A stretch of 62,025 nucleotides of DNA, counting the filler, from Globobulimina sp. (lineage: Eukaryota): NCBI GenBank assembly GCA_003354225.1. It is 21 parts of 21 records of this genome, joined end to end, with 100 filler letters (N's around TTAATTAATTAA, not from the genome) between each part and the next. Parts side by side here need not be neighbours in the genome. Positions count along the whole stretch, not along the records: positions 2,962 to 5,822 come from PIVH01004587.1; 20 more parts are not named here. One strand, 5' to 3'. The notes under the pieces were generated by a model. It saw only the letters and a program-made list of their open reading frames with translations, made no database searches and was not told where the DNA came from. Shown here piece after piece: positions 1-62,025 of the stretch (the first letter of the stretch is position 1; each line of letters opens with the position of its first letter). Made by a program: the position numbers and the translations under genes.

Positions 1-947
1 TGCAGTTCATCGATCATGTCATTAATAAACGCAGCAAACAATATGGGGCTAAGGACGGAGCCTTGGAGCACGCCATTCTGTAAACGAAAGAGCTGAGTAA
101 TGAAAGGAACATCGCGTATGGCTGATTGGGAGTCATTGTAGATGGCCTGAATGAGTTTGCAGACATTTATAGGAATGGCGAAGTTATGATGCAGTTTGTA
201 GAGTAGGCCTTTTCTCCAAACTGTGTCAAATGCCTTTTTTATATCCAAGGAGGCGCAGTAAAGGGGCTGGTTATGTTTGAGGGCAGTTTCCGAGACCAGG
301 TGGAGAGTGCCAATTTGTTCAGGGACTCCACGTTGGGCTCTGTTGCCGCCTTGAAGAATATGTAGATTCCGCCTGAATTTGTGGTTTATATTCATGTTCC
401 AAAGGAGGAGTCTTTCATAGGCTTTAAAGATTATGGGCAGCAGAGTGATGGGTCTATATTGGTTCGGGGTGTCACCATCGGGCGTTTTTAGAATGGATAT
501 TATGGAGCCCAGTCTGCAGTAGTATGGGATGATGTAGGTTGCATTCCAAACGTTAAACATGACACAGAGGAGTTGATGTATGAGGTCTGAATTGACGGAA
601 AGATGCTGCGACTTTAATCCGTCATAGCCCGGTGCTGAATTCGCATTGGCAAACTGCATGGCCATTTCGACAGAGCTGTATTTCAGAGAAGAGTCATATT
701 CATCCTCTGGATTGTCGGTGGTGATATCATCTGTGGGGGCAGTCGGGAGAGCATTATGACGGAGGTTTGGGAGAGGAGCTGCATCATTGCCAGGGGTGTC
801 AGGGCCATTTATTTGATGTATCATATTGTGCTCAATCTCAAACATTTCTATTTGTTCATTGTGGTTTTTGTCTTGGTTATCCGGGTTATAATGGGGAATG
901 CCGTTCGTGTGGTTTTGTTGCAGCCAGGTTTCAGGAGCGTTTGTCAT
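1..947 (-). mobile_element. Non-LTR retrotransposon reverse transcriptase, running off the window edge (absent from the ORF track)
   Basis: Manual minus-strand translation gives SAPGYDGL, QYRPITLLPIIFKAYERLL, LDIKKAFDTV and NGVLQGSVLSPILFAAFINDM. In-frame ATG at 947; the frame is open further upstream. Confidence 0.93.
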
Positions 948-1059
948 GGGTTCCAAGGGAGGAGGGGGCAATGTTGGGGGATCGTTGTCGTCATTGTTGG
1001 AAGGTTTGGCGGGGATGAAGACTATATTATTATGTTGGAAATTATTGAGATTGCGGTTG

Positions 1060-1135
1060 AACTGATTGATGCAGTGGATTTTTGGAACAAACTGATTGAT
1101 GCAGTGGATTTTTGGAACAAACTGATTGATGCAGT
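1060..1135. repeat. 30-bp tandem repeat (about 2.5 copies)
   Basis: aactgattgatgcagtggatttttggaaca repeated. Confidence 0.9.
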
Positions 1136-1209
1136 TGAACTGATAAAAATGCAACAAATATGAGTATGAGTATGAAGAGGAAGACGAAGAGGAAGAGGCG
1201 AAACTCGAT

Positions 1210-2472
1210 ATGGAAGCAAACGACAATGAAATTTTGCCATTGTCATTGTCTGAAAACTGCGTTAATATAAAAAGATTTCGTAGAGAATCCGTGTCCGGAC
1301 CAATAAAAGGCTCCTCCCACTTCACTCCATTTGTGACCACATTGATTGTTATGATATTTGCAGGCTCAAGCAACGATTTTTTAGCAAAGCTCATCTATCA
1401 AATGTATCCAGGCCACAATGATAAATTGAACGGTGTTTCTGCTCTCAAACACGAATATTGGTTAACATTTTTATTAACATTTGGATCTTTTTTTGTGTGT
1501 TTTTTTGCGTTATTTGCGAAAGCAGCGCGTGCTTCATTTGGTAGAGTAAATACTAAAGTTTTGATAAAAATTGCGGTTCCATCCATTCTGGACACATTAG
1601 TTACAGGCGGCCGCTATTTAGGTTTAGTATTCTTATCTGCTGCGCTTATATCTATCTTAAAAAATGGATCGCAACTTTTATTCCTCGCATTGTTAAGGTA
1701 CATTTGTATAATTTTTGTAATTTTTCTACAAATCTACATTCCATGAAATCAAAGGCGATGCTTTCATCATAAGAAACTTTTATGTGCGGAATGGTTGGGC
1801 ATAGCCATTATTATAACTGGTTTATTGGTGGTGACATTAAATAAAATGTATATAACTCTGTCTGATGACGACGGAACAGCAACATTTACAGATGGCATTA
1901 TTGGCATTGCAATCATGATAACTGTTGGTTTTGCGGGTGCAGTACGCAACGATATCGAAGAATTGTTGTTGAAAAATGATAACTTAAATGCAAATTTTAT
2001 TGTGGGCTTAGAATCAGCCATTTCGTTGACATTTACCCTGATTTTAGGTGTTTTATTGTATGCTGTTGATCCATTTCATAATATTGATAAAGAGGATATG
2101 TTTGCCAATATTAAAAGAGATATTTTGGTCAAACCTGCATTCATTATAAGTTTTGTTTTATTTTTAGTGGCAATTTATGCCAAAGATACAATGCAGATGA
2201 AAATGACTGCGCTGTCAAGTTCTTTAACGCGGAAATTGTTTCAACAAATCTATCCATCCGGAACTTGGATCATATCATTGACAGCGTTTGCCATTACTTC
2301 TACGTTTGTTGTATTTGGTGGTAAGTATGGCGAAGATTGGGAAGATAAATATTCATGGATTCGATTAGCAGGATTTGCCATTGTGTTGGTTGGAAATTAT
2401 TTTTATATCAAAGGACATATTATTTTTGCAAAATTGACGTATTGGAGAAGTTATACAGTTTCATATGATTAA
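1210..2472 (+). CDS. SLC35F6-like / DMT-superfamily membrane transporter, 2 exons (intron 1698-1754)
   Basis: Multi-TM protein with PSILD, GL..LSA..I, EELL, VGLES, 'SSLTR' and GEDW motifs. Splicing the 57-nt GT-AG intron joins the two ORFs in frame (LRRCFHHKKLLCAEWLG). Confidence 0.8.
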
Positions 2473-2861
2473 GGATGTGATTGTATTTTTTTTTATTTTT
2501 TTCTGTATATTATTTTTTTTATTAGTTGTAATTTGTATTTTGTTTTTGTATTTGAATTTAAATGATTTTATAAGTCGCACACGAAAAAGAACAGCATCCA
2601 GAATTATGAAAAGTTGCATTTACATCCTCAGATATAAATCGACATAAATTGTATTTATATTGTAGGAAAGATGAAAAGTGCGAAAAATACTGCACAACTT
2701 TAACATTAATACGTGGAAAGAAAAACTATCATTTATCGATTATGCAAAATCATCATTTTTTCTTTTTCACATTTTTTTATTATTTTCTTTTGTCTGGGTT
2801 CTGTGCACAAACTTTACCGGCTGGTTTTTTATTTATTGTCACCACTTTTTGTTTATGGTGA

Positions 2862-2961
2862 NNNNNNNNNNNNNNNNNNNNNNNNNNNNNNNNNNNNNNN
2901 NNNNNTTAATTAATTAANNNNNNNNNNNNNNNNNNNNNNNNNNNNNNNNNNNNNNNNNNNN
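2862..2961. other. Artificial contig spacer (first of 20; others start at 5823, 8783, 11743, 14703, 17663, 20622, 23581, 26540, 29499, 32457, 35415, 38373, 41331, 44288, 47245, 50202, 53158, 56114, 59070)
   Basis: Identical N-run + TTAATTAATTAA (stops in all six frames) + N-run about every 2.96 kb; genes are cut at these points. Confidence 0.99.
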
Positions 2962-3707
2962 ACTGTACTCTCTATACCGCGCTTAAAACACAGTCAGTTG
3001 CGCCGGTTCTTGCTCCATTAAATCTGTCCATCAGCTCGCTGTCTTATATCCATCTTTTTGCGTAATAATCCATTCCTCATTGGTTTCACAAAAATATTTA
3101 AATTCATCAATCCAAAATTCGGCCGTTTATAAACATTATTCCAATGAGGTAAATCCAATCCATTCGATAGCGCGGCCATTTGGCGCATTTTATCCATTTT
3201 ATTTCTAATATCAACCATTTGTTCATGTTGATGTGTATTGTTACCATTATTATTTGCGAAATCTGCTCGTAAACCATTCAATAAATGGTTTGTATTGAGC
3301 AATGACTGTGGCTGATGAGGAAATAGAGGAAGGTTAACTTAGTTTAGTTAGTATTAGAAAAACATAAAGCATAAACCATAAATGAACCTACAACCAACCT
3401 TTTCAGATATTATCAGTGTCATTCATGCATTCTATTGATATATTATATTCCATTGGAGGAAATGGAGGAAATGGAGATATCAAAAAAAATAACAAAAATG
3501 TAACGTTTTTCAGTTTGCAAAGCCAAAAATTAGTCATTTTCAATTCAGCTAATCCTGTCAACAACAAACAGCTTAAAAAACGCAATATTCCCAAAACCGT
3601 CAACTAACTGATCTAGTCATCAACTCATCATGTCAACTATTATAAGATCCACTTGTATTAAATTTAAACATAGTTAAATATTTTTTACAAGTAATTCTGC
3701 ACCGGAA

Positions 3708-5306
3708 ATGAAAAGAAATTTCTTTTTTGCATTGATTGAACAAACAGCAACGTATAGACTATCATCAAGATATTTGTGCACCAATACTGCATTCAACTTA
3801 GATCAACGAATATACACATTAGTCAAACAAAATCGTAGTCCAAATCAAATCATCCAACTATTCAATGAAAACAAGGATAAGTCCGATTATAACGCAAAAA
3901 CATATGTAATTGTTCAAAAATCATTGATAAAATTGCAATGCCAAAATAAACAATGCTACGATGCAGATAACATTTGGGAACACATGAAGCATAAAAACAC
4001 ACTAACAACAAAAGACTATTATGAAATCATCTTAATTTTTGTGTCACATCGTTTGCCTAAAACTGCATTAAAAATATTTTACAAAATGGTTCGAGACAAT
4101 ATCCAGCAAACAGAAGCAATATATGTATCTGTAATGGCTTGCGTCGCACAGTTGCGCTCACACAACAAACTAAAAGATGCAAACAAAATATATAATATCA
4201 TTGCAAATAATAATGCAAACTTTTTGGAAACTAATTCAAAGATTGCTACATCGATATTAAGCATGTTCTTAAAATGTGGTGACATGACCAGTGCGCAGAA
4301 AATATTCCAAACTAAATGTGATAGGAAGTCTGTTGTGACATGGTGTGTGTTGATAAATGGCATGATCGAAGACGGAAAACTTACTGAAGCAGTACAGTTA
4401 TTTGACGAAATGCTCAAAAATGGCATACTTCCGGATGCTGTGGTATATACAACCATAACTAAAGCTATTCGAAGATTAAAATTATTGGACAAAGCAAATG
4501 ATATTTATCATATAATAGATAATGATGGAAATATCATTATGTATAGTAATATTCCATTGTGTAACGCACTCATTTCCATGTTTGGTGCTTGTGGAGATGT
4601 GAATAAATCGAATGAAATATGGAACACTTTGATGGATAATAAGTTAGATATCCCCGATAATAAAACATTGCAAGCCATTGTTTTTGCTAACTATGAAAAC
4701 GGGAATTATGAAATGGTGATTGAAGCATATGAAACAATGAAGGAACTAAGGGATGGTTTGCCAATTGGAAATCGCCCGAGTTTACAGCAACGGAATCTTA
4801 ACCCACAGAAATTAACATGTATCAGAACCATCGAAGCCTGTGGTCAATTAATAGATGTTGGAAAGGGGAAATTTGTGCATTTGGATATAATGGACAGTAA
4901 CTCACAGCTTTTACGCCAGGATGAAGTGCCATATGTATTGATGGAAATGTATATAAAATGCTGTGGTTTGACAGAGGGCATTGATATGTTTAAAGATGTT
5001 ACGCGAATGCATGATGTCAAGACATTTACATTTATGATTAATACATGTATTGCGTATGGGGAGAATATGAAAGCATTTGTGTTATTTGATGAAATGAGCA
5101 ACGTTTATGAAATTAAACCCGATTCCACTGTGATTGTGTCTATATTAAAGATATGTGATCAGGCGATTTTGTTGAAACATATGTACGAATACATCAACAG
5201 TATAGATTCGACAGTGTGCGATGATGCAGTTGTTTGTGAAGCATTAAAACAGGCATATGGACGATGCAAAGACACGCAAAACACAAAATGCATGGAAATG
5301 TGTTGA
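3708..5306 (+). CDS. Pentatricopeptide repeat protein with P-L-S-like motifs; probably organelle-targeted; no E/DYW domain
   Basis: SMFLKCGD..AQKIF, VVTWCVLING..EAVQLFDEML..GILPD, CNALISMFGACG, GKGKFVH; basic/hydroxylated N-terminus. Confidence 0.9.
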   Translation: MKRNFFFALIEQTATYRLSSRYLCTNTAFNLDQRIYTLVKQNRSPNQIIQLFNENKDKSDYNAKTYVIVQKSLIKLQCQNKQCYDADNIWEHMKHKNTLTTKDYYEIILIFVSHRLPKTALKIFYKMVRDNIQQTEAIYVSVMACVAQLRSHNKLKDANKIYNIIANNNANFLETNSKIATSILSMFLKCGDMTSAQKIFQTKCDRKSVVTWCVLINGMIEDGKLTEAVQLFDEMLKNGILPDAVVYTTITKAIRRLKLLDKANDIYHIIDNDGNIIMYSNIPLCNALISMFGACGDVNKSNEIWNTLMDNKLDIPDNKTLQAIVFANYENGNYEMVIEAYETMKELRDGLPIGNRPSLQQRNLNPQKLTCIRTIEACGQLIDVGKGKFVHLDIMDSNSQLLRQDEVPYVLMEMYIKCCGLTEGIDMFKDVTRMHDVKTFTFMINTCIAYGENMKAFVLFDEMSNVYEIKPDSTVIVSILKICDQAILLKHMYEYINSIDSTVCDDAVVCEALKQAYGRCKDTQNTKCMEMC

Positions 5307-5464
5307 AATTAACCAATAATAAAAAAAATGGGTATATATTTCAAAACTACTGTATTTCAAAACATGCAAAAAATATTTATTCCATGAACCCAAATGTGTA
5401 TTTATTTGTATGTATTTATACTATTTTTTTATAAGCTTGATTATAAAAAGAAGAACAAGTGTTT

Positions 5465-5629
5465 GGCTTAGTAGCTCAATATTTCGATATTTCAACTCAA
5501 CCCCCAACTAACGTCGGAACTTTAACAATTAACGTCGTGCTATTTCGCTTCTTGTGAAATATATAATAATAAAATTAAGCTTGAGTTAAATAATGCATAT
5601 AGATGTGGGTTTAAATCCCGCCTAAGCCA
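5465..5629 (+). ncRNA. tRNA-like structured element (acceptor stem + T arm enclosing a roughly 130-nt interior); tRNA pseudogene or novel ncRNA
   Basis: GGCTTAG (5465-71) pairs perfectly with CTAAGCC (5622-28) followed by A; TAGCTCAA follows the 5' stem; T arm GTGGG-TTTAAAT-CCCGC at 5605-5621. Confidence 0.55.
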
Positions 5630-5637
5630 TACTTTAT

Positions 5638-5724
5638 GCGCGGATGATCCTCACTGGTGTGGTGTGCAGACTTCAAATCTGTAGGTGTATAACAACACAG
5701 TGGTTCGATTCCACCTTCTGCGCG
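5638..5724 (+). tRNA. tRNA-Sec (anticodon UCA), eukaryotic 9/4 type
   Basis: GCGCGGATGATCCTCACTGGT...GCAGACTTCAAATCTGTA...GTGGTTCGATTCCACCTTCTGCGCG closely follows eukaryotic tRNA-Sec. TCA at 5673-75, long variable arm, G discriminator, downstream T-run near 5760. Confidence 0.96.
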
Positions 5725-6170
5725 GTAAATGTATGAAACACTTTAAACCGAAGGAGACATTTTTTTTTGTTTCTTAGAGGATGGAATCTCCGCTTTTTTA
5801 ATTAAAACATTAAGGTTTTTGCNNNNNNNNNNNNNNNNNNNNNNNNNNNNNNNNNNNNNNNNNNNNTTAATTAATTAANNNNNNNNNNNNNNNNNNNNNN
5901 NNNNNNNNNNNNNNNNNNNNNNATATATTCCAAAAGATAACCCCCCCCCCCCCATGGTGGATAAATTTTTTACTTTTAATTAAATTATCTTAGAAACCCT
6001 TTGCAAATCCAGAACCGGTATTCTATAAATTTTTCTTGGGTTTGTTCTGTGTTTGTTATAACTTTGTCTTGGGTTTGCAAATCCAGAACAAAGTCAGAAC
6101 AAAGAGCATCCGGACTTCAGAGTCAGATTTTTATTGGGGTAAGGTGTCAGCAAACCGTTTCTGGTGACTG

Positions 6171-6223
6171 ATTTTGCAGCTCCTTCTTCATACTCGGTAT
6201 ACAACAAAAAATCACGATTGGTG
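6171..6223. repeat. Dispersed 53-bp repeat shared with the fold-back element of contig 17
   Basis: 51/53 identical to 47966-48018, with an inverted copy at 47485-47537. Confidence 0.9.
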
Positions 6224-6299
6224 GTACTGATTTTTTTTCCTGTTTGAAAAGGTTTTTTTTTTTGAGTACTGATCTTATCAAACACCTCACCAATCGTCG

Positions 6300-7133
6300 T
6301 TATGCCTGTGTCTCATCATTATATATGATGATATTATCAATAGTTTCATTAGAACCACGTTCCTTGCACTGAAACATCCACACAAAACAAACAAAACAAG
6401 CGCCCAATTTCATGAATAAATAATAAAATGTGATGATGGGATTTGAACCCAAATAGCATATGCTCTCCTTAAGCATCATCACAACCACGCGATTACACCA
6501 AATCTTAACATTCAAATTTTCTATATTTAGCACAAATTTCTGCTGCATGACATTCAAATATTTCCTTTCAATGCTTTGGAATTTGTTGAGTTCCAATCCC
6601 ATACAATGCAGGAACTCAGCAAACGGGTCGTCCGGATTTGAGAACTGGTCGCAGAGCACAGCGGGCGCGATAAAAGTGGATATGCACTGATTCGATAATT
6701 GAGTCATAAATCTGTGGCAATGTTGCTGTGCCTCGTACAGTTTCTGCACAATGCTGCTTATCATATCGATTTGTTTCGCATTTTTGTCAATTTGCCGCAT
6801 CAAAGCATCAATGTCCAATTCTGGCAAAACATGCGACTGTTTCCCGACGGCTGAATGGTAAAATTCCTTTCTTTTAATTTTCTGCGCAAAATGCGACATC
6901 GAACTGCTTTGTTTGTGTTTGCTATGCCGCCGCATATAAGATATGAATTGATTGTGTATTTGCGGCGAAGTCATTGATTTATTGGCCATAGCTTGATGCG
7001 CTACGTACGAATTATGCGACGCGTATTGGCCGAGGATTGGCGAAGATATCGGCAGCGGAGAACGGCTCTGTTTTACTGCCCAAATGTCAATGTGTCCCGG
7101 CGGTGTTGTTTTAATTTTAAAACACTCATTCAA
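6300..7133 (-). CDS. Hypothetical protein, helical/coiled-coil (possibly BAR-like); 3' part probably intron-containing
   Basis: Long ORF with a helical pattern; the C-terminal translation looks like intron read-through. Confidence 0.45.
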   Translation of the reverse strand: MNECFKIKTTPPGHIDIWAVKQSRSPLPISSPILGQYASHNSYVAHQAMANKSMTSPQIHNQFISYMRRHSKHKQSSSMSHFAQKIKRKEFYHSAVGKQSHVLPELDIDALMRQIDKNAKQIDMISSIVQKLYEAQQHCHRFMTQLSNQCISTFIAPAVLCDQFSNPDDPFAEFLHCMGLELNKFQSIERKYLNVMQQKFVLNIENLNVKIWCNRVVVMMLKESICYLGSNPIITFYYLFMKLGACFVCFVWMFQCKERGSNETIDNIIIYNDETQA

Positions 7134-7700
7134 AGCATTTTTCCATTTAAATGTTTGAGTTTGTTGTGGCTGTGGATTGCCACCAAATTAGATTCAAATA
7201 ATCAAATATCAATTTTTTTTGTGTGCTGCGGATTGCCAATTAAATATCACTTAAATCCCCAAATTATTTGCTTGTGGTGTTGCTGTTGCTGTGGATACCG
7301 TTTTTGATACCATTTTTGTTTTGTGTTATGTGTGATGGATTGCAATATTTCACCACGAATTTTAACTCAATAAAAATTAACCATTCCCATCGATCCCTAA
7401 TCCATTTGTGCCATCCATTACATTCTCTGGCATGCTTTTAAAAGGATTTACGAATTAGCAGCACTTATCGAACTGATTGAAAAAAAAAAGGCTGTTTGAA
7501 AAGTTTTTGAAAAAATCAGTACTTATCGGACACAATCAGTACTTATCGGACTTATCAGTATTTTGGAGAAAAACAAAGAACAAAAAAAACTAACCAAAAA
7601 GTCAGTTTGATTCTCAGCCAGTTCTCGGCAAATCACTCTCCTGTAGTCGCTCGTTTGAGACAAACTTACTAACTCTGGATTTGTGACAATCGACTAACAC

Positions 7701-8732
7701 ATGTCAGCAGAGCAACCATTAAATATATCACAACATCTGACTCTCATAAGAACAATTACAGAGCAATACTCACAAATTGTTGAATCATTTGATTCTCGAT
7801 TGAATTCATTAGAAAATTCAATCAAAAGTTGTGAATTTTTAGTCAATCAACAGCAAAAAACACATTCACAATTAATTCAACGAATTGAATCACTCGAAAA
7901 TAATACTAATAAATCGTCGAGATCGAGATCATTAATTGAAAGCATCCAAGAAACGCAATATGAAGAAAATAATTCTAACAATAAAAATGAGCATACACTA
8001 CAAGACCTAAATGGAAATATTAATCATTCAAACAAAGCTATGCCAATTTTAGAGCCTGGGACAGAAATTGAAAAAGAAAACCTTTCGCCAACACTTGTTG
8101 ATGATGTCGTTGATGATATCGATCATAACACATTGTTACAACCTGAACCGGCGCCCATATGCATTAATATAGATTATGAGGTATTATTTTCATCATTTGA
8201 GTCCATCACAAGATTGGCACAAACAGCAATGCAACAAAATGAGTTTAAGACAGCTTTGCGACACTTTGACGATGCTTTTGGTGAATTGAACAAATATATT
8301 GATTATGAGCAAAATATAGAAAATATTCCATCAAATAAGAAACAAACGGTTTCAGTTTCATATTGTAACCAAGCAATTTGTTATGGAAAATTGCAGACAT
8401 ATAACCATGGCTTACTTGCAATAAATAAATGTGTACTAATTACACCAAATTGGAATAAAGCATATTCAACAATGGGTGCATTGTACGCATATATGGAAAA
8501 CTGTGAAGACGAAGCGATTAATGCATACAAAAAAGCATTGCAATTAATACAAAAAAATGGTGTTGATATTGGTAGAAAAAATAAAATACAAAGCAGATTG
8601 GAAATCGTTTTAGATCGGAGAAATAATTATAATACAAATAATAATTATAACAAAAGACGGAAAATGTCCAATATATCTTTGAATGAATCACCAGCCAAAA
8701 GAGTGAAATATAATAATAATAATCCGAGATGA
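7701..8732 (+). CDS. Coiled-coil + TPR-repeat protein with basic (NLS-like) C-terminus
   Basis: YCNQAICYGKL..., PNWNKAYSTMG..EAINAYKKALQL; KRRK and PAKRVK. Confidence 0.85.
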   Translation: MSAEQPLNISQHLTLIRTITEQYSQIVESFDSRLNSLENSIKSCEFLVNQQQKTHSQLIQRIESLENNTNKSSRSRSLIESIQETQYEENNSNNKNEHTLQDLNGNINHSNKAMPILEPGTEIEKENLSPTLVDDVVDDIDHNTLLQPEPAPICINIDYEVLFSSFESITRLAQTAMQQNEFKTALRHFDDAFGELNKYIDYEQNIENIPSNKKQTVSVSYCNQAICYGKLQTYNHGLLAINKCVLITPNWNKAYSTMGALYAYMENCEDEAINAYKKALQLIQKNGVDIGRKNKIQSRLEIVLDRRNNYNTNNNYNKRRKMSNISLNESPAKRVKYNNNNPR

Positions 8733-8742
8733 CATGATGCAA

Positions 8743-8782
8743 TGTTCTGTTCTGTTCTGTTCTGTTCTGTTCTGTTCTGTTT
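8743..8782. repeat. (TGTTC)n microsatellite at contig end
   Basis: Direct reading. Confidence 0.95.
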
Positions 8783-9008
8783 NNNNNNNNNNNNNNNNNN
8801 NNNNNNNNNNNNNNNNNNNNNNNNNNTTAATTAATTAANNNNNNNNNNNNNNNNNNNNNNNNNNNNNNNNNNNNNNNNNNNNACATAAAGCATAAACATA
8901 AAGCATAATCAATCCGTCTATCTACTTTTCCAGTTTTGTAAACTTTTGAAAGCAGTACAATTTGAAGGTATTGCACAAAAGCACCCGCGTGGAAATGCAC
9001 AATTATTT

Positions 9009-10476
9009 CTATGAATATTTAAACCAATTTACAATAGAATTACAACTCGAGGATGCGACCGGAGCCTCAGTAACCATCATTTGTAACTCCTTATTTTTCC
9101 TTTCTAACCTTTTTATTTTCTTTATTTTCTCATCCAACACAATTTTAATTCCTTTATATCGCTCATTATATTCGTCCATTTCCATCTTATTTGTTTTAAT
9201 AATTTCATCATTTTTCCCTTGATACAACACAATAATTTTCTCTTTCTCCTCCTTCCAATCATCATTCATTTTTTGTTTCTGTATTTTAAATTGTTCATTT
9301 AATTCATAATTCTGCCTCGTACATTTCTTAATAATCTTATCCTTTTCAGTCAATTGTTGTTTTAAATTATCATTCTTCTCATTCAATACTTTCAATTTGA
9401 TTTCAAATCCAATATTTTCTTTATGCAAAATTTCCTCAAACTCTATAATTTTATGCTGTTGATCAATAATAACATTTTTCAAGTTTTCAAACTCATTCTC
9501 ATCAATCGTACTGCCGTCAGAATATGCATTGTATGGAAGAGCAGTGCCATCCATATCAGATTCATGCTCATGATCATAGTCATCATATGCTGTGATATTA
9601 TCATTATGAATATCAAATTCCTGACTTTGTTGAATGGCCAACATCGGTAAATGTTGCCCTTGCCGCAAGGTTGAGTTTTGTCGCAGCAACACATTGGAAT
9701 AAACATCAGTGCTTCGACTGAAACTAAACGAACGGCGCGATCTCGTACTGCTGGGGGCCACTGCCACTGCGGCGGCTGCAGCAAAAAAAGAAGTTAGTTT
9801 ATAGTCCATAGTTTTCTCTCTCTGCAACAAATTGCCGCTGGATTGTTCCAATGACTTTTCTTCATCGTCGTCCACTAAGTCACTGAATGACGTTGCACTG
9901 TATTCTGATATCGCAAATATATTAATGTTTGTCAGAAAAAAACAGTGTCAGAATCCTAAGCCGTACCTATCTGTCCATTGAGAGTAGTATCCTCCAAACG
10001 TTGCTGTAATAATTCTATGAGATTCTCCAGCTCCATAACTTTTGTTTTATATGCTTCGATTTCATGATTTCTGTCAGTTGATTCATTTTCCATTTTATCG
10101 TATGTCATGTTCATATTTTCCAATTCAATTCGTAATTTTTTATTGGTTTCTTTGAATGATTCATTTTCTTTCCTTATATAATCTATTGTTTTGATGTTTG
10201 CTTTTAATTTATTTCTTAATTCTTTATTTTCGACACTTTCTGCATCCAAATCGAAAGTGTGTGTTGATAGCTGACGCGACAATAATTTTGCCTGTTGTTT
10301 AGAATCTTTTGTTGAAGTTTGAAGAAAATTTACTTTTTCTAGTAATTCCACATTGGAAATTTTCAGTCTTTCAATTTCTTTTAAATATTCTTCTTTTTCT
10401 AATTGCAAGCGTTGTGTGGCTTGCTCGAGAGTTTCAAATTTCTCTGTTAAGTCATTGACTCGTTGATGCAATGCCT
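9009..10476 (-). CDS. Coiled-coil protein, at least 2 exons (intron about 9904-9960)
   Basis: Two consecutive E/K/L-rich heptad ORFs separated by a short GT-AG segment. Confidence 0.65.
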
Positions 10477-10906
10477 GGTTTATTTGTTATTATTTATCAT
10501 CGTAATTATATTCGAAAATTAAAGTGAATACAAACCATGATGGCTAGTTCACTTAGTAGAGAGTTTTGTGATCGGATTTATAATCTGTTGGATACGTACA
10601 TTGATATAAAATTAACGATGGGATAGAAAACTAAATCAAAAGGAAAAACAACCCACTTAGAAAGTTATGCGGCGTTTAATATAATTGTACACACATAAAC
10701 ATTCATGGGTTATTCTACTATTTGATAACAACCAAAAAAAAATGAAGAGACACACAAACTAACACGGAAAAATAAAAAAACATAAAAAAACACAAAGAAA
10801 TAAAAAAACATAAAAAAACCAAACTATATAAAAAGTATACATCAAAAAAACTATAGCTATGATTTGCATGAATTGAACGTCTATACATTGGACAATAACT
10901 ATCCAT

Positions 10907-11742
10907 TCAATTAATACACTGATATTTACAATTCCCCATAAATGAAAGAATTGGATAATATTTCTTGTACGGTTCCACAGAAATCGCTTTTCTTACTTTT
11001 TTATCATTTAAATAGAACTTAATTTTCCAACTACGCAAATCCAAATATATTTTTATAACATCACCTTTGTTCCATCTCTGCATCAAATCTTTGTAACATC
11101 TCTCTTTCCCTCCATTGCTATTATAAGAAGCATAATATATTTTATTGTTTGCAATATCATTGACATACATTGCTCGGGCACCCAACGCATTAATTTTTGT
11201 ACTACTCACAACTCCAATTTCTTGTCTATAAATATCACATTTTAATACCTTAAACGACCAGAAATGACAGCCATTATTGAATCCTTTTGACGATATTAAA
11301 CATATTTTTTTCTCATTATTGTACATTTTAAATTTTATATTGAACGTATTATCCATTTGCATGTAATTTGAGAGTTGATATTTTTTATATTTCTCCAAAT
11401 CCATTGAATGCGTAATTGCAAATTTTTTGTTGCTGACATTACTTTCAGATTCCATATTATGTAAACAATAGTTATCAGACTGAGTCTCATTGATAAGTTT
11501 ACTGCGCCTTTTTGAAAATGTTGCATTGAATGGAATTTTTGATAGAAAATAAGCATCCGTGCTGTTCACAAATATACCATTGATAGCAAGCAATGTATCT
11601 CCGACTGATACTCCCAATTCATAACCTTTGGAATGCCGCAAGAGTTCAGAAACAATTACTTGCTCTTCAATACCAACAGTCTCAGTATCGACATTTGAAA
11701 CTTGAATGAAACCAATTCCGATTGATCTCTGGTTGATATGAA
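10907..11742 (-). CDS. PDZ-like + SPRY/B30.2-like protein (5' truncated)
   Basis: GVSVGDTLLAING (PDZ-like); GFNNGCHFWSFKV..EIGV..GDVIKIYLDL..IKFYLND..YYPILS (SPRY-like). Confidence 0.7.
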
Positions 11743-12204
11743 NNNNNNNNNNNNNNNNNNNNNNNNNNNNNNNNNNNNNNNNNNNNTTAATTAATTAANN
11801 NNNNNNNNNNNNNNNNNNNNNNNNNNNNNNNNNNNNNNNNNNCCAAAAATAGTCAACAAATAATTCTGAAAAGTATTCATTTCTGTGAAAATCTTCTAAA
11901 CAAATATCAGATAACAACCAAAATCCTATCATTATCATTCTTTTTGTTTGTTTGTGTTTCTTTTCAATGGGTCGATAATGCATTCGTTGCAACAACATAT
12001 GTGTTGTCCTGCAAGACAGTCAGACAGAACCAATCTCAGGTTTCTGAGTGAAAAAAAAAGTATTCATTTCAAACTTAGTATATATGAAACATGAACAAGA
12101 GTTTGTTTGTGATACCAATTGCAACTAACAATATGAGATTACAAAGTAAAAATTAGTTATTGTACAATGTACAAAGTTATAGTGGCTGTCATATGGAATC
12201 GATT

Positions 12205-14702
12205 CTAGTCTTGGTTGAAAGCGTCTTGCAAAACCTCCCTGAATGGCGTCCTATTCTTCCAGTATGGAATGACCTTTTCCGCATTGGTCAACTCCTCAAT
12301 CAAGGCAATAATCAAAGGGTCATTATAGCCAAACATTTCCGGCCCAGACACCGTGCAGGTTTTCCTCCTCTTATCCGGATCTTTGGCATAATTCACCTTT
12401 GTAATCACGTTGGTCCACGCCGTAGACGCCGAGTTGGCAATAATTGGATTGTCCGGATCATCCGACGCAATCACGGCAAATTTGGGGCGGTCGCCAGCAT
12501 CGATAATCTTGGACGTATAAATCACTCTTTGTGACGGCTCCAAATAGGAAGGATGGATCCGCTGCGACTCGAAGCCATTCGGCCAAATATACTTTGAGCT
12601 CGAAAACAACTTCCTGTCATACACCACTTGGCCCAAACTGATAATGGACGCGCCCTGTTTCGCTTGGATGGGAAATATCAAATCACCATCTTCGTCGCGG
12701 CTCAATGTGCGGTACCTTTCAATCAATTCGCTGCTTTTGCCTACATAGCAACACACACAACACACAAATCAACAAATAAATCACGCATAACATAAAAAAA
12801 ACATATCTTGTGGTTCGAAAAAAGCAATTTAAAGCAAAAAAGATGTACCTTTTTTCGAACTACCAAGATAAACATCCATTAATATTTCTGACGAGGCGAC
12901 AGACGGCGTTCTCAGTGCAGAATATTTACCTGTTCGTCTGGGCGATTTGCTCGATAATAGGCCGAGGTCGATGGAGGAGCACGGCGTCGGTGACTGCGAG
13001 TCGCCCGCATTCATTTCGTTCCTCTCGAACCACTCATTCATGTCTCGCTGGTAGTCCTCCCGCGTTTGGATGGGTTTGTAATAGAACTCGCCCTGGATCT
13101 CGGCCAAGGCGTTGTAATGCCACGTATCGCGCGTCGGCTCCTCGCCGCCGTGCGTCAACACGTACGCTACATAGCGCAGACGCAAAATCAACGGCTTTTT
13201 GGGCACGAAGAACCTCTCCAAAAAGTCACTGTGCTCTTTCACGTCGATCTCTTTCTTAAACAGCTCGTCTTGTAACACAATGTCGGGCGTCTGCTGCATG
13301 CCGTGTTTTAGGATCAATTGAATCACTAAGCGGTCGTGTTTGGGCGGATGCCACCATTCGGGCAATTTGCTGTTGGTGCCGGGCTCATTGCGTTGCGCCT
13401 TGACAATGCCGTACAATTTGCCTAAAGTGCTGTCGCCGATATCTTCCACTTTGCGCAAATGTACCCACATTTGCGCGCGTTGCCAGACCTTATTGGCCAG
13501 GTTCACCGTCAGCTGATGGTTGACAATGCTGTCCGGCTTTTTGAGGCCAAAATATTTCTCCACGTCCGACTCGCTCAACATGTCCATGTCGGTTTTCTTG
13601 ATTTTGTACCGGTTATGGTTGACGTAGTGATAATGCGGCAGGTAATTGTGCGAAGGCGGCGGGGGCGGAGGCATCGACAACGTCGCCATCGACTCGTTCA
13701 TATCGCGGGAGGTCGGCGAGCTTGCTTTGGATAATGATAAGTGGCCCAATGCCGACGACGACGTAATTGCCGTTGCAGAGACAGAGGATGAATTGGAATG
13801 AGAATGCGAATGCATATTATTATTATATTTGCGCGCTCTTTGATTTGCAAAATTGATCAAAATGTGCTGTTTATGTTTCTGGATCAAATGATTCATTTTG
13901 TTCACACATAATAATATCTCCTCGTTTTGCGAGTTGTATTTCTTGGATAATTTGTCATCAATCATACACTGAATGTGATTGAATATCTGCTTTGGTTCAT
14001 AATATTGATCTAATTCGATTTTGCTATAAATATCGTTCAATGTCAAGGCAGACAGCGATGAACCTTCGTTTTTGTTGTTGAATGAGGCAAAATGGGAACT
14101 GATAATATTATCATTTAATATATCTGTCACCATCGACAAACACGCGCCTTTGATTAAATCTGGCAATGCAATTTGGGGCTGTTCCATCATGGACATACTC
14201 GGTGATAATGAGGGTGGCATATTGTCCATATTCGCCGATGGCGTTTGCGACGCGGATCGTGCTCTTCGTGCATTGATCTTTGCCAATTCCGTCGGACGAC
14301 AGAATTTCTCCTGCAACTCGACGGGTAATTCGATGCGGCCACAAACAATTAACTCCTTTAACCGTTCACAACGAATTAAATACTCCACATTGGACATAAA
14401 CGAATAAAAATAAGACTCCACTTGTTCTGCGGTCTTAGGCGATTTCGATTTAGTTTTCAATTCATACCATGCTATTTTGCCGTATATCTGCACCGTGCGT
14501 TGCAAAGCGTGCATTTCTTTCAATGAAAAGTTCCACATTCGGCCAATACGCGTGCGGCTGTTGGTCAATTTCCCCTTTTTGGACCCGCGCGAACTGTATC
14601 TCTTACTGCTTTTGGTCGCGACGCTCTCTTCTTTCACGCTGTTGCCGGTGCTCTTATTGCTTGTTGCGGTGCCATGATACCGCGTTTTCTTAATAGCATG
14701 CA
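12205..14702 (-). CDS. C-terminal part of a CHD-like chromatin protein with SANT/SLIDE-like region and FYRN/FYRC domains (intron 12741-12848)
   Basis: LPEWWHPPKHDRLVIQLILKHG resembles the CHD6-9 post-helicase region. IISLGQV..YIWPNGFES.R..Y.SKIID.G.RPKF and SASTAW..VSGPEMFG are FYRN/FYRC-like. Confidence 0.75.
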
Positions 14703-16056
14703 NNNNNNNNNNNNNNNNNNNNNNNNNNNNNNNNNNNNNNNNNNNNTTAATTAATTAANNNNNNNNNNNNNNNNNNNNNNNNNNNNNNNNNNNNNNNNNN
14801 NNTATATTGTGAGACTGAAATGTAGAAATAACGGTCTGATTCCGATGGGTATTTTGTACGGAAATGTGGTTTATTTTAAATATAGAACTGGAAACAAACA
14901 ATCAATTAACGACTGCCAAATGATTAGTGTCTGCTGTGCATTGCCATACTGCTGTCTCTGACTCTCTGTTTATGATTGTGTCTTTCAATTCAAGCGATCA
15001 TGATCTGTACTAAAAAGTTTTTTTTTTCATTTGCACCATGCTTTCGTTCTTTTGTCCCGTCGTTGTGTGTGTTGAACAAACACATTTCCCTCTTAAAGCA
15101 AGATAAAATTATAAGTTCACAAAAACAAAACAAAACAATCTTTTATTGTCCTGTGTCCCTTTGCATTTTCTTCCGCAGATTGAGAAATAACGCGCCGCAT
15201 AAATTCCTAAATTTGCCCAAACGCCAAAAATCATCGCAATATTTGTTCATCCTTGTCACATTCGCCATAGTCAGACACGACTCATTGGCTCATTCAGCCC
15301 AGGCAAACAATACAGGGCAATCCACGTCTGTTAAATATTTGGTTTTCATATATCGCCCGCGCAAAGGGTGAGTCATATATCGTTCAGTGCTGAGTCCTCT
15401 CTGTCGCGGTTTGCGTCGCCTCTCCGATGTCAGCAGATGAAACACTGAAAATTCCGATTTTTTGTGCGATATTTTGTAATAATTCTCGTCAGTCAAACAG
15501 AGTACAAATGCCATTTCTCTTTTTTTGACATATTAGGAGTGCTATCATCGGAATATGATTTGGCATTTGAGTTGCAACATGAATGAATATTTATGCATCT
15601 GTATGCAGTTATTTGAATAGAATTATGCATTGAGTGCAGTCATTGAAGTGTCTTACTATGACAAGAAACAATTTATTAAGCATTTGGTTTGATTAGTTAC
15701 ACAAAAGTGCAGAGACATTGATTTATGAAAATATTCAAAATTGTAAATTGGTGGTTTGTTCATTATGCATTCCACATGCGGAAATGGTACTGAAAAACGA
15801 TGATTTTTTTTGTATCAGTTATGAAAAGAGTAGTTATTTTTGTTCCTGAGTGGGAATATTATTCTTGCATCTGAGTGCTATCATTGAAATATAATTTGGA
15901 ATTTGAGTGCGAAGTGAATTAATGAATATTTATGCATCTGTGTGCAGTTTAATATTGGAATATAATCATGTATTTTGGTACAGTTATAGTGATATAATTA
16001 GCATCTAAGCGCGGATTTTAAGAATATAATTTTTGCATCTGAGTGCGGAATGATTC

Positions 16057-16137
16057 AATATTTGTGCATCTATGTGCGAATTGAATATTTGTGCATCTAT
16101 GTGCGAATTGAATATTTGTGCATCTATGTGCGAATTG
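16057..16137. repeat. 3 x 27-bp perfect tandem repeat
   Basis: aatatttgtgcatctatgtgcgaattg x3; degenerate copies near 15585, 15925 and 16025. Confidence 0.95.
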
Positions 16138-17014
16138 GAAACCCAAACATGGCAGAACATGCGGAAAGTTGGCAGAAAATACGGAAATTTCGCAGGGCGG
16201 AACCATACGACAGTGGTGTACAGTATCATAGTGCAGGGCGGTACCGTACATCGTGATAGAAATTTCGCAGGGCAAAACCATACGACAGAAAGGCAGTGCA
16301 AGGATTTGGAAAAATAGGTTATAAATGAAAAAGAAAGATAAAATAATGAAAAATAATTAAGAAAATGAAACAATGAAAGCCCGTACCTGTGAAGGAACCT
16401 GTAGTCAGTGGATTCATTCCGATTCGGTGTCAATTATTATACTGTCGGAATTGTTCTCCAGTCGTGGCTCCTTTCTAGCACCACTTGAGTGCGCTATAGC
16501 CTGTACTGCATTTGCAGAAGTAGTCTTGACTACCAAATTATTATTGTCATCAAAGTGTTTGTGTTGGATCACTGTTGGTGCAATAATGTCAAAATATCAC
16601 GCAATTTTTATAAAATAGTCGTTGTTATGTTTGTCAGTTTTGGTGTCATATTTAAAATCTAAGAATAAAAGGTTTGCGCTCTAAAATAATAATGCTATCG
16701 TCAACTCTTTCTTGATTGGCTGTGCTTATTCTGACATATTGAATAATATTGACAAAATATAGATCCAATACAGGGCTTATTTATGCAAATGACTCGAATG
16801 CCTTCCAAATCAATGTGATTGCAGTGATGATTGTTTGCTCCTCAAACGGATCTGTGAATGTCTCCTCGACATATGATAATAATTCCGGATTTGTAGGCCG
16901 TTTATTCTCGTTATTTACCAATAACCAAAGTGCTAATATAGTGTTGTCCATATACTTTCCAAATCTCGAGCCATTTCTGTCTGTAATATCGCCTATAAAC
17001 TGTGCAATACAAAT

Positions 17015-17404
17015 ATGTATGTTGTTTATCGACAGTGGATCACATTGTGTAAATGTGGAGACAAATTGAGAGCAGTTATGACGAATAAATGTTACGGAAT
17101 GAATACATGCATCAGTTGCAATGAGTGTAAACAAATGTTCAAAGATTGCATGGTATGGCATTGCATTAAATCGTTTGTAGAGCCCCATCAAAATGGCTAT
17201 GATTTATGTGTGGAGTGCGGCAGTAAACATACCATCGAATATAAACAGACAATGGAAGAAAAGAAAAACGAGGACAGCAAAGAAGACCCATTGATATATT
17301 TGATTAACAAAGCACAAATGCAAATCAATTATGCCAATCCAAGCACAAACCAAGATTACACTGCCATTTTATGGGAAATTTTCAGTCTTATGCGCCATGT
17401 CTGA
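17015..17404 (+). CDS. Cys/His zinc-finger (ZZ/C1-like) ORF, possibly a degenerate gene fragment
   Basis: CKCG..CNEC..WHC..H.NGYDLCVEC; the same module occurs at 44690 and 59173. Confidence 0.55.
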   Translation: MYVVYRQWITLCKCGDKLRAVMTNKCYGMNTCISCNECKQMFKDCMVWHCIKSFVEPHQNGYDLCVECGSKHTIEYKQTMEEKKNEDSKEDPLIYLINKAQMQINYANPSTNQDYTAILWEIFSLMRHV

Positions 17405-18281
17405 ATCAGAGCGAGACCAGTGTCCTAAATGTGAGATGGTTTTATTTGGTGAAATCTGCGGAATTGTATAAAGAAATGACAGTGGAAATACTGATGTTTG
17501 CCGCAATGAAAGTTGTGTTTGAAAAGATTAAGAAACTGAAATGTGTATTGTGTGCTTGGGATATATTGTGAGACTGAAATGTAGAAATAACGGTCTGATT
17601 CCGATGGGTATTTTGTACGGAAATGTGGTTTATTTTAAATATAGAACTGGAAACAAACAATCNNNNNNNNNNNNNNNNNNNNNNNNNNNNNNNNNNNNNN
17701 NNNNNNTTAATTAATTAANNNNNNNNNNNNNNNNNNNNNNNNNNNNNNNNNNNNNNNNNNNNCATAGATTCTATTTGGGATTAATGCACTAAACTGATAT
17801 CCTGACCAAATCCTATAACACTATATCGGCGCTACACGGTTGAGAGTAGAATGTATTACTTTGAGTTTTGTTTGAAGTTAATACAGAAAGATCTCCAAAT
17901 TTATTCGCTAGTGTCTGCAACACTAAACTGTAACTATTGAATAGTAATGTATGATCAATGTAGCTTATATGGTTGCGTAGAACACGTATGCATCACACAA
18001 CCACTACAATCAACTGTATGGTGAATGTTATAACTGGATTGGCTTATTCTTTCCTTGCATTACAAACATATATTTATAGTACAAAAATATGACATCGATG
18101 TATATATGGGACATTTTTAATGGAAAGTATGATAATATATTAATAGATACACTGATTCTGGAGTTAATAGATACAATTTAAAACATAAAATGAATTGAAT
18201 CGCATAAATTTATATGCAATAAAAAGACATAAATGTATGCATAGATCTATATTATAAAAATAATTAATGCTTCACACAAAT

Positions 18282-19321
18282 TCAATCACACAAAAGTAAT
18301 CTGTACTGTACATCAAACGGCTCCACTCTGTGACACTCAAAACTAATCGCTGGATAATAATGACCCGCACCGACACACAATTCACCAACTTTTTCATCAT
18401 CGAAATAAAATGTTACGATTCTTTCCCATAAGTCAACTTTTATTGAAATAATCATTCCATCATAAATGTTCTTATTTACATTTTTACACTGTCGCCGCGA
18501 ACCAAAATCATAACAACATATCTTCGGTCTGCTTGCTCCATCAGCACTAAATGCATATGTTAGGCCAGAATCAGCCCTCGAAAACAACCAAGATCTCGAA
18601 ATCGAATATAAATTATTCCTATTCCAATCGTTTGCATTATTACTTGTAATCATTCCTATTCCAATGTTCCTTTTATTGTGTTTGAGGCATTGCACTCTTA
18701 ATTCATGTTTGCCGCCCTTCCATGCTGCAGAAAATAACAAATATGTATAATGCAACGACCTGTTACAATGCTGTGTGGTCAATATTTGATGCTCTATATC
18801 CACAAAAAACTTGTTATCTCTCGATAGTTTGTACGGAGGCAGGCTCTAAATATTAATATAGCAAACAACTCAAAATAACAATGCGTGGCAAAAACGTTAA
18901 ATATATGTATACGAATTATCAAATAATAAAATGATATGAGCATAGTGACAACATCTCGAGGAATAACAATTTGTTTCTTCTTTTCTAAAGATCTAAAATA
19001 TCCATAAAATAATAATTCAGATTTACTTTTCCTTAAATAACTTACTAAACATTTCTTTTTTGGTCCGTTAGATTTATATTTATAATTTAGCCTCGCTGAT
19101 AACAATGCTTTTTTGTCTTTTGCTGTTTGTATTATTTGTAATGAATTGCTATGATTTGAAAGTGGGGGATTGTCATTGTTAATATTTTTATATGCAGCAA
19201 GAATTCGGTCAATTATTTCTGTCTTACTCCCTTGTGTTGATAACTTGAGGCGTTTGCTTTTTCGTCGCAATAATCTGACATTTTGTTTCAATAATTCTTT
19301 TTTTGTTTCAAACAAAGCCAT
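18282..19321 (-). CDS. SAP domain + F-box-like motif + SPRY-like protein (probable intron 18846-18895)
   Basis: LRRKSKRLKLSTQGSKTEIIDRI (SAP-like); LLFYGYFR..IPRDVV; WKGGKH..IGIGM..ISIKVDL..VTFYFD..YYPAIS. A 50-nt GT-AG intron restores the frame. Confidence 0.7.
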
Positions 19322-19659
19322 GCTTAGAACTTCAGCTTAGGAGTTTTTTTTAAATCAAGGAATATCTTTTACTTTTACACAACAGTATAAAAACGTTTCT
19401 CAGATGTCTTTTGGTCACGTAATTGACTTATTAACTTTCAGATGGTCCTATACACGCTCGTATGAGATCATAATCAATCCATAACAATTCATTTGAATGT
19501 CCAACAGTCAGTAGATTTGCTTTTCTGACGGGATAGCAAAGAGTTTCTGGTTCATTTTTACAAGGCAAAAGATTTTTTCATGACTAAGAATATTTTTCAT
19601 GTATGGCTTAGATTTATGTTTACCACCACTACAAAAAAAATATATAGTATTTTAGTATT

Positions 19660-20120
19660 TTCCTCAATAGTTTTTTTGTTCATAGTATTTTAGTAGTAGT
19701 AGTACAAAATTCGATCAGGACGTAAGTCTGATTCCATGCTCACGGTTTGCTGGAACTTAGTATTTTCCCCAATATTTTTTTTGTTTCATAGTATTTTAGT
19801 ATTTTCCTTAATATTTTTTTGTTTCATAGTATTTTAGTATTTTCCTCAATATTTTTTTGTTTCATAATATTTTAGTGTTTTCCTTAATATTTTTTTGTTT
19901 CATAGTATTTTAGTATTTTCCTCAATATTTTTTTTTAAAATACTAAAATATTATGAAACAAAAAAATATTGAGGAAAATACTAAAATACTATGAAACAAA
20001 AAAAATATTGGGGAAAATACTAAGTTCCAGCAAACCGTGAGCCTGGAATCAGACTTACGTCCTGATCGAATTTTGTACTACTACTACTAAAATACTATGA
20101 ACAAAAAAACTATTGAGGAA
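19660..20120. repeat. Near-perfect fold-back (arms about 185 bp) built partly of ~34-bp tandem subunits
   Basis: 19660-~19845 is the reverse complement of ~19936-20120; internal repeats of tagtattttcc(t/c)aatatttttttgtttcatagtatt. Confidence 0.9.
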
Positions 20121-20721
20121 CAAAAATGAATTGATATTGAGAATGAAAAATGGGATGTATTTGGTGGTAATAAGAGGTACTACACAGCGTCACAACCACC
20201 AAATACAAACAAGAAAGAATATGTTTTGAATTTGAATGTATTTGATGATGACCGTGGACATTGTTTATCTAATTGTCAGCACATTTTTGTTTGTTTTATT
20301 AATTGTTTAATTGATATTTTCTTTGTGCAAGGATAAAATCTGACTGTCAGATCAAAAACAAAAAGCACAAACAAACATGTTCTGGCATTTGCATTTTTAT
20401 CATCCGATTCTATTTTTTTTATCCAATCTTATCTATCCTCTCAATCTAACCAATTCAATCTAACCAATTCAATCCAATCCAATCCACTCAATTTAATTCA
20501 ATCCAGGAAGGAAAATAGGTTAATAATAAAATGTTAATGGTTCCCGATGAAACACAACCTTTAAGAATTCAATTTTGACTTTCAATGTTTTTATTTTGAA
20601 TAATCTGTAAAAAACTGTAAANNNNNNNNNNNNNNNNNNNNNNNNNNNNNNNNNNNNNNNNNNNNTTAATTAATTAANNNNNNNNNNNNNNNNNNNNNNN
20701 NNNNNNNNNNNNNNNNNNNNN

Positions 20722-20986
20722 CATTAAATTCTGTTAAAATATAGTTCCAATTAATATAAATATTCGGGCCAATGTGTTTTGTCAAAGAATAAAAAATTTT
20801 ATTCAGTATATCCTGATTATTATGAGATAAGCTTTTAAAATATGAATAACTTAATTGTGTAATGCTGGTAGGTACGATGGATAGCGTTGATCTCTGCGAG
20901 TTTAACATGGATTCCATTTCACGAACATAACCATAAAGCAACAATTCATCCTGTTTCAACAAATAAACATATAACAAATGTGACAT
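20722..20986 (-). CDS. N-terminus of an F-box-like-motif protein (3' truncated)
   Basis: ELLLYGYVR...IVPTSITQLSYSYF, the same motif as in 18282-19321. Confidence 0.55.
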
Positions 20987-21046
20987 GCTCAATATCGTCT
21001 CCTAAACTACAATAAACCCCTATATTAAAACACAAGCTGTGATTTA

Positions 21047-22081
21047 TTATAATTTAGAAACAAGGGAATCATTGCAAACTGTAATCAACAATTTTCCAAC
21101 AGATTTCCTTGACATTAAATCTCTGTATGCATCCCTAATTGACTCAACATCAAAAGTATATTTTTTGCCAATCATGGGCTTTAATTGATTGTTTTTATAC
21201 ATTTCAAACGCTTGCAATATAGCATTTGTGTACAAAGTATAATCTTTTCTTGCGGTGTCACCCAATCGAACTCCGAGAACATCAATATTTTTCATTAAAA
21301 TTCTATTCATTTTGACAGTCGGTATTGTCCCCGATGTAAATCCGATAATCAATACCTTTCCCAATCTATTCATACATTTCAATCCTTGGTTAAAAGCAGC
21401 ACCGCCAACGATACTGACAAATACATCAATGCCACCAAATTGTTTCTTGATTATTTTGCTCCAATTTCTATTTTTTCTATAATTTATAACAAAATCACAT
21501 CCATTCCGAATTGCAATTTCTTTTTTCTTGTCATTTCCAACACAGCCAATAATCTTTTTGCATCCAACAGCTTTTGCAATTTGAATGCAGGCAGTCCCCA
21601 TGCCGCCACTTGCTGCGGTTATCAATATGCTTTGTTTTGAATTAATACTGGCGCGTTTTATTAGTGCCATTGACGCCGTTCCAAAACTGCTGACAAATGC
21701 TGCGCCATCATCGAATGTCATATTGTGTGGCATTTTCCATATTGACGCTGCAGAACAAATTGTATATTGGCACAATGAGCCATGATTTTGACTTCTCACC
21801 GCTGCGCCACACACTCTGTCACCAACCGCAAATGTGGTGTTTTTACGGCCACATTTGACCACAATGCCTGCAAATTCGCTGCACAAAACAAATGGAGGCG
21901 TCTGTCGGTGTTGATATTTGGATTCAAGAATTAATCCATCGAAAAAATTTAGACCAGCGGTCTTGACTCGAACCAATATTTGATTTGCTTTCGGTTCTGG
22001 TATTCTCATTTTCGAAGAGATAACGTGCTTCAAACTCTCTTCGTAATTGTTGCCCAGTTTCTGACAAACAAAAGCTTGCAT
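21047..22081 (-). CDS. NADPH:quinone oxidoreductase (zeta-crystallin/MDR family)
   Basis: GLNFFD, PPFVLCSEFAG, AASGGMG, VGKLLI; first in-frame ATG at 22081. Confidence 0.93.
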   Translation of the reverse strand: MQAFVCQKLGNNYEESLKHVISSKMRIPEPKANQILVRVKTAGLNFFDGLILESKYQHRQTPPFVLCSEFAGIVVKCGRKNTTFAVGDRVCGAAVRSQNHGSLCQYTICSAASIWKMPHNMTFDDGAAFVSSFGTASMALIKRASINSKQSILITAASGGMGTACIQIAKAVGCKKIIGCVGNDKKKEIAIRNGCDFVINYRKNRNWSKIIKKQFGGIDVFVSIVGGAAFNQGLKCMNRLGKVLIIGFTSGTIPTVKMNRILMKNIDVLGVRLGDTARKDYTLYTNAILQAFEMYKNNQLKPMIGKKYTFDVESIRDAYRDLMSRKSVGKLLITVCNDSLVSKL

Positions 22082-22107
22082 AGTGACATGCAGCAAGACT
22101 AAATTAA

Positions 22108-23580
22108 TTAATTTACACTTTTTTTATAAAATAATAAAATCGCAGTGGCTTGATTGATCACTTTGGCAGCATCCATTCTTTTTATTTTCGAGTCATTTGC
22201 AAAATACCACTGATTCTCATTCATCCCTTTCACAAACGCCCAATAATGGCCATATTCTAAGCCCCCGCTATGATTACACACGGCGTACAATTCATACTTA
22301 TTCCCATCCAAAAATACCACGTGTTCGTAGCCAACGCAATCCTCAAATTTCTTTCCATAAAAATAGCGATCAATTCCGAATATCAACACCGCGGGAAAGC
22401 GAACAATTTTAGTTTCCTGTTTGAAGACTTGACAGGTTTGACCGCCGCAACTTCCTCGACAAATGACAACGGCGCCACGGTCCATTACCTTCGTACCACA
22501 GTACGTCTGATATCCACGCTCCATTTCCCGTATACAGGCACGGTCTGCCGACACAACCTTGTATTTCTTGGCAAATGCATTATACACTAAATGCGTTGCT
22601 TGCATTTGGTTCTCTGACAAGGCCTGGTAAGTAATCATGGCATTGGCCATGTTTTCCTTTTCGTCCTTGCTTTTAATAAATTCGACGATATCTTTGAAGT
22701 TCGCCACATTCCCGTCCAATTTATCTGCGATATCAATCACCAATTCGCCCGACACCTCGCTCATATCATACATATTCCATTGCAACTCACTTTCCTCTGC
22801 CATCCAGAAACAAACTATACTTAAAAACGCATCTTTCGAAAGTATCCGACATTCATACTTTGCATTCCCATCCAACAATACTTTTTCATCAAAATAAATC
22901 TGCTTCTTTGGATATCCCACCTTTGAAACTGCAGCAAAGGACTTGTTGTCACCTTCTTTGATTTCCTCGACTTGCAAATAACTCTCTTTTTCATCCACAG
23001 CACCCTCTTTATCTATAAATACATGGAATGTGTTAACCGCAACAAAATCATCGCCGCCTGCACCGACCACCGCAAATACAGATTGCCCAAACAATGCGGA
23101 ACAATTTTCCTTTTCGTCACAAGCTCGGATCCAGGCACCCACCGCATTGGTTTGCTGCGGTTTGATATAAAACATTGATATTTGATTGATGTCATTAAGC
23201 TCCATATGTCCACCGGAAGCCACTTCGTAATATATTTGATAGCGTAATGTTTGAAGGGGGCAATAATCCAAAACAACAAACTTCGCTCGAAACATCGGAG
23301 CAGCTGTTTTCAAGCAAGGGATATAAATATCGACAGACACTGAAATGCTGCGATCCTGCAAAGGCAGCAATATTTTATCTTTTACATCATATCGCGGCTC
23401 GGTCCAACCACACTGCAAACACGTAAATATATTCTGTTCTACGAAATGTATAGAATCGCGAATTATGGATTCCGTCTCCGGATTATATTTCCACCACTCA
23501 CACTCCAACAATTCGTCTTCATCCATCTCAGTCGAACCGTCATCATACCACGAACCGGAATGTTTATTTGTTAGCGGTCT
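22108..23580 (-). CDS. Ubiquitin-specific protease, C-terminal half (5' truncated)
   Basis: His box YELYAVCNHSGGLEYGHYWA..WYFANDS..AILLFY. Confidence 0.88.
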   Translation of the reverse strand, partial: RPLTNKHSGSWYDDGSTEMDEDELLECEWWKYNPETESIIRDSIHFVEQNIFTCLQCGWTEPRYDVKDKILLPLQDRSISVSVDIYIPCLKTAAPMFRAKFVVLDYCPLQTLRYQIYYEVASGGHMELNDINQISMFYIKPQQTNAVGAWIRACDEKENCSALFGQSVFAVVGAGGDDFVAVNTFHVFIDKEGAVDEKESYLQVEEIKEGDNKSFAAVSKVGYPKKQIYFDEKVLLDGNAKYECRILSKDAFLSIVCFWMAEESELQWNMYDMSEVSGELVIDIADKLDGNVANFKDIVEFIKSKDEKENMANAMITYQALSENQMQATHLVYNAFAKKYKVVSADRACIREMERGYQTYCGTKVMDRGAVVICRGSCGGQTCQVFKQETKIVRFPAVLIFGIDRYFYGKKFEDCVGYEHVVFLDGNKYELYAVCNHSGGLEYGHYWAFVKGMNENQWYFANDSKIKRMDAAKVINQATAILLFYKKSVN

Positions 23581-23680
23581 NNNNNNNNNNNNNNNNNNNN
23601 NNNNNNNNNNNNNNNNNNNNNNNNTTAATTAATTAANNNNNNNNNNNNNNNNNNNNNNNNNNNNNNNNNNNNNNNNNNNN

Positions 23681-23981
23681 AAAACTCGCTAAATATTCTC
23701 TGTCCGCTGCTATCCGCAGTTTGTCGCTCATTTAATATTTCATAATATATCAACCCCGCAATCACTCGTTTTATCGGTTGACAGTCATTGACTTTATGCA
23801 TACATTTATCACTCTCATTATCCGTTTCATCTGCTTTATTTTCTAAAAACATATCAAAATCGATTAATGGTTTGGAGGTATCATCGTTTTGCTTGTTTGC
23901 TTTGTTATGACTTTGTTCATTTGATTGAATTGTTGGTGGGACTGAGCGTTGTTTGTTTTCTTTTGATTGTTTACTGTCCAT
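23681..23981 (-). CDS. Hypothetical protein N-terminus (3' truncated)
   Basis: ATG-initiated ORF open to the contig edge; C-x5-C..IKRV..L.YY motif. Confidence 0.5.
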
Positions 23982-24262
23982 TGCGTACTTTGCCTGTTCA
24001 GTAAAAAGAAAATTTATTTATGGTTTAAAATGTGAGATGACATTGATTTAATTGTAAGCATATATATTATATGCATTGTGCACTGTGATTAGAAATTGGA
24101 TGTGATAGCACTCAAAAAGTGGGTTAATTGTGATGTACGTCATTGGCAATAATTGCGGCTATTTATACGCAATGAGCATAATATTATAAATATGTTGCGG
24201 ATACAATAATGCGTTATAATTTTGTTGTATTAATTCCTATTACGAACCTGCATAAATATACA

Positions 24263-24383
24263 TACTTTAGAATCCGCACATTGTTTGAAACACATTGTTT
24301 TGTTGGGAGATGGTGAAGACCTCTCCATAGGTTTTAAAATTTTTCTAAAACGCGGTGTTTCAAACAGGTCCTATTCTAAAGTA
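24263..24383. mobile_element. MITE-like element with ~30-bp imperfect TIRs, TA at both ends
   Basis: tactttagaat...tgtttgaaacac / gtgtttcaaaca...attctaaagta; the right end recurs (26/27) at 49270-49296. Confidence 0.6.
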
Positions 24384-24855
24384 TATTTTCAGTTTTCAAT
24401 GATTTGATGCACATTAAGTTCATTGCGTATTTATTTTGAAATCAATATCAATCGTATTTTGAGTGTGATCACATCCATAATTTCTAATCACAGCGCGCGT
24501 GGAATGCATATAACATTAATTGGTTTATTTGGTTATATATGCTTAGGTATCGTATTTAAATCAGACTATACTAAACTGGGATGGTGGCAAGGTACACGTG
24601 GCAAAATAACTAAATCGTTTTGGAAGCCAGTAACAATGTCAAACACGCCTAAGACGGATGAAACAAATGACGTTGCCCGACATTGGGATGATTGTATGTT
24701 TACTGATTTATATTGCACAAAATTTGGCAGTGCAACAGATATGAAATAATCTACGATGAGTGTGTAATGTGTATAAATTTCAATGAAAGAGTTACAATTC
24801 ACACTAGAAAAAAAAACAGAGAAAAAAATAAAAATAAATAAAAAAAAAAACACAA

Positions 24856-26539
24856 TCAATCAATTTCAAGTCTGTTATGTGGGGATACGTAAGAAATTGA
24901 ATTACCATTTTTATTTAATAACTGATTGTCATCATTTTCATCATCAACGTCATACTCATAATCATCATCTGCTAATTCCGAGGTAAATTCATCAACATCT
25001 TCTTCTTCGTCTTCTTCTTCTTCCTCATCATAATTATAGCTATGACTATGACTGTTATTCGTATTGCTGTTCGAACTCGACACTAATTCCACATTTTCAG
25101 ATTCATCACACACCGAAATATTATTCATATCATTCATATTCACATCATTTTTTCTCTTAAATACTTTCGCCAATTTATGACTAACATTTGTTTTTATTCT
25201 GGTTTTGCTTTCTTTCGTACCGCCACCAATCCCATTTTCATCATTATTGGTAATACCAATATCAATGTCAAGTCCATCCGCATCACCTCCAACCTCCGAA
25301 TCCTCCGCGTCATCATCTTGCAATCGGTCAAAACGGTGCCTTTTCCCTTTTTGCTTAGACACAATAAACCCAATGATACAAATTAAAAATAAAAAAGCAA
25401 TAATAACACATGCCACCACCACTTGTCTCCGCCCTCTGCCATCAACACCAACCTCTCTCGTCATTGTACTGTTAAATACGTCATGCGGACAGTCAACGGA
25501 AGCCACCTTATTCCCAACATCCATTCCTTTCCATTTGCCATTGCATTCCGACACATCCACAGAGTCCACAGACGCATCGCACTCCAAATAATATGTCAAA
25601 TTATTCTCCAAATCGTTAGAAATCATCCACTGCTCCTCGTATTTTATAAACATAACACCTTCTTCCTTCCGATAATAAGCATGACCATTATGCACAGCCT
25701 CCATTTTCAGATACCGCCCATTTGCCAACTCGCTCGAATTAGAGATACAAATTGCATTTGGCGCAGACACTGCTGCTTCGACATCGACAGCACAGCTCGT
25801 AATGTTATGCGTGGCGGTGATATGGACCTCTTTGCCGGACCACGAAGTGTGCCAATAACCATTGCATTGTTGGATGTCTCTGCTTGTTCTGGAATGCTCA
25901 CAATACAAATAATAAGACTGTGCGCAATAACTCCGATACACAATCCACTGCTTCCTTGTATCCACAGTGCCGTCGCCATCGATGTCGCCCATCACAACTT
26001 CTTCGTATTTGACATACACAAAAGGTTTTTGCTGCGACGGGAAATATGATTTGATGTAAGCCGGATAGCCATGATAGGAACCATTCAATTTATAAATGCC
26101 CGCTAGCGATGGGTCGGCAACATGCGACAAACAGATAAAATCATAGAAATATGCGAGTTGCGTCGCATTTGCACTCAGAGGCTGCGAACCGCAGTATTTT
26201 GTACTGATTGGTGGGGAAATAATTGGTGCGATTGAAGGGGCATTGCTTTGTGGAACGATAATGTCATCGGCGCAGAGTCCAAATTGCAAGGAAATGTCCA
26301 CTGTGTCGTCGTCGTTGAACCAGTTTGTGATCCAATGGCCATTACACTGAGTGGGGTCCTGTGACATCTCCGAAAGTCGCGAATAATACGTTTTTGCCCA
26401 CGAAGCGTTGCAATAAAAATAGAAGTTTTGAGTGTGGAATTTGCGATAAATAATCCAGCCAAACGGGCCATTTTCATCCCAATATTCGTTTTGATTCGAA
26501 TCGTCTTCGAATTTTATGTAAACCCAAGGCTTATTTTGT
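24856..26539 (-). CDS. Type I membrane protein with repeated Cys/Trp/Tyr extracellular modules and acidic cytoplasmic tail (5' truncated)
   Basis: Frame open to the contig edge. At least 3 modules ending in CNGxW; TM VVVACVIIAFLFLICIIGFIV followed by a basic stop-transfer segment. Confidence 0.75.
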
Positions 26540-26639
26540 NNNNNNNNNNNNNNNNNNNNNNNNNNNNNNNNNNNNNNNNNNNNTTAATTAATTAANNNNN
26601 NNNNNNNNNNNNNNNNNNNNNNNNNNNNNNNNNNNNNNN

Positions 26640-27340
26640 CATTTATGTGTTTCTTCGAATAATATAAAACCGATAACAAAGGAGCCCCATCCCACGCGAC
26701 TCACTGTGAACAGAAATGCAAATAACAGCTCACATATATTTGCCAAAGGATGCTGTTTTAATCCTATATCTTTCATCATATTTCGCATCGAAAAGAATAT
26801 TGTAGACACTTCATATAAAACCAACAAATAACAAATCAGAATGGCTCCGACTGACGTTTTAGTAACGTACACAACAAAGGAAACAACCAATGCGTGATGG
26901 ACCAAATATAAAATTGATTTTAAAACTGCTGTCAAATCATCAGTTTGCATGGCAGCCTTGAGATTGCTGCAAATGATGATTGTATCCGCCAAAATGTGTC
27001 CAATTGTTATACAAAGAACAATTATCTGTTTTAATTTGCAATACAAACACATAAATTTATTTATATAATATTAATATACCTCTTGTTCTGTATTTTCATC
27101 GAAAAATGTATTGTTATCATTGAATAAAACTATATCATATCCTAACAAAATAATCACTGATGAATTAAATAATGAAATGACGTATTGGTCAAAAATTTTA
27201 GTTTTTCCGAGGGGTATTCTTATTTTCATCCGTAATATAATGTAGCTGCATATGCATATCAAAAACCAACTTATTATCAAAATAACATCGCCAACAGCCA
27301 AACCAAAAAAAACAATTTTGTTCAGCATGATCATTTTCAT
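26640..27340 (-). CDS. TLC (TRAM/LAG1/CLN8) domain membrane protein (intron 27026-27079; 3' truncated)
   Basis: GHILAD, YLVHH, YEVSTIF, FTVSR. Confidence 0.85.
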
Positions 27341-27387
27341 TAAGTAATTAATGGTTTTTTTTCTTTAAAACTTTAAGTAAAGTTGGC

Positions 27388-27894
27388 ATGGCGTGGCATC
27401 AAACTATTGTTACTTTACCAAAACATAAACGGGGATTTCATTGGGTTACTGAATATTTTACAAAGATTAAAGAGATTCAACAATTTAAAGTGGGTCAAAT
27501 GCATATTTTTCTTCAAGATAATGATGCATCTATCACCTTATGTGAATCTTGGGATCACTCAGTCACTCAAGATATGGAAACTATTTTTAATCGAATTGTA
27601 CCAGATTCACTCAATGAAAAGCAATATAAAAATAAAAATAAACATAATAAAGAACAAAAAGATGATAATAATGAGGCGAAGAATGAAGATGTTAATGATA
27701 ATACTAAGCAACAAAAACCCCAAAATGTTCAAATTGTGCCACGAGCAAAGAATATTCTCATTGGCAATGATGTAACAATTCCAATATCAAATGGATCGTT
27801 AAAAATGGGAACATGGCAAGGAATATGGTTTTGTGAACATACCAATAATGCGCCATCAAGAAAATTCATTATAACTATCAACGGTTTGAAATAA
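27388..27894 (+). CDS. YjbQ/UPF0047-family protein, divergent
   Basis: RGFHWVT, GTWQGIWFCEH, SRKFIITING. Confidence 0.9.
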   Translation: MAWHQTIVTLPKHKRGFHWVTEYFTKIKEIQQFKVGQMHIFLQDNDASITLCESWDHSVTQDMETIFNRIVPDSLNEKQYKNKNKHNKEQKDDNNEAKNEDVNDNTKQQKPQNVQIVPRAKNILIGNDVTIPISNGSLKMGTWQGIWFCEHTNNAPSRKFIITINGLK

Positions 27895-28037
27895 ACCACA
27901 ATTGCAACATAACTGCAATTCTCACAGTAAGTAATGTATAATAGCTATAGTCAGCCAAGTCAATAACCGTAAATTTAAAACTAAGCCAACCGAAGTCAGT
28001 AACTGTAAATACAAATTCTGAAAATCCTATCTGGAGC

Positions 28038-29498
28038 ATGGAAACCGTAGGCAGTGAGAAAAAAACAAATTTCCACAAAGACGGCACCACTCGCGTGTAT
28101 TCTATAGATGGATTAGAAAACCTGATAAGTAAAAATATGCATTCATTGTTGAACGACGCAGAATTGCATGACGTTATCTTTGTGGTCGGCAAAGACCATG
28201 ATACACAAAAGGAATTTTACGGAATACGAGCCTTATTTGCCATCCATTCGCCAGTATTACGTCGAATGCTGTACGGATCGATGATGGAATCTCAATTAGA
28301 AAACAAAGTGTATATCAATGATTGTACAGTATCATCCTTTGCATTTCTGCAGCAATTCTTTTATGGATTAAATCCATTATTAAACGAATCCATTATTGTG
28401 GATATCTTATATATCTCCAAAAAATATCTAATCACCGAATTAGAGCATGCCTGCATTGATTACATTTCATCCATAAAAAATATCGAATCTGTCTTAAATA
28501 TTTTGTCCCGGCTATATAACTTATCATTAATTGATGTGTGTCTATCCATTCTATGTAAACATCAAGTTTTGCAAAATAAATCTGATGAAATGTGGAATTC
28601 GCAGCGATTGTTGTCTTTGCCGAAGGAGATTATTGTTCGATTGTTGCAGTTAAGCTGCGCCGACATGAAAGAGGAAGTTATCTGGGAATCGTGTGTGGAA
28701 TGGAGCAAATATCAAAGTTCAAAATCAAAATCTAAAGCAGCAACGCTTTCAGGTTCAGGGTCAAATTCAAAATCGAAATTTGCGAAATCGACGCATGCGC
28801 AGCTGCAGTCTGCGAGGAATGACTTGAATGTGGAAGCATTGCTACACAATGCAGATGCGGACGATGTTAAAGTATTCCATCGCAATGAGGAAGAGACAAA
28901 TAAGCGGCAATTGCAATATAAGCATATTGTGAGTGATGGCTATGATGGGCAATGGAGGAAACATATAATGCCATTATTACCATTCATACGTTTCCCGTTA
29001 ATGGATTCGAAATATTTTGTTCATAATATATCGCGTTTGGGAGTGCTGAGCGACAAAGAAATCATCGGAATAATGTCGTATTACTTGGACAATACGGAGA
29101 TAAATGGATTATCGTTTTCCTATCATCGACGGATAAATGAATTTTCGTTTAATATTTATTGTGGTCGTTATGGATTTGTGTCTGATTCCGGCCGAACAAT
29201 AAATGTTACAAATAATAAAAAGAAATGTTTATTTTCATCATCGACAACGTGGAATTACGGCATTCATCGCTGGCGATATAATATATTTGAATGCTATGTG
29301 ATCGCAGTTGGGATAATTAAAGATTATAAAATATGCAATATGGCTGATCAAACTTTATTGGATTCCTCATTATCATATTTTAATTCGTGTGGTGGTATGT
29401 GATGTGATGTGACTAAGTGTTGATATGCTAACAAATAACACTATAAATATAATAAAGGGGACTGTTATATGGGAGAGGAACAGAAATTGGACGATTTG
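28038..29498 (+). CDS. BTB/BACK protein with C-terminal SPRY-like domain (3' truncated; intron near 29396-29457)
   Basis: DVIFVVG, SPVLRRMLYGSMMES, KKYLI.EL, IRFPLM; WNYGIHRW..VGI. Confidence 0.88.
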
Positions 29499-29732
29499 NN
29501 NNNNNNNNNNNNNNNNNNNNNNNNNNNNNNNNNNNNNNNNNNTTAATTAATTAANNNNNNNNNNNNNNNNNNNNNNNNNNNNNNNNNNNNNNNNNNNNTG
29601 ATACTCTGTGCCTGCCATTGCAAAGAAACGGGGGTGGTGTTATGGTTGCGCTGTTAGATGATTCACGTAAGGTCACTGGGTCTCGCATCAGTTTGAGTTT
29701 TTACTCACTTGCTTTCAACTCCTAAATATGAT

Positions 29733-31226
29733 ATGAAGAGTGAAAGAAATAAGTCTTTATTGGGAGCAGCGAATCCAGAAAGTGTTGCTAGCGCTGAAAT
29801 TGTAGTAGATTCACCAAGTCCATCTGAACATTATTCACAGCAAAACTCGCGGAAAAAATCGAAATTAACATTATGGGATTTAATTCGAGATAAACCAAAC
29901 CGGTCATCGTTATTTGTGTTATGGGTGTTATTGGTAACGTATATGTTCAGTCAGGTTGACAGATATTTGCAGGCCATAACAGCCGAAGATATGCAAAAAG
30001 ATCAAAATTGGGGCAATAAAAAGGGTGGCGGATTTGAAGAGGACTTGTTGGTCGGCGCAGTGTTCACCGTCGTATACTTACCATCGGGTATACCCATGGC
30101 CTTTTTAGCGGACAGGTTCTCTGCACACAAAAAATATATATTAGCCGCCGCATTCAGTCTGTGGTCGTTGGCAACATTGGCCACCGGATTTACAAACACA
30201 TATTGGCAAGTCATGTTTTTCCGATTTCTGTTAGCCGTCGGCGAGTCTGCCTGCACTCCGTTGGCCGGATCAATAATATCCGAACATTTTTCACGCGAAG
30301 CAAGAACCACAGCGCTTGGCATTTATAATTGGGGCATTTACACCGGATATAGTTTAGCCTACGGGGTTGCAAATGTCTTAACCGACGACACAAACTGGCG
30401 CACTGTGTGGTGGCTCTTTGGTTTTACTGGCTTGGTGTGGAGTATTTATGTGTTAATGATTCCGAGGCCGCATATACAAAAAAGAAGAAAAATGAGTGCT
30501 TCTGCGGCTGCGCCTGACGAGAATAAGGATAAGGTGACGGTTTGTAATATAATTAAATATTTTGCAACCTCGCCATCATTGGTCATATTAATGTGTGCCT
30601 CGTTGATAAGGAATGCCGGCGGATATGTTTGGGCCTACAATGCCAAAGATTTTTTTACAAATGTTCGAAATCAATCTGGTGCACAACAAGCTTTATATAT
30701 GCAATGGATCCCGCTCATCGGTGGTTGTTTTGGCGCATTGTTAGGAGGCTACATTTCTGATCGTTTTGTGAAAAAATCACAACCATGGAAGAGGTTATTA
30801 ATATTGGTTTCTTCCAACTTAATTGCCGCTCCCTTTGCATTTTTGGCATTATGGCTACCGGCGCCATATTGCTATTTAATGCTAATCCCATCCAATGTGA
30901 TCGGTGAGATGTGGGTCGGAATCTGCATTGCTTTGGTTATTGAATTAGTTCCGTCAAAAATGAAAACAACTGCATTGTCAATATATTTCTTTTGGATTGG
31001 TATTGCCGGATTTTTCCCTTTATTGGTCACTCCGTTGCAAACATTGTTTTGTGGTCCTGCAAAACCAGCGAGTTGCAACACCGGCTTACAATGGAGTTTA
31101 GTGGCGCTGTTCCCTGGGCTTTATCTCTTGTCATCAGTAATATTCTTCGCATCAATGGTATTTTTAAAACGTGACAGAAAACGAGCAAAAACGCAACATA
31201 TACGGTTAAACACTGGAAATATTTAA
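29733..31226 (+). CDS. MFS transporter, spinster-like
   Basis: SQVDR, LADR, RFLLAVGESACTP..IISEHF, GYISDR; about 12 hydrophobic segments. Confidence 0.92.
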   Translation: MKSERNKSLLGAANPESVASAEIVVDSPSPSEHYSQQNSRKKSKLTLWDLIRDKPNRSSLFVLWVLLVTYMFSQVDRYLQAITAEDMQKDQNWGNKKGGGFEEDLLVGAVFTVVYLPSGIPMAFLADRFSAHKKYILAAAFSLWSLATLATGFTNTYWQVMFFRFLLAVGESACTPLAGSIISEHFSREARTTALGIYNWGIYTGYSLAYGVANVLTDDTNWRTVWWLFGFTGLVWSIYVLMIPRPHIQKRRKMSASAAAPDENKDKVTVCNIIKYFATSPSLVILMCASLIRNAGGYVWAYNAKDFFTNVRNQSGAQQALYMQWIPLIGGCFGALLGGYISDRFVKKSQPWKRLLILVSSNLIAAPFAFLALWLPAPYCYLMLIPSNVIGEMWVGICIALVIELVPSKMKTTALSIYFFWIGIAGFFPLLVTPLQTLFCGPAKPASCNTGLQWSLVALFPGLYLLSSVIFFASMVFLKRDRKRAKTQHIRLNTGNI

Positions 31227-31325
31227 ATAATTATAACTATGTCTTTTGATTCATTGTAAGATATCTTGCCAAATTGAACTAGTTATCTTTGAGTAGACAA
31301 AACTTTGAGTAAACAAACTCCAATC

Positions 31326-32357
31326 ATGGAACCAAAGAGATTGTTTGAAAACAAAATGGAGTCTGTTTTAAATAATAGTGTGGGTGATATAAATAATAGT
31401 GATCCAATTCCCATTGCAAGCGATATAAATAATAGTGACGAAAAGAAAGAGCTGGCGATTGATAATTTTAATGAGGGAGTAGTTGTATTGTTGCATGATG
31501 CGGACACAAATGATGTCTATGCGGATGATACAAATGATGGCGATGCCGACGCGGTGGATCTCGACGTAGATGTTCCGGGTGTTATTGTTGCCAATAACGA
31601 GGAGCATATAAATATAATGAAAATCTTTAAAAAATTTAAATGTTCACGAATAATTTTATCATATTTACGTTTATCGCATATTGTGTCGTTATCATTTTTG
31701 TCAAAGGCATTGTATAAAATGGTAAATAAATATTACTGCGATTGCATAAACTTAGATTTGTCAGAGTATTACGGCGTGATTGGGAGTCCAGAATTCGATC
31801 ACCAGTCTTTTATGAACGATTTCTTGCCAAAATTCAAGGCGGTCCAATCATTATCATTGCGATATTGTAGCCATTTAAAAGTAGTCCATTTGGACAATAT
31901 TATCAAAGCATTAACCCCTGAAAATGTAAAAAATGCGGAACAAAAAGTGAATGCGTCGGATGACAATATTAAAAATGAAGAAATAAAGTCGTTAAACCTA
32001 TATTTTTGTAGTCGTTTGGGTTCGCGCGCATTATGGAAGATATCGTCGCGTTTAATAAATTTAGAATATTTAAATTTGGCGCGTTGTTATGCAATAACCG
32101 CAGATAAAAACATAAACGGATTAAAATTATTAGGCAGTTTACCCTTAAAAACATTGGCAATTTCATTACATCCTTCGATACAAAGCAATGAAGCCATTGA
32201 TGTTTATTCCTTATTAATTGATGACGATTCATTTCGATCTTTAAAAACATTGGATTTAAGTCATGGATGTGAAGTTTTGCATGAAATGGAAGACCTTTCC
32301 GATTTGACACTTTTAAAAAAAATACACATTATAAAACCAGCTCAACATAATAAATAA
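31326..32357 (+). CDS. F-box-like / leucine-rich repeat protein
   Basis: IILSYL..VSLSFLSKALY, then LSLRYC, LNLYFC, LNLARC, LDLSHGC. Confidence 0.75.
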   Translation: MEPKRLFENKMESVLNNSVGDINNSDPIPIASDINNSDEKKELAIDNFNEGVVVLLHDADTNDVYADDTNDGDADAVDLDVDVPGVIVANNEEHINIMKIFKKFKCSRIILSYLRLSHIVSLSFLSKALYKMVNKYYCDCINLDLSEYYGVIGSPEFDHQSFMNDFLPKFKAVQSLSLRYCSHLKVVHLDNIIKALTPENVKNAEQKVNASDDNIKNEEIKSLNLYFCSRLGSRALWKISSRLINLEYLNLARCYAITADKNINGLKLLGSLPLKTLAISLHPSIQSNEAIDVYSLLIDDDSFRSLKTLDLSHGCEVLHEMEDLSDLTLLKKIHIIKPAQHNK

Positions 32358-32681
32358 TCCATTTCTTTCATGTTTGTCATCGTAAAAAAGTATAACTAAA
32401 ATATAAATCATAGTTTTCGCGTTGGTCACAACTGTAAATATCTCACAGTCTGTCAANNNNNNNNNNNNNNNNNNNNNNNNNNNNNNNNNNNNNNNNNNNN
32501 TTAATTAATTAANNNNNNNNNNNNNNNNNNNNNNNNNNNNNNNNNNNNNNNNNNNNGTTTGACCAGCGCCAAAACTTCACAACTGTGTAAATGAAACATT
32601 GACTGTAATGTTTTTGAGAAAAACTTCATCAACAACATACTTTCTTTCTTTCATCAGTTGCTTAAACATTCGATTCCACAA

Positions 32682-33857
32682 ATGCAAATTGATCAGATAT
32701 TCATAAAGTTCGATTTAAACGGTAGAAGTACAGTAAGCATATCTTCGTTGCTGTCAACAAACACCATCGGAGAATTAAAACAACGCATTAGAGACAAGGA
32801 AGGATCAGATATGATTGAAGGTGTTCGATTAATTTATGCAGGAAAACAATTATCAAAAGATAATGCAACTTTGGCAGATTATAATATTCAAAACAACGCC
32901 ACATTGTTTGCTATATTGAGATTATTAGGAGGCGCAAATCCCGCCGCAGGTCAAGACTGCGAATTTGATGATGAAAAAGTTAAAATAAAATCAATTAAAT
33001 TAAATAGGTACAAAATTTAAAAATGATAAAGATTGGACAGGAAATTGTGAATATTAAATTAAAGAATGGTACATGTGAGATATGCTCAGATGAATTAAAA
33101 TTAGCTGTGTTGCATAATAATCATTCAATTTGTGCCAAATGTATGAGAGGGCATTGTTACGCGAAAGTATTTAATGGTGATTCCTCCATAAAATGTCCGA
33201 TTTCGTGTCAAAAAGAAATACCGCCATGTGTGGCATTCACTGTTGCCGGCTTATCTGATGATGAGTGGAAAGAGTGGGAATTACAAATTAATCAAAATGC
33301 TGCATGTTTTAAATCATGTCCAAACTGGAAATGCGGTCAATTTATAATGAAAGAAACTGAGGGACAGAGAGTTCTTTGTCCAAAATGTAAAGCATATGAA
33401 TTTTGTTGGGTATGTTTGCTAAGATGGAGAGGTGCTGATAACTTACACTGTGGCAATCCAACATGTTCTGTGGTTGCTGAAGCATTGAGGGCATTGGATG
33501 AATCGTGGAATGATCGGAGGAATCATGGAAAAGTAATTAGTTCCATGGCGCATGTACCGTTGATTAGAATTTGTCCAAATCCCGGATGTTTAAGAGTTAC
33601 GTTTAATTGTTGCATGTGTTCGTTGTGTGTAAAAATTATATGTTGTGTTTGTTATGTAAAAGGTTAACGAATATGATGATAAATGTAAGCATATGTGGTG
33701 TAAAGGGAAATCGGGATGTAATCATAATTATTGTCAAGCTTGTTTGAAGAAATGGGATGGCTGTAAATGCGCATTTTGTGAATTCCAAGGCGATGTACCA
33801 ACTTGCTCTGGAAGTTATAGTGCATGCAAAGTTGCTCCGTTACAGATATTCTTTTAA
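32682..33857 (+). CDS. Ubiquitin-like domain + RBR (RING-IBR-RING2) E3 ligase, 3 exons
   Basis: RLIYAGKQL..TLADYNIQ..LRLLGG; CEIC..H.IC.KC..CP; CPNWKC..CPKC..FCWVC. After the intron at 33596-33662: CPNPGC..DKCKHMWC..C..YCQAC. Confidence 0.9.
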
Positions 33858-34033
33858 TGTATTTGTTATGTTTGTGTGTGTTATGTTGATAATTTAAATA
33901 AGGTTATTATACATAACACAGAACAATATAATCATCCATCCGATGTAGATTTACATACAGTGCAAGGACATTGTATACAATAAGAGGTTTTGCAGATTTA
34001 GTACCAGATTTAACATTTTAACAATATTGCAAA

Positions 34034-34489
34034 ATGGCACACCAATTTGTCGAAACAGAAGGTAAAAATGAAGCAAATGATGGAGACAAAAAAACAGATA
34101 TTGATTCACAAACACTTGATTTAGCAAAAGATGAAGGTTATCCATGGTGGGATTTTACTTTCAATGCGAAAAACAAATATTTTATTCATATTCAATTTAA
34201 ATGCCCAGGTGGATATACATGGAATGCCTTTGCTGATTGGAATAAATATGGTGTCCGTAATTGTTTCATTAATTCAAAACCTGCAGAAATTATAGAATTA
34301 ATTGATAATCGTGTGAATACATCAAATATATATCAAAAAATGACTTATGATAATAACGAAATGATTAAAATTAAGCAAGGCGATAAATTATATAAATTGT
34401 TTTGTATGCCTACGGGATGGTTTTTTGATGATGGAAATGGAATTTATGCAAATATAACACGGACAAATAACGGAAAAGTTCAAACATAA
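34034..34489 (+). CDS. Hypothetical protein
   Basis: ATG-initiated 151-aa ORF with globular, aromatic-rich composition. Confidence 0.55.
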   Translation: MAHQFVETEGKNEANDGDKKTDIDSQTLDLAKDEGYPWWDFTFNAKNKYFIHIQFKCPGGYTWNAFADWNKYGVRNCFINSKPAEIIELIDNRVNTSNIYQKMTYDNNEMIKIKQGDKLYKLFCMPTGWFFDDGNGIYANITRTNNGKVQT

Positions 34490-34622
34490 CATAAAGTAAA
34501 TCATGCTTAAATATTATGTGCGTACTAATTTTACAGCTATACCCAATCACATGTGCCAATTGCAAAGAGTTTAACAGCCATACAAAATATTTACAAGTTT
34601 GACAACATATCATGAGCATGCT

Positions 34623-35332
34623 CTATTTGACATGACTTAATAAATATGTGATTAAAGCAGTCGTAAATCCAGCAAATGACGACATTGTCATTCTAACCAA
34701 TGCGGTGTCCAATTTAACTCCAGCAATTTCAATATGCCTCACTACATCATCTAAATAAGCAATAATTGCATTATCCAAATCATAATCTCCACACTGATCG
34801 CTTTTCTCCTCTTTTAGTTCCATTATAATAGGTTCTGTGATTGTTATTTGTTATATTTGTTATTTGTTATATAAGCCACACAACAATGTATATTAAGTTA
34901 ACTTTGTTTGCTTATCAAAATTCTGTGCTTCAAATACGTTTGTTGCAATCGAATGAACTCAATTTGTCTGGATTCCAATGACGAAATCTTCAAAGCAAAC
35001 ATCGATAAACGAATTAATACCATGGATGAATATAAAAAACCACCAAATATTGATACAGTGATCGTGTTATAAATATCATCATTTATATAATAATACAGTA
35101 TACACACAATGCAGGCAAATACTGTAGTAAATAATGCAAATACAATCGATTGTCTTTTTGCAAAATACATACAAGCTAAACGTTCCACTCTGCTCCAATT
35201 CTCAAACCATGTCACACCGTTATTTCCTTTCCCATCAAACAACAAAATAGTTTCTTTAATTAATGGTTCTTTTGGATGCAGAACTTCTGCTGTTTTATGA
35301 CGTCTTTCTTTCAATTGCTGCGACATTGACAC
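34623..35332 (-). CDS. Hypothetical membrane protein, at least 2 exons (5' truncated)
   Basis: Two hydrophobic ORFs separated by a short AT-rich intron-like gap. Confidence 0.5.
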
Positions 35333-35957
35333 TTCCGAGGACTCATTGTCACAAACAATATGAAAGCAATTACATAAATCAGGAACTAATTCAAGTAAAC
35401 AAGCATTAAAAGAANNNNNNNNNNNNNNNNNNNNNNNNNNNNNNNNNNNNNNNNNNNNTTAATTAATTAANNNNNNNNNNNNNNNNNNNNNNNNNNNNNN
35501 NNNNNNNNNNNNNNAACAAAAAATCAACATCGTCAATAAAAATTCAATGCAAATAATACATCATTTTTTTGGCATTGAATTTTTATTAACGTGTTGATTT
35601 TTTTTTGTTTGAAGTTCCTCAAATAGCTAATATGGAAATTATGAACATGTCAAGGATTAAAAATGTTATTATAATGTCTGTGGATATGAAAGAAAAAAAA
35701 GGTTGGATTTGGAATGAGTATGATGAGGATAATAAAGTTGAAGTTAAATTGCCTAAAAAGATAGTAATGATAATTATGATCTGCGGATCGGACGATAAAA
35801 CTGTTACTGTTACAAAAGTAGTAAAATGATTTCATTTTATATAAGAGCATGACGACCTTTGTCCATAAGTGTTCTATTTTTGTGTCCTGGCAGGCTGGCA
35901 CTCAGTGCATAATTTAATTTACTCTTTGAGGTTTTCATATTATAATCTCTGAAAACA

Positions 35958-37858
35958 ATGGCTTTTTATGATTGCAGTGCAGAGCACAAAATATTATCCC
36001 CATTGCAACAAGCATTGCTTTTACCACCCGATGCAATATTACGCCATCAAGACTTATTAACATCAATCTCCAAAACCGCAAATTTCTCAGATGAAAAATC
36101 AGAATATATATTAGACATTTTATTAAAAAATATGCGCGAATCACTATCCTATAATACGCCATCCACCTCCACCACTTCCTTAATCATATTAGATTTTTGT
36201 ATCCGAAATGGCACAATATTTGCTCAATATGTGTTTGGCCGCTATGTATTACAAAAATTGTACTCGCTCTGTTGTCGCGATTTAACGAAAGTTACTTCGA
36301 ATCATAAGCAACATCAAGAATTTCAATATAAATTAATTGGTTCCATACTTACATGGCATCAAATGTTCAATAACGTATCTGGCGCCACCTTAAATTATAC
36401 CTTTTCCAGATTAAAAAATTCTGGCATTTTAGCATTATATCAGTCATACAAACAAACGCAACAATTATTTGATAATAATTCACCCGCAAATTCGCAACAA
36501 AATATGGTGCCTAATTTACCAGCTTCGCCACTACCAAAAACAAACCAAATCGATGAAAAAGATATTCATCAACAGTTAAATCATGAAAATGTTTTTTTTT
36601 TCAGTTTGCATGCACATAATACACTGAATACTGAATACACAGAGTTCCTTCATTTGAATCCCGTGACCGTGCCACCACCGATCCGACCTCAAAGGCACAA
36701 CAACCAAATGAGCCCCGTCCCCGCTCTCAATCTGCAGAAAAAGGCAGAAATAATGCAGGCAAACCCGACAACGCAGAGAAAAATGGCCTGAATGTCGCTG
36801 CCTTATTACACAGAGACGGCAGAATAAAATTAGAATATACCGAAAAGTTTCAAAACGAAGTGAATGAATTAATTGTGAGATATTTGAAGCCGACTCGCGA
36901 GATATTATCCTCTCAGAAAATAAATTTAGCCGATAAAAAATTGCAAAAATATTTAGAAATATTACAAGTGATTCAACAGAGATTAGTCAAAGTAATCTCG
37001 GAGGTAAAAACTGAAGAATCCGTGGTGTCGTTGGCCATAAAAGCCAATGATTGCATCGTTACTTCCATTTTGTGGTTTAATGCATTGGTTAAAAAATCAA
37101 AGCAATCTAAGAATAAAAACGAAGCGGTCAAAGCGGATAAAACCTCCTCAGTCTCTAAAAATGTCATGGAAAATATCGATTTAGTTGGCTTAGAACAGCA
37201 ATTATTATTAGATAATGCTAATTTGTTCAAAAGGTTTGTGTTTACTTTGTATACCTTAAAACTGACATATTTTAATTATATTTTCAGGAAACAATTGAGA
37301 GATTTGAAGGAACAAAAACAAAAACAAGAGGAAGAGAAGGAAGTGCAAGAAAAACAAGCTACGCAATCATCAGAACCTGTGATAGTTGAAAATAATGCGG
37401 ATTTAAATGCAAATATATCACAACAAGTCCAAGAAGCTGTGGATTTAATATCTGATATTCCAGTGGCAAATGTTGCCATTGATAAAGAGGAAAAAAGTCC
37501 AATTGCTCCGGTAATAATCTCTGAACAAAATGTTGAAATTGAAGTGGTTACGGAATCGGATAAAGTAACTGATGCAAGCAAGAGTTTTTCGAGTGTTGTA
37601 TTGAAGAATAATAATGATAAAGAATCGGGGAATGTGGTGGATTTATTGAATTTGAATGTGGGTGGAAATGATATTGTGAATAAGTCGGATGAGCAGAAAG
37701 AAGCAGCAATGGACTGTGTGGATAGTGACAATGATGATGTTGAGGATGGGCAAGACATAGTTCCTGCAATTCCGAAGGAAGCAGTGCAACAAGTACAGAA
37801 TGTTACGGATGATGTTGCGCAAAACGTGGAGATTAATGTGATTGCGGATAGATTATAA
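35958..37858 (+). CDS. VHS + GAT-like (TOM1/GGA-like) trafficking adaptor, with short introns
   Basis: SLIILDFCIRNG..F (VHS-like); ESVVSLAIKANDCI (GAT-like). An intron at about 36575-36642 links the frames. Confidence 0.65.
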
Positions 37859-38472
37859 TTTTAAAATGCGATGGAATTGTTTTTTGCTTTTTTTTTGTTT
37901 TTGTTATATTTTATAATGTGAGATTGTGTTATATCTTCGGTTATTGATAATAATACGCGTACGATATTTAGATTAATTCAAATATTACTATATAATTATT
38001 TTAACAGAATGAGTTTTAAAAACATATGTTTTCAAGAAATGGCATCTTAAAGTTTTCTTCTAAATACGCTTTCTTATTACTAACTTCTTAGTTGGCAACT
38101 TATCATTTCGCAACACAGAATAACTAAACCAAAGGTATGCGTATACTCACAAAAATACGTCCCATATATACCATGCAAAATTACTCGTTAATAAGACGAA
38201 ATATATAGCAGTAGTTATTTAATCATGAGGCCGACCAATCAAACTGCAGGTGTTCAAATGATAGTAATCCCAATGGAAACTCAAATGCAACAAAACACCA
38301 CCACCACCACTAACAAACAAATGGATGGTTATCAATTCTGTTCGTTTTCAGGAATATGTTCCTGCGCAGGAANNNNNNNNNNNNNNNNNNNNNNNNNNNN
38401 NNNNNNNNNNNNNNNNTTAATTAATTAANNNNNNNNNNNNNNNNNNNNNNNNNNNNNNNNNNNNNNNNNNNN

Positions 38473-39417
38473 ACCACAGATTTACCATTTTCAGACTTAT
38501 TAAACATTATTATCAAAACCTCACAAATTGCCAAACAAAGTGGATATTTAATATCATTTGAGTCTGAACAAACTTTGCTTGAACACAATGGTATACAATT
38601 TATGGTAATATTGGCAAAAAATCTCGCAAAAAAACCAAAACCTAAACTGGCTGAACAACAAACCAACGCTGTAAAATCATTCAAAGATCCATTTATGCCG
38701 CCATTTGATATCGGCGCTCATGTCGTTGATTTAAATGATGAATATAGAATTTTATTAAATAAATTCAATGTGGTTCCCAATCACATATTAATTATAACCT
38801 CTTCATTTGTGCTGCAAACCTCTCCTTTAATCGCAAAGGATTTTGAGATTGCCTTCAAAGTACTTTTATCAATGAATGGTTTATGTTATTTTAATTCTGG
38901 TCCATTTTCTGGCGCATCTCAGCCACATAAACATATTCAAATAATACCAAGAAATCAGAAGGTTCCAATGGAGCAATTTATAAAAAATATTAACACCAAT
39001 CATCGGAATTATAATGAGCAAAAACGAAATGAAAATACGTTTTATGTACTAAAAGAATATTCATTCATTCATAGGGTATATTTAATACACGATCAGAAAG
39101 ACAGTGATTTATATGATGTATATTCTGCAATGATCAATGAGATCAGAAATGATATGGAGAAAGGTGGTAATATGGAATATTTGAGCGAGGATAAGTTTTC
39201 TTATAATATGATATTGACAGCGGATTATATGTTTATTGTTGGGAGAAGGAATGATGTTTATTGCAATGATAAAGTGTTTGGCAATGATATGAATATCAGT
39301 GTCAATGCAATTACATTTGCTGGTACTTTTTTTTGTAAATCTGAGCGGAGTTTAGCTATGTTGAAGCAAGTGGGACCTTTAGCTGTTTTAGATTTTGTGA
39401 CATTTCAACAGAAATAA
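38473..39417 (+). CDS. ATP adenylyltransferase / Ap4A phosphorylase (Apa1/Apa2 family; 5' truncated)
   Basis: DPFMPP, LLNKFNVVPNH, NSGPFSGASQPHKHIQ, VNAITFAG. Confidence 0.93.
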   Translation, partial: TTDLPFSDLLNIIIKTSQIAKQSGYLISFESEQTLLEHNGIQFMVILAKNLAKKPKPKLAEQQTNAVKSFKDPFMPPFDIGAHVVDLNDEYRILLNKFNVVPNHILIITSSFVLQTSPLIAKDFEIAFKVLLSMNGLCYFNSGPFSGASQPHKHIQIIPRNQKVPMEQFIKNINTNHRNYNEQKRNENTFYVLKEYSFIHRVYLIHDQKDSDLYDVYSAMINEIRNDMEKGGNMEYLSEDKFSYNMILTADYMFIVGRRNDVYCNDKVFGNDMNISVNAITFAGTFFCKSERSLAMLKQVGPLAVLDFVTFQQK

Positions 39418-39498
39418 CTGTATCCCGAGCGAGAATTTAGATGATTTAAATAAAAAACTTGCACTGCAAACTTCTTAGAGTCAGTCATTTTGTGTATC

Positions 39499-41156
39499 AT
39501 GTCTTGGTTAGAGCCTCTCATCGCAAGTATTCCGTACTGGTTGGCAGCAGTAAGAAATACATCACTATTTTCCTCTGTTCCTAACGACAACAATAACGAA
39601 CAAAACACGCCTCAAACCGATACGATTCAGACCAAAGATGCGTTACCAAACACTCATTTAAGTCATGGTACAAACAATATGACAGCAATTACAATGTACC
39701 AACGGGCCATCACATTACAACAAACAAATTCTGACAATATGAACAAACAAATATTTGAAGTGGAACCTATAATCCCTGCTTCCAACACTTCTTCAGATTT
39801 CGAGGTTATATATTAAAATAACTGGCCAATCCGTGCATATTTCCCTTTATTTTGTCTTAGATTTGGTATACACAAATTTGCACGGATTGGAAGGTTTATT
39901 TTTGAAAAAAAAGACAAATACATATACAGTGTGACAGTGACAGTGAGATCTCTTCATTTTCGTATTCATTCAACAACAATAACAACGGCGGCGTGCTAAG
40001 CGAAGAAGAATATGTTGATTTGCATTATCGACTAAGTTTTGATGAACTAAGCAGTGAATTATACGAAAGTGACACTGATGAATTACCAGAATGGTTACAT
40101 ATGAATATAAATGAAAACGAGAATGAAATGATAGTAAATAACCAAAATACGAAGTTAAATGACAGAGATTGGCGCTTATTAATGCAAACCATCAAAGCTC
40201 ATAAATTGAAAACGATTTCTTTAACATTAAACAATATTGTTTTAGATGAAGTTGCTAGTCATTATCTACATAAATTATCTGTTTTCAACCATGTAAAATT
40301 AACCAAATTGACCATTGAAAACGCGTTTTTTTTCACTTTAAATAGTGAGGAAAAGCAAGAAGATTTTTATATGTTTACCCAAAATGAAGGCATTTCATCA
40401 GATATCGAGGCAGACGACGAGAATGATTTATTTTTGATTCCTAAAAAAAGATATTTCGATGTGAGCCTGTTTTGTAAATCCATGTTGAAAAATCGTGATT
40501 TGCATTCTCTTGAGCTCACCAATAGTAATTTGGGCGATATTTTGTCGTTTAATCCGCAGATAAAAGAAGAATTTATGCAGTTTTTATCGAGTCATACAGG
40601 TTTGAAACGGGTCAATTTATCGCGGAATGGCATCAGTGATGGCACGCTATTTTCGCATTCATTGTTTCATAGGAAAGTACCATTGCAATCTTTGGATTTA
40701 TCCTATAATCCAATCACGAGAAATGAGGTAAAATCAATACAATGGGCGGCCGCAAAACAGTATATTTCGCCGTTGGAGTTTGATTTAAATGCGTTTCAAA
40801 CTGTATTTAAATACAAAAAGAAATTGAAATTTCAAATGGAACCGGTTTGCGATTTGGAAGATGATATTGCGGAGATGGAGGAACATCAATTTATAAGTTC
40901 ACTGTTTCCAATTAACATTAATTCGAATATGAAAAACAAGACTCATTGCGATTGGGTGGTGGACGAGAAATACAATGACAGTGACTTGAATGTGATTGAA
41001 TTAGGAATGCAAACGAAACGAAAGAAATGTAAGAAAAAACAGAAAATGTGTGAGGAGTTTATATATATACCACTTGAACGAAATAAGTTACAGCCCGGGC
41101 AATATAATAAAAACGATCATGCTCAAATGTCTGGAAAACTCATGTTACGGATATAG
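39499..41156 (+). CDS. RNI-like leucine-rich repeat protein, 2 exons (intron 39805-39929)
   Basis: A phase-0 GT-AG splice joins ORF 39499 to ORF 39993; LELTNSNLGD, VNLSRNGISD, LDLSYNPIT. Confidence 0.7.
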
Positions 41157-41430
41157 GGTGGAATTGGAATAAAAATATGACATAAAAACTTCCTTTTTTT
41201 TCCAAGTAGTTCCAACCAATATAGGATATAGTAACTTTATATAATTTTATTTTACAATTATTTTTTTTTAATCTCTTATCTCTTTCTGTCATTTTTTTCA
41301 GGTGCAATGTGAATGTGTGAGTTATGCATANNNNNNNNNNNNNNNNNNNNNNNNNNNNNNNNNNNNNNNNNNNNTTAATTAATTAANNNNNNNNNNNNNN
41401 NNNNNNNNNNNNNNNNNNNNNNNNNNNNNN

Positions 41431-42369
41431 GATCCAGCAATCTTTCTCATTGTCCTTCTTGTTCTGATGCGAAATGGCACTGCACGCTCGCCGCACCATT
41501 ATGTTTTCGCGCGCATTCTCGATGGTGGCCAAATCTGTGCTGAACAGCTCTTGACAGCGTTTGTTGGCTTGCGCCCAATTCAAGGAACGCATCACAGCCA
41601 CATAGTGCCCGACGACGTGGATACGGGCCCGCTCACAGAGAGCGATGCGCGACAACGAGCATTTGATATCATTCCATTGCCCGGAAGTATGCAGTTCGGC
41701 GCAGCCTTCATTGCCGCCGTAATTGTTCGGTTCGCCTGGCTTCCAATGCAAGTAAGTTGGACGCCGGCCGTCTTCCCAATGGCCCCACGGCTTTTTGTAG
41801 CCAATCCAACAGTTTCCTTGGTTCCATTTAGCGCACAGATCCTTGGCCTGCTCTTCTTCCTTTTTGCTCATAATAGAGGCCAAGCCGCCGTATAAATGGC
41901 GACAAGTCATCTGCGCGTCTTTGAAGCGGCGGGTTATGCCGTCCGCCACATAGCGGCCTTTGTGTTTGGCCACGTTCCACCGACCCAAACGACGGTGCGT
42001 GTTGGTGATGTTAGTGTGGTTGGATGGGTTTGGAGTGGCTGTTGGAGGGAATATGGTGCTCCACTCAGAGGCTGTATCGTAGTGTAATGACAAGGCAGGA
42101 ATGGCTGTGGTTGTATGGGTGTATATGTATGTGAATGGAGTGTTGTTTAAATGTGGCGTTATGGTTATAGTGTTTGTGGAGGGATTGAGGTTTATAGTAT
42201 TTACATCATCGTAAGGGTTGATTTCAAATTCGTAACGATAGGAAGTGAAATAATGGGTGCTGCTTATGTTTGGTGTTGGGAGTGATAATAATTTTGAGTT
42301 AATGTGACTTGTTGTTGATAGTGTATAGAATAAGGAGGTTATATATATAAATAGATTCATGTTTTTCAT
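41431..42369 (-). CDS. Secreted protein with tandem C-type lectin domains (3' truncated)
   Basis: Signal peptide; CWIG, WKPGEPNN..EGCAEL..WNDIKC; a second CTLD begins. Confidence 0.92.
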
Positions 42370-43014
42370 GTCAGGTGCATGAAATATATATTTATAATCT
42401 GTTGTTGTTGTTGGTGTTTAGGACACCGTTTGTTAACTACTTGTTGGTTTGTGCAAGGATGCAAAGCGCATAAACACTTCACTTCACTCTAACATCTGCT
42501 ATCAATATTAATGATGTCGACGTGTATGCTTGTAGAGCACTGAAATTGATTGTAGAGGCAAAGAAAGCACATGATCGATACGCAACAAGTTGAATCTGAC
42601 GAAAATCATCTATATATATCACAGAATTAGAAGCAAACAACTATTCAATCAAGCATCTCGTTGAAAACATTGAATGAACATCGATATCAAATACAGACAC
42701 CATTGAATTTGTGATGAATAAAAAACAAAGAGATCGAAAACAGAGAAATGGATCTTAAAACATTTACTTTTGATGGACCAATTAGATTCAATTAATGCGT
42801 TCCCTTTTCATACAATAATTATAGAAATATATGAGATATGGATGAAACTGTTATTTTATCATACTTTTACATAAAAATAATATTTAAACTACATGGACGT
42901 TGGTTTAGATTTGCACCAGAAATGTAATTCTAATTCTGACAATTTTAAAGATTTATGTACATTCCAATTCATAATTATAAACTGATCCTTAAATAGCAAT
43001 ACATGTACTTCTCC

Positions 43015-43216
43015 ATTGAAAGAAATGCATTAAAGTCAGAGGTTTGAGAGGTTGAGAGGTTCGGAAGTTTAGGCGTTGAGAAGTTGAGAGGTTCAGAAGT
43101 TGAATTATTAATGAAACAGGAATCCAATTCTACGATACTTTTATCCAACCTCTCAATGCATAAACTTCTGAACCTCTCAACTTCTCAACCTCTGACTTAA
43201 ATGCATTCCTTCCAAT
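43015..43216. mobile_element. MITE-like fold-back with ~70-bp imperfect TIRs containing GAGA(G/A)GTT subrepeats
   Basis: aatgcattaaagtcagagg... / ...cctctgacttaaatgcatt. Confidence 0.65.
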
Positions 43217-43666
43217 TATCTGTCAGATATTTTTTATAAGATTTCAATAACGCAAACGTTAAATATTCGTTTTGTTTGTGGTACTGTGCTTTATTCCATT
43301 CTGGTTTATACACAAAATGCGGTCAAATTTAGTTCCAAATCCATCATTCTATTCACGTTTCTGAAGTAAATTCCGTGCATCAATTGCTAACGTAACCTTC
43401 CCACCAAACGCTAGACATTGTTTATAATTTTGTACATACGAATCAAACATATTTTCTCCAATTCTGCCTCTGATTTCCGTGAATGCATGTCGTAGAACCA
43501 TTGTCATTCACCATTGTCATTTAAAGAAGGATAATCCTCGATTCTATCTCCTTCTTCAAGATTATTTAAAGCAGTTGTGCAAATAATTATAATTATGAAA
43601 TATGAATAATGCAACATAAAGTTTTTCCTTCAAACCATTGACAATAGAGGCGAAGCCAAATTAAAT

Positions 43667-44287
43667 ATGTTGGACTTTCCTACTGTAATGGCATTAGAAC
43701 CATTAAGTGCATTATGGCCCTCGTTCGTCGTAGCATTCATTCTAACTCTGTACAGGAAATCTATCGACAAGTTATTCACCTCAACCGCTGCCTATTACGC
43801 CCAAAACCAAATCAACCACATCAAACCACAGTGGATTTCCACACTACTACACCAAACAGACACTTTGAAACCAACCAATGCCAACGGCTTAACTCACCGA
43901 CAAAATGCAAAATGTCCACCCGTTGCAACATCAAACGATTTGCCACCATTTGACACCCTGTGCAAAAACAAACGATTCTCGGAGATCTGCCACATTTTCA
44001 CCTCCCGCAATATCACATTATCCAAACCACAGCGTCGCGCTCTCAAATCCTATCATAAAGCGTTAAGTGCCATTATTGACAATGATATAGCTCCAAATTA
44101 AAATCACTGCTTCTAACATAATGCAAAAACAGTTGCAATGAAATTGAGGTTAAAATTGAGAAATTTTTGGAGTCGTTGTTCAAAGTGTCGGTGGTGACAT
44201 CGATAGCGATTTATGGCGTTTGTGTGGTGAATGTCAGACATGATTTCTTTTTAAATCATCGCAAGCAATGGCCGCCGTACCCCGCCA
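43667..44287 (+). CDS. Ceramide synthase (LAG1/LAC1-like) N-terminus (intron 44062-44132; 3' truncated)
   Basis: Spliced product reads ...KIEKFLESLFK...YG...FF...QWPPYP, resembling the Lag1 'KF.ES.W/F' and 'W..YP' motifs. Confidence 0.65.
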
Positions 44288-44689
44288 NNNNNNNNNNNNN
44301 NNNNNNNNNNNNNNNNNNNNNNNNNNNNNNNTTAATTAATTAANNNNNNNNNNNNNNNNNNNNNNNNNNNNNNNNNNNNNNNNNNNNTGCTTCGTTATAT
44401 GTTACTCTCACGCAGCATCTTGAATAGTCTGGGTTACCCTATGGATAATCTACGTACGTACTGACAAGAATTTTATGTTAATTATTTTTACATGCTTACT
44501 AATAACGGAGTTGTCGCTGGCATCATTTATATCCATACTATTTTGCAACTCCATTAATATTACCATGTTTATAATGAACATAAAATTCTACATCAAAAGA
44601 GTAAAACGTTGAAATTAACAAATGGTTAGCAATGTTTGAAAAGAGATTTTGATGATGACTAGTTTAGCGCAAATGTTTTGGTTAGAAAC

Positions 44690-45628
44690 ATGATGTCTTT
44701 TCTACAGCCCTTTGAATGCATTTGTGGCAATTTATTGACAAAAGTTAAAGCAAAAGACGCATATTCCGACCATTGCAAGATTTTTTGTGATATTTGTGAT
44801 AAACAATGCCCAAAAAATGGAATTGTGTATCATTGTTCTAAAGAAACAGAAGCATTTGAACACACGGAAGGATATGATATTTGTAAAATATGTGCTGTGT
44901 TAAATGTTGAACCTATATTAAATGTTAAAGTAAAAGAAAAATGTGCTTGTTTAATTAATGGATATGCATCAAAGTTGTATCAACCATTTAGACAAATGAA
45001 TTTTTCATCAATTTTACAAATTGTATCAATATACTTAGGAGTTATATTTGTTTATTGTAATATTTGTCATCAAGGATATCGGCAATGCATTAAACAAAAT
45101 GGTGGGATGTTTCAGCGAAACAAGGATCAGTTTATGTTTGTTGCAAGAACTCTTCATCGAAGGCCGCCAATAAAACAATATGCATCGAAGATTTTTATTG
45201 TTTCATCAGATGTCGGATTTAACAATGGACAAATTGCAAATTGGTGTATTATAGTTTTAAAATATGATTTTGATAGAATGTATAAATATTATTCACACAA
45301 AAATATTAAAGACGGAATTGGTATCATAAACTTTGACAATTATGACATTAATCAGCTGGTAACAAAATATCAAAGTGAAGAAGCGGTGGACCATTTAATT
45401 CAACAAAAGCGATTATATGTGATTGGATATAATAAACATGATTTTAGATTTGATACAAATGATGTTATAGATGTTACGTTAGATTGTGTGGATTGGAAGG
45501 TAACATTTAAAGTTTCAAACAGTTCTGGATTCCAAATTGAAACAATAAACATTAAAAAAAACCAAATGTATTTTCCATGTATAATATCAGCAATGGATGA
45601 TACTCAGTATCAAATTAAGCCCTATTGA
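44690..45628 (+). CDS. Zn-finger + F-box-like motif + SPRY-like protein
   Basis: CICG..CDIC..YHC..H.EGYDICKIC; LINGY; GFNNG..W..GIGII..DVIDVTLDC..VTF..YFPCI. Confidence 0.75.
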   Translation: MMSFLQPFECICGNLLTKVKAKDAYSDHCKIFCDICDKQCPKNGIVYHCSKETEAFEHTEGYDICKICAVLNVEPILNVKVKEKCACLINGYASKLYQPFRQMNFSSILQIVSIYLGVIFVYCNICHQGYRQCIKQNGGMFQRNKDQFMFVARTLHRRPPIKQYASKIFIVSSDVGFNNGQIANWCIIVLKYDFDRMYKYYSHKNIKDGIGIINFDNYDINQLVTKYQSEEAVDHLIQQKRLYVIGYNKHDFRFDTNDVIDVTLDCVDWKVTFKVSNSSGFQIETINIKKNQMYFPCIISAMDDTQYQIKPY

Positions 45629-45721
45629 ATGATAATTACTTCCCAAGCTATAACGCGACTATAATTACTTTTTGTGGTATACTAAATAGTTGAATAGTTT
45701 GCAAATATTTGAGCTAGAAAA

Positions 45722-47244
45722 ATGACATCTGTTGAATTGCCGAACACACACAATTCGAACGATGTAAATATACCACTAATAAGTGAACGAGAACGTAAAC
45801 CACTGTTATCACATTACAAAAATTGGATATTGCTCTTTATTTTTTTTGTAGCAGCCATAATAACAACAATATTTATCACAAAAGCAGTGGTTGAGAACTC
45901 ATCAGAAGAAGCAACAGCTGATCCAAAGGACAAAACACCTAAAAATTTAATTGTTGTAATATCTGATGGAATGGGACAAGGCTACAATACCGCCTATAGA
46001 TTATATAAACAATTGGATGAAACAATTATTGATAAGCATTTTAAAGGGCGTTACTCTACGACACCAACTAACAAATTTGGTATCACAGATTCCGCGGCTG
46101 GCGCTGTGTGTTTTGCATCAGGTTTCTATCTTCATTTGATTCGTTTTCAATAATCTAAGTACATATTTTTTTATTGGTGATATAGCTGTACAAACACATA
46201 ACTCGTTCATTGGTTTAGATGGTTATGGTAACCCACAAGGCTCCATATTAGCTGCTGCTAAACGTCAAGGAAAAGGCACTGGCATTGTCGCAACTAAATC
46301 TGTTACCGATGCAACTCCCGCTGGTATGCTATATGCATTGTATATATGTTGACATACAAAAAATATATATGTTGACAATAATTGCACAGCGTTTTCAGCA
46401 CATTCGATGTATAGAAGTTGGAGTGAAATGATCTCAAAACAACAAGCTATGCGGCAAATTAATGGGGCGCCAATGTTGGATGTATTGCTTGGTGGTGGCA
46501 GAAGGTAAAATATTCCCTAACGTCTATGACAAGTACTTCCCAACCAAATATATACAGATATTTCGAAAGATGGGGCTTTTTCCAAAATGAAAGTATGCAT
46601 GAAAAGTATGGCTGGAACACTGTAACTGAAAATGGTACAAAATTTCTACAAGAATTGGAGCAAATTAACATATCAGAAGTGCCATTTATGGGCTTATTTT
46701 CCGATGGATCATATCCATATTATTTAGATCGTATTCATGGTGATGTCCAGTACAACGACACAATTGATGGTATCTCACAATATCCCGGTTTGCTTGCTAT
46801 GAGTGAAAAAGCAATCAATTTATTGAATGCAAAGTATGACAAAGAAGGATTTTTGTTATTAGTGGAAGCATCAGAGGTTGATTATTGCGGTCATGATAAT
46901 GATATCGTGTGTCTTTTATGGGAAATGGATGAATTTATGCAAACTACAGAATACATTTTAAATTGGGCGGAACAGGATGGCGACACATTGGTGGTCATGT
47001 TGGCTGATCATGAAACCGGTGGATTGACTGTTGGGAGGGATATATCCATGAAAAGTTCTGAGAAAGTTCGTTATTGGGATGGTACGGCACCGCGTGACCT
47101 AAATGTTTCCGCAGCGTGGGCGTCGTTTGATTATGCGTATGGAATTGCAGCACCATCGGATGTATCCTCGACTGTGGAACATTATGGTGTATACAAATGG
47201 ATGCCGAGTGCTGTTGAGAATTGCAGTCATACGGCCGATTGGTT
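45722..47244 (+). CDS. Alkaline phosphatase with N-terminal membrane anchor, multi-exon (3' truncated)
   Basis: VISDGMG, TDSAAGA (catalytic Ser), DATPA, GGG, VEASEVDYCGHDND, ADHETGG. Confidence 0.95.
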
Positions 47245-47457
47245 NNNNNNNNNNNNNNNNNNNNNNNNNNNNNNNNNNNNNNNNNNNNTTAATTAATTAA
47301 NNNNNNNNNNNNNNNNNNNNNNNNNNNNNNNNNNNNNNNNNNNNCTAAAGCACTGCCTAAATATCCGTGTTCAGCGCACTGTGCTTCCTCCAACGGCAGA
47401 CTCTCATTTTTCTCCTTGCTATGTGGAAGTGGTGTCTTTTGAAATCGCTTCTTGTTG

Positions 47458-48045
47458 TATATGGCACCATCCATAAACCAAATACACCAATCGTGATTTT
47501 TTGTTGTATGCCGACTATGAAGAAGGAGATGCAAAATATGGATCTCTACTCTAAGTAAACAACATACCTGCAAACAAGGTTATTTATACATATTATTATG
47601 ACATCATCTTACATCGAGCATGCATAAATACAGCTTCTTTATAGCATTGATAAACGTATGGGGTATAATATTACCATATCTAAACTTTGCATATGTTGAT
47701 CGCAAAGTGAAAGCGGTAACCAGATGTTATCATTCAATCATGGACCAGCTTACTGAAACTTAGTGGAAATGAAACCATCTAGTTTCCGCTTCCACTTTGC
47801 GATCAACATATGCAAAGTTTAGATATGGAAATATCATACCCCATGAGTTTATCAATGATATAAAGAAACAGTATTTATACATCTTCGATTGTATGGTGAT
47901 GTCATAATAATATGTATAAATAACCTTGTTTGCAGGTATGTTGTTTACTTAGAGTAGAGATCCATATTTTGCATCTCCTTCTTCATAGTCGGTATACAAC
48001 AAAAAATCACGATTGGTGTATTTGGTTTATGGACGTTGCCATATA
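47458..48045. repeat. Long inverted repeat: arms of about 270 bp (47458-47726 / 47776-48045) around a 49-bp spacer
   Basis: Manual alignment of the arms gives about 19 differences. Confidence 0.93.
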
Positions 48046-48150
48046 AGGACATGTTTCTTGTTGTATATAAAAAACTACCTTCACTTTTTTTATTGAAACG
48101 GGATAAAAAAATCTCCCGAGTTTTTTTCACATAGATTAAGATATTACACA

Positions 48151-49155
48151 ATGCCATTTATTGTGCCGTTTGTGATGATACCAACATTTGAATTATTATT
48201 CCGTTTTATTACATTCAAATTTCGCAAATTGCCACATTTCTATGTTCTCGGTGCAGCCAAATGTGGTACAACCACATTAACTCATTTGTTGGATCAAATT
48301 GGCTGCAAAGGACCATTTTCAATGTGTAACCATTTTGTTTCATTCAATAAAGAGACGCAATATTTCTCCGGATATCACGGCGCGGCCTTAACAAAACCAA
48401 AATATTTCTCAATGTGCTTTCCACTGAAAATTATTCACAAATTATTTATGAAAAAAAGCATAAAATTTTATGATGCAACGCCTACTTATTTCTGGATCCA
48501 TATATTCATAAAAAAATATTTCTGGATGCCTACTTATTTCTGGATGCCATTCTGTGACACCAAATAGCAAAATAATTATTATGGTTCGAAATCCTATCCA
48601 TAGAACGCAATCAGAGCTGCAATTTTATGCTCATCAAATAGAAGAAATTGAAGAAATGGGATTTAAACCAATTGAGAGATATGCAATATTGAGCAAGCTA
48701 TCAAATGGTATCGTGATAATGATGAGATTGTAAACGAATATTTAAATGCAATGCAAACAATGGATATTAACGACAAAACGCCAGAATGTGCTGCAATGTT
48801 AGCAAGAATGTGTAGTGTACACAAAAGTATGTATTACCGACAGATTCAAAGATTACTAAAAACATTTAAGAAACAACAAATATTAATAATTGATGTGGAA
48901 GAATTAAATTTAAATTTATATGCAACATTAACAAAAATTGGTGACTTTATTGAATTAGATATCAATCAAAAAGATTTAGTGAAAATTTGTGAAAAAAATC
49001 AGTCCAAAGGTCGCAGAAATAAATCATTTATCAAATGGAAAATGTCAGAAAAGGAAGAATATGAATTATATAAAATATTTGAAAGTGGAAATGAGAAATT
49101 ATTTAAATGGTTAGGAAAAGACTTAGGATGGAACAACAAAAAAAAACACTTGTAA
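48151..49155 (+). pseudogene. Sulfotransferase (heparan 3-O/N-sulfotransferase-like) with two frame disruptions
   Basis: GAAKCGTT (5'-PSB), KETQYF and DATPTY; then KIIIMVRNPIHR (3'-PB) in a second frame and SMYYRQI..W in a third. Local duplication of cctacttatttctggat. Confidence 0.75.
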
Positions 49156-49352
49156 AATTTTTCATTATATCTAAACTTTTTTATTCAAACTTTTTTATTT
49201 GGTTTCTTTGTTAAATATGATTGTGTTTCCGCTGTATCTTGATAATGTATACAATTTCAAAAGAAAAGCGTTTCAAACAGCTCCTATTCTAAAGTACGTA
49301 ATCATAATCGCATAAATAGAATTATAGAAACTAAAAATAAAGTGATAAATCA

Positions 49353-49766
49353 ATGCAAATGCAATTCAAAGAGCATCAAATATCTCGTGCCCCAGGGAAT
49401 GATTGGAAGCTTAAGCGAGAAAACCAAAATCAGATTGCAAATACAACGACATCTCACGATTTAACAATAAAAATAAAATTACAAACTAATATGTTTGATC
49501 ATAATCTCTTTCACATTGAATTATTGCACCCAGATATCAGAGAATGTCCTCATCGAATTAATTCGCCAACAAAAGTGTCAAGTCATTCATCATCTGCTTG
49601 GCTACATTTCCGTCACCGTCAAAATAGGGCATGTCTCCGATGCCATAAAGTCAAAAAGAAATGCGTTCGTTATAGAGGTGTAAATAAATGCATTGGATGT
49701 ATCGAACGAGGGATTGAATGTATTTCCCGTCAAGATGGGCGTTCAAATCGTGTGCGTAAATATTAA
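49353..49766 (+). CDS. Zn(II)2Cys6 (Gal4-type) domain protein
   Basis: RACLRCHKVKKKC-x8-CIGCIERGIEC. Confidence 0.75.
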   Translation: MQMQFKEHQISRAPGNDWKLKRENQNQIANTTTSHDLTIKIKLQTNMFDHNLFHIELLHPDIRECPHRINSPTKVSSHSSSAWLHFRHRQNRACLRCHKVKKKCVRYRGVNKCIGCIERGIECISRQDGRSNRVRKY

Positions 49767-50301
49767 TTCCATAGTAATAATTAATTAATTGTTTCTTACA
49801 ATGCTTAATTAAATTCTTTTTAGTAGTTAAACATTTAAACTGTTTTGGATGACTAGCTCACTTCGAGAAAACTTCAATATCCAAGATCTCACGTTAGACT
49901 TACAAAATATTTTGATTTTTAATTATTATTTAATGCACAAGTTTTCAATATAAAATGCAAATATCCTGAACCCCCGCGAGATGTCCGAATTTTTCGAATA
50001 AACCATCTTACCATCATCGATAATAACTAGTCAAAGTACAGAAAAAAAACTTTTAACTTATTTGTATTCATCAGAAACAATCGAGGCTGGGCGTTCTAAA
50101 TAGTTACAAAAATAGTTACACTAACTATTTAGTAACTATTTAGTAACTAATTAGTAACTATTTCCGTACTTTGATAAATGTTAAAAGATGGAAGAAACAA
50201 ANNNNNNNNNNNNNNNNNNNNNNNNNNNNNNNNNNNNNNNNNNNNTTAATTAATTAANNNNNNNNNNNNNNNNNNNNNNNNNNNNNNNNNNNNNNNNNNN
50301 N

Positions 50302-51714
50302 GCTTTTATTCCTGTTCCTGTTACGGTTTCTCGATCTGCTCCGACTGCGGCTACTGCTGCCACTGCTGCTGCTACGCGACCGCGACGACGACCCACTGCC
50401 GCTATCACTGCGGTTCCGCCGTTGGGGCTGTACGCCTCTACGCCGCGACGCTCTCTTCCTATACGACCGGTCCATAGATTCGCTCTCATCTTCCTCACTC
50501 TCACTACTCTCACTCGTTTGCTATACGTGTTTTTATGTATAATATACTCCGATTTCGCACTGTATACAAAATATACATAACTCGCTGCGGTCGCTTGCCG
50601 TACGTTCTCTTCCTCGACTTTTGTATGGTGGTTGACGTCGTTTTTGTGTGTGTGATTGTGGTGGAGGTGGTGGTCGATTTTCGTGGGCGGCCCGGTCCTC
50701 GTTTCACTTTGGCGGTTTTTGGAGCGTTGTTGGTATTTTTCCTCGGTCGGCCTGGTCCTCTTTTCTTTACCGGCGCCGTTAATGGGTAATTGCGGGTTTT
50801 CTTAGGTCGCCCACGTGACCGTTTGGGAGTGGATCCGGTGTCATTTTGGGCTAAGGCCCTATCGACCTTTTCCTGTAAGTCTCGCTCTTCTTTTTTATGT
50901 AATCGCTGTTGTTGACGGCCTATTTTTTTCGCCACACGCGCGAATTTCTTGCGTTTACGAACGCTGCCTCTCAGCGCTGACGACGGTGCTTCGTATTCGC
51001 TGCCATCGGCACTGCTGTTTTCTTCGCGCTCTGCCTCTGCCTCGGCCTCTTCGTCGAGCACTGTTATAATCATTTTGTATGTTTTGTATGTCATAATATT
51101 TATACAACAACGAATTGGATTTATGATAAATGTGTATAACTTCTGGCAAAATCTGAGGGGATTTCAGACGATTCGTTGTCTTCGGATTGCGATGATTGAT
51201 CGTCATTGCTTTCGGAGGGAGACTGAGATTGCGATTGTGAGTAAGATTGCGAGTCATCGTCTTGTGAGGATTGGTCGTCATCATCTTCGGTTTGTTGTTT
51301 TTGACGAATACGTGCGGATCGTCTCAATTTTGTGGGTTTTTGCTTTTTATTGATATTGGTTGATTTGGCAGCGCCTTTTTTGAAATATACATCGAATGCT
51401 TTATTTTGACCGATTTGGTCGATTAATTTGAATAATTTCATGTTTAATGAGTAATGTTTACTTTGTTTGTTGTATAATAACCAGCCTTGTTCTGCACCGT
51501 TTTTTATGGTAACAGTTAATGTTTCCATCCATGTATTGGATAAGTTGTTATAATTGGTTTTAAAATATTGTTTGATGTCGAAAATATTTAAACCGACACT
51601 GTGGGCTGCTTTGCGAGGACTGGGACTTTGTTTCATATGGATCAATGCCGCCCCTATGCCTCGTTTGTAGGATGGCATTCTTATTTTCCTTATTTTCCTT
51701 TTTTGAGTTGACAT
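50302..51714 (-). CDS. Linker-histone (H15/GH1-like) domain + AT-hooks + Ser/Arg-rich protein, multi-exon (3' truncated)
   Basis: PSYKRGIGAAL..G....DIKQYFKTNY..IKNGAEQGWL..YSL; RGRPKK, PGRPRK x2; RSRSRSR. Confidence 0.7.
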
Positions 51715-51776
51715 GGTTTCACAGTTCTTGTTTTTATAAATAGATCTTTTCAAATATAGTGGTCTGAGCTAAAATC

Positions 51777-53157
51777 ATGCTGAAACCAAGAAGTACACGG
51801 CGTGTTACAATATCTAAACTGCAGTCACGTCCACATTCATCTCATATGTCATCTTCATCTCCGCCATTAACATCATTAGCATGCATTAAACAATCGCTAA
51901 TGATTGGATTTGGTGCATGGTTTATGATATGCATTATTTACTACCTATTTGTTATCATAACATCAAAACCTAACAATGCATCCAAACCAACGATACATCC
52001 AACATTAAAATCTAAATACAATACAATGATTGATAATAGCTATCGAACCACACAAAAGCAATCAAAACCAGACACTCCGCAACCAAATGGAATTAAAAAC
52101 CCGTTAACCTTTGAATATAAATACGGACACCCAACCAAACGAGATATGGAGAATCCATGTATTGTCATATTGACATATAACCGGCCAAATCAATTGTTAC
52201 GCACTGTCAACTCATTATTATCAATTGAAGGCGTAACATCATATAAAATATACATATCGCAAGATGGCTACATGCAGTCCGCCACAAATATGATCCAAAA
52301 CACAATTGGTGCCATACCTTACCAACAACCAGCAAATCATTCAAAGGACAGAACAGTTATAAAGCATATAGTTCATACACAGGCCAATTATGTCCGCGAT
52401 CCCACCGCAAAATTGGCAATCCATTATAAATTTATGTTTGATATAATATTTAACGAATTGCAGCATTCACACGCCATTATATTGGAAGATGACATGGTTT
52501 TCAGCGCTGATTTTCTAGAGTACTTTGCCGCCACTGTCCACTTATTAAATGATGCTGGAAACGATTTATTTTGCATCTCCTCCTGGAATGACTATGGGCA
52601 AACCTTCTTAGATCATGACCAGAAGGCATTGTTCCGCAGCGATTACTTCCCCGGTTTGGGATGGTTGTTAAAGAGAGCATTATGGGAAGAGATTCAACAT
52701 ATATTCCCCGATGACCATTGGGATCATTTTATGAGAATGGATATTGTCACAAAAGAGAGAGATTGTATCTATCCGGATATATCTCGCAATTATAATATCG
52801 GTGAGATTGGCAGTACGATGGATGGTGAATGGTATAATAAGTATTTACGTCCAATGCAATTTGATGAAACGCTGCGAATTGAGTTTGGAGAGTTAGATTT
52901 ATCATATTTAGAAAAAAGAAACTATGAAAAATATATGATTGATATGTTTGAAAATAAAGCCAAATTTGTTGGTATATTTCCAAGGGACCGGCAATTGATA
53001 TATCAACAAATAAATACTCCAAATATTAATAAGTATGGTAGTTGTTTGTTGATTGCATATTATGGCTATAATTGGCAGCAAATTGCAAATAGAATTGGCG
53101 TGGTAGAAACACAAAGAACCAAACATAAAAATACAATTGTGATTAAAAAGAATAATG
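51777..53157 (+). CDS. GT13 N-acetylglucosaminyltransferase (GnT-I/MGAT1-POMGNT1 family; 3' truncated)
   Basis: Type II TM; YNRP, ISQDG, ILEDD, CISSWND, RSDYFPGLGW. Confidence 0.93.
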
Positions 53158-53874
53158 NNNNNNNNNNNNNNNNNNNNNNNNNNNNNNNNNNNNNNNNNNN
53201 NTTAATTAATTAANNNNNNNNNNNNNNNNNNNNNNNNNNNNNNNNNNNNNNNNNNNNACTCTAGCTGACCCAAAAACCTTGCCAATCACAAAAGAAGTGT
53301 TTAGAAGTTTAAGCCTAAAAAGTCAATTATCTGCAAACATCAAACCCATCTTTCTAACTTTCACTTTTTTATAAATTGTATCTGTCACATTCCATAACAT
53401 CATAACAAGTGCAAGATTAATATGGATGCACAATTAGCATTTTATTCAGTTACATTTTTCCTTTATTTAATGTATTAAACTGGTCATTCATGATAATGTG
53501 GATGATAACAATTCAATTAAAACTCTTGAGGAAATCAAAACTAATCATGGAGCTATCACAACCAACCTCAACACAGCATATTTGATGAGACCAAATCACA
53601 ACAACCACCCGTCAAAAAGCGTAAACTGAATAATGATAAGCAACCATCCACACCGCCACATCATTGGAACCCGCCCAAAGCAATAACTCCCCACAATCGC
53701 CATTAGTCATGAAAATACCCAAAATGTTGAATGGAAAAACGCCACAAAATGAAACGTTGACCGATTCCCACAAAACAAAGAAATCAAGATTTAAACGTGC
53801 TGTTGGCTTGAAATCCAAACCAAACAAATCTCAACAAAGCCTTGATTTCAATGAGTTATTCCCGGTGGAAAAAT

Positions 53875-56091
53875 TTAAACAAATTTATATTTCTCTTTTA
53901 GCGCAACAATTTGTGGCAAATGACAAATATCGCCATCCATTGAGTATATTCCTTCGATGACAATCAATATTTTGCTGTACTTTTGTTCCAAAATTGATTC
54001 AACTATAATTTGTTCCAAATGTTGCACATTATTATGCTCAAATATTTTGGTTTTGGCATCACTGCATTTTGCACCAAAAATGATGGAATTATGATTCGAA
54101 GCATCTGAAATAATCAAATTGTCATTTCCCTGCATCAACGAATGTATCACAGCTAAATTGGTGGCCCAGCCCGAGCCAAATATCATTGACTCTCTGTTAT
54201 CATCAATGTCATTTCCATTCATTTTTGAAATGAAATTTGAAATGTTTTTTTCCAACATTTTGTGAATTGCTGTGGTACCACAATATGGTGCTGTTGTGGT
54301 GCAACACCCATAATCATCAATTGATGATAGTATATCTTTTTGAGCGGTTTTGTTGTCTGCAAATCCTGAATAACCAAACGAGCCAACATTCAAACATTCT
54401 TTCTTGTATTCTGCCAAATAAATTTTGCTGCCACCATTGGAGCTCACCACTCGTTGCAAAACATCTAAAATGGGATATATGACTCTATAAACCCAGAAAT
54501 TCACAAAAACTCCATTGAAATTTAAAACGTGATTTTTTTTTATGTCATCATTAACTGCACCATTTTTGTAACAATTATCGCACCATTTTCTGAATACAAA
54601 TGTTACCACACTCCAATAAAAACTTACTTTCATTTTCCACGGTATAACGTATCTCATCCCACGTCTTATAGTTATTGGTTGTTGCAATTGTTTTGCTTTT
54701 GAACGTACATTTTGTTCAATATTATTCTCATCATATTCATATTGAGCATGCATTTTATTATCAATAATAATATCATCAATTCGCTCATTTAGTAAATTTG
54801 TAATAATATGGACAGATTTTCGTATCTCATCAGTTGTATGCAATGTGGAAACACACATTTTTAGACTTGGTGTTATTTTATCATTTTTGTGAGGAAACGG
54901 TGAATAGCCAGGAGATAACCAAACACATTCTTCTTTTGCCATTTTGCACAGTTTCTCAATGTATTTTAAATGTAATCTGTCATTTTTAATATTTTGTCGT
55001 CTTAAATGAATTAACGGAGAATCATTAATATCTCCCTCTAAATACCAATCATTTGGAATCTTTTCTTGCAATAACTTTCTCATCAAATTTGTGTTATTTT
55101 TTAATTTCTGACAATAATTATCCCCATTTAATGACAATAAATGTAACGCAGTTTGCGCCACAACACAACTAAATGGCGGTGCTGATGCCGAGAACACATA
55201 ACCAAAAGATGTGAATCTTTGAAATAAATCCAACTCTTTGTCAGCAATACAAAAACCACCGGTACTGCCCAATGCAGTCTCCATCGAAGAGAAATACAGA
55301 TCGACATCGGATATATCGATGTTATGATAGCCAATGGATCCCAATGGATGAATAGCTCCAAAACTGTGGCTGTCATCAACTATTAAAAAATATTTACAAA
55401 TTCTATTTTTAATGATATCTACAATTTCTTTTAATGGACAAATATCACCGAAATTATAAAATATTCCTTCTGTAATAATAAAACGTTGCTTGTATTTTTG
55501 ATATTTTTTATTATTTTCAATTTCATTCAAACATTGCTTCAACGAATGTATGTCGTTGTGTTTATAATAAATGATGTTTGATTTTGATTGCAATGAACCT
55601 AATTCGATTAAAAAATGGCAGGCATCATCAATAATCAATAGATCTTCTTTTGTGGCAAACGCCGATATTATGGAGACTGCTAAACTAATATAATCGGAAT
55701 AGATAACTGCGGTTTTATTCTTGTCCCCAAAATACGCAGCTAGTGCTAGTTCCAAATTCTTGTGAGCATCCATTGTCCCATAGAAATTTCTAGCACTGCA
55801 ACTGCCGACATTGTATTTCGAAATTGCAGTTTTTGCGGCATTCTTTACCCTTTCATGAGTTGCTAAACCTGAATAATTACAACTTAATAAATTAATAAAT
55901 GACGCCTTCGAATTCTGATCATTTTTGCTGACGACAATGGGTTGATATTCATCAAATGTTTGTGCTTGGTTTTGATCATTTTGATGTAATGGTTTTGGTT
56001 TCCATTTTTTAAGTATTTGTTGCTTATTTTTTGGCTCTTTTTGTTTTTCTTTTTTGTTTCTGGATTTGAAACAGTAACAAATGAAACACAC
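53875..56091 (-). CDS. Single-chain serine palmitoyltransferase: LCB1-like half followed by LCB2-like half (5' exon missing; LCB2 half incomplete)
   Basis: LCB1: WKPKPL, GSCSARNFYGT, SMETALGSTGG, YVFSASAPP. LCB2: FVNFW..ILDVLQR, LNVGSFGYSGFA, GWATN, SDASNHNS, IEGIYSMDG. Confidence 0.9.
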   Translation of the reverse strand: MCFICYCFKSRNKKEKQKEPKNKQQILKKWKPKPLHQNDQNQAQTFDEYQPIVVSKNDQNSKASFINLLSCNYSGLATHERVKNAAKTAISKYNVGSCSARNFYGTMDAHKNLELALAAYFGDKNKTAVIYSDYISLAVSIISAFATKEDLLIIDDACHFLIELGSLQSKSNIIYYKHNDIHSLKQCLNEIENNKKYQKYKQRFIITEGIFYNFGDICPLKEIVDIIKNRICKYFLIVDDSHSFGAIHPLGSIGYHNIDISDVDLYFSSMETALGSTGGFCIADKELDLFQRFTSFGYVFSASAPPFSCVVAQTALHLLSLNGDNYCQKLKNNTNLMRKLLQEKIPNDWYLEGDINDSPLIHLRRQNIKNDRLHLKYIEKLCKMAKEECVWLSPGYSPFPHKNDKITPSLKMCVSTLHTTDEIRKSVHIITNLLNERIDDIIIDNKMHAQYEYDENNIEQNVRSKAKQLQQPITIRRGMRYVIPWKMKVSFYWSVVTFVFRKWCDNCYKNGAVNDDIKKNHVLNFNGVFVNFWVYRVIYPILDVLQRVVSSNGGSKIYLAEYKKECLNVGSFGYSGFADNKTAQKDILSSIDDYGCCTTTAPYCGTTAIHKMLEKNISNFISKMNGNDIDDNRESMIFGSGWATNLAVIHSLMQGNDNLIISDASNHNSIIFGAKCSDAKTKIFEHNNVQHLEQIIVESILEQKYSKILIVIEGIYSMDGDICHLPQIVALKEKYKFV

Positions 56092-56427
56092 TGAAATTAC
56101 AGCACAAGAAATANNNNNNNNNNNNNNNNNNNNNNNNNNNNNNNNNNNNNNNNNNNNTTAATTAATTAANNNNNNNNNNNNNNNNNNNNNNNNNNNNNNN
56201 NNNNNNNNNNNNNATTGTCTATTGTTAGTAATCAGTGGCCTTAAACAATTCGAAAGGTCCTTACTAGATACACGAAATGCTTGTTTGTTTGTAAATTTTA
56301 TCTATGAAAAACGTCAAGACATATTACATAGACAGGTGAAATGAACTGCCTAGACAGATACGAGCATTTCACCCTAAGACTAGATAAACACAAGACCCTA
56401 CACACAGTATGACAATAAAATAATAAA

Positions 56428-59069
56428 CTATAACCTACTTATGTCGAGTAAAAACATTGCGTCATTAACAAAATTCTGTGACTTAACAAATCGGGTAAAT
56501 GTGCTAATATTGGCATGAATAATATCATCATTTAAATGGTTCCATAAATTACTGGCTACATACAGAAAAGACTTTTTGTTTCTAATCGGACCTGAATGAT
56601 ATGATGGTAACATAACAGTTAAAGAATGATTTGTACGACTACTACGTCTAGTATTACATACATTGACAGAAACGATACAACCCTGTGGTAAGTACCGAAA
56701 TAAGTGAATATAACGGTACATCAAAAGGCAACGACGCTCACACACAAACCGTGACACAGATTTCCATTTAAGAGTACATAACATATCTGAATATGAAACA
56801 TTATACCGATTTAATGATAATTTAGCTGCATAACACTGAAGTCGCTCTAATCTTAATTGATCAGTTACATTTGTAGGATATGTAACCGAGCATGCATACA
56901 AAACTGATGGTTTAATAACTAGTTCATAAACTTTGCGTATAACATGAGGAAATTTGTGGCCAATAGTACGACGGAGTGCTCCTAGGGCAGACTTAGCAGC
57001 TGCTACCTTTTTGTTGGTATGTGAGCTAAAGGACAATCTGCGATCTAGAAGCACTCCGAGGTACTTAACTTCCTCTACACATGCAACAATAACATCCCCA
57101 ATTGATAGTTCAGGGGTAAATGGTGTAGGGGCCGGACCGGGAGCAACCGAAAATATCATATACTGAGTTTTACCAATATTGAGGGTTAACCCCAAATCAG
57201 CAAAAGCTGCAGCAACGACACTCAGGTCACTCCTGATCCGACCCTCAGACTGACTATTGAGCAAAGGGCACACATAACATAAATCATCCGCGAAACCGAC
57301 TAAGTGTGCATCAGGCGATAATTTAGACTGAAGAACAGAGTTAACATATGCAACAAATAACACAGGTGACAAGACACCACCCTGTGGGGTGCCACTTAAT
57401 ACAGTACGTGTACTAGAGAGTTGGCCACCAACTCTAACTGATTGAGTTCTATCAAATAATAAAGATTTTAGTACACAAAGCAAATAAGATGGTAAATTAT
57501 ATGTATGTTCTAAACATGTTAATAACCTCCCTAATGGTACAGTATCAAATGCTGCACTTACATCAAAGAAAATCGCACATGTTTCTGTTCTTTTTCCTTT
57601 GCACTTTTCAAACCCATCGCAAATTAACTTTTCAAAATAGACCAGAGCATCCTCTGTGGACCGGCCACTTCTGAATCCAAATTGACTGTCAAACAACAGA
57701 GGGCCAAGGTATGGTAGCAGCAATTTTAATAAATGTTTTTCCAATATTTTGGCAAGGAATGGCAACAAACTGATTGGACGATAGTCTTTGGGCAAAGTTG
57801 ACCCTGATATTTTTGGTATAGGAACCACAATTGCATGTTTCCATGATGATGGAATTTTTCCTTCGACTAAACAGCGATTGATAAGTATAGCCATTGTTGG
57901 GGCCAAGATAGCAGCTGCCTCTTTTAGCAATCGAATGGGAATGTTGTCATGACCCGGTGCTTTGTTTTCAGGTATTTTCATTATCTCCTCATATACGAAT
58001 TCTGCCTCACACATCCACTCTGGTTCTAGTTCAGGAGGTGGTACTGTATGCGGGGGTGGCCCATCCTGTGTATTCCATTTAGTGTCATAATGATCGGCAA
58101 TGACATTAGCTTTCCCAACATTATCGAATATTGGTACATTATCAACAGATAATGTCGGAATAGTAGCAGGGGGTCCTTTAGTCACATTTCTAATCGATTT
58201 CCAAAATTCTTTTGGTGACTTGCAATTTTGGAATAAATCAGTATAATGAGATAGTTTAGCAGACTTTACCTCCTTTTCCACCCTCTTTTTCAAACGTCTA
58301 GCATAACGACTTTTGTTAACATCATTTGGGTTGTGATCGGCGGCAGCTTGTGAATTGTTCTTTCTTCTAATCAGTTGTTTGAGGGGTTTCTTTAGCCATG
58401 ACTTAGAGGGGTCCAATTTTATTGTTTTTTGGGGGACATTTGCAGTAGCAGTTGTTAAGATCGAAGTTGTTAAAATTTCAGCTGCTTCATCGATGGTAGA
58501 TGCATTTGAAATCTTTTCTGACAAATGTTGGTCGGCCAATTGTTGTCGATAAGAAGTCCAATCAGCGCGTTTATACACCCAAACTGTACGTGAAATAACA
58601 ATGGCTTTCGGCGCGATAAAAGGTAAAATCACCCATAACATACGATGGTATTTTTCTATGCATCCGGAAGTACCCCAGGAGGGTGATGGCCAACAACATG
58701 GGACTAGAATATGATCAATAGCTGATGAACTTCTAGGAAGAATATGTGTTGGTAGATTAACAATTTGGTCCAGTTCATAATTATGACAAAAATAAGTATA
58801 GTCCTCTTCTATTTTCATCGAGTCAATGTTCGTATCACCCATGATAACAAGACGTTGCCTTTGATGGGCTAGATCAACAATAAATTCAGACAACAGGTCG
58901 AGAAAGTCTGATTTACTTTGAACATTCGGCGATCGATAGACTGAGGCAATAATGAGAGATTTTCGTCCATTATGAACTTCTACAGCAACTAGTTCAAGAC
59001 CAGTAGGTGTTCGTCGGGGTGCCAACTTTCGGGGGTTTAGGTCAGATCGCACAAATAAACCAACACCAC
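56428..59069 (-). mobile_element. LINE retrotransposon ORF2 (APE endonuclease + RT), uninterrupted, 5' truncated by contig edge
   Basis: SVYRSP, MGDTN, AIDHI; KAPGHDNI, YRPISLL, QFGFR, DVSAAFD, GTPQGGVLSP, FADD, KYLGV. Confidence 0.96.
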
Positions 59070-59169
59070 NNNNNNNNNNNNNNNNNNNNNNNNNNNNNNN
59101 NNNNNNNNNNNNNTTAATTAATTAANNNNNNNNNNNNNNNNNNNNNNNNNNNNNNNNNNNNNNNNNNNN

Positions 59170-60282
59170 GCTTTGCTGTTCGCCCCAGGAACAGCCGGGC
59201 ATTCCGAGCAAGTGCAAACAGAGACATTAGTGCCAATTTGTATTTGCGGTCAAGAGTTATTAAAGACGAATGCCAGAGTGTATGGAGAAGAGAGTGGGGG
59301 CGTTATCTGCGATAACTGTCGGTATCATTGTACAGGTTATGACATTGTGTATCATTGTGCGCGAAAGCGTGACGCTCCAGAACATAAAGGTGGCTTTGAT
59401 TTGTGTGATAAATGTGCCATGAAGCAGGTGTGATTTTGTCTTACTTGAGTAAAAAACTTGACTGTGCAAGAAAATGATGAAAATTAAAGCTTGTCTGTGT
59501 GTGTGTTTTAGAACAGAAAAATACGTACCAACTGGTTGAGCGATTTATTCGAAGATATGATTGTAACAATTGCTCGTTTTGCAATTAATAAACGGCCGTC
59601 GTCCGTCATGAGATTAAAAAATATAAATAAATATTGGTATCAGGCATTGAATCCAAATAAACCAAATGTAAATGCATTGTGGCAGTATAATATATGCCGT
59701 CCGCTGTTCCAGCATATTCCAAAGGATTTGAAAATTAAACGATGGGATAGATTTTATCAATATAGGTATCAATCTATATTTTGGTATAGGAAAAAGCATA
59801 AAATCACCGCTAAAATTAATAAAAAATTAGTGTATAAAAAATATCAAATGATTGAAAATTGCATGCATGATATTAAGGAAATAAATGCATTTTATCGGGA
59901 TCCATATTCATTTGAAATGGATGATGATTCTGTTAAAGTTAGAAAAAAAGGTAAAAAAAAGGCCATCAATAAACACGAAGATGAGAAAGATTTATATGAT
60001 GGATATTTTGATGCACAATTTGGAAGTCATGGATTGCCGCCGGGATATAAATGGAAATTGAAATGTCCAGTTTTAGCGTTAGGATTAAAAAAAAAAGGAG
60101 ATGATAAATATCATTGTGGTGTTTGTAAGAAAAATGTGTATATTGTTGAGAATGCAGAGGAGATGGCGCAAAGAGTGGCAATGGGACAATGTGTACAGTA
60201 TACAATGAGTGGGAAACCGAGTAAGCACGAAATAAAACCAATCGACAGTCATCAATATCCAACACCAAGAGCACGAAAATAA
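59170..60282 (+). CDS. Zn-finger + F-box-like + C-terminal Cys-rich domain protein, 2 exons (5' truncated)
   Basis: CICG..CDNC..YHC..GFDLCDKC; LFEDMIVTIARF..LKNINKYW; LKCP..HCGVCKKNVY..GQCV. Confidence 0.65.
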
Positions 60283-60364
60283 CATTGTCGTAAAAAACTT
60301 TTTCTAGTTTCCAACGATCATCAAACAAAATTAAAAGTAACATAATTTTGTGATTGAATTAGTT

Positions 60365-62025
60365 TTATAATGTTTGATAGGGTCCATAATATCCGTGATA
60401 TGTATTGCTTGCCATCCAACATGCACAATCAGACGAATTTACATTTGACGGACACAGATCCTTTACACCTTTCTCATTGTTTGCATAATAGCCTTTCTTT
60501 ACTTGCTCAAACCTCGTCATCATTTGTTGTACAATCTCAGTTTGCTCATTTGCAATATTATTATGTTCAGAAATATCTGCAACCACATCAAATAAACATG
60601 GCGCGTTCACACAATCCAACTTAGCGGGATCTATCCGATGTTGCGGTGTCGACGCATTTGGATAATAAGGTCCTTTATAATTGTCATGATCACCATACAC
60701 ATTCCAGATACTATGTAACATATAATATACCTCCCCATGAAGCAAGACCAACCGATGTGCCATTAATTAACTTATAGTTGCCTTGGATGAATGCATTTTT
60801 ATCAATGGCTACTTCATACCGCGGCGATGTCGAATTTATTCCAGCTATCAAATCCCAAACATCCCAAGAATCAATGGGCGGCAATCCCGCTTTGGCCGCT
60901 CTTGTATCTGTCGCATCGATTCCATTCAACGCACAAAACTGTAAAACATGCCATATGATATCAAAAAGGATGGAGTGGAACAATTTATTTGTTTGACTGA
61001 ACTGTTGCATACCAATCAGCAATGTGAACCATTCCATTTTCCACCTGTCCTCTGCGAGCATTTGGTAACAAGCCGCCAGCCACAAAAGTTGCAGTCCGCA
61101 CTCCGCCCTCAAATGGCACAAACTTGCCACCTCTCAGAGGGAAATTATTCGAGCCGGAGTTATTGTTCTCCGCACCACCATTATCTCCAGTAAATACAAG
61201 CAATGTGTCCTCCCACAAAGCATTAGTTTTCAGCAAAGCTGTGATGTTTCCAACAATAACGTCGAGTAAGTTGATCATACCTTGATAGATGCCTCGACAA
61301 TGATAATTGTCAATGGATGTATTGAAGCTCGGATAGACTTCGCCACCCGTCCCACCACACAGATTTTCGTCATTATCAAAGGGGATATAATACTCTTTCG
61401 GAACTTGCAATGGAGTGTGTCCAATATGCGGCGCATAGACCAGGAACAAAGGAGTGTCCGCATCATGATTATTGATAACGTCGTACACCGCATTCGCAAA
61501 TATAAACTCTTCATAAATGGTAGAATTTACACCAAAAGCAGGCTGTGTGGTGTTCCATAAATCAATCGTGTTCTGGCAGGGTCCCTGTGTTTCAGTCCAA
61601 TAATCATTGGTATGCTGCAAATAGCCAATGGATGTGTCATATCCTCTGCCGTGAGGTGTTTGTTCCTGAACTGTCATGCCAGCGTCCCATTTGCTGTCAA
61701 ATTGCATATGACAAAGTCCAATGAGTTTGATCTAATGTTGTATAGACAGACAGTGTAATATTTACTGTACATACCCTACAAAATGAGTGGAATATTTTGC
61801 TTGTTTTAATTTCGTGGCTAAGCACGTGTAGTTAATAGGGACACCACTGTAAGCGTTGTTAGCTGAAAGTGCATTGTTTAGATTGCAATGAACGGGAAGG
61901 CGTCCGGATTGAAAACTACTTCTTGTCGGACTGCAGGAATAATGAACATAATGTCTATCTAATATTAAACCATCGGCAGCCAATGAATCGATTACAGAAG
62001 GATCGTTTATATTATTTACTTGAAT
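60365..62025 (-). CDS. Arylsulfatase (ARSB/I/J-like), multi-exon (5' truncated)
   Basis: CSPTRSSFQSGR (CxPxR), THFVG|KWDAG, HTPLQVP, FTGDNGG, PLRGGK..EGGVR, HIADWYAT. Confidence 0.95.

What the first reader, a model, noticed from the sequence alone, without database searches (positions are those of the whole stretch)
5465..5629. 165-nt tRNA-shaped RNA 8 nt upstream of tRNA-Sec
Seen: a perfect 7-bp acceptor stem with A discriminator, TAGCTCAA after the 5' stem, and a 5-bp/7-nt T arm. The D and anticodon arms are replaced by about 130 nt that can form a long closing helix (TATTT-C-AACTCAA 5488-5500 with TTGAGTT-AAATA 5581-5592), an 8-bp hairpin (5541-48/5554-61) and a TAACGTCG direct repeat. 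This topology (acceptor + T arm + long helix enclosing a loop domain) resembles tmRNA. However, it lacks the G3-U70 alanine identity pair, and the D-loop GG and C56 are absent. Inference: a dicistronic leader that supplies promoter boxes or RNase P/Z processing for tRNA-Sec (normally dependent on upstream promoter elements), a new structured ncRNA, or a decayed tRNA with insertions. A CAACCCCCAAC stretch (5498-5508) resembles a 1.5-repeat telomerase template, but that reading is highly speculative.
Basis: partly seen in the sequence, partly recalled or inferred. Interest (0 to 1): 0.7.

Follow-up and report, generated by a model that had tools for sequence, protein, structure and literature searches.

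The report
Broken long-intron tRNA gene before tRNA-Sec
The 165-base element is a damaged copy of an unusual transfer-RNA gene with a very long intron, sitting as the first gene of a two-gene unit whose second gene is the selenocysteine tRNA; related protists carry intact versions in the same arrangement.

Summary
The element is not a tmRNA-like or telomerase-like RNA.

In five metagenomic contigs whose tRNA-Sec is nearly identical to the window's, I found 11 tRNA genes of 207-246 nt. They have the same head (7-bp acceptor stem, then TAGCTCAA), the same T arm and, in 10 of 11, discriminator A. Each carries a 127-171 nt insert at the anticodon-loop intron site. The cloverleaf covaries strongly: 13 of 21 pairs change on both sides. 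With the insert removed in silico, all nine tested genes are called ordinary tRNAs.

Members with anticodon GCA sit upstream of tRNA-Arg(CCG) and tRNA-Sec. Spacers are 8-23 nt with no T run, and T runs follow only the last gene of each unit.

Other copies in reads of the window's organism carry 47 nt that the window copy lacks. This stretch holds the D-stem 3' strand, the anticodon-stem 5' strand, the GCA anticodon and the start of the intron. It was lost between two 12-nt direct repeats.

The window copy therefore cannot decode. It keeps the box A/B-like sequences and the acceptor/T-arm helix, so it may still act as leader cistron for tRNA-Sec. That last step is inferred, not shown.

The parts
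5424..5430 (+). T7 run upstream. It would end any Pol III transcript arriving from upstream.
   Evidence: Sequence read. Its role is inferred.
5442..5449 (+). TATAAAAA, a TATA-like stretch 16-23 nt before the element.
   Evidence: Sequence read. The 80 nt upstream (5385-5464) recur with the element in other contigs of run X1 (table 8, records 2-4). Promoter function was not tested, and no such motif lies upstream of the relatives' units.
5465..5471 (+). Acceptor stem, 5' strand (GGCTTAG).
   Evidence: The pairs covary across the family (helix 1: 6 of 7 pairs change on both sides, 100% paired).
5472..5489 (+). U8-A9, D-stem 5' strand GCTC (5474-5477) and D loop AATATTTCGATA (5478-5489). 5472-5483 is box-A-like. 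5478-5489 is the direct repeat at which the deletion occurred.
   Evidence: In one search table 5c, other copies continue after 5489 with 35 further letters and then repeat 5478 onwards.
5490..5593 (+). Remnant (104 nt) of the long intron. It holds the C-rich motif, the TAACGTCG repeat, the 8-bp hairpin and the closing helix.
   Evidence: Relatives have 127-171 nt inserts in the same position. Its sequence does not align with the relatives' introns.
5594..5604 (+). Start of the 3' exon: nt 38 (T), anticodon-stem 3' strand GCATA (5595-5599), and the 5-nt variable loop TAGAT.
   Evidence: GCATA is the exact complement of the TATGC present in the longer copies (table 5c) and has no partner in the window copy.
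5605..5621 (+). T arm GTGGG / TTTAAAT / CCCGC. GGTTTAAATCC (5608-5618) is box-B-like.
   Evidence: The T stem covaries in the family (helix 4: 4 of 5 pairs change on both sides).
5622..5629 (+). Acceptor stem 3' strand CTAAGCC and discriminator A.
5630..5637 (+). 8-nt spacer TACTTTAT, with no run of four or more T.
   Evidence: Another copy in run X1 has 37 other letters here (table 5c).
5638..5724 (+). tRNA-Sec gene (anticodon TCA, G73 at 5724).
   Evidence: Rfam RF01852, 73.3 bits. Nearly identical to the tRNA-Sec of L001, L003, L004, L005, L007 and L014.
5760..5768 (+). T9 run, the first T run of four or more after 5430. Likely Pol III terminator of the two-gene unit.
   Evidence: Function is inferred.

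Best explanation
The element is a defective copy of a lineage-specific tRNA gene with anticodon GCA. This gene type carries a very long intron (about 135 nt in this organism) in the anticodon loop.

The window copy has lost 47 nt between two 12-nt direct repeats. The lost stretch held the D-stem 3' strand, position 26, the anticodon-stem 5' strand, the anticodon and the first 19 nt of the intron, plus one copy of the repeat. The RNA can therefore no longer form a D arm or an anticodon arm, and it cannot decode.

What remains is the box-A-like head, the box-B-like T loop and the acceptor/T-arm helix. The copy lies head to tail 8 nt before tRNA-Sec, with no T run until a T9 36 nt past tRNA-Sec.

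Most likely RNA polymerase III starts at the element and transcribes both genes as one precursor. RNase P and RNase Z would then cut at the tRNA-shaped ends and release tRNA-Sec.

Shown here: the family, the missing segment, the gene order and the terminator pattern. Inferred: transcription, processing, and any dependence of tRNA-Sec on the element.
For: (1) Relatives.
- A metagenome scan with the tRNA-Sec anticodon arm gave 18 loci. Six of them (L001, L003, L004, L005, L007, L014) have a tRNA-Sec nearly identical to the window's.
- Five of these six hold 11 tRNA-shaped genes of 207-246 nt, one cut by a contig end. All have a 7-bp acceptor stem followed by TAGCTCAA (or TATCTCAA) and a T arm; discriminator A in 10 of 11.

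(2) Cloverleaf counted on the alignment of the window element plus nine relatives.
- 96.0% of cells are paired.
- 13 of 21 pairs change on both sides.
- 0 of 500 shuffles reach any of the four measures that rose (percent of cells paired, pairs and cells changed on both sides, covariation score).
- Slid controls pair only 24-46%.

(3) Independent tRNA callers.
- Rfam tRNA passes its gathering score for 3 of the 11 genes (45.8, 44.9 and 40.9 bits).
- After in-silico removal of the insert, 18 of 18 variants (nine genes, two splice registers) are called standard tRNAs: Cys-GCA x2, Arg-GCG x3, Arg-ACG x1, His-GTG x1, Tyr-GTA x2.

(4) Other copies in the same organism.
- Contigs of run X1 match 5413-5489, then carry 35 extra letters, then repeat 5478-5502 (table 5c; two variants).
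- The extra letters read GAGC (pairs with GCTC 5474-5477), A, TATGC (exact complement of GCATA 5595-5599), then the loop CTGCAG and a hairpin like the one in the GCA relatives.

(5) Position.
- The four GCA genes of the relatives all lie directly upstream of tRNA-Arg(CCG). In three of them (L001, L004, L007) tRNA-Sec follows.

(6) Unit structure.
- All 14 spacers between head-to-tail genes are 8-23 nt and have no run of four or more T.
- All 11 unit-final genes that could be assessed have such a run within 36 nt.

(7) Another X1 copy also links the element to tRNA-Sec, through a 40-nt spacer without a T run (table 5c; table 8, record 6).

(8) Family-only profiles pick the element as the best hit in the window.
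Against: - No transcript, precursor or processing product was seen for any copy.
- The window copy scores below Rfam's tRNA threshold (25.9 against 29 bits). ARAGORN does not call it even with introns allowed.
- tRNA-Sec does not always need an upstream tRNA. In L014 it is the first gene of its unit, and L005 shows no tRNA in the 260 nt upstream.
- The intron remnant does not align with the relatives' introns, so homology rests on the exons, the anticodon of sister copies and the position.
- I could not see an X1 contig that spans the deletion junction 5489/5490 as the window has it. table 8 lists 30 records and leaves 48 unshown.
- The family itself departs from ordinary decoders. The 31-39 pair is unpaired in 8 of 9 genes. 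One subfamily would have a pyrimidine at position 37 under the canonical splice register, and its anticodon differs between L004 (GTG) and L014 (GTA) with compensating changes in the intron. The discriminator is A, whereas tRNA-Cys normally has U73 (recalled rule).
Confidence: 0.6

Rival explanations
1. Same identity (a deleted copy of the long-intron tRNA gene), but an inert relic. It contributes nothing to tRNA-Sec. That gene would use its own internal or upstream signals, or this whole copy of the unit is silent among several copies.
For: tRNA-Sec stands first or alone in L014 and L005, so it can be expressed without a leader tRNA in relatives. Run X1 holds several distinct versions of the element-plus-tRNA-Sec unit (tables 5c, 7, 8), so this copy may be redundant.
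Against: The acceptor stem is still perfect, the T arm is intact and the head is unchanged. There is no T run between the element and the T9 after tRNA-Sec.
Confidence: 0.25
2. Assembly or strain artefact. The real locus carries the full-length gene, and the 47-nt gap arose when near-identical copies were merged.
For: The region is present in several diverged copies in run X1. The only contigs I could see crossing 5489 carry the extra 35 letters (tables 5c, 8). X1 holds 0.78 of the sampled words of 3700-5790.
Against: The junction lies exactly between two 12-nt direct repeats, which is the usual signature of a real slippage deletion (inference). 48 laid records were not shown, so the junction may be covered.
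Confidence: 0.1
3. The family are not spliced decoders but tRNA-scaffolded non-coding RNAs. The 130-170 nt domain stays in the mature RNA, held by a tRNA-shaped body. The window copy is then a shorter variant of such an RNA.
For: - Anticodon and position 37 vary between L004 and L014 members that share an identical acceptor stem, with compensating changes in the adjoining hairpin.
- The 31-39 pair is unpaired in 8 of 9 genes.
- The insert has its own conserved hairpin, with 5 compensated pairs among the four GCA genes.
- No bulge-helix-bulge motif was visible on inspection (no program was run).
Against: - The GCA anticodon and its loop are invariant in the 4 relatives' GCA genes, and the sister copies in X1 also have GCA.
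- The insert always sits at or next to 37/38, the one place where eukaryotic tRNA introns lie (PMC5330540, passage).
- All nine genes become standard tRNAs when the insert is removed.
Confidence: 0.1
4. A tmRNA-like or telomerase-RNA-like molecule.
For: The acceptor-plus-T-arm topology enclosing a large domain, and the CAACCCCCAAC motif at 5498-5508.
Against: No tmRNA was found by ARAGORN or Rfam. There is no G3-U70. The C-rich motif is not kept among close relatives. The topology is fully explained by a tRNA intron.
Confidence: 0.01

Closest known systems
Eukaryotic intron-containing tRNA genes, in particular Drosophila tRNA-Tyr CR31905, whose 113-nt structured intron is released as a stable circle (tricRNA; PMC4536317, passages read)
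   Same: The insert lies in the anticodon loop at or next to 37/38. A helix forms between the anticodon and the start of the intron and covaries. The intron has conserved structure.
   Different: The inserts are 127-171 nt. Papers give 14-60 nt as usual (PMC5330540, passage), call about 64 nt 'unusually long' in Ostreococcus tauri (PMC13578239, passage), and report 113 nt in the fly. Here they occur in genes with at least five different anticodons. The window copy has lost the anticodon. Splicing and circles were not shown.
Tandem (dimeric) tRNA genes of Schizosaccharomyces pombe and hemiascomycete yeasts, and the tRNA-5S rRNA dicistronic genes of Yarrowia lipolytica (PMC2566860, abstract and passages read)
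   Same: The genes lie head to tail with very short spacers. The terminator follows only the last gene. The leader is a tRNA gene whose internal promoter can drive the trailer.
   Different: The trailer here is tRNA-Sec, and units can hold three genes. In the window the leader is a broken tRNA gene. Co-transcription was not tested.
tRNA pseudogenes and tRNA-derived SINEs
   Same: A tRNA-shaped sequence that cannot decode, present in several diverged copies in one genome.
   Different: The copies seen stay linked to tRNA-Sec (record 6 and table 5c). No further copy lies in the other 20 pieces of the window. There is no A-rich or LINE-like tail. The stems are unmutated.
tRNA-Sec expression in other eukaryotes: upstream U6-like promoter in vertebrates, Pol II transcription in Trypanosoma brucei (PMC2943599, abstract read)
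   Same: tRNA-Sec may rely on signals outside its own body.
   Different: Here the outside signal would be a preceding tRNA gene within a Pol III multi-gene unit. My searches did not list this arrangement.
tmRNA
   Same: An acceptor stem and T arm enclose a large domain.
   Different: This is a eukaryotic nuclear locus. There is no G3-U70 and no tmRNA call. The domain is an intron remnant.

Membership tests
Rfam tRNA (RF00005) | Score at or above the 29-bit gathering threshold | tested here: not met
   The window element scores 25.9 bits. Three relatives pass at 45.8, 44.9 and 40.9 bits. The other eight long genes were not listed at E up to 1.
tRNA cloverleaf | Acceptor stem and T arm | tested here: met
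   7 Watson-Crick pairs, and 5 bp with a 7-nt loop. Both helices covary in the family.
tRNA cloverleaf | D arm and anticodon arm with an anticodon | tested here: not met
   The D-stem 3' strand, the anticodon-stem 5' strand and the anticodon are absent from the window copy. They are present in sister copies (table 5c) and in all relatives.
Long-intron tRNA gene family of this lineage (defined here) | Acceptor stem followed by TAGCTCAA, family-type 3' exon, discriminator A | tested here: met
   table. The 3' exon profile built without the window finds 5596-5629 at E 2.3e-05 as the top hit in 62 kb. The 5' profile's top hit is 5465-5482 at E 0.15.
Long-intron tRNA gene family of this lineage (defined here) | Insert of more than 100 nt at the anticodon-loop intron site, opened by an anticodon-intron hairpin | tested here: inconclusive
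   A 104-nt remnant is present, but the hairpin and the 5' splice site are deleted in the window copy. Both are present in sister copies.
Long-intron tRNA gene family of this lineage (defined here) | Head-to-tail placement in a multi-gene tRNA unit | tested here: met
   8 nt before tRNA-Sec. The GCA genes of L001, L004 and L007 precede tRNA-Arg and then tRNA-Sec.
tRNA-Cys | Anticodon GCA | tested here: not met
   Absent from the window copy. Present in sister copies and in 4 relatives.
tRNA-Cys | Discriminator U73 (identity rule recalled, from no call) | tested here: not met
   A at 5629, and A in all four GCA relatives.
Dicistronic / tandem Pol III tRNA unit | Short spacer without a T run, with a terminator only after the last gene | tested here: met
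   8-nt spacer. No run of four or more T from 5431 to 5759. T9 at 5760-5768. The same pattern holds in 14 of 14 spacers and 11 of 11 assessable unit ends.
Dicistronic / tandem Pol III tRNA unit | One primary transcript spanning both genes | not testable with these tools
   Only contigs could be laid, and none on record as RNA covers the element.
tmRNA | G3-U70 pair, tag reading frame, detection by ARAGORN or Rfam | tested here: not met
   C3-G70. ARAGORN found 0 genes. No tmRNA hit at E up to 10. The tag frame was not examined.
Telomerase RNA | Template motif conserved among close relatives | tested here: not met
   The motif differs among L001, L004 and L007.
tRNA-derived SINE | Many dispersed copies independent of the neighbouring gene | tested here: inconclusive
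   No other copy in the window's other 20 pieces. There are several copies in run X1, but those seen remain joined to tRNA-Sec. No whole genome is held.

The most novel reading that the evidence does not exclude
This little-sampled protist lineage keeps a whole set of tRNA genes (anticodons GCA, GCG, ACG, GTG, GTA) with structured introns of 127-171 nt. These introns would be functional RNAs in their own right, for example stable circles like fly tricRNAs. The lineage also expresses tRNA-Sec by attaching it to Pol III multi-gene tRNA units. The window copy would then be a tRNA gene reduced to a bare promoter-and-processing cassette for tRNA-Sec.
Probability: 0.2. Interest if true: 0.65.

Novelty: new variant of a known kind. 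Interest (0 to 1): 0.45.

Why it matters
On its own the window element is a broken tRNA gene. Its relatives show three things of interest to tRNA biologists.
- Anticodon-loop introns well beyond the sizes given in the papers I read, with conserved internal structure.
- Eukaryotic Pol III units of two or three tRNA genes as the apparent rule in this lineage.
- tRNA-Sec as a regular member of such units. That would be a third way, after the vertebrate U6-type promoter and trypanosome Pol II transcription, of expressing a tRNA whose own box A is atypical.

There is also a practical point. Standard tRNA finders miss or mis-call these genes: ARAGORN at its default settings found none of the long genes.

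Tried and rejected
- Whole-genome search: no genome is held for this window.
- Metagenome scan with the element's first 22 nt: 0 hits.
- Expression: no RNA holder listed. The two runs guessed to be RNA (X6, X8) gave contigs over the PPR gene that stop near 5390 and 5320 and give no cover of the element. This says nothing either way.
- Depth in X1 is 5.3 over the PPR gene and 24-177 over 5380-5729. The tool states that this is not a copy number, so I rely only on the distinct contig variants.
- BLAST of 5380-5795 against the window: no second copy.
- Rfam at E up to 1 on six relatives' loci: no known family matches the inserts. The only extras were weak YrlA and CrcZ chance-level hits.
- By eye I looked for C/D or H/ACA box patterns and for a bulge-helix-bulge motif at the insert borders in the sequences, and saw none. 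No program was run for this.
- Aligning the window's intron remnant to the relatives' introns: no credible alignment.
- Telomerase template: rejected.
- Taxon: the GNT-I ORF's best hits are unnamed sequences at 67% identity or less, and named ones are 27-40%. I did not pursue the organism's name.
- Literature searches listed no paper on tRNA-Sec in tandem tRNA units or on such long tRNA introns in protists. This is not proof of absence. Supplements were not consulted.

Full report
**Observation**

- The acceptor stem is perfect: 5465-5471 pairs with 5622-5628 in 7 bp, and the discriminator A is at 5629.
- TAGCTCAA follows directly after the 5' stem.
- The T arm is 5605-5621, with 5 bp (one a G-U) and a 7-nt loop.
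- The closing helix pairs 5488-5500 with 5581-5592.
- The 8-bp hairpin is 5541-5548/5554-5561.
- TAACGTCG occurs twice.
- The C-rich motif is at 5498-5508.

The minimum-energy fold keeps these elements (-34.4 kcal/mol, z -2.79). Rfam confirms tRNA-Sec at 5638-5723 (73.3 bits), 8 nt downstream, with G at 5724. Rfam's general tRNA model matches 5465-5629 from end to end, but at 25.9 bits, below its 29-bit threshold. It places 102 nt in the D loop and leaves the anticodon arm unaligned. ARAGORN calls nothing in the window.

**Context**

The window is not one stretch of a chromosome. It consists of 21 pieces of about 2,860 nt joined by N44-TTAATTAATTAA-N44 linkers. The finding's piece is 2962-5822. 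It holds a PPR-repeat ORF (3708-5306), the element, tRNA-Sec and 99 nt beyond. Anything past 5822 comes from another place in the genome. No whole genome is held.

**Other copies in the same organism**

I laid contigs of four public runs on 3700-5795. In run X1 the PPR gene is covered by one long contig, while 5385-5735 is covered by many short contigs that differ from each other. This is what several diverged copies would produce.
- Two contig variants match 5413-5489, then carry 35 letters that the window lacks, then repeat 5478-5502 (table 5c).
- Those letters read GAGC, then A, then TATGC, then CTGCAG, and then a short hairpin.
- GAGC is the missing partner of GCTC (5474-5477).
- TATGC is the exact complement of GCATA (5595-5599), which sits immediately before a 5-nt variable loop and the T arm.
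- These sister copies therefore have a complete D arm and an anticodon stem, and a loop C-T-GCA-G.

The window copy lacks 47 nt relative to them. The loss lies between two copies of the 12-nt repeat AATATTTCGATA. Another contig joins the element's 3' end to tRNA-Sec through a different, 40-nt spacer (table 5c; record 6). The pairing of element and tRNA-Sec is therefore itself duplicated.

**Relatives**

A metagenome scan with the element's first 22 nt found nothing. A scan with the tRNA-Sec anticodon arm found 18 loci. Six of them (L001, L003, L004, L005, L007, L014) have a tRNA-Sec nearly identical to the window's, so they come from related organisms.

A scan for an acceptor stem plus T arm and a follow-up found 11 tRNA-shaped genes of 207-246 nt in five of these loci. 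One is cut by a contig end. All begin with a 7-bp stem followed by TAGCTCAA (TATCTCAA in one). All have a D arm, a 4-5 bp anticodon stem and a loop starting CT. An insert follows, then the 3' strand of the anticodon stem, a 5-6 nt variable loop, a T arm and a discriminator, which is A in 10 of 11.

**Is the family real?**

Several independent tests say yes.
- Covariation: on the alignment of the window element with nine relatives, the cloverleaf has 96.0% of cells paired and 13 of 21 pairs changed on both sides. On the four measures that rose (percent of cells paired, pairs and cells changed on both sides, covariation score), 0 of 500 shuffles reach the observed value. Slid controls pair 24-46%.
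- Rfam: 3 of the 11 genes pass the tRNA gathering score. The others were not listed.
- ARAGORN with introns allowed: it of 11 with introns of 127-171 nt. However, it places the intron at different loop positions, and it names four of them differently from my reading. The exact splice register is therefore open.
- Insert removal: with the insert removed in silico at either 37/38 or 36/37, 18 of 18 variants are called standard 73-77 nt tRNAs: Cys-GCA x2, Arg-GCG x3, Arg-ACG x1, His-GTG x1 and Tyr-GTA x2.
- Intron start: the nucleotides right after the anticodon form a hairpin with the start of the insert in every member, and this hairpin changes in step with the anticodon.
- Intron structure: among the four GCA genes the insert also has a conserved 3' hairpin with 5 compensated pairs.

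**Placing the window element**

Profiles of the two exons built from relatives only find 5596-5629 (E 2.3e-05) and 5465-5482 (E 0.15) as their best hits in the whole window. The sister copies have anticodon GCA. In the relatives, the GCA genes are the ones that lie upstream of tRNA-Arg(CCG), followed by tRNA-Sec in three of four loci. The intron remnant itself (5490-5593) does not align with the relatives' introns.

**Units**

In the relatives and the window, tRNA genes stand head to tail in groups of two or three.
- All 14 spacers are 8-23 nt and contain no run of four or more T.
- All 11 group-final genes that could be assessed are followed by such a run within 36 nt.
- In the window there is a T7 at 5424-5430, no such run from 5431 to 5759, and a T9 at 5760-5768.

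This is the layout of the tandem tRNA genes of fission yeast and hemiascomycetes. In those, the leader's internal promoter drives a dimeric precursor that the normal tRNA end-processing enzymes resolve (PMC2566860, abstract and passages).

**Mechanism**

- Shown: the element is a member of this gene family that has lost its D-stem 3' strand, its anticodon-stem 5' strand and its anticodon. It keeps the head, T arm and acceptor stem, and it is the first gene of a two-gene unit ending in tRNA-Sec.
- Inferred: Pol III initiates on the box-A-like and box-B-like sequences, reads through to the T9, and RNase P and RNase Z release tRNA-Sec. Both enzymes recognise the acceptor/T-arm helix; this is established knowledge and comes from no call.
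- Against a strict dependence: tRNA-Sec is first in its unit in L014, and has no tRNA in the 260 nt upstream in L005.

**Open points about the family**

- The 31-39 pair is unpaired in 8 of 9 genes.
- One subfamily would have a pyrimidine at position 37 under the canonical register. Its members in L004 and L014 share an acceptor stem but differ in anticodon (GTG against GTA).
- The GCA genes have discriminator A, not the U that I recall as the cysteine identity mark.

These points leave room for the reading that some members are tRNA-shaped carriers of the inserted domain rather than decoders.

**Comparison with the literature**

- Papers give 14-60 nt as the usual size of eukaryotic tRNA introns (PMC5330540, passage).
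- About 64 nt is called unusually long in a green alga (PMC13578239, passage).
- A fly tRNA-Tyr gene has a 113-nt structured intron that becomes a stable circle (PMC4536317, passages).
- Multi-copy tRNA-Sec is reported for a haptophyte with nine genes (PMC13578239, passage).
- Five searches listed nothing on tRNA-Sec inside tandem tRNA units or on such introns in protists. This is not proof that none exists.

**Verdict**

The element is best filed as a deleted copy of a long-intron tRNA gene at the head of a tRNA-Sec unit. It is a new variant of known kinds (intron-containing tRNA genes, tandem tRNA genes), not a new class of RNA. Interest is moderate, and it lies mainly in the family and its link to tRNA-Sec rather than in this damaged copy.

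Noticed in passing
window 1-62025: The window is a chain of 21 pieces of about 2,860 nt, joined by N44-TTAATTAATTAA-N44 linkers at regular spacing. Neighbours across a linker are not genomic neighbours, and ORFs are cut at piece ends.
   Followed up: yes
window 6428-6483 (-): A 56-nt tRNA-shaped sequence in another piece. It has an acceptor stem, D arm and T arm, but only 2 nt where the anticodon arm should be. Rfam tRNA gives 29.9 bits, just above threshold, E 0.00015 in 271 nt. TTTT follows it directly. It shares AGAGCATATGC with the sister copies of the element. This is a second anticodon-less tRNA-like locus in about 60 kb of this genome, and it lies inside a 277-aa ORF that has no Pfam match.
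   Followed up: partly
window 3708-5306 (+): The PPR-repeat ORF next to the element has a borderline match to PPR_long, the PPR region of protein-only RNase P (27.3 bits against a cut-off of 27). No nuclease domain match was listed, so it is not a PRORP on this evidence.
   Followed up: no
window 3-1394 (-) and 56428-59052 (-): Two reverse-transcriptase ORFs (RVT_1, E 6.7e-18 and 5.9e-33), probably retroelements, in other pieces of the genome.
   Followed up: no
L001 1-155 and 822-989; L014 4-97 and 617-760; L004 614-655: In the relatives, the tRNA units sit among other small-RNA genes: U2 (97.1 bits), U6 (80.3 bits) and partial SRP-RNA matches (32-35 bits, below threshold). These appear to be dense clusters of small-RNA genes.
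   Followed up: no
L004 1115-1334 (+); L014 1017-1261 (+) and 1710-1951 (-): These three long genes share an identical acceptor stem and D arm, but read GTG in L004 and GTA in L014, with compensating changes in the intron hairpin. Under the 37/38 register they have T or C at position 37, while the 36/37 register gives G37. The splice register, or their decoding role, is unclear.
   Followed up: partly
L014 1490-1550 (+): A run of TTTTTTG-like repeats (six T runs of 4-7) directly follows the last gene of a two-gene unit.
   Followed up: no
window 5478-5489 and 5610-5616; L003 498-728: The window element and L003:498-728 both have GA in place of the usual GG in the D loop, together with T in place of C at the third T-loop position. 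This could be a compensated tertiary pair (19-56 by standard numbering, recalled). The GCA genes of L001 and L004 have GA with C, so the pattern is not consistent.
   Followed up: partly

Follow-up and report, generated by a model that had tools for sequence, protein, structure and literature searches.

A probable single-chain serine palmitoyltransferase with LCB1 ahead of LCB2, incompletely represented in a Globobulimina assembly

Serine palmitoyltransferase (SPT) is the first enzyme and the gatekeeper of sphingolipid synthesis. Single-chain versions of this enzyme serve as tools because the stoichiometry of the subunits is fixed, and in the engineered constructs LCB2 is placed first. The locus described here, from an assembly of Globobulimina sp. 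(GCA_003354225.1), raises the question of whether the opposite arrangement, with LCB1 followed by LCB2 in one polypeptide, occurs in nature and, if so, whether this particular copy encodes a whole enzyme and how the arrangement came about. We argue below that the open frame at this locus is probably an incomplete view of a gene for such a reversed-order single-chain SPT. What appears to be new here is the LCB1→LCB2 order; a fused single-chain SPT as such is a kind of enzyme that is already known, and no new principle is involved.

An open frame cut at both ends

The window, i.e., the whole stretch of 62,025 nucleotides that was analysed, consists of 21 unrelated contigs of ~2.86 kb each, strung together with artificial spacers of 100 b that have the form N44-TTAATTAATTAA-N44. 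There are 20 such spacers in the window, with a period of ~2958 b, and 20 copies of TTAATTAATTAA were observed compared to the 0.11 expected by chance. Given that the window is made of spacer-joined contigs, the ORFs that flank the SPT frame are not its neighbours and supply no genomic context. These include a GNT-I-like ORF (51768-53156) and a reverse-transcriptase ORF (56431-59067), each of which is located on a contig different from that of the fused SPT frame.

The frame is encoded on the minus strand (Table 1). The earlier note on this DNA had placed it without naming a strand, and those coordinates hold; it had also described an uninterrupted frame of 738 aa. The region 53875-56091 is indeed free of stops, but the length of 738 aa was counted from an arbitrary GTG and is an artefact of bacterial start rules, whereas from position 56112 there are 745 codons. 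The chance of 745 open codons at the local base composition is ~3e-28. On its 5' side, the frame runs off the contig into the spacer and contains no Met before residue 114; being open to the contig edge, it must therefore have its true start past 56113. The fused SPT frame is cut at both ends. The hydrophobic residues at its very beginning are predicted to be the C-terminal part of an N-terminal membrane anchor severed by the contig end: the contig retains its final 15 hydrophobic residues, and the complete anchor is seen in a full-length relative, P0002 (see below), where the aligned segment has a Kyte-Doolittle hydropathy of 1.94 and ~20 additional residues lie upstream of it.

Table 1. Features of the frame and of the contig that carries it (positions in the window).
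Feature	Position	Strand	Remarks
Contig bearing the feature	53258..56113		2856 b; 100-b artificial spacer on each side
Contig remainder past the stop	53258..53874		617 b; no LCB2-like coding in six frames
Open frame, 745 sense codons and TAA stop (53875-53877)	53875..56112	-	translation is P0001; 5' end open into the contig end
Hydrophobic residues 1-15 (ISCAVISVCFICYCF)	56068..56112	-	align to segment 18-36 of P0002
LCB1-like non-catalytic alpha-oxoamine-synthase domain, residues 19-443	54784..56058	-	structure matches; PF00155 at residues 72-435
Motif VGSCSARNFYGT, residues 102-113	55774..55809	-	canonical LCB1 has VGSCGPRGFYGT; P0002 counterpart is VGACSARNFYGT
Thr279 in SSMETALGS	55276..55278	-	occupies the PLP-binding lysine column (LCB1/LCB2 domain alignment)
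Linker, poorly conserved, low-complexity, about residues 444-485	54658..54783	-	between LCB1 and LCB2 homology
LCB2-like N-terminal part, about residues 486-745	53878..54657	-	VGSFGYSGFA (54358-54387), SGWATN, SDASNHNS; last residues KEKYKFV
Break point TTT GTT TAA (F V stop)	53875..53883	-	homology to relatives ceases here

Domain layout, full-length relatives and the missing catalytic part

The first half of the translation is readily recognizable as LCB1. Residues 19-443 match residues 55-477 (of 482) of Arabidopsis LCB1 (7yjk_A) with an E-value of 3.9e-58, the match of this half to human SPTLC1 has an E-value of 2.8e-54, and the top seven solved-structure matches for residues 19-443 are all LCB1/SPTLC1 chains. 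The PF00155 profile scores 139.9 bits in the frame, in two stretches, against a cut-off of 19.7, and P0002 and another relative, P0003, are also above this cut-off. In the tree with LCB2 as the outgroup, this half falls inside the LCB1 clade (support 100); by the structure matches and the tree, its affinity is with LCB1 and not with LCB2 or bacterial SPT. At the position of the PLP-binding lysine, the alignment has K in the LCB2 halves, compared to M (P0002) and T (P0003) in the LCB1 halves. In agreement with the earlier note, the LCB1-like subunit appears essentially complete and non-catalytic, as indicated, respectively, by the extent of the match to Arabidopsis LCB1 and by Thr279 in the lysine column.

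The second half is LCB2-like. Residues 550-743 match residues 80-270 (of 489) of Arabidopsis LCB2a (E 5.7e-42), residues 146-338 of human SPTLC2 are matched with an E-value of 1.5e-36, and in the respective tree this half belongs to the LCB2 clade (support 100), nearer to LCB2 than to LCB1. The PLP-stacking histidine motif S-D-x-x-N-H-x-S is present as SDASNHNS, with His674 at 54091-54093 (minus strand), and VGSFGYSGFA is the counterpart of the canonical SYNYLGFA. Half-profiles match the frame at residues 1-449 (LCB1) and 536-745 (LCB2), in that order. The short linker that had been suggested at about 54650-54800 was located within this interval (Table 1); it comprises about 40 residues in the frame and about 40-50 in the full-length relatives. 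The three-way alignment of the frame, P0002 and P0003 contains many invariant residues flanking the linker and few inside it, and stand-alone LCB2 proteins start to match the family profile at ~position 490.

The two relatives, both from EukProt, were identified in a search of 5.8 billion protein clusters: P0002 (958 aa) with 45% identity and 100% query coverage, and P0003 (915 aa) with 41% identity. By tblastn, residues 21-758 of P0002 align to positions 56112-53887 of the window in a single ungapped-frame HSP at 45.6% identity, and residues 1-708 of P0003 align to the frame at 41.4% identity. In both proteins, an LCB1-like domain that lacks the PLP lysine is followed, after a linker, by a complete LCB2-like domain, in which the histidine of NHNS, the DEAHS motif and, within GTFSKGF (P0002) or GSLSKGF (P0003), the Schiff-base lysine are all found. 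P0002 carries the N-terminal hydrophobic anchor, and the P0003 record starts downstream of that segment. A fourth member of the family, P0268, is a 335-aa fragment that contains the catalytic residues and shares 52% identity with the LCB2 half of P0002. The LCB1→LCB2 single-chain order read from the window thus recurs in independent full-length sequences that are colinear with the frame through the linker, and on the strength of these comparisons, the natural LCB1→LCB2 fusion is evidently real. The divergent motifs that had been pointed out in both halves (SFGYSGFA and SCSARNF) are variants common to the family and not sequencing noise.

The frame itself terminates with ...LKEKYKFV*, at the point where the relatives proceed with LKEKYNCYLYVDEAHSIGA (CYLYVDEAHS...) and then with GTFSKGF. 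The stop falls five residues short of DEAHS. Because DEAHS, the PLP-binding lysine and ~200 LCB2 residues are missing, the frame as it stands on the contig would be unable to encode an active enzyme. The combination that we took to define a catalytic LCB2, namely the lysine of GTF[ST]K with the Asp and His of DEAHS, is lacking in the window copy and present in P0002, P0003 and P0268. The proposal that the window copy is a whole single-chain enzyme accordingly has to be abandoned, the catalytic half of LCB2 being missing from both the contig and the window; the LCB2-like identity of the second subunit is upheld, but only its N-terminal 45-55% is there, and the catalytic centre is absent. No LCB2 C-terminus was found in the window by tblastn of P0002, P0003, P0012 and P0004 at E<=10, and in the contig, the search of six-frame pieces of 53258-53990 with the family profile (hmmsearch --max) detected only the ORF's own end. 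A frameshift was considered as the cause of the stop and appears unlikely, as none of the listed downstream minus-strand frames resembles the continuation and hmmsearch found none.

Exactly where homology to the relatives diverges (AAATTT/GTTTAA), there is a GT (53879-53880) that could possibly be a splice donor, in which case the intron would be longer than 617 b. Most likely, the remainder of the gene is elsewhere, separated from the frame by a long intron, a break in the assembly or a misjoin.

Alternatively, the window copy might be a truly truncated gene that yields no active enzyme, i.e., a partial duplicate or a gene that a rearrangement or an insertion disrupted in a genome rich in repeats, whether or not a complete copy exists elsewhere. 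We consider this possible but not likely. The abrupt end of homology at the stop, followed by 617 b without a continuation, and the low likelihood of a simple frameshift would fit such a truncation, but the GT is situated precisely at the divergence point. Retrotransposon reverse-transcriptase ORFs are present on other contigs of the window, yet the 617 b downstream of the stop are not a recognizable repeat within it (blastn against the window returned the self-match only). For the only sequenced foraminiferal genome, Table 1 of PMC13746701 lists short introns (87 bp on average), a repeat content of 30.5% and an N50 of 3609 b; if the genome considered here is similar, an intron of more than 617 b would be unusual, so that a breakpoint or a truncated copy becomes more plausible than simple splicing. 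Against this, the 745 codons are intact and conserved up to KEKYK, almost to the last residue, so that any break would have to be recent. A gene of which the remainder lies elsewhere is the reading that we retain in what follows.

Rarity and origin of the LCB1→LCB2 order

The family profile, built from the frame, P0002 and P0003, was compared with 1.84 billion representative proteins using HMMER, which yielded 19216 matches at E<=0.001. Among the best 150 of these 19216 matches, one has the LCB1→LCB2 order and 39 have the LCB2→LCB1 order; P0002 alone, among the same best 150, matches the whole profile in one stretch. Half-profiles were used to classify 385 proteins by architecture: 3 of these (the window frame, P0002 and P0003) are LCB1→LCB2, 41 are LCB2→LCB1 (including the 39 from the best 150), 69 are LCB1 alone, and 272 are LCB2-like or other alpha-oxoamine synthases alone. 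In the profile search at the level of 90% clusters (5.8 billion clusters), P0002 and P0003 were again the only LCB1→LCB2 proteins among those classified; this search also added 15 proteins (P0386-P0400) to the 385. Three candidates for hidden LCB1→LCB2 fusions were rejected: P0209 and P0221 have only one aminotransferase domain each, and P0238 is an LCB1 interrupted by a large insert. The LCB1→LCB2 order is, by these counts, very rare, and the premise of the earlier note that such fusions are not already common in databases agrees with one case in the best 150 representatives and three in the 385 classified proteins. The searchable literature, from which subscription journals are largely absent, yielded no account of a natural fusion in this order.

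The SPT of the coccolithovirus (EhV) is described in section 2.3 of PMC6148460 as a single-chain enzyme that begins with the lysine-bearing SPT2-like domain, is active alone in yeast, complements yeast and prefers C14-CoA. Like this enzyme and the other LCB2→LCB1 SPTs, the family described here is a natural single polypeptide with one LCB1-like and one LCB2-like alpha-oxoamine-synthase domain, but the lysine-bearing domain is N-terminal in the former and makes up the C-terminal half in the latter. The polarity opposite to that of the coccolithovirus enzyme is therefore as had been claimed, with the 41 classified LCB2→LCB1 proteins on the viral side. One of these LCB2→LCB1 proteins, P0012, shows only ~30% identity to the window frame.

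Trees of both halves were built in 'quick' mode, with SH-aLRT support values. The LCB1 tree includes 76 rows: 51 stand-alone proteins, 18 of the 41 LCB2→LCB1 proteins (chosen for covering 330 or more profile positions), the three LCB1→LCB2 proteins and four LCB2 outgroups; 16 near-duplicate plant LCB1s (P0021-P0033, P0041, P0042 and P0046) and short or over-long rows were excluded. The LCB2 tree includes 66 rows, namely 41 stand-alone proteins, 17 LCB2→LCB1 proteins, the three LCB1→LCB2 proteins, P0268 and four LCB1 outgroups, with the row of the window copy filling 47% of the columns.

In the LCB1 tree, the halves of the three LCB1→LCB2 proteins are united in one clade (100), which is the sister (91, below the starred level) of a stand-alone clade with the foraminiferan Ammonia sp., and the 18 LCB2→LCB1 halves form a separate clade (96). 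In the LCB2 tree, the LCB1→LCB2 halves together with P0268 form a clade (100) within a clade of 15 rows (99) that includes the Ammonia-type stand-alone LCB2, and the LCB2→LCB1 halves cluster elsewhere (89). The stem branches of the fused family are long, 0.8 (LCB1) and 0.7 (LCB2) changes per column, which fits its altered motifs.

The AU tests addressed a clade taken from the hypothesis of the earlier note and were made after the trees had been inspected. Placing all fused LCB1 halves in one clade is rejected (delta lnL 54.6, p 0.0116), in keeping with the separate clades of the LCB1 halves of the two kinds of fusion, whereas placing all fused LCB2 halves in one clade is not rejected (delta lnL 18.1, p 0.186). 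The tree placements and the AU results, taken together, suggest as the best reading an independent fusion in a foraminifer-related lineage, which the LCB1 half supports and the LCB2 half only favours. The independent origin that had been proposed is favoured by the trees of both halves and by the AU test on the LCB1 halves, but not by the AU test on the LCB2 halves. As Ammonia sp. possesses LCB1 (P0004) and LCB2 (P0271) as separate, canonical proteins, the fused gene would seem to be an additional paralogue beside the canonical LCB1 and LCB2.

Circular permutation could also have produced the LCB1→LCB2 type: an LCB2→LCB1 fusion would have been duplicated in tandem and the outer halves then lost. 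The LCB2→LCB1 fusions are widespread (41 of the 385 classified proteins), and a single fused clade of LCB2 halves is compatible with the AU test (p 0.186); nevertheless, such a derivation is improbable in view of the free trees, which put both halves with the Ammonia-type stand-alone subunits, away from the LCB2→LCB1 clade, and of the rejection of the joint clade for the LCB1 halves (p 0.0116). That the fusion is an assembly artefact joining separate LCB1 and LCB2 genes is very unlikely given the full-length colinear relatives: although the contig is short, the assembly is highly fragmented and the 3' part looks discontinuous, the reading frame is uninterrupted across the junction, P0002 and P0003, which are of different provenance, show the same domain order and can be aligned over the linker, and no stand-alone subunit is as close to either half as the fused proteins are (49% and 53% identity). 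An independent fusion remains the preferred reading.

The proposed enzyme and its place among known SPTs

By analogy with the solved heterodimers and the coccolithovirus enzyme, we propose that the two halves of the complete protein fold back together and reproduce the LCB1/LCB2 heterodimer within one molecule tethered to the ER membrane, with a single active site at the interface between the halves that would convert serine and acyl-CoA to 3-ketosphinganine. In the reversed order, the C-terminus of LCB1 would be joined directly to the N-terminus of LCB2, and LCB1 would retain its own N-terminal anchor. The family probably arose when foraminifer-type LCB1 and LCB2 were duplicated and fused, apart from the LCB2→LCB1 fusions, with subsequent fast evolution.

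Among solved structures, each half finds its best match in the canonical heterodimeric SPT (LCB1/SPTLC1 and LCB2/SPTLC2; 7yjk, 6m4n and 8c80). The fused family shares with the canonical enzyme an LCB1 without the PLP lysine, the catalytic residues of LCB2 (in the full-length relatives) and the N-terminal anchor of LCB1 (complete in P0002), and differs from it in that the two genes are joined. Furthermore, several canonical motifs are changed in the fused family (CGPRGF to CSARNF, SYNYLGF to SFGYSGF and GFATN to GWATN), and compared to canonical LCB2, the fused LCB2 half has deletions, e.g., the loss of the GQPRTHRPW segment. Among stand-alone proteins, the two halves are closest to those of Ammonia sp. 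and its relatives, with P0004 for LCB1 (42% identity) and P0271 for LCB2 (37% identity to P0002); unlike the fused family, these are separate proteins with canonical motifs. The engineered single-chain SPTs of mammalian and yeast work resemble the fused family in that the subunits are tied into one chain and their stoichiometry is fixed, but are artificial; the phrase 'single-chain SPT' occurs in PMC12974560 and PMC11307022.

The practical value of the window copy is limited because its catalytic half is missing. With respect to the family, we take the changed motifs to fall in segments that line the active-site interface, and the cysteine of the LCB1 motif is presumably the site of the human neuropathy mutations that change the choice of amino acid. 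An altered substrate specificity of the fused family is conceivable on these grounds. More speculatively, and we would put this forward as a doubtful scenario, a foraminifer-related lineage might have independently invented a reversed-order SPT paralogue that acts alongside canonical LCB1 and LCB2, and in which the remodelled CSARNF, SFGYSGF and GWATN motifs and the LCB2 deletions shift the preference for amino acid or acyl-CoA and give rise to unusual long-chain bases. If true, the shifted preference would have a counterpart in the viral fusion, with its preference for C14. To our knowledge, hardly any work has addressed the sphingolipids of foraminifera and related groups.

The natural occurrence of a fusion with this polarity would mean that both SPT topologies are viable. 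The LCB1→LCB2 family would thereby provide a second, independent case of subunit fusion for comparison with the coccolithovirus/haptophyte type and, as a divergent enzyme with changed motifs that appear to adjoin the active-site interface, may interest enzymologists working on sphingolipids as well as those who study gene fusion.

Composition of the window and its ordinary gene content

The window is composed of 21 contigs of near-equal size (about 2856-2860 b), and these are separated by artificial spacers, so that neighbourhood arguments across any spacer are void. The GNT-I family glycosyltransferase, the C-type lectin domain protein and the Ap4A phosphorylase are ordinary eukaryotic gene content. 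The two long ORFs with reverse-transcriptase matches (RVT_1; E 6e-33 and 1.3e-17, in table order) look like non-LTR retrotransposons.

Features of the window other than the serine palmitoyltransferase (SPT) fusion frame
Feature	Position	Strand	Remark
Long ORF, RVT_1 domain	56431-59067	-	contig other than that of the SPT frame
Long ORF, RVT_1 domain	6-1394	-	contig other than that of the SPT frame
Zinc-type alcohol dehydrogenase frame	21050-22123	-	
Ubiquitin hydrolase (UCH) frame	22111-23580	-	
Ap4A phosphorylase	38476-39414	+	separate contig from SPT frame
C-type lectin domain protein	41434-42417	-	separate contig from SPT frame
GNT-I family glycosyltransferase	51768-53156	+	E 7.5e-59; separate contig from SPT frame
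Stop-to-stop frame, 106 codons	53640-53960	+	overlaps final 86 b of SPT frame
Spacer N44-TTAATTAATTAA-N44	e.g. 53158-53257 and 56114-56213		joins adjacent contigs

Adjoining and overlapping frames

The alcohol dehydrogenase and UCH frames adjoin on the same strand, their stop-to-stop frames sharing a few bases. Either the two genes are packed very closely together, or a frameshift interrupts what is a single fused gene. The 106-codon frame opposite the 3' end of the SPT frame may mark where a convergent gene ends, or may be mere noise; on the plus strand, it is preceded by more low-complexity frames.

Related SPT subunits

Several of the opposite-order, LCB2→LCB1 fused proteins are long, at 1220-1420 aa (P0131, P0133, P0136, P0137, P0140, P0143, P0144, P0148 and P0150), with 300-500 additional residues located C-terminal to the LCB1 half or, in P0143, internally.

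Among the stand-alone LCB1 proteins, P0004 (from the foraminiferan Ammonia sp.) and the relatives P0006 and P0007 align with a lysine (GMDKALG) in the PLP-lysine column and retain the D..H of DDSHG, whereas plant and yeast LCB1 lack both this lysine and the DDSHG histidine. Judging from these residues, the three proteins are possibly PLP-competent which, if true, would be unusual for LCB1.
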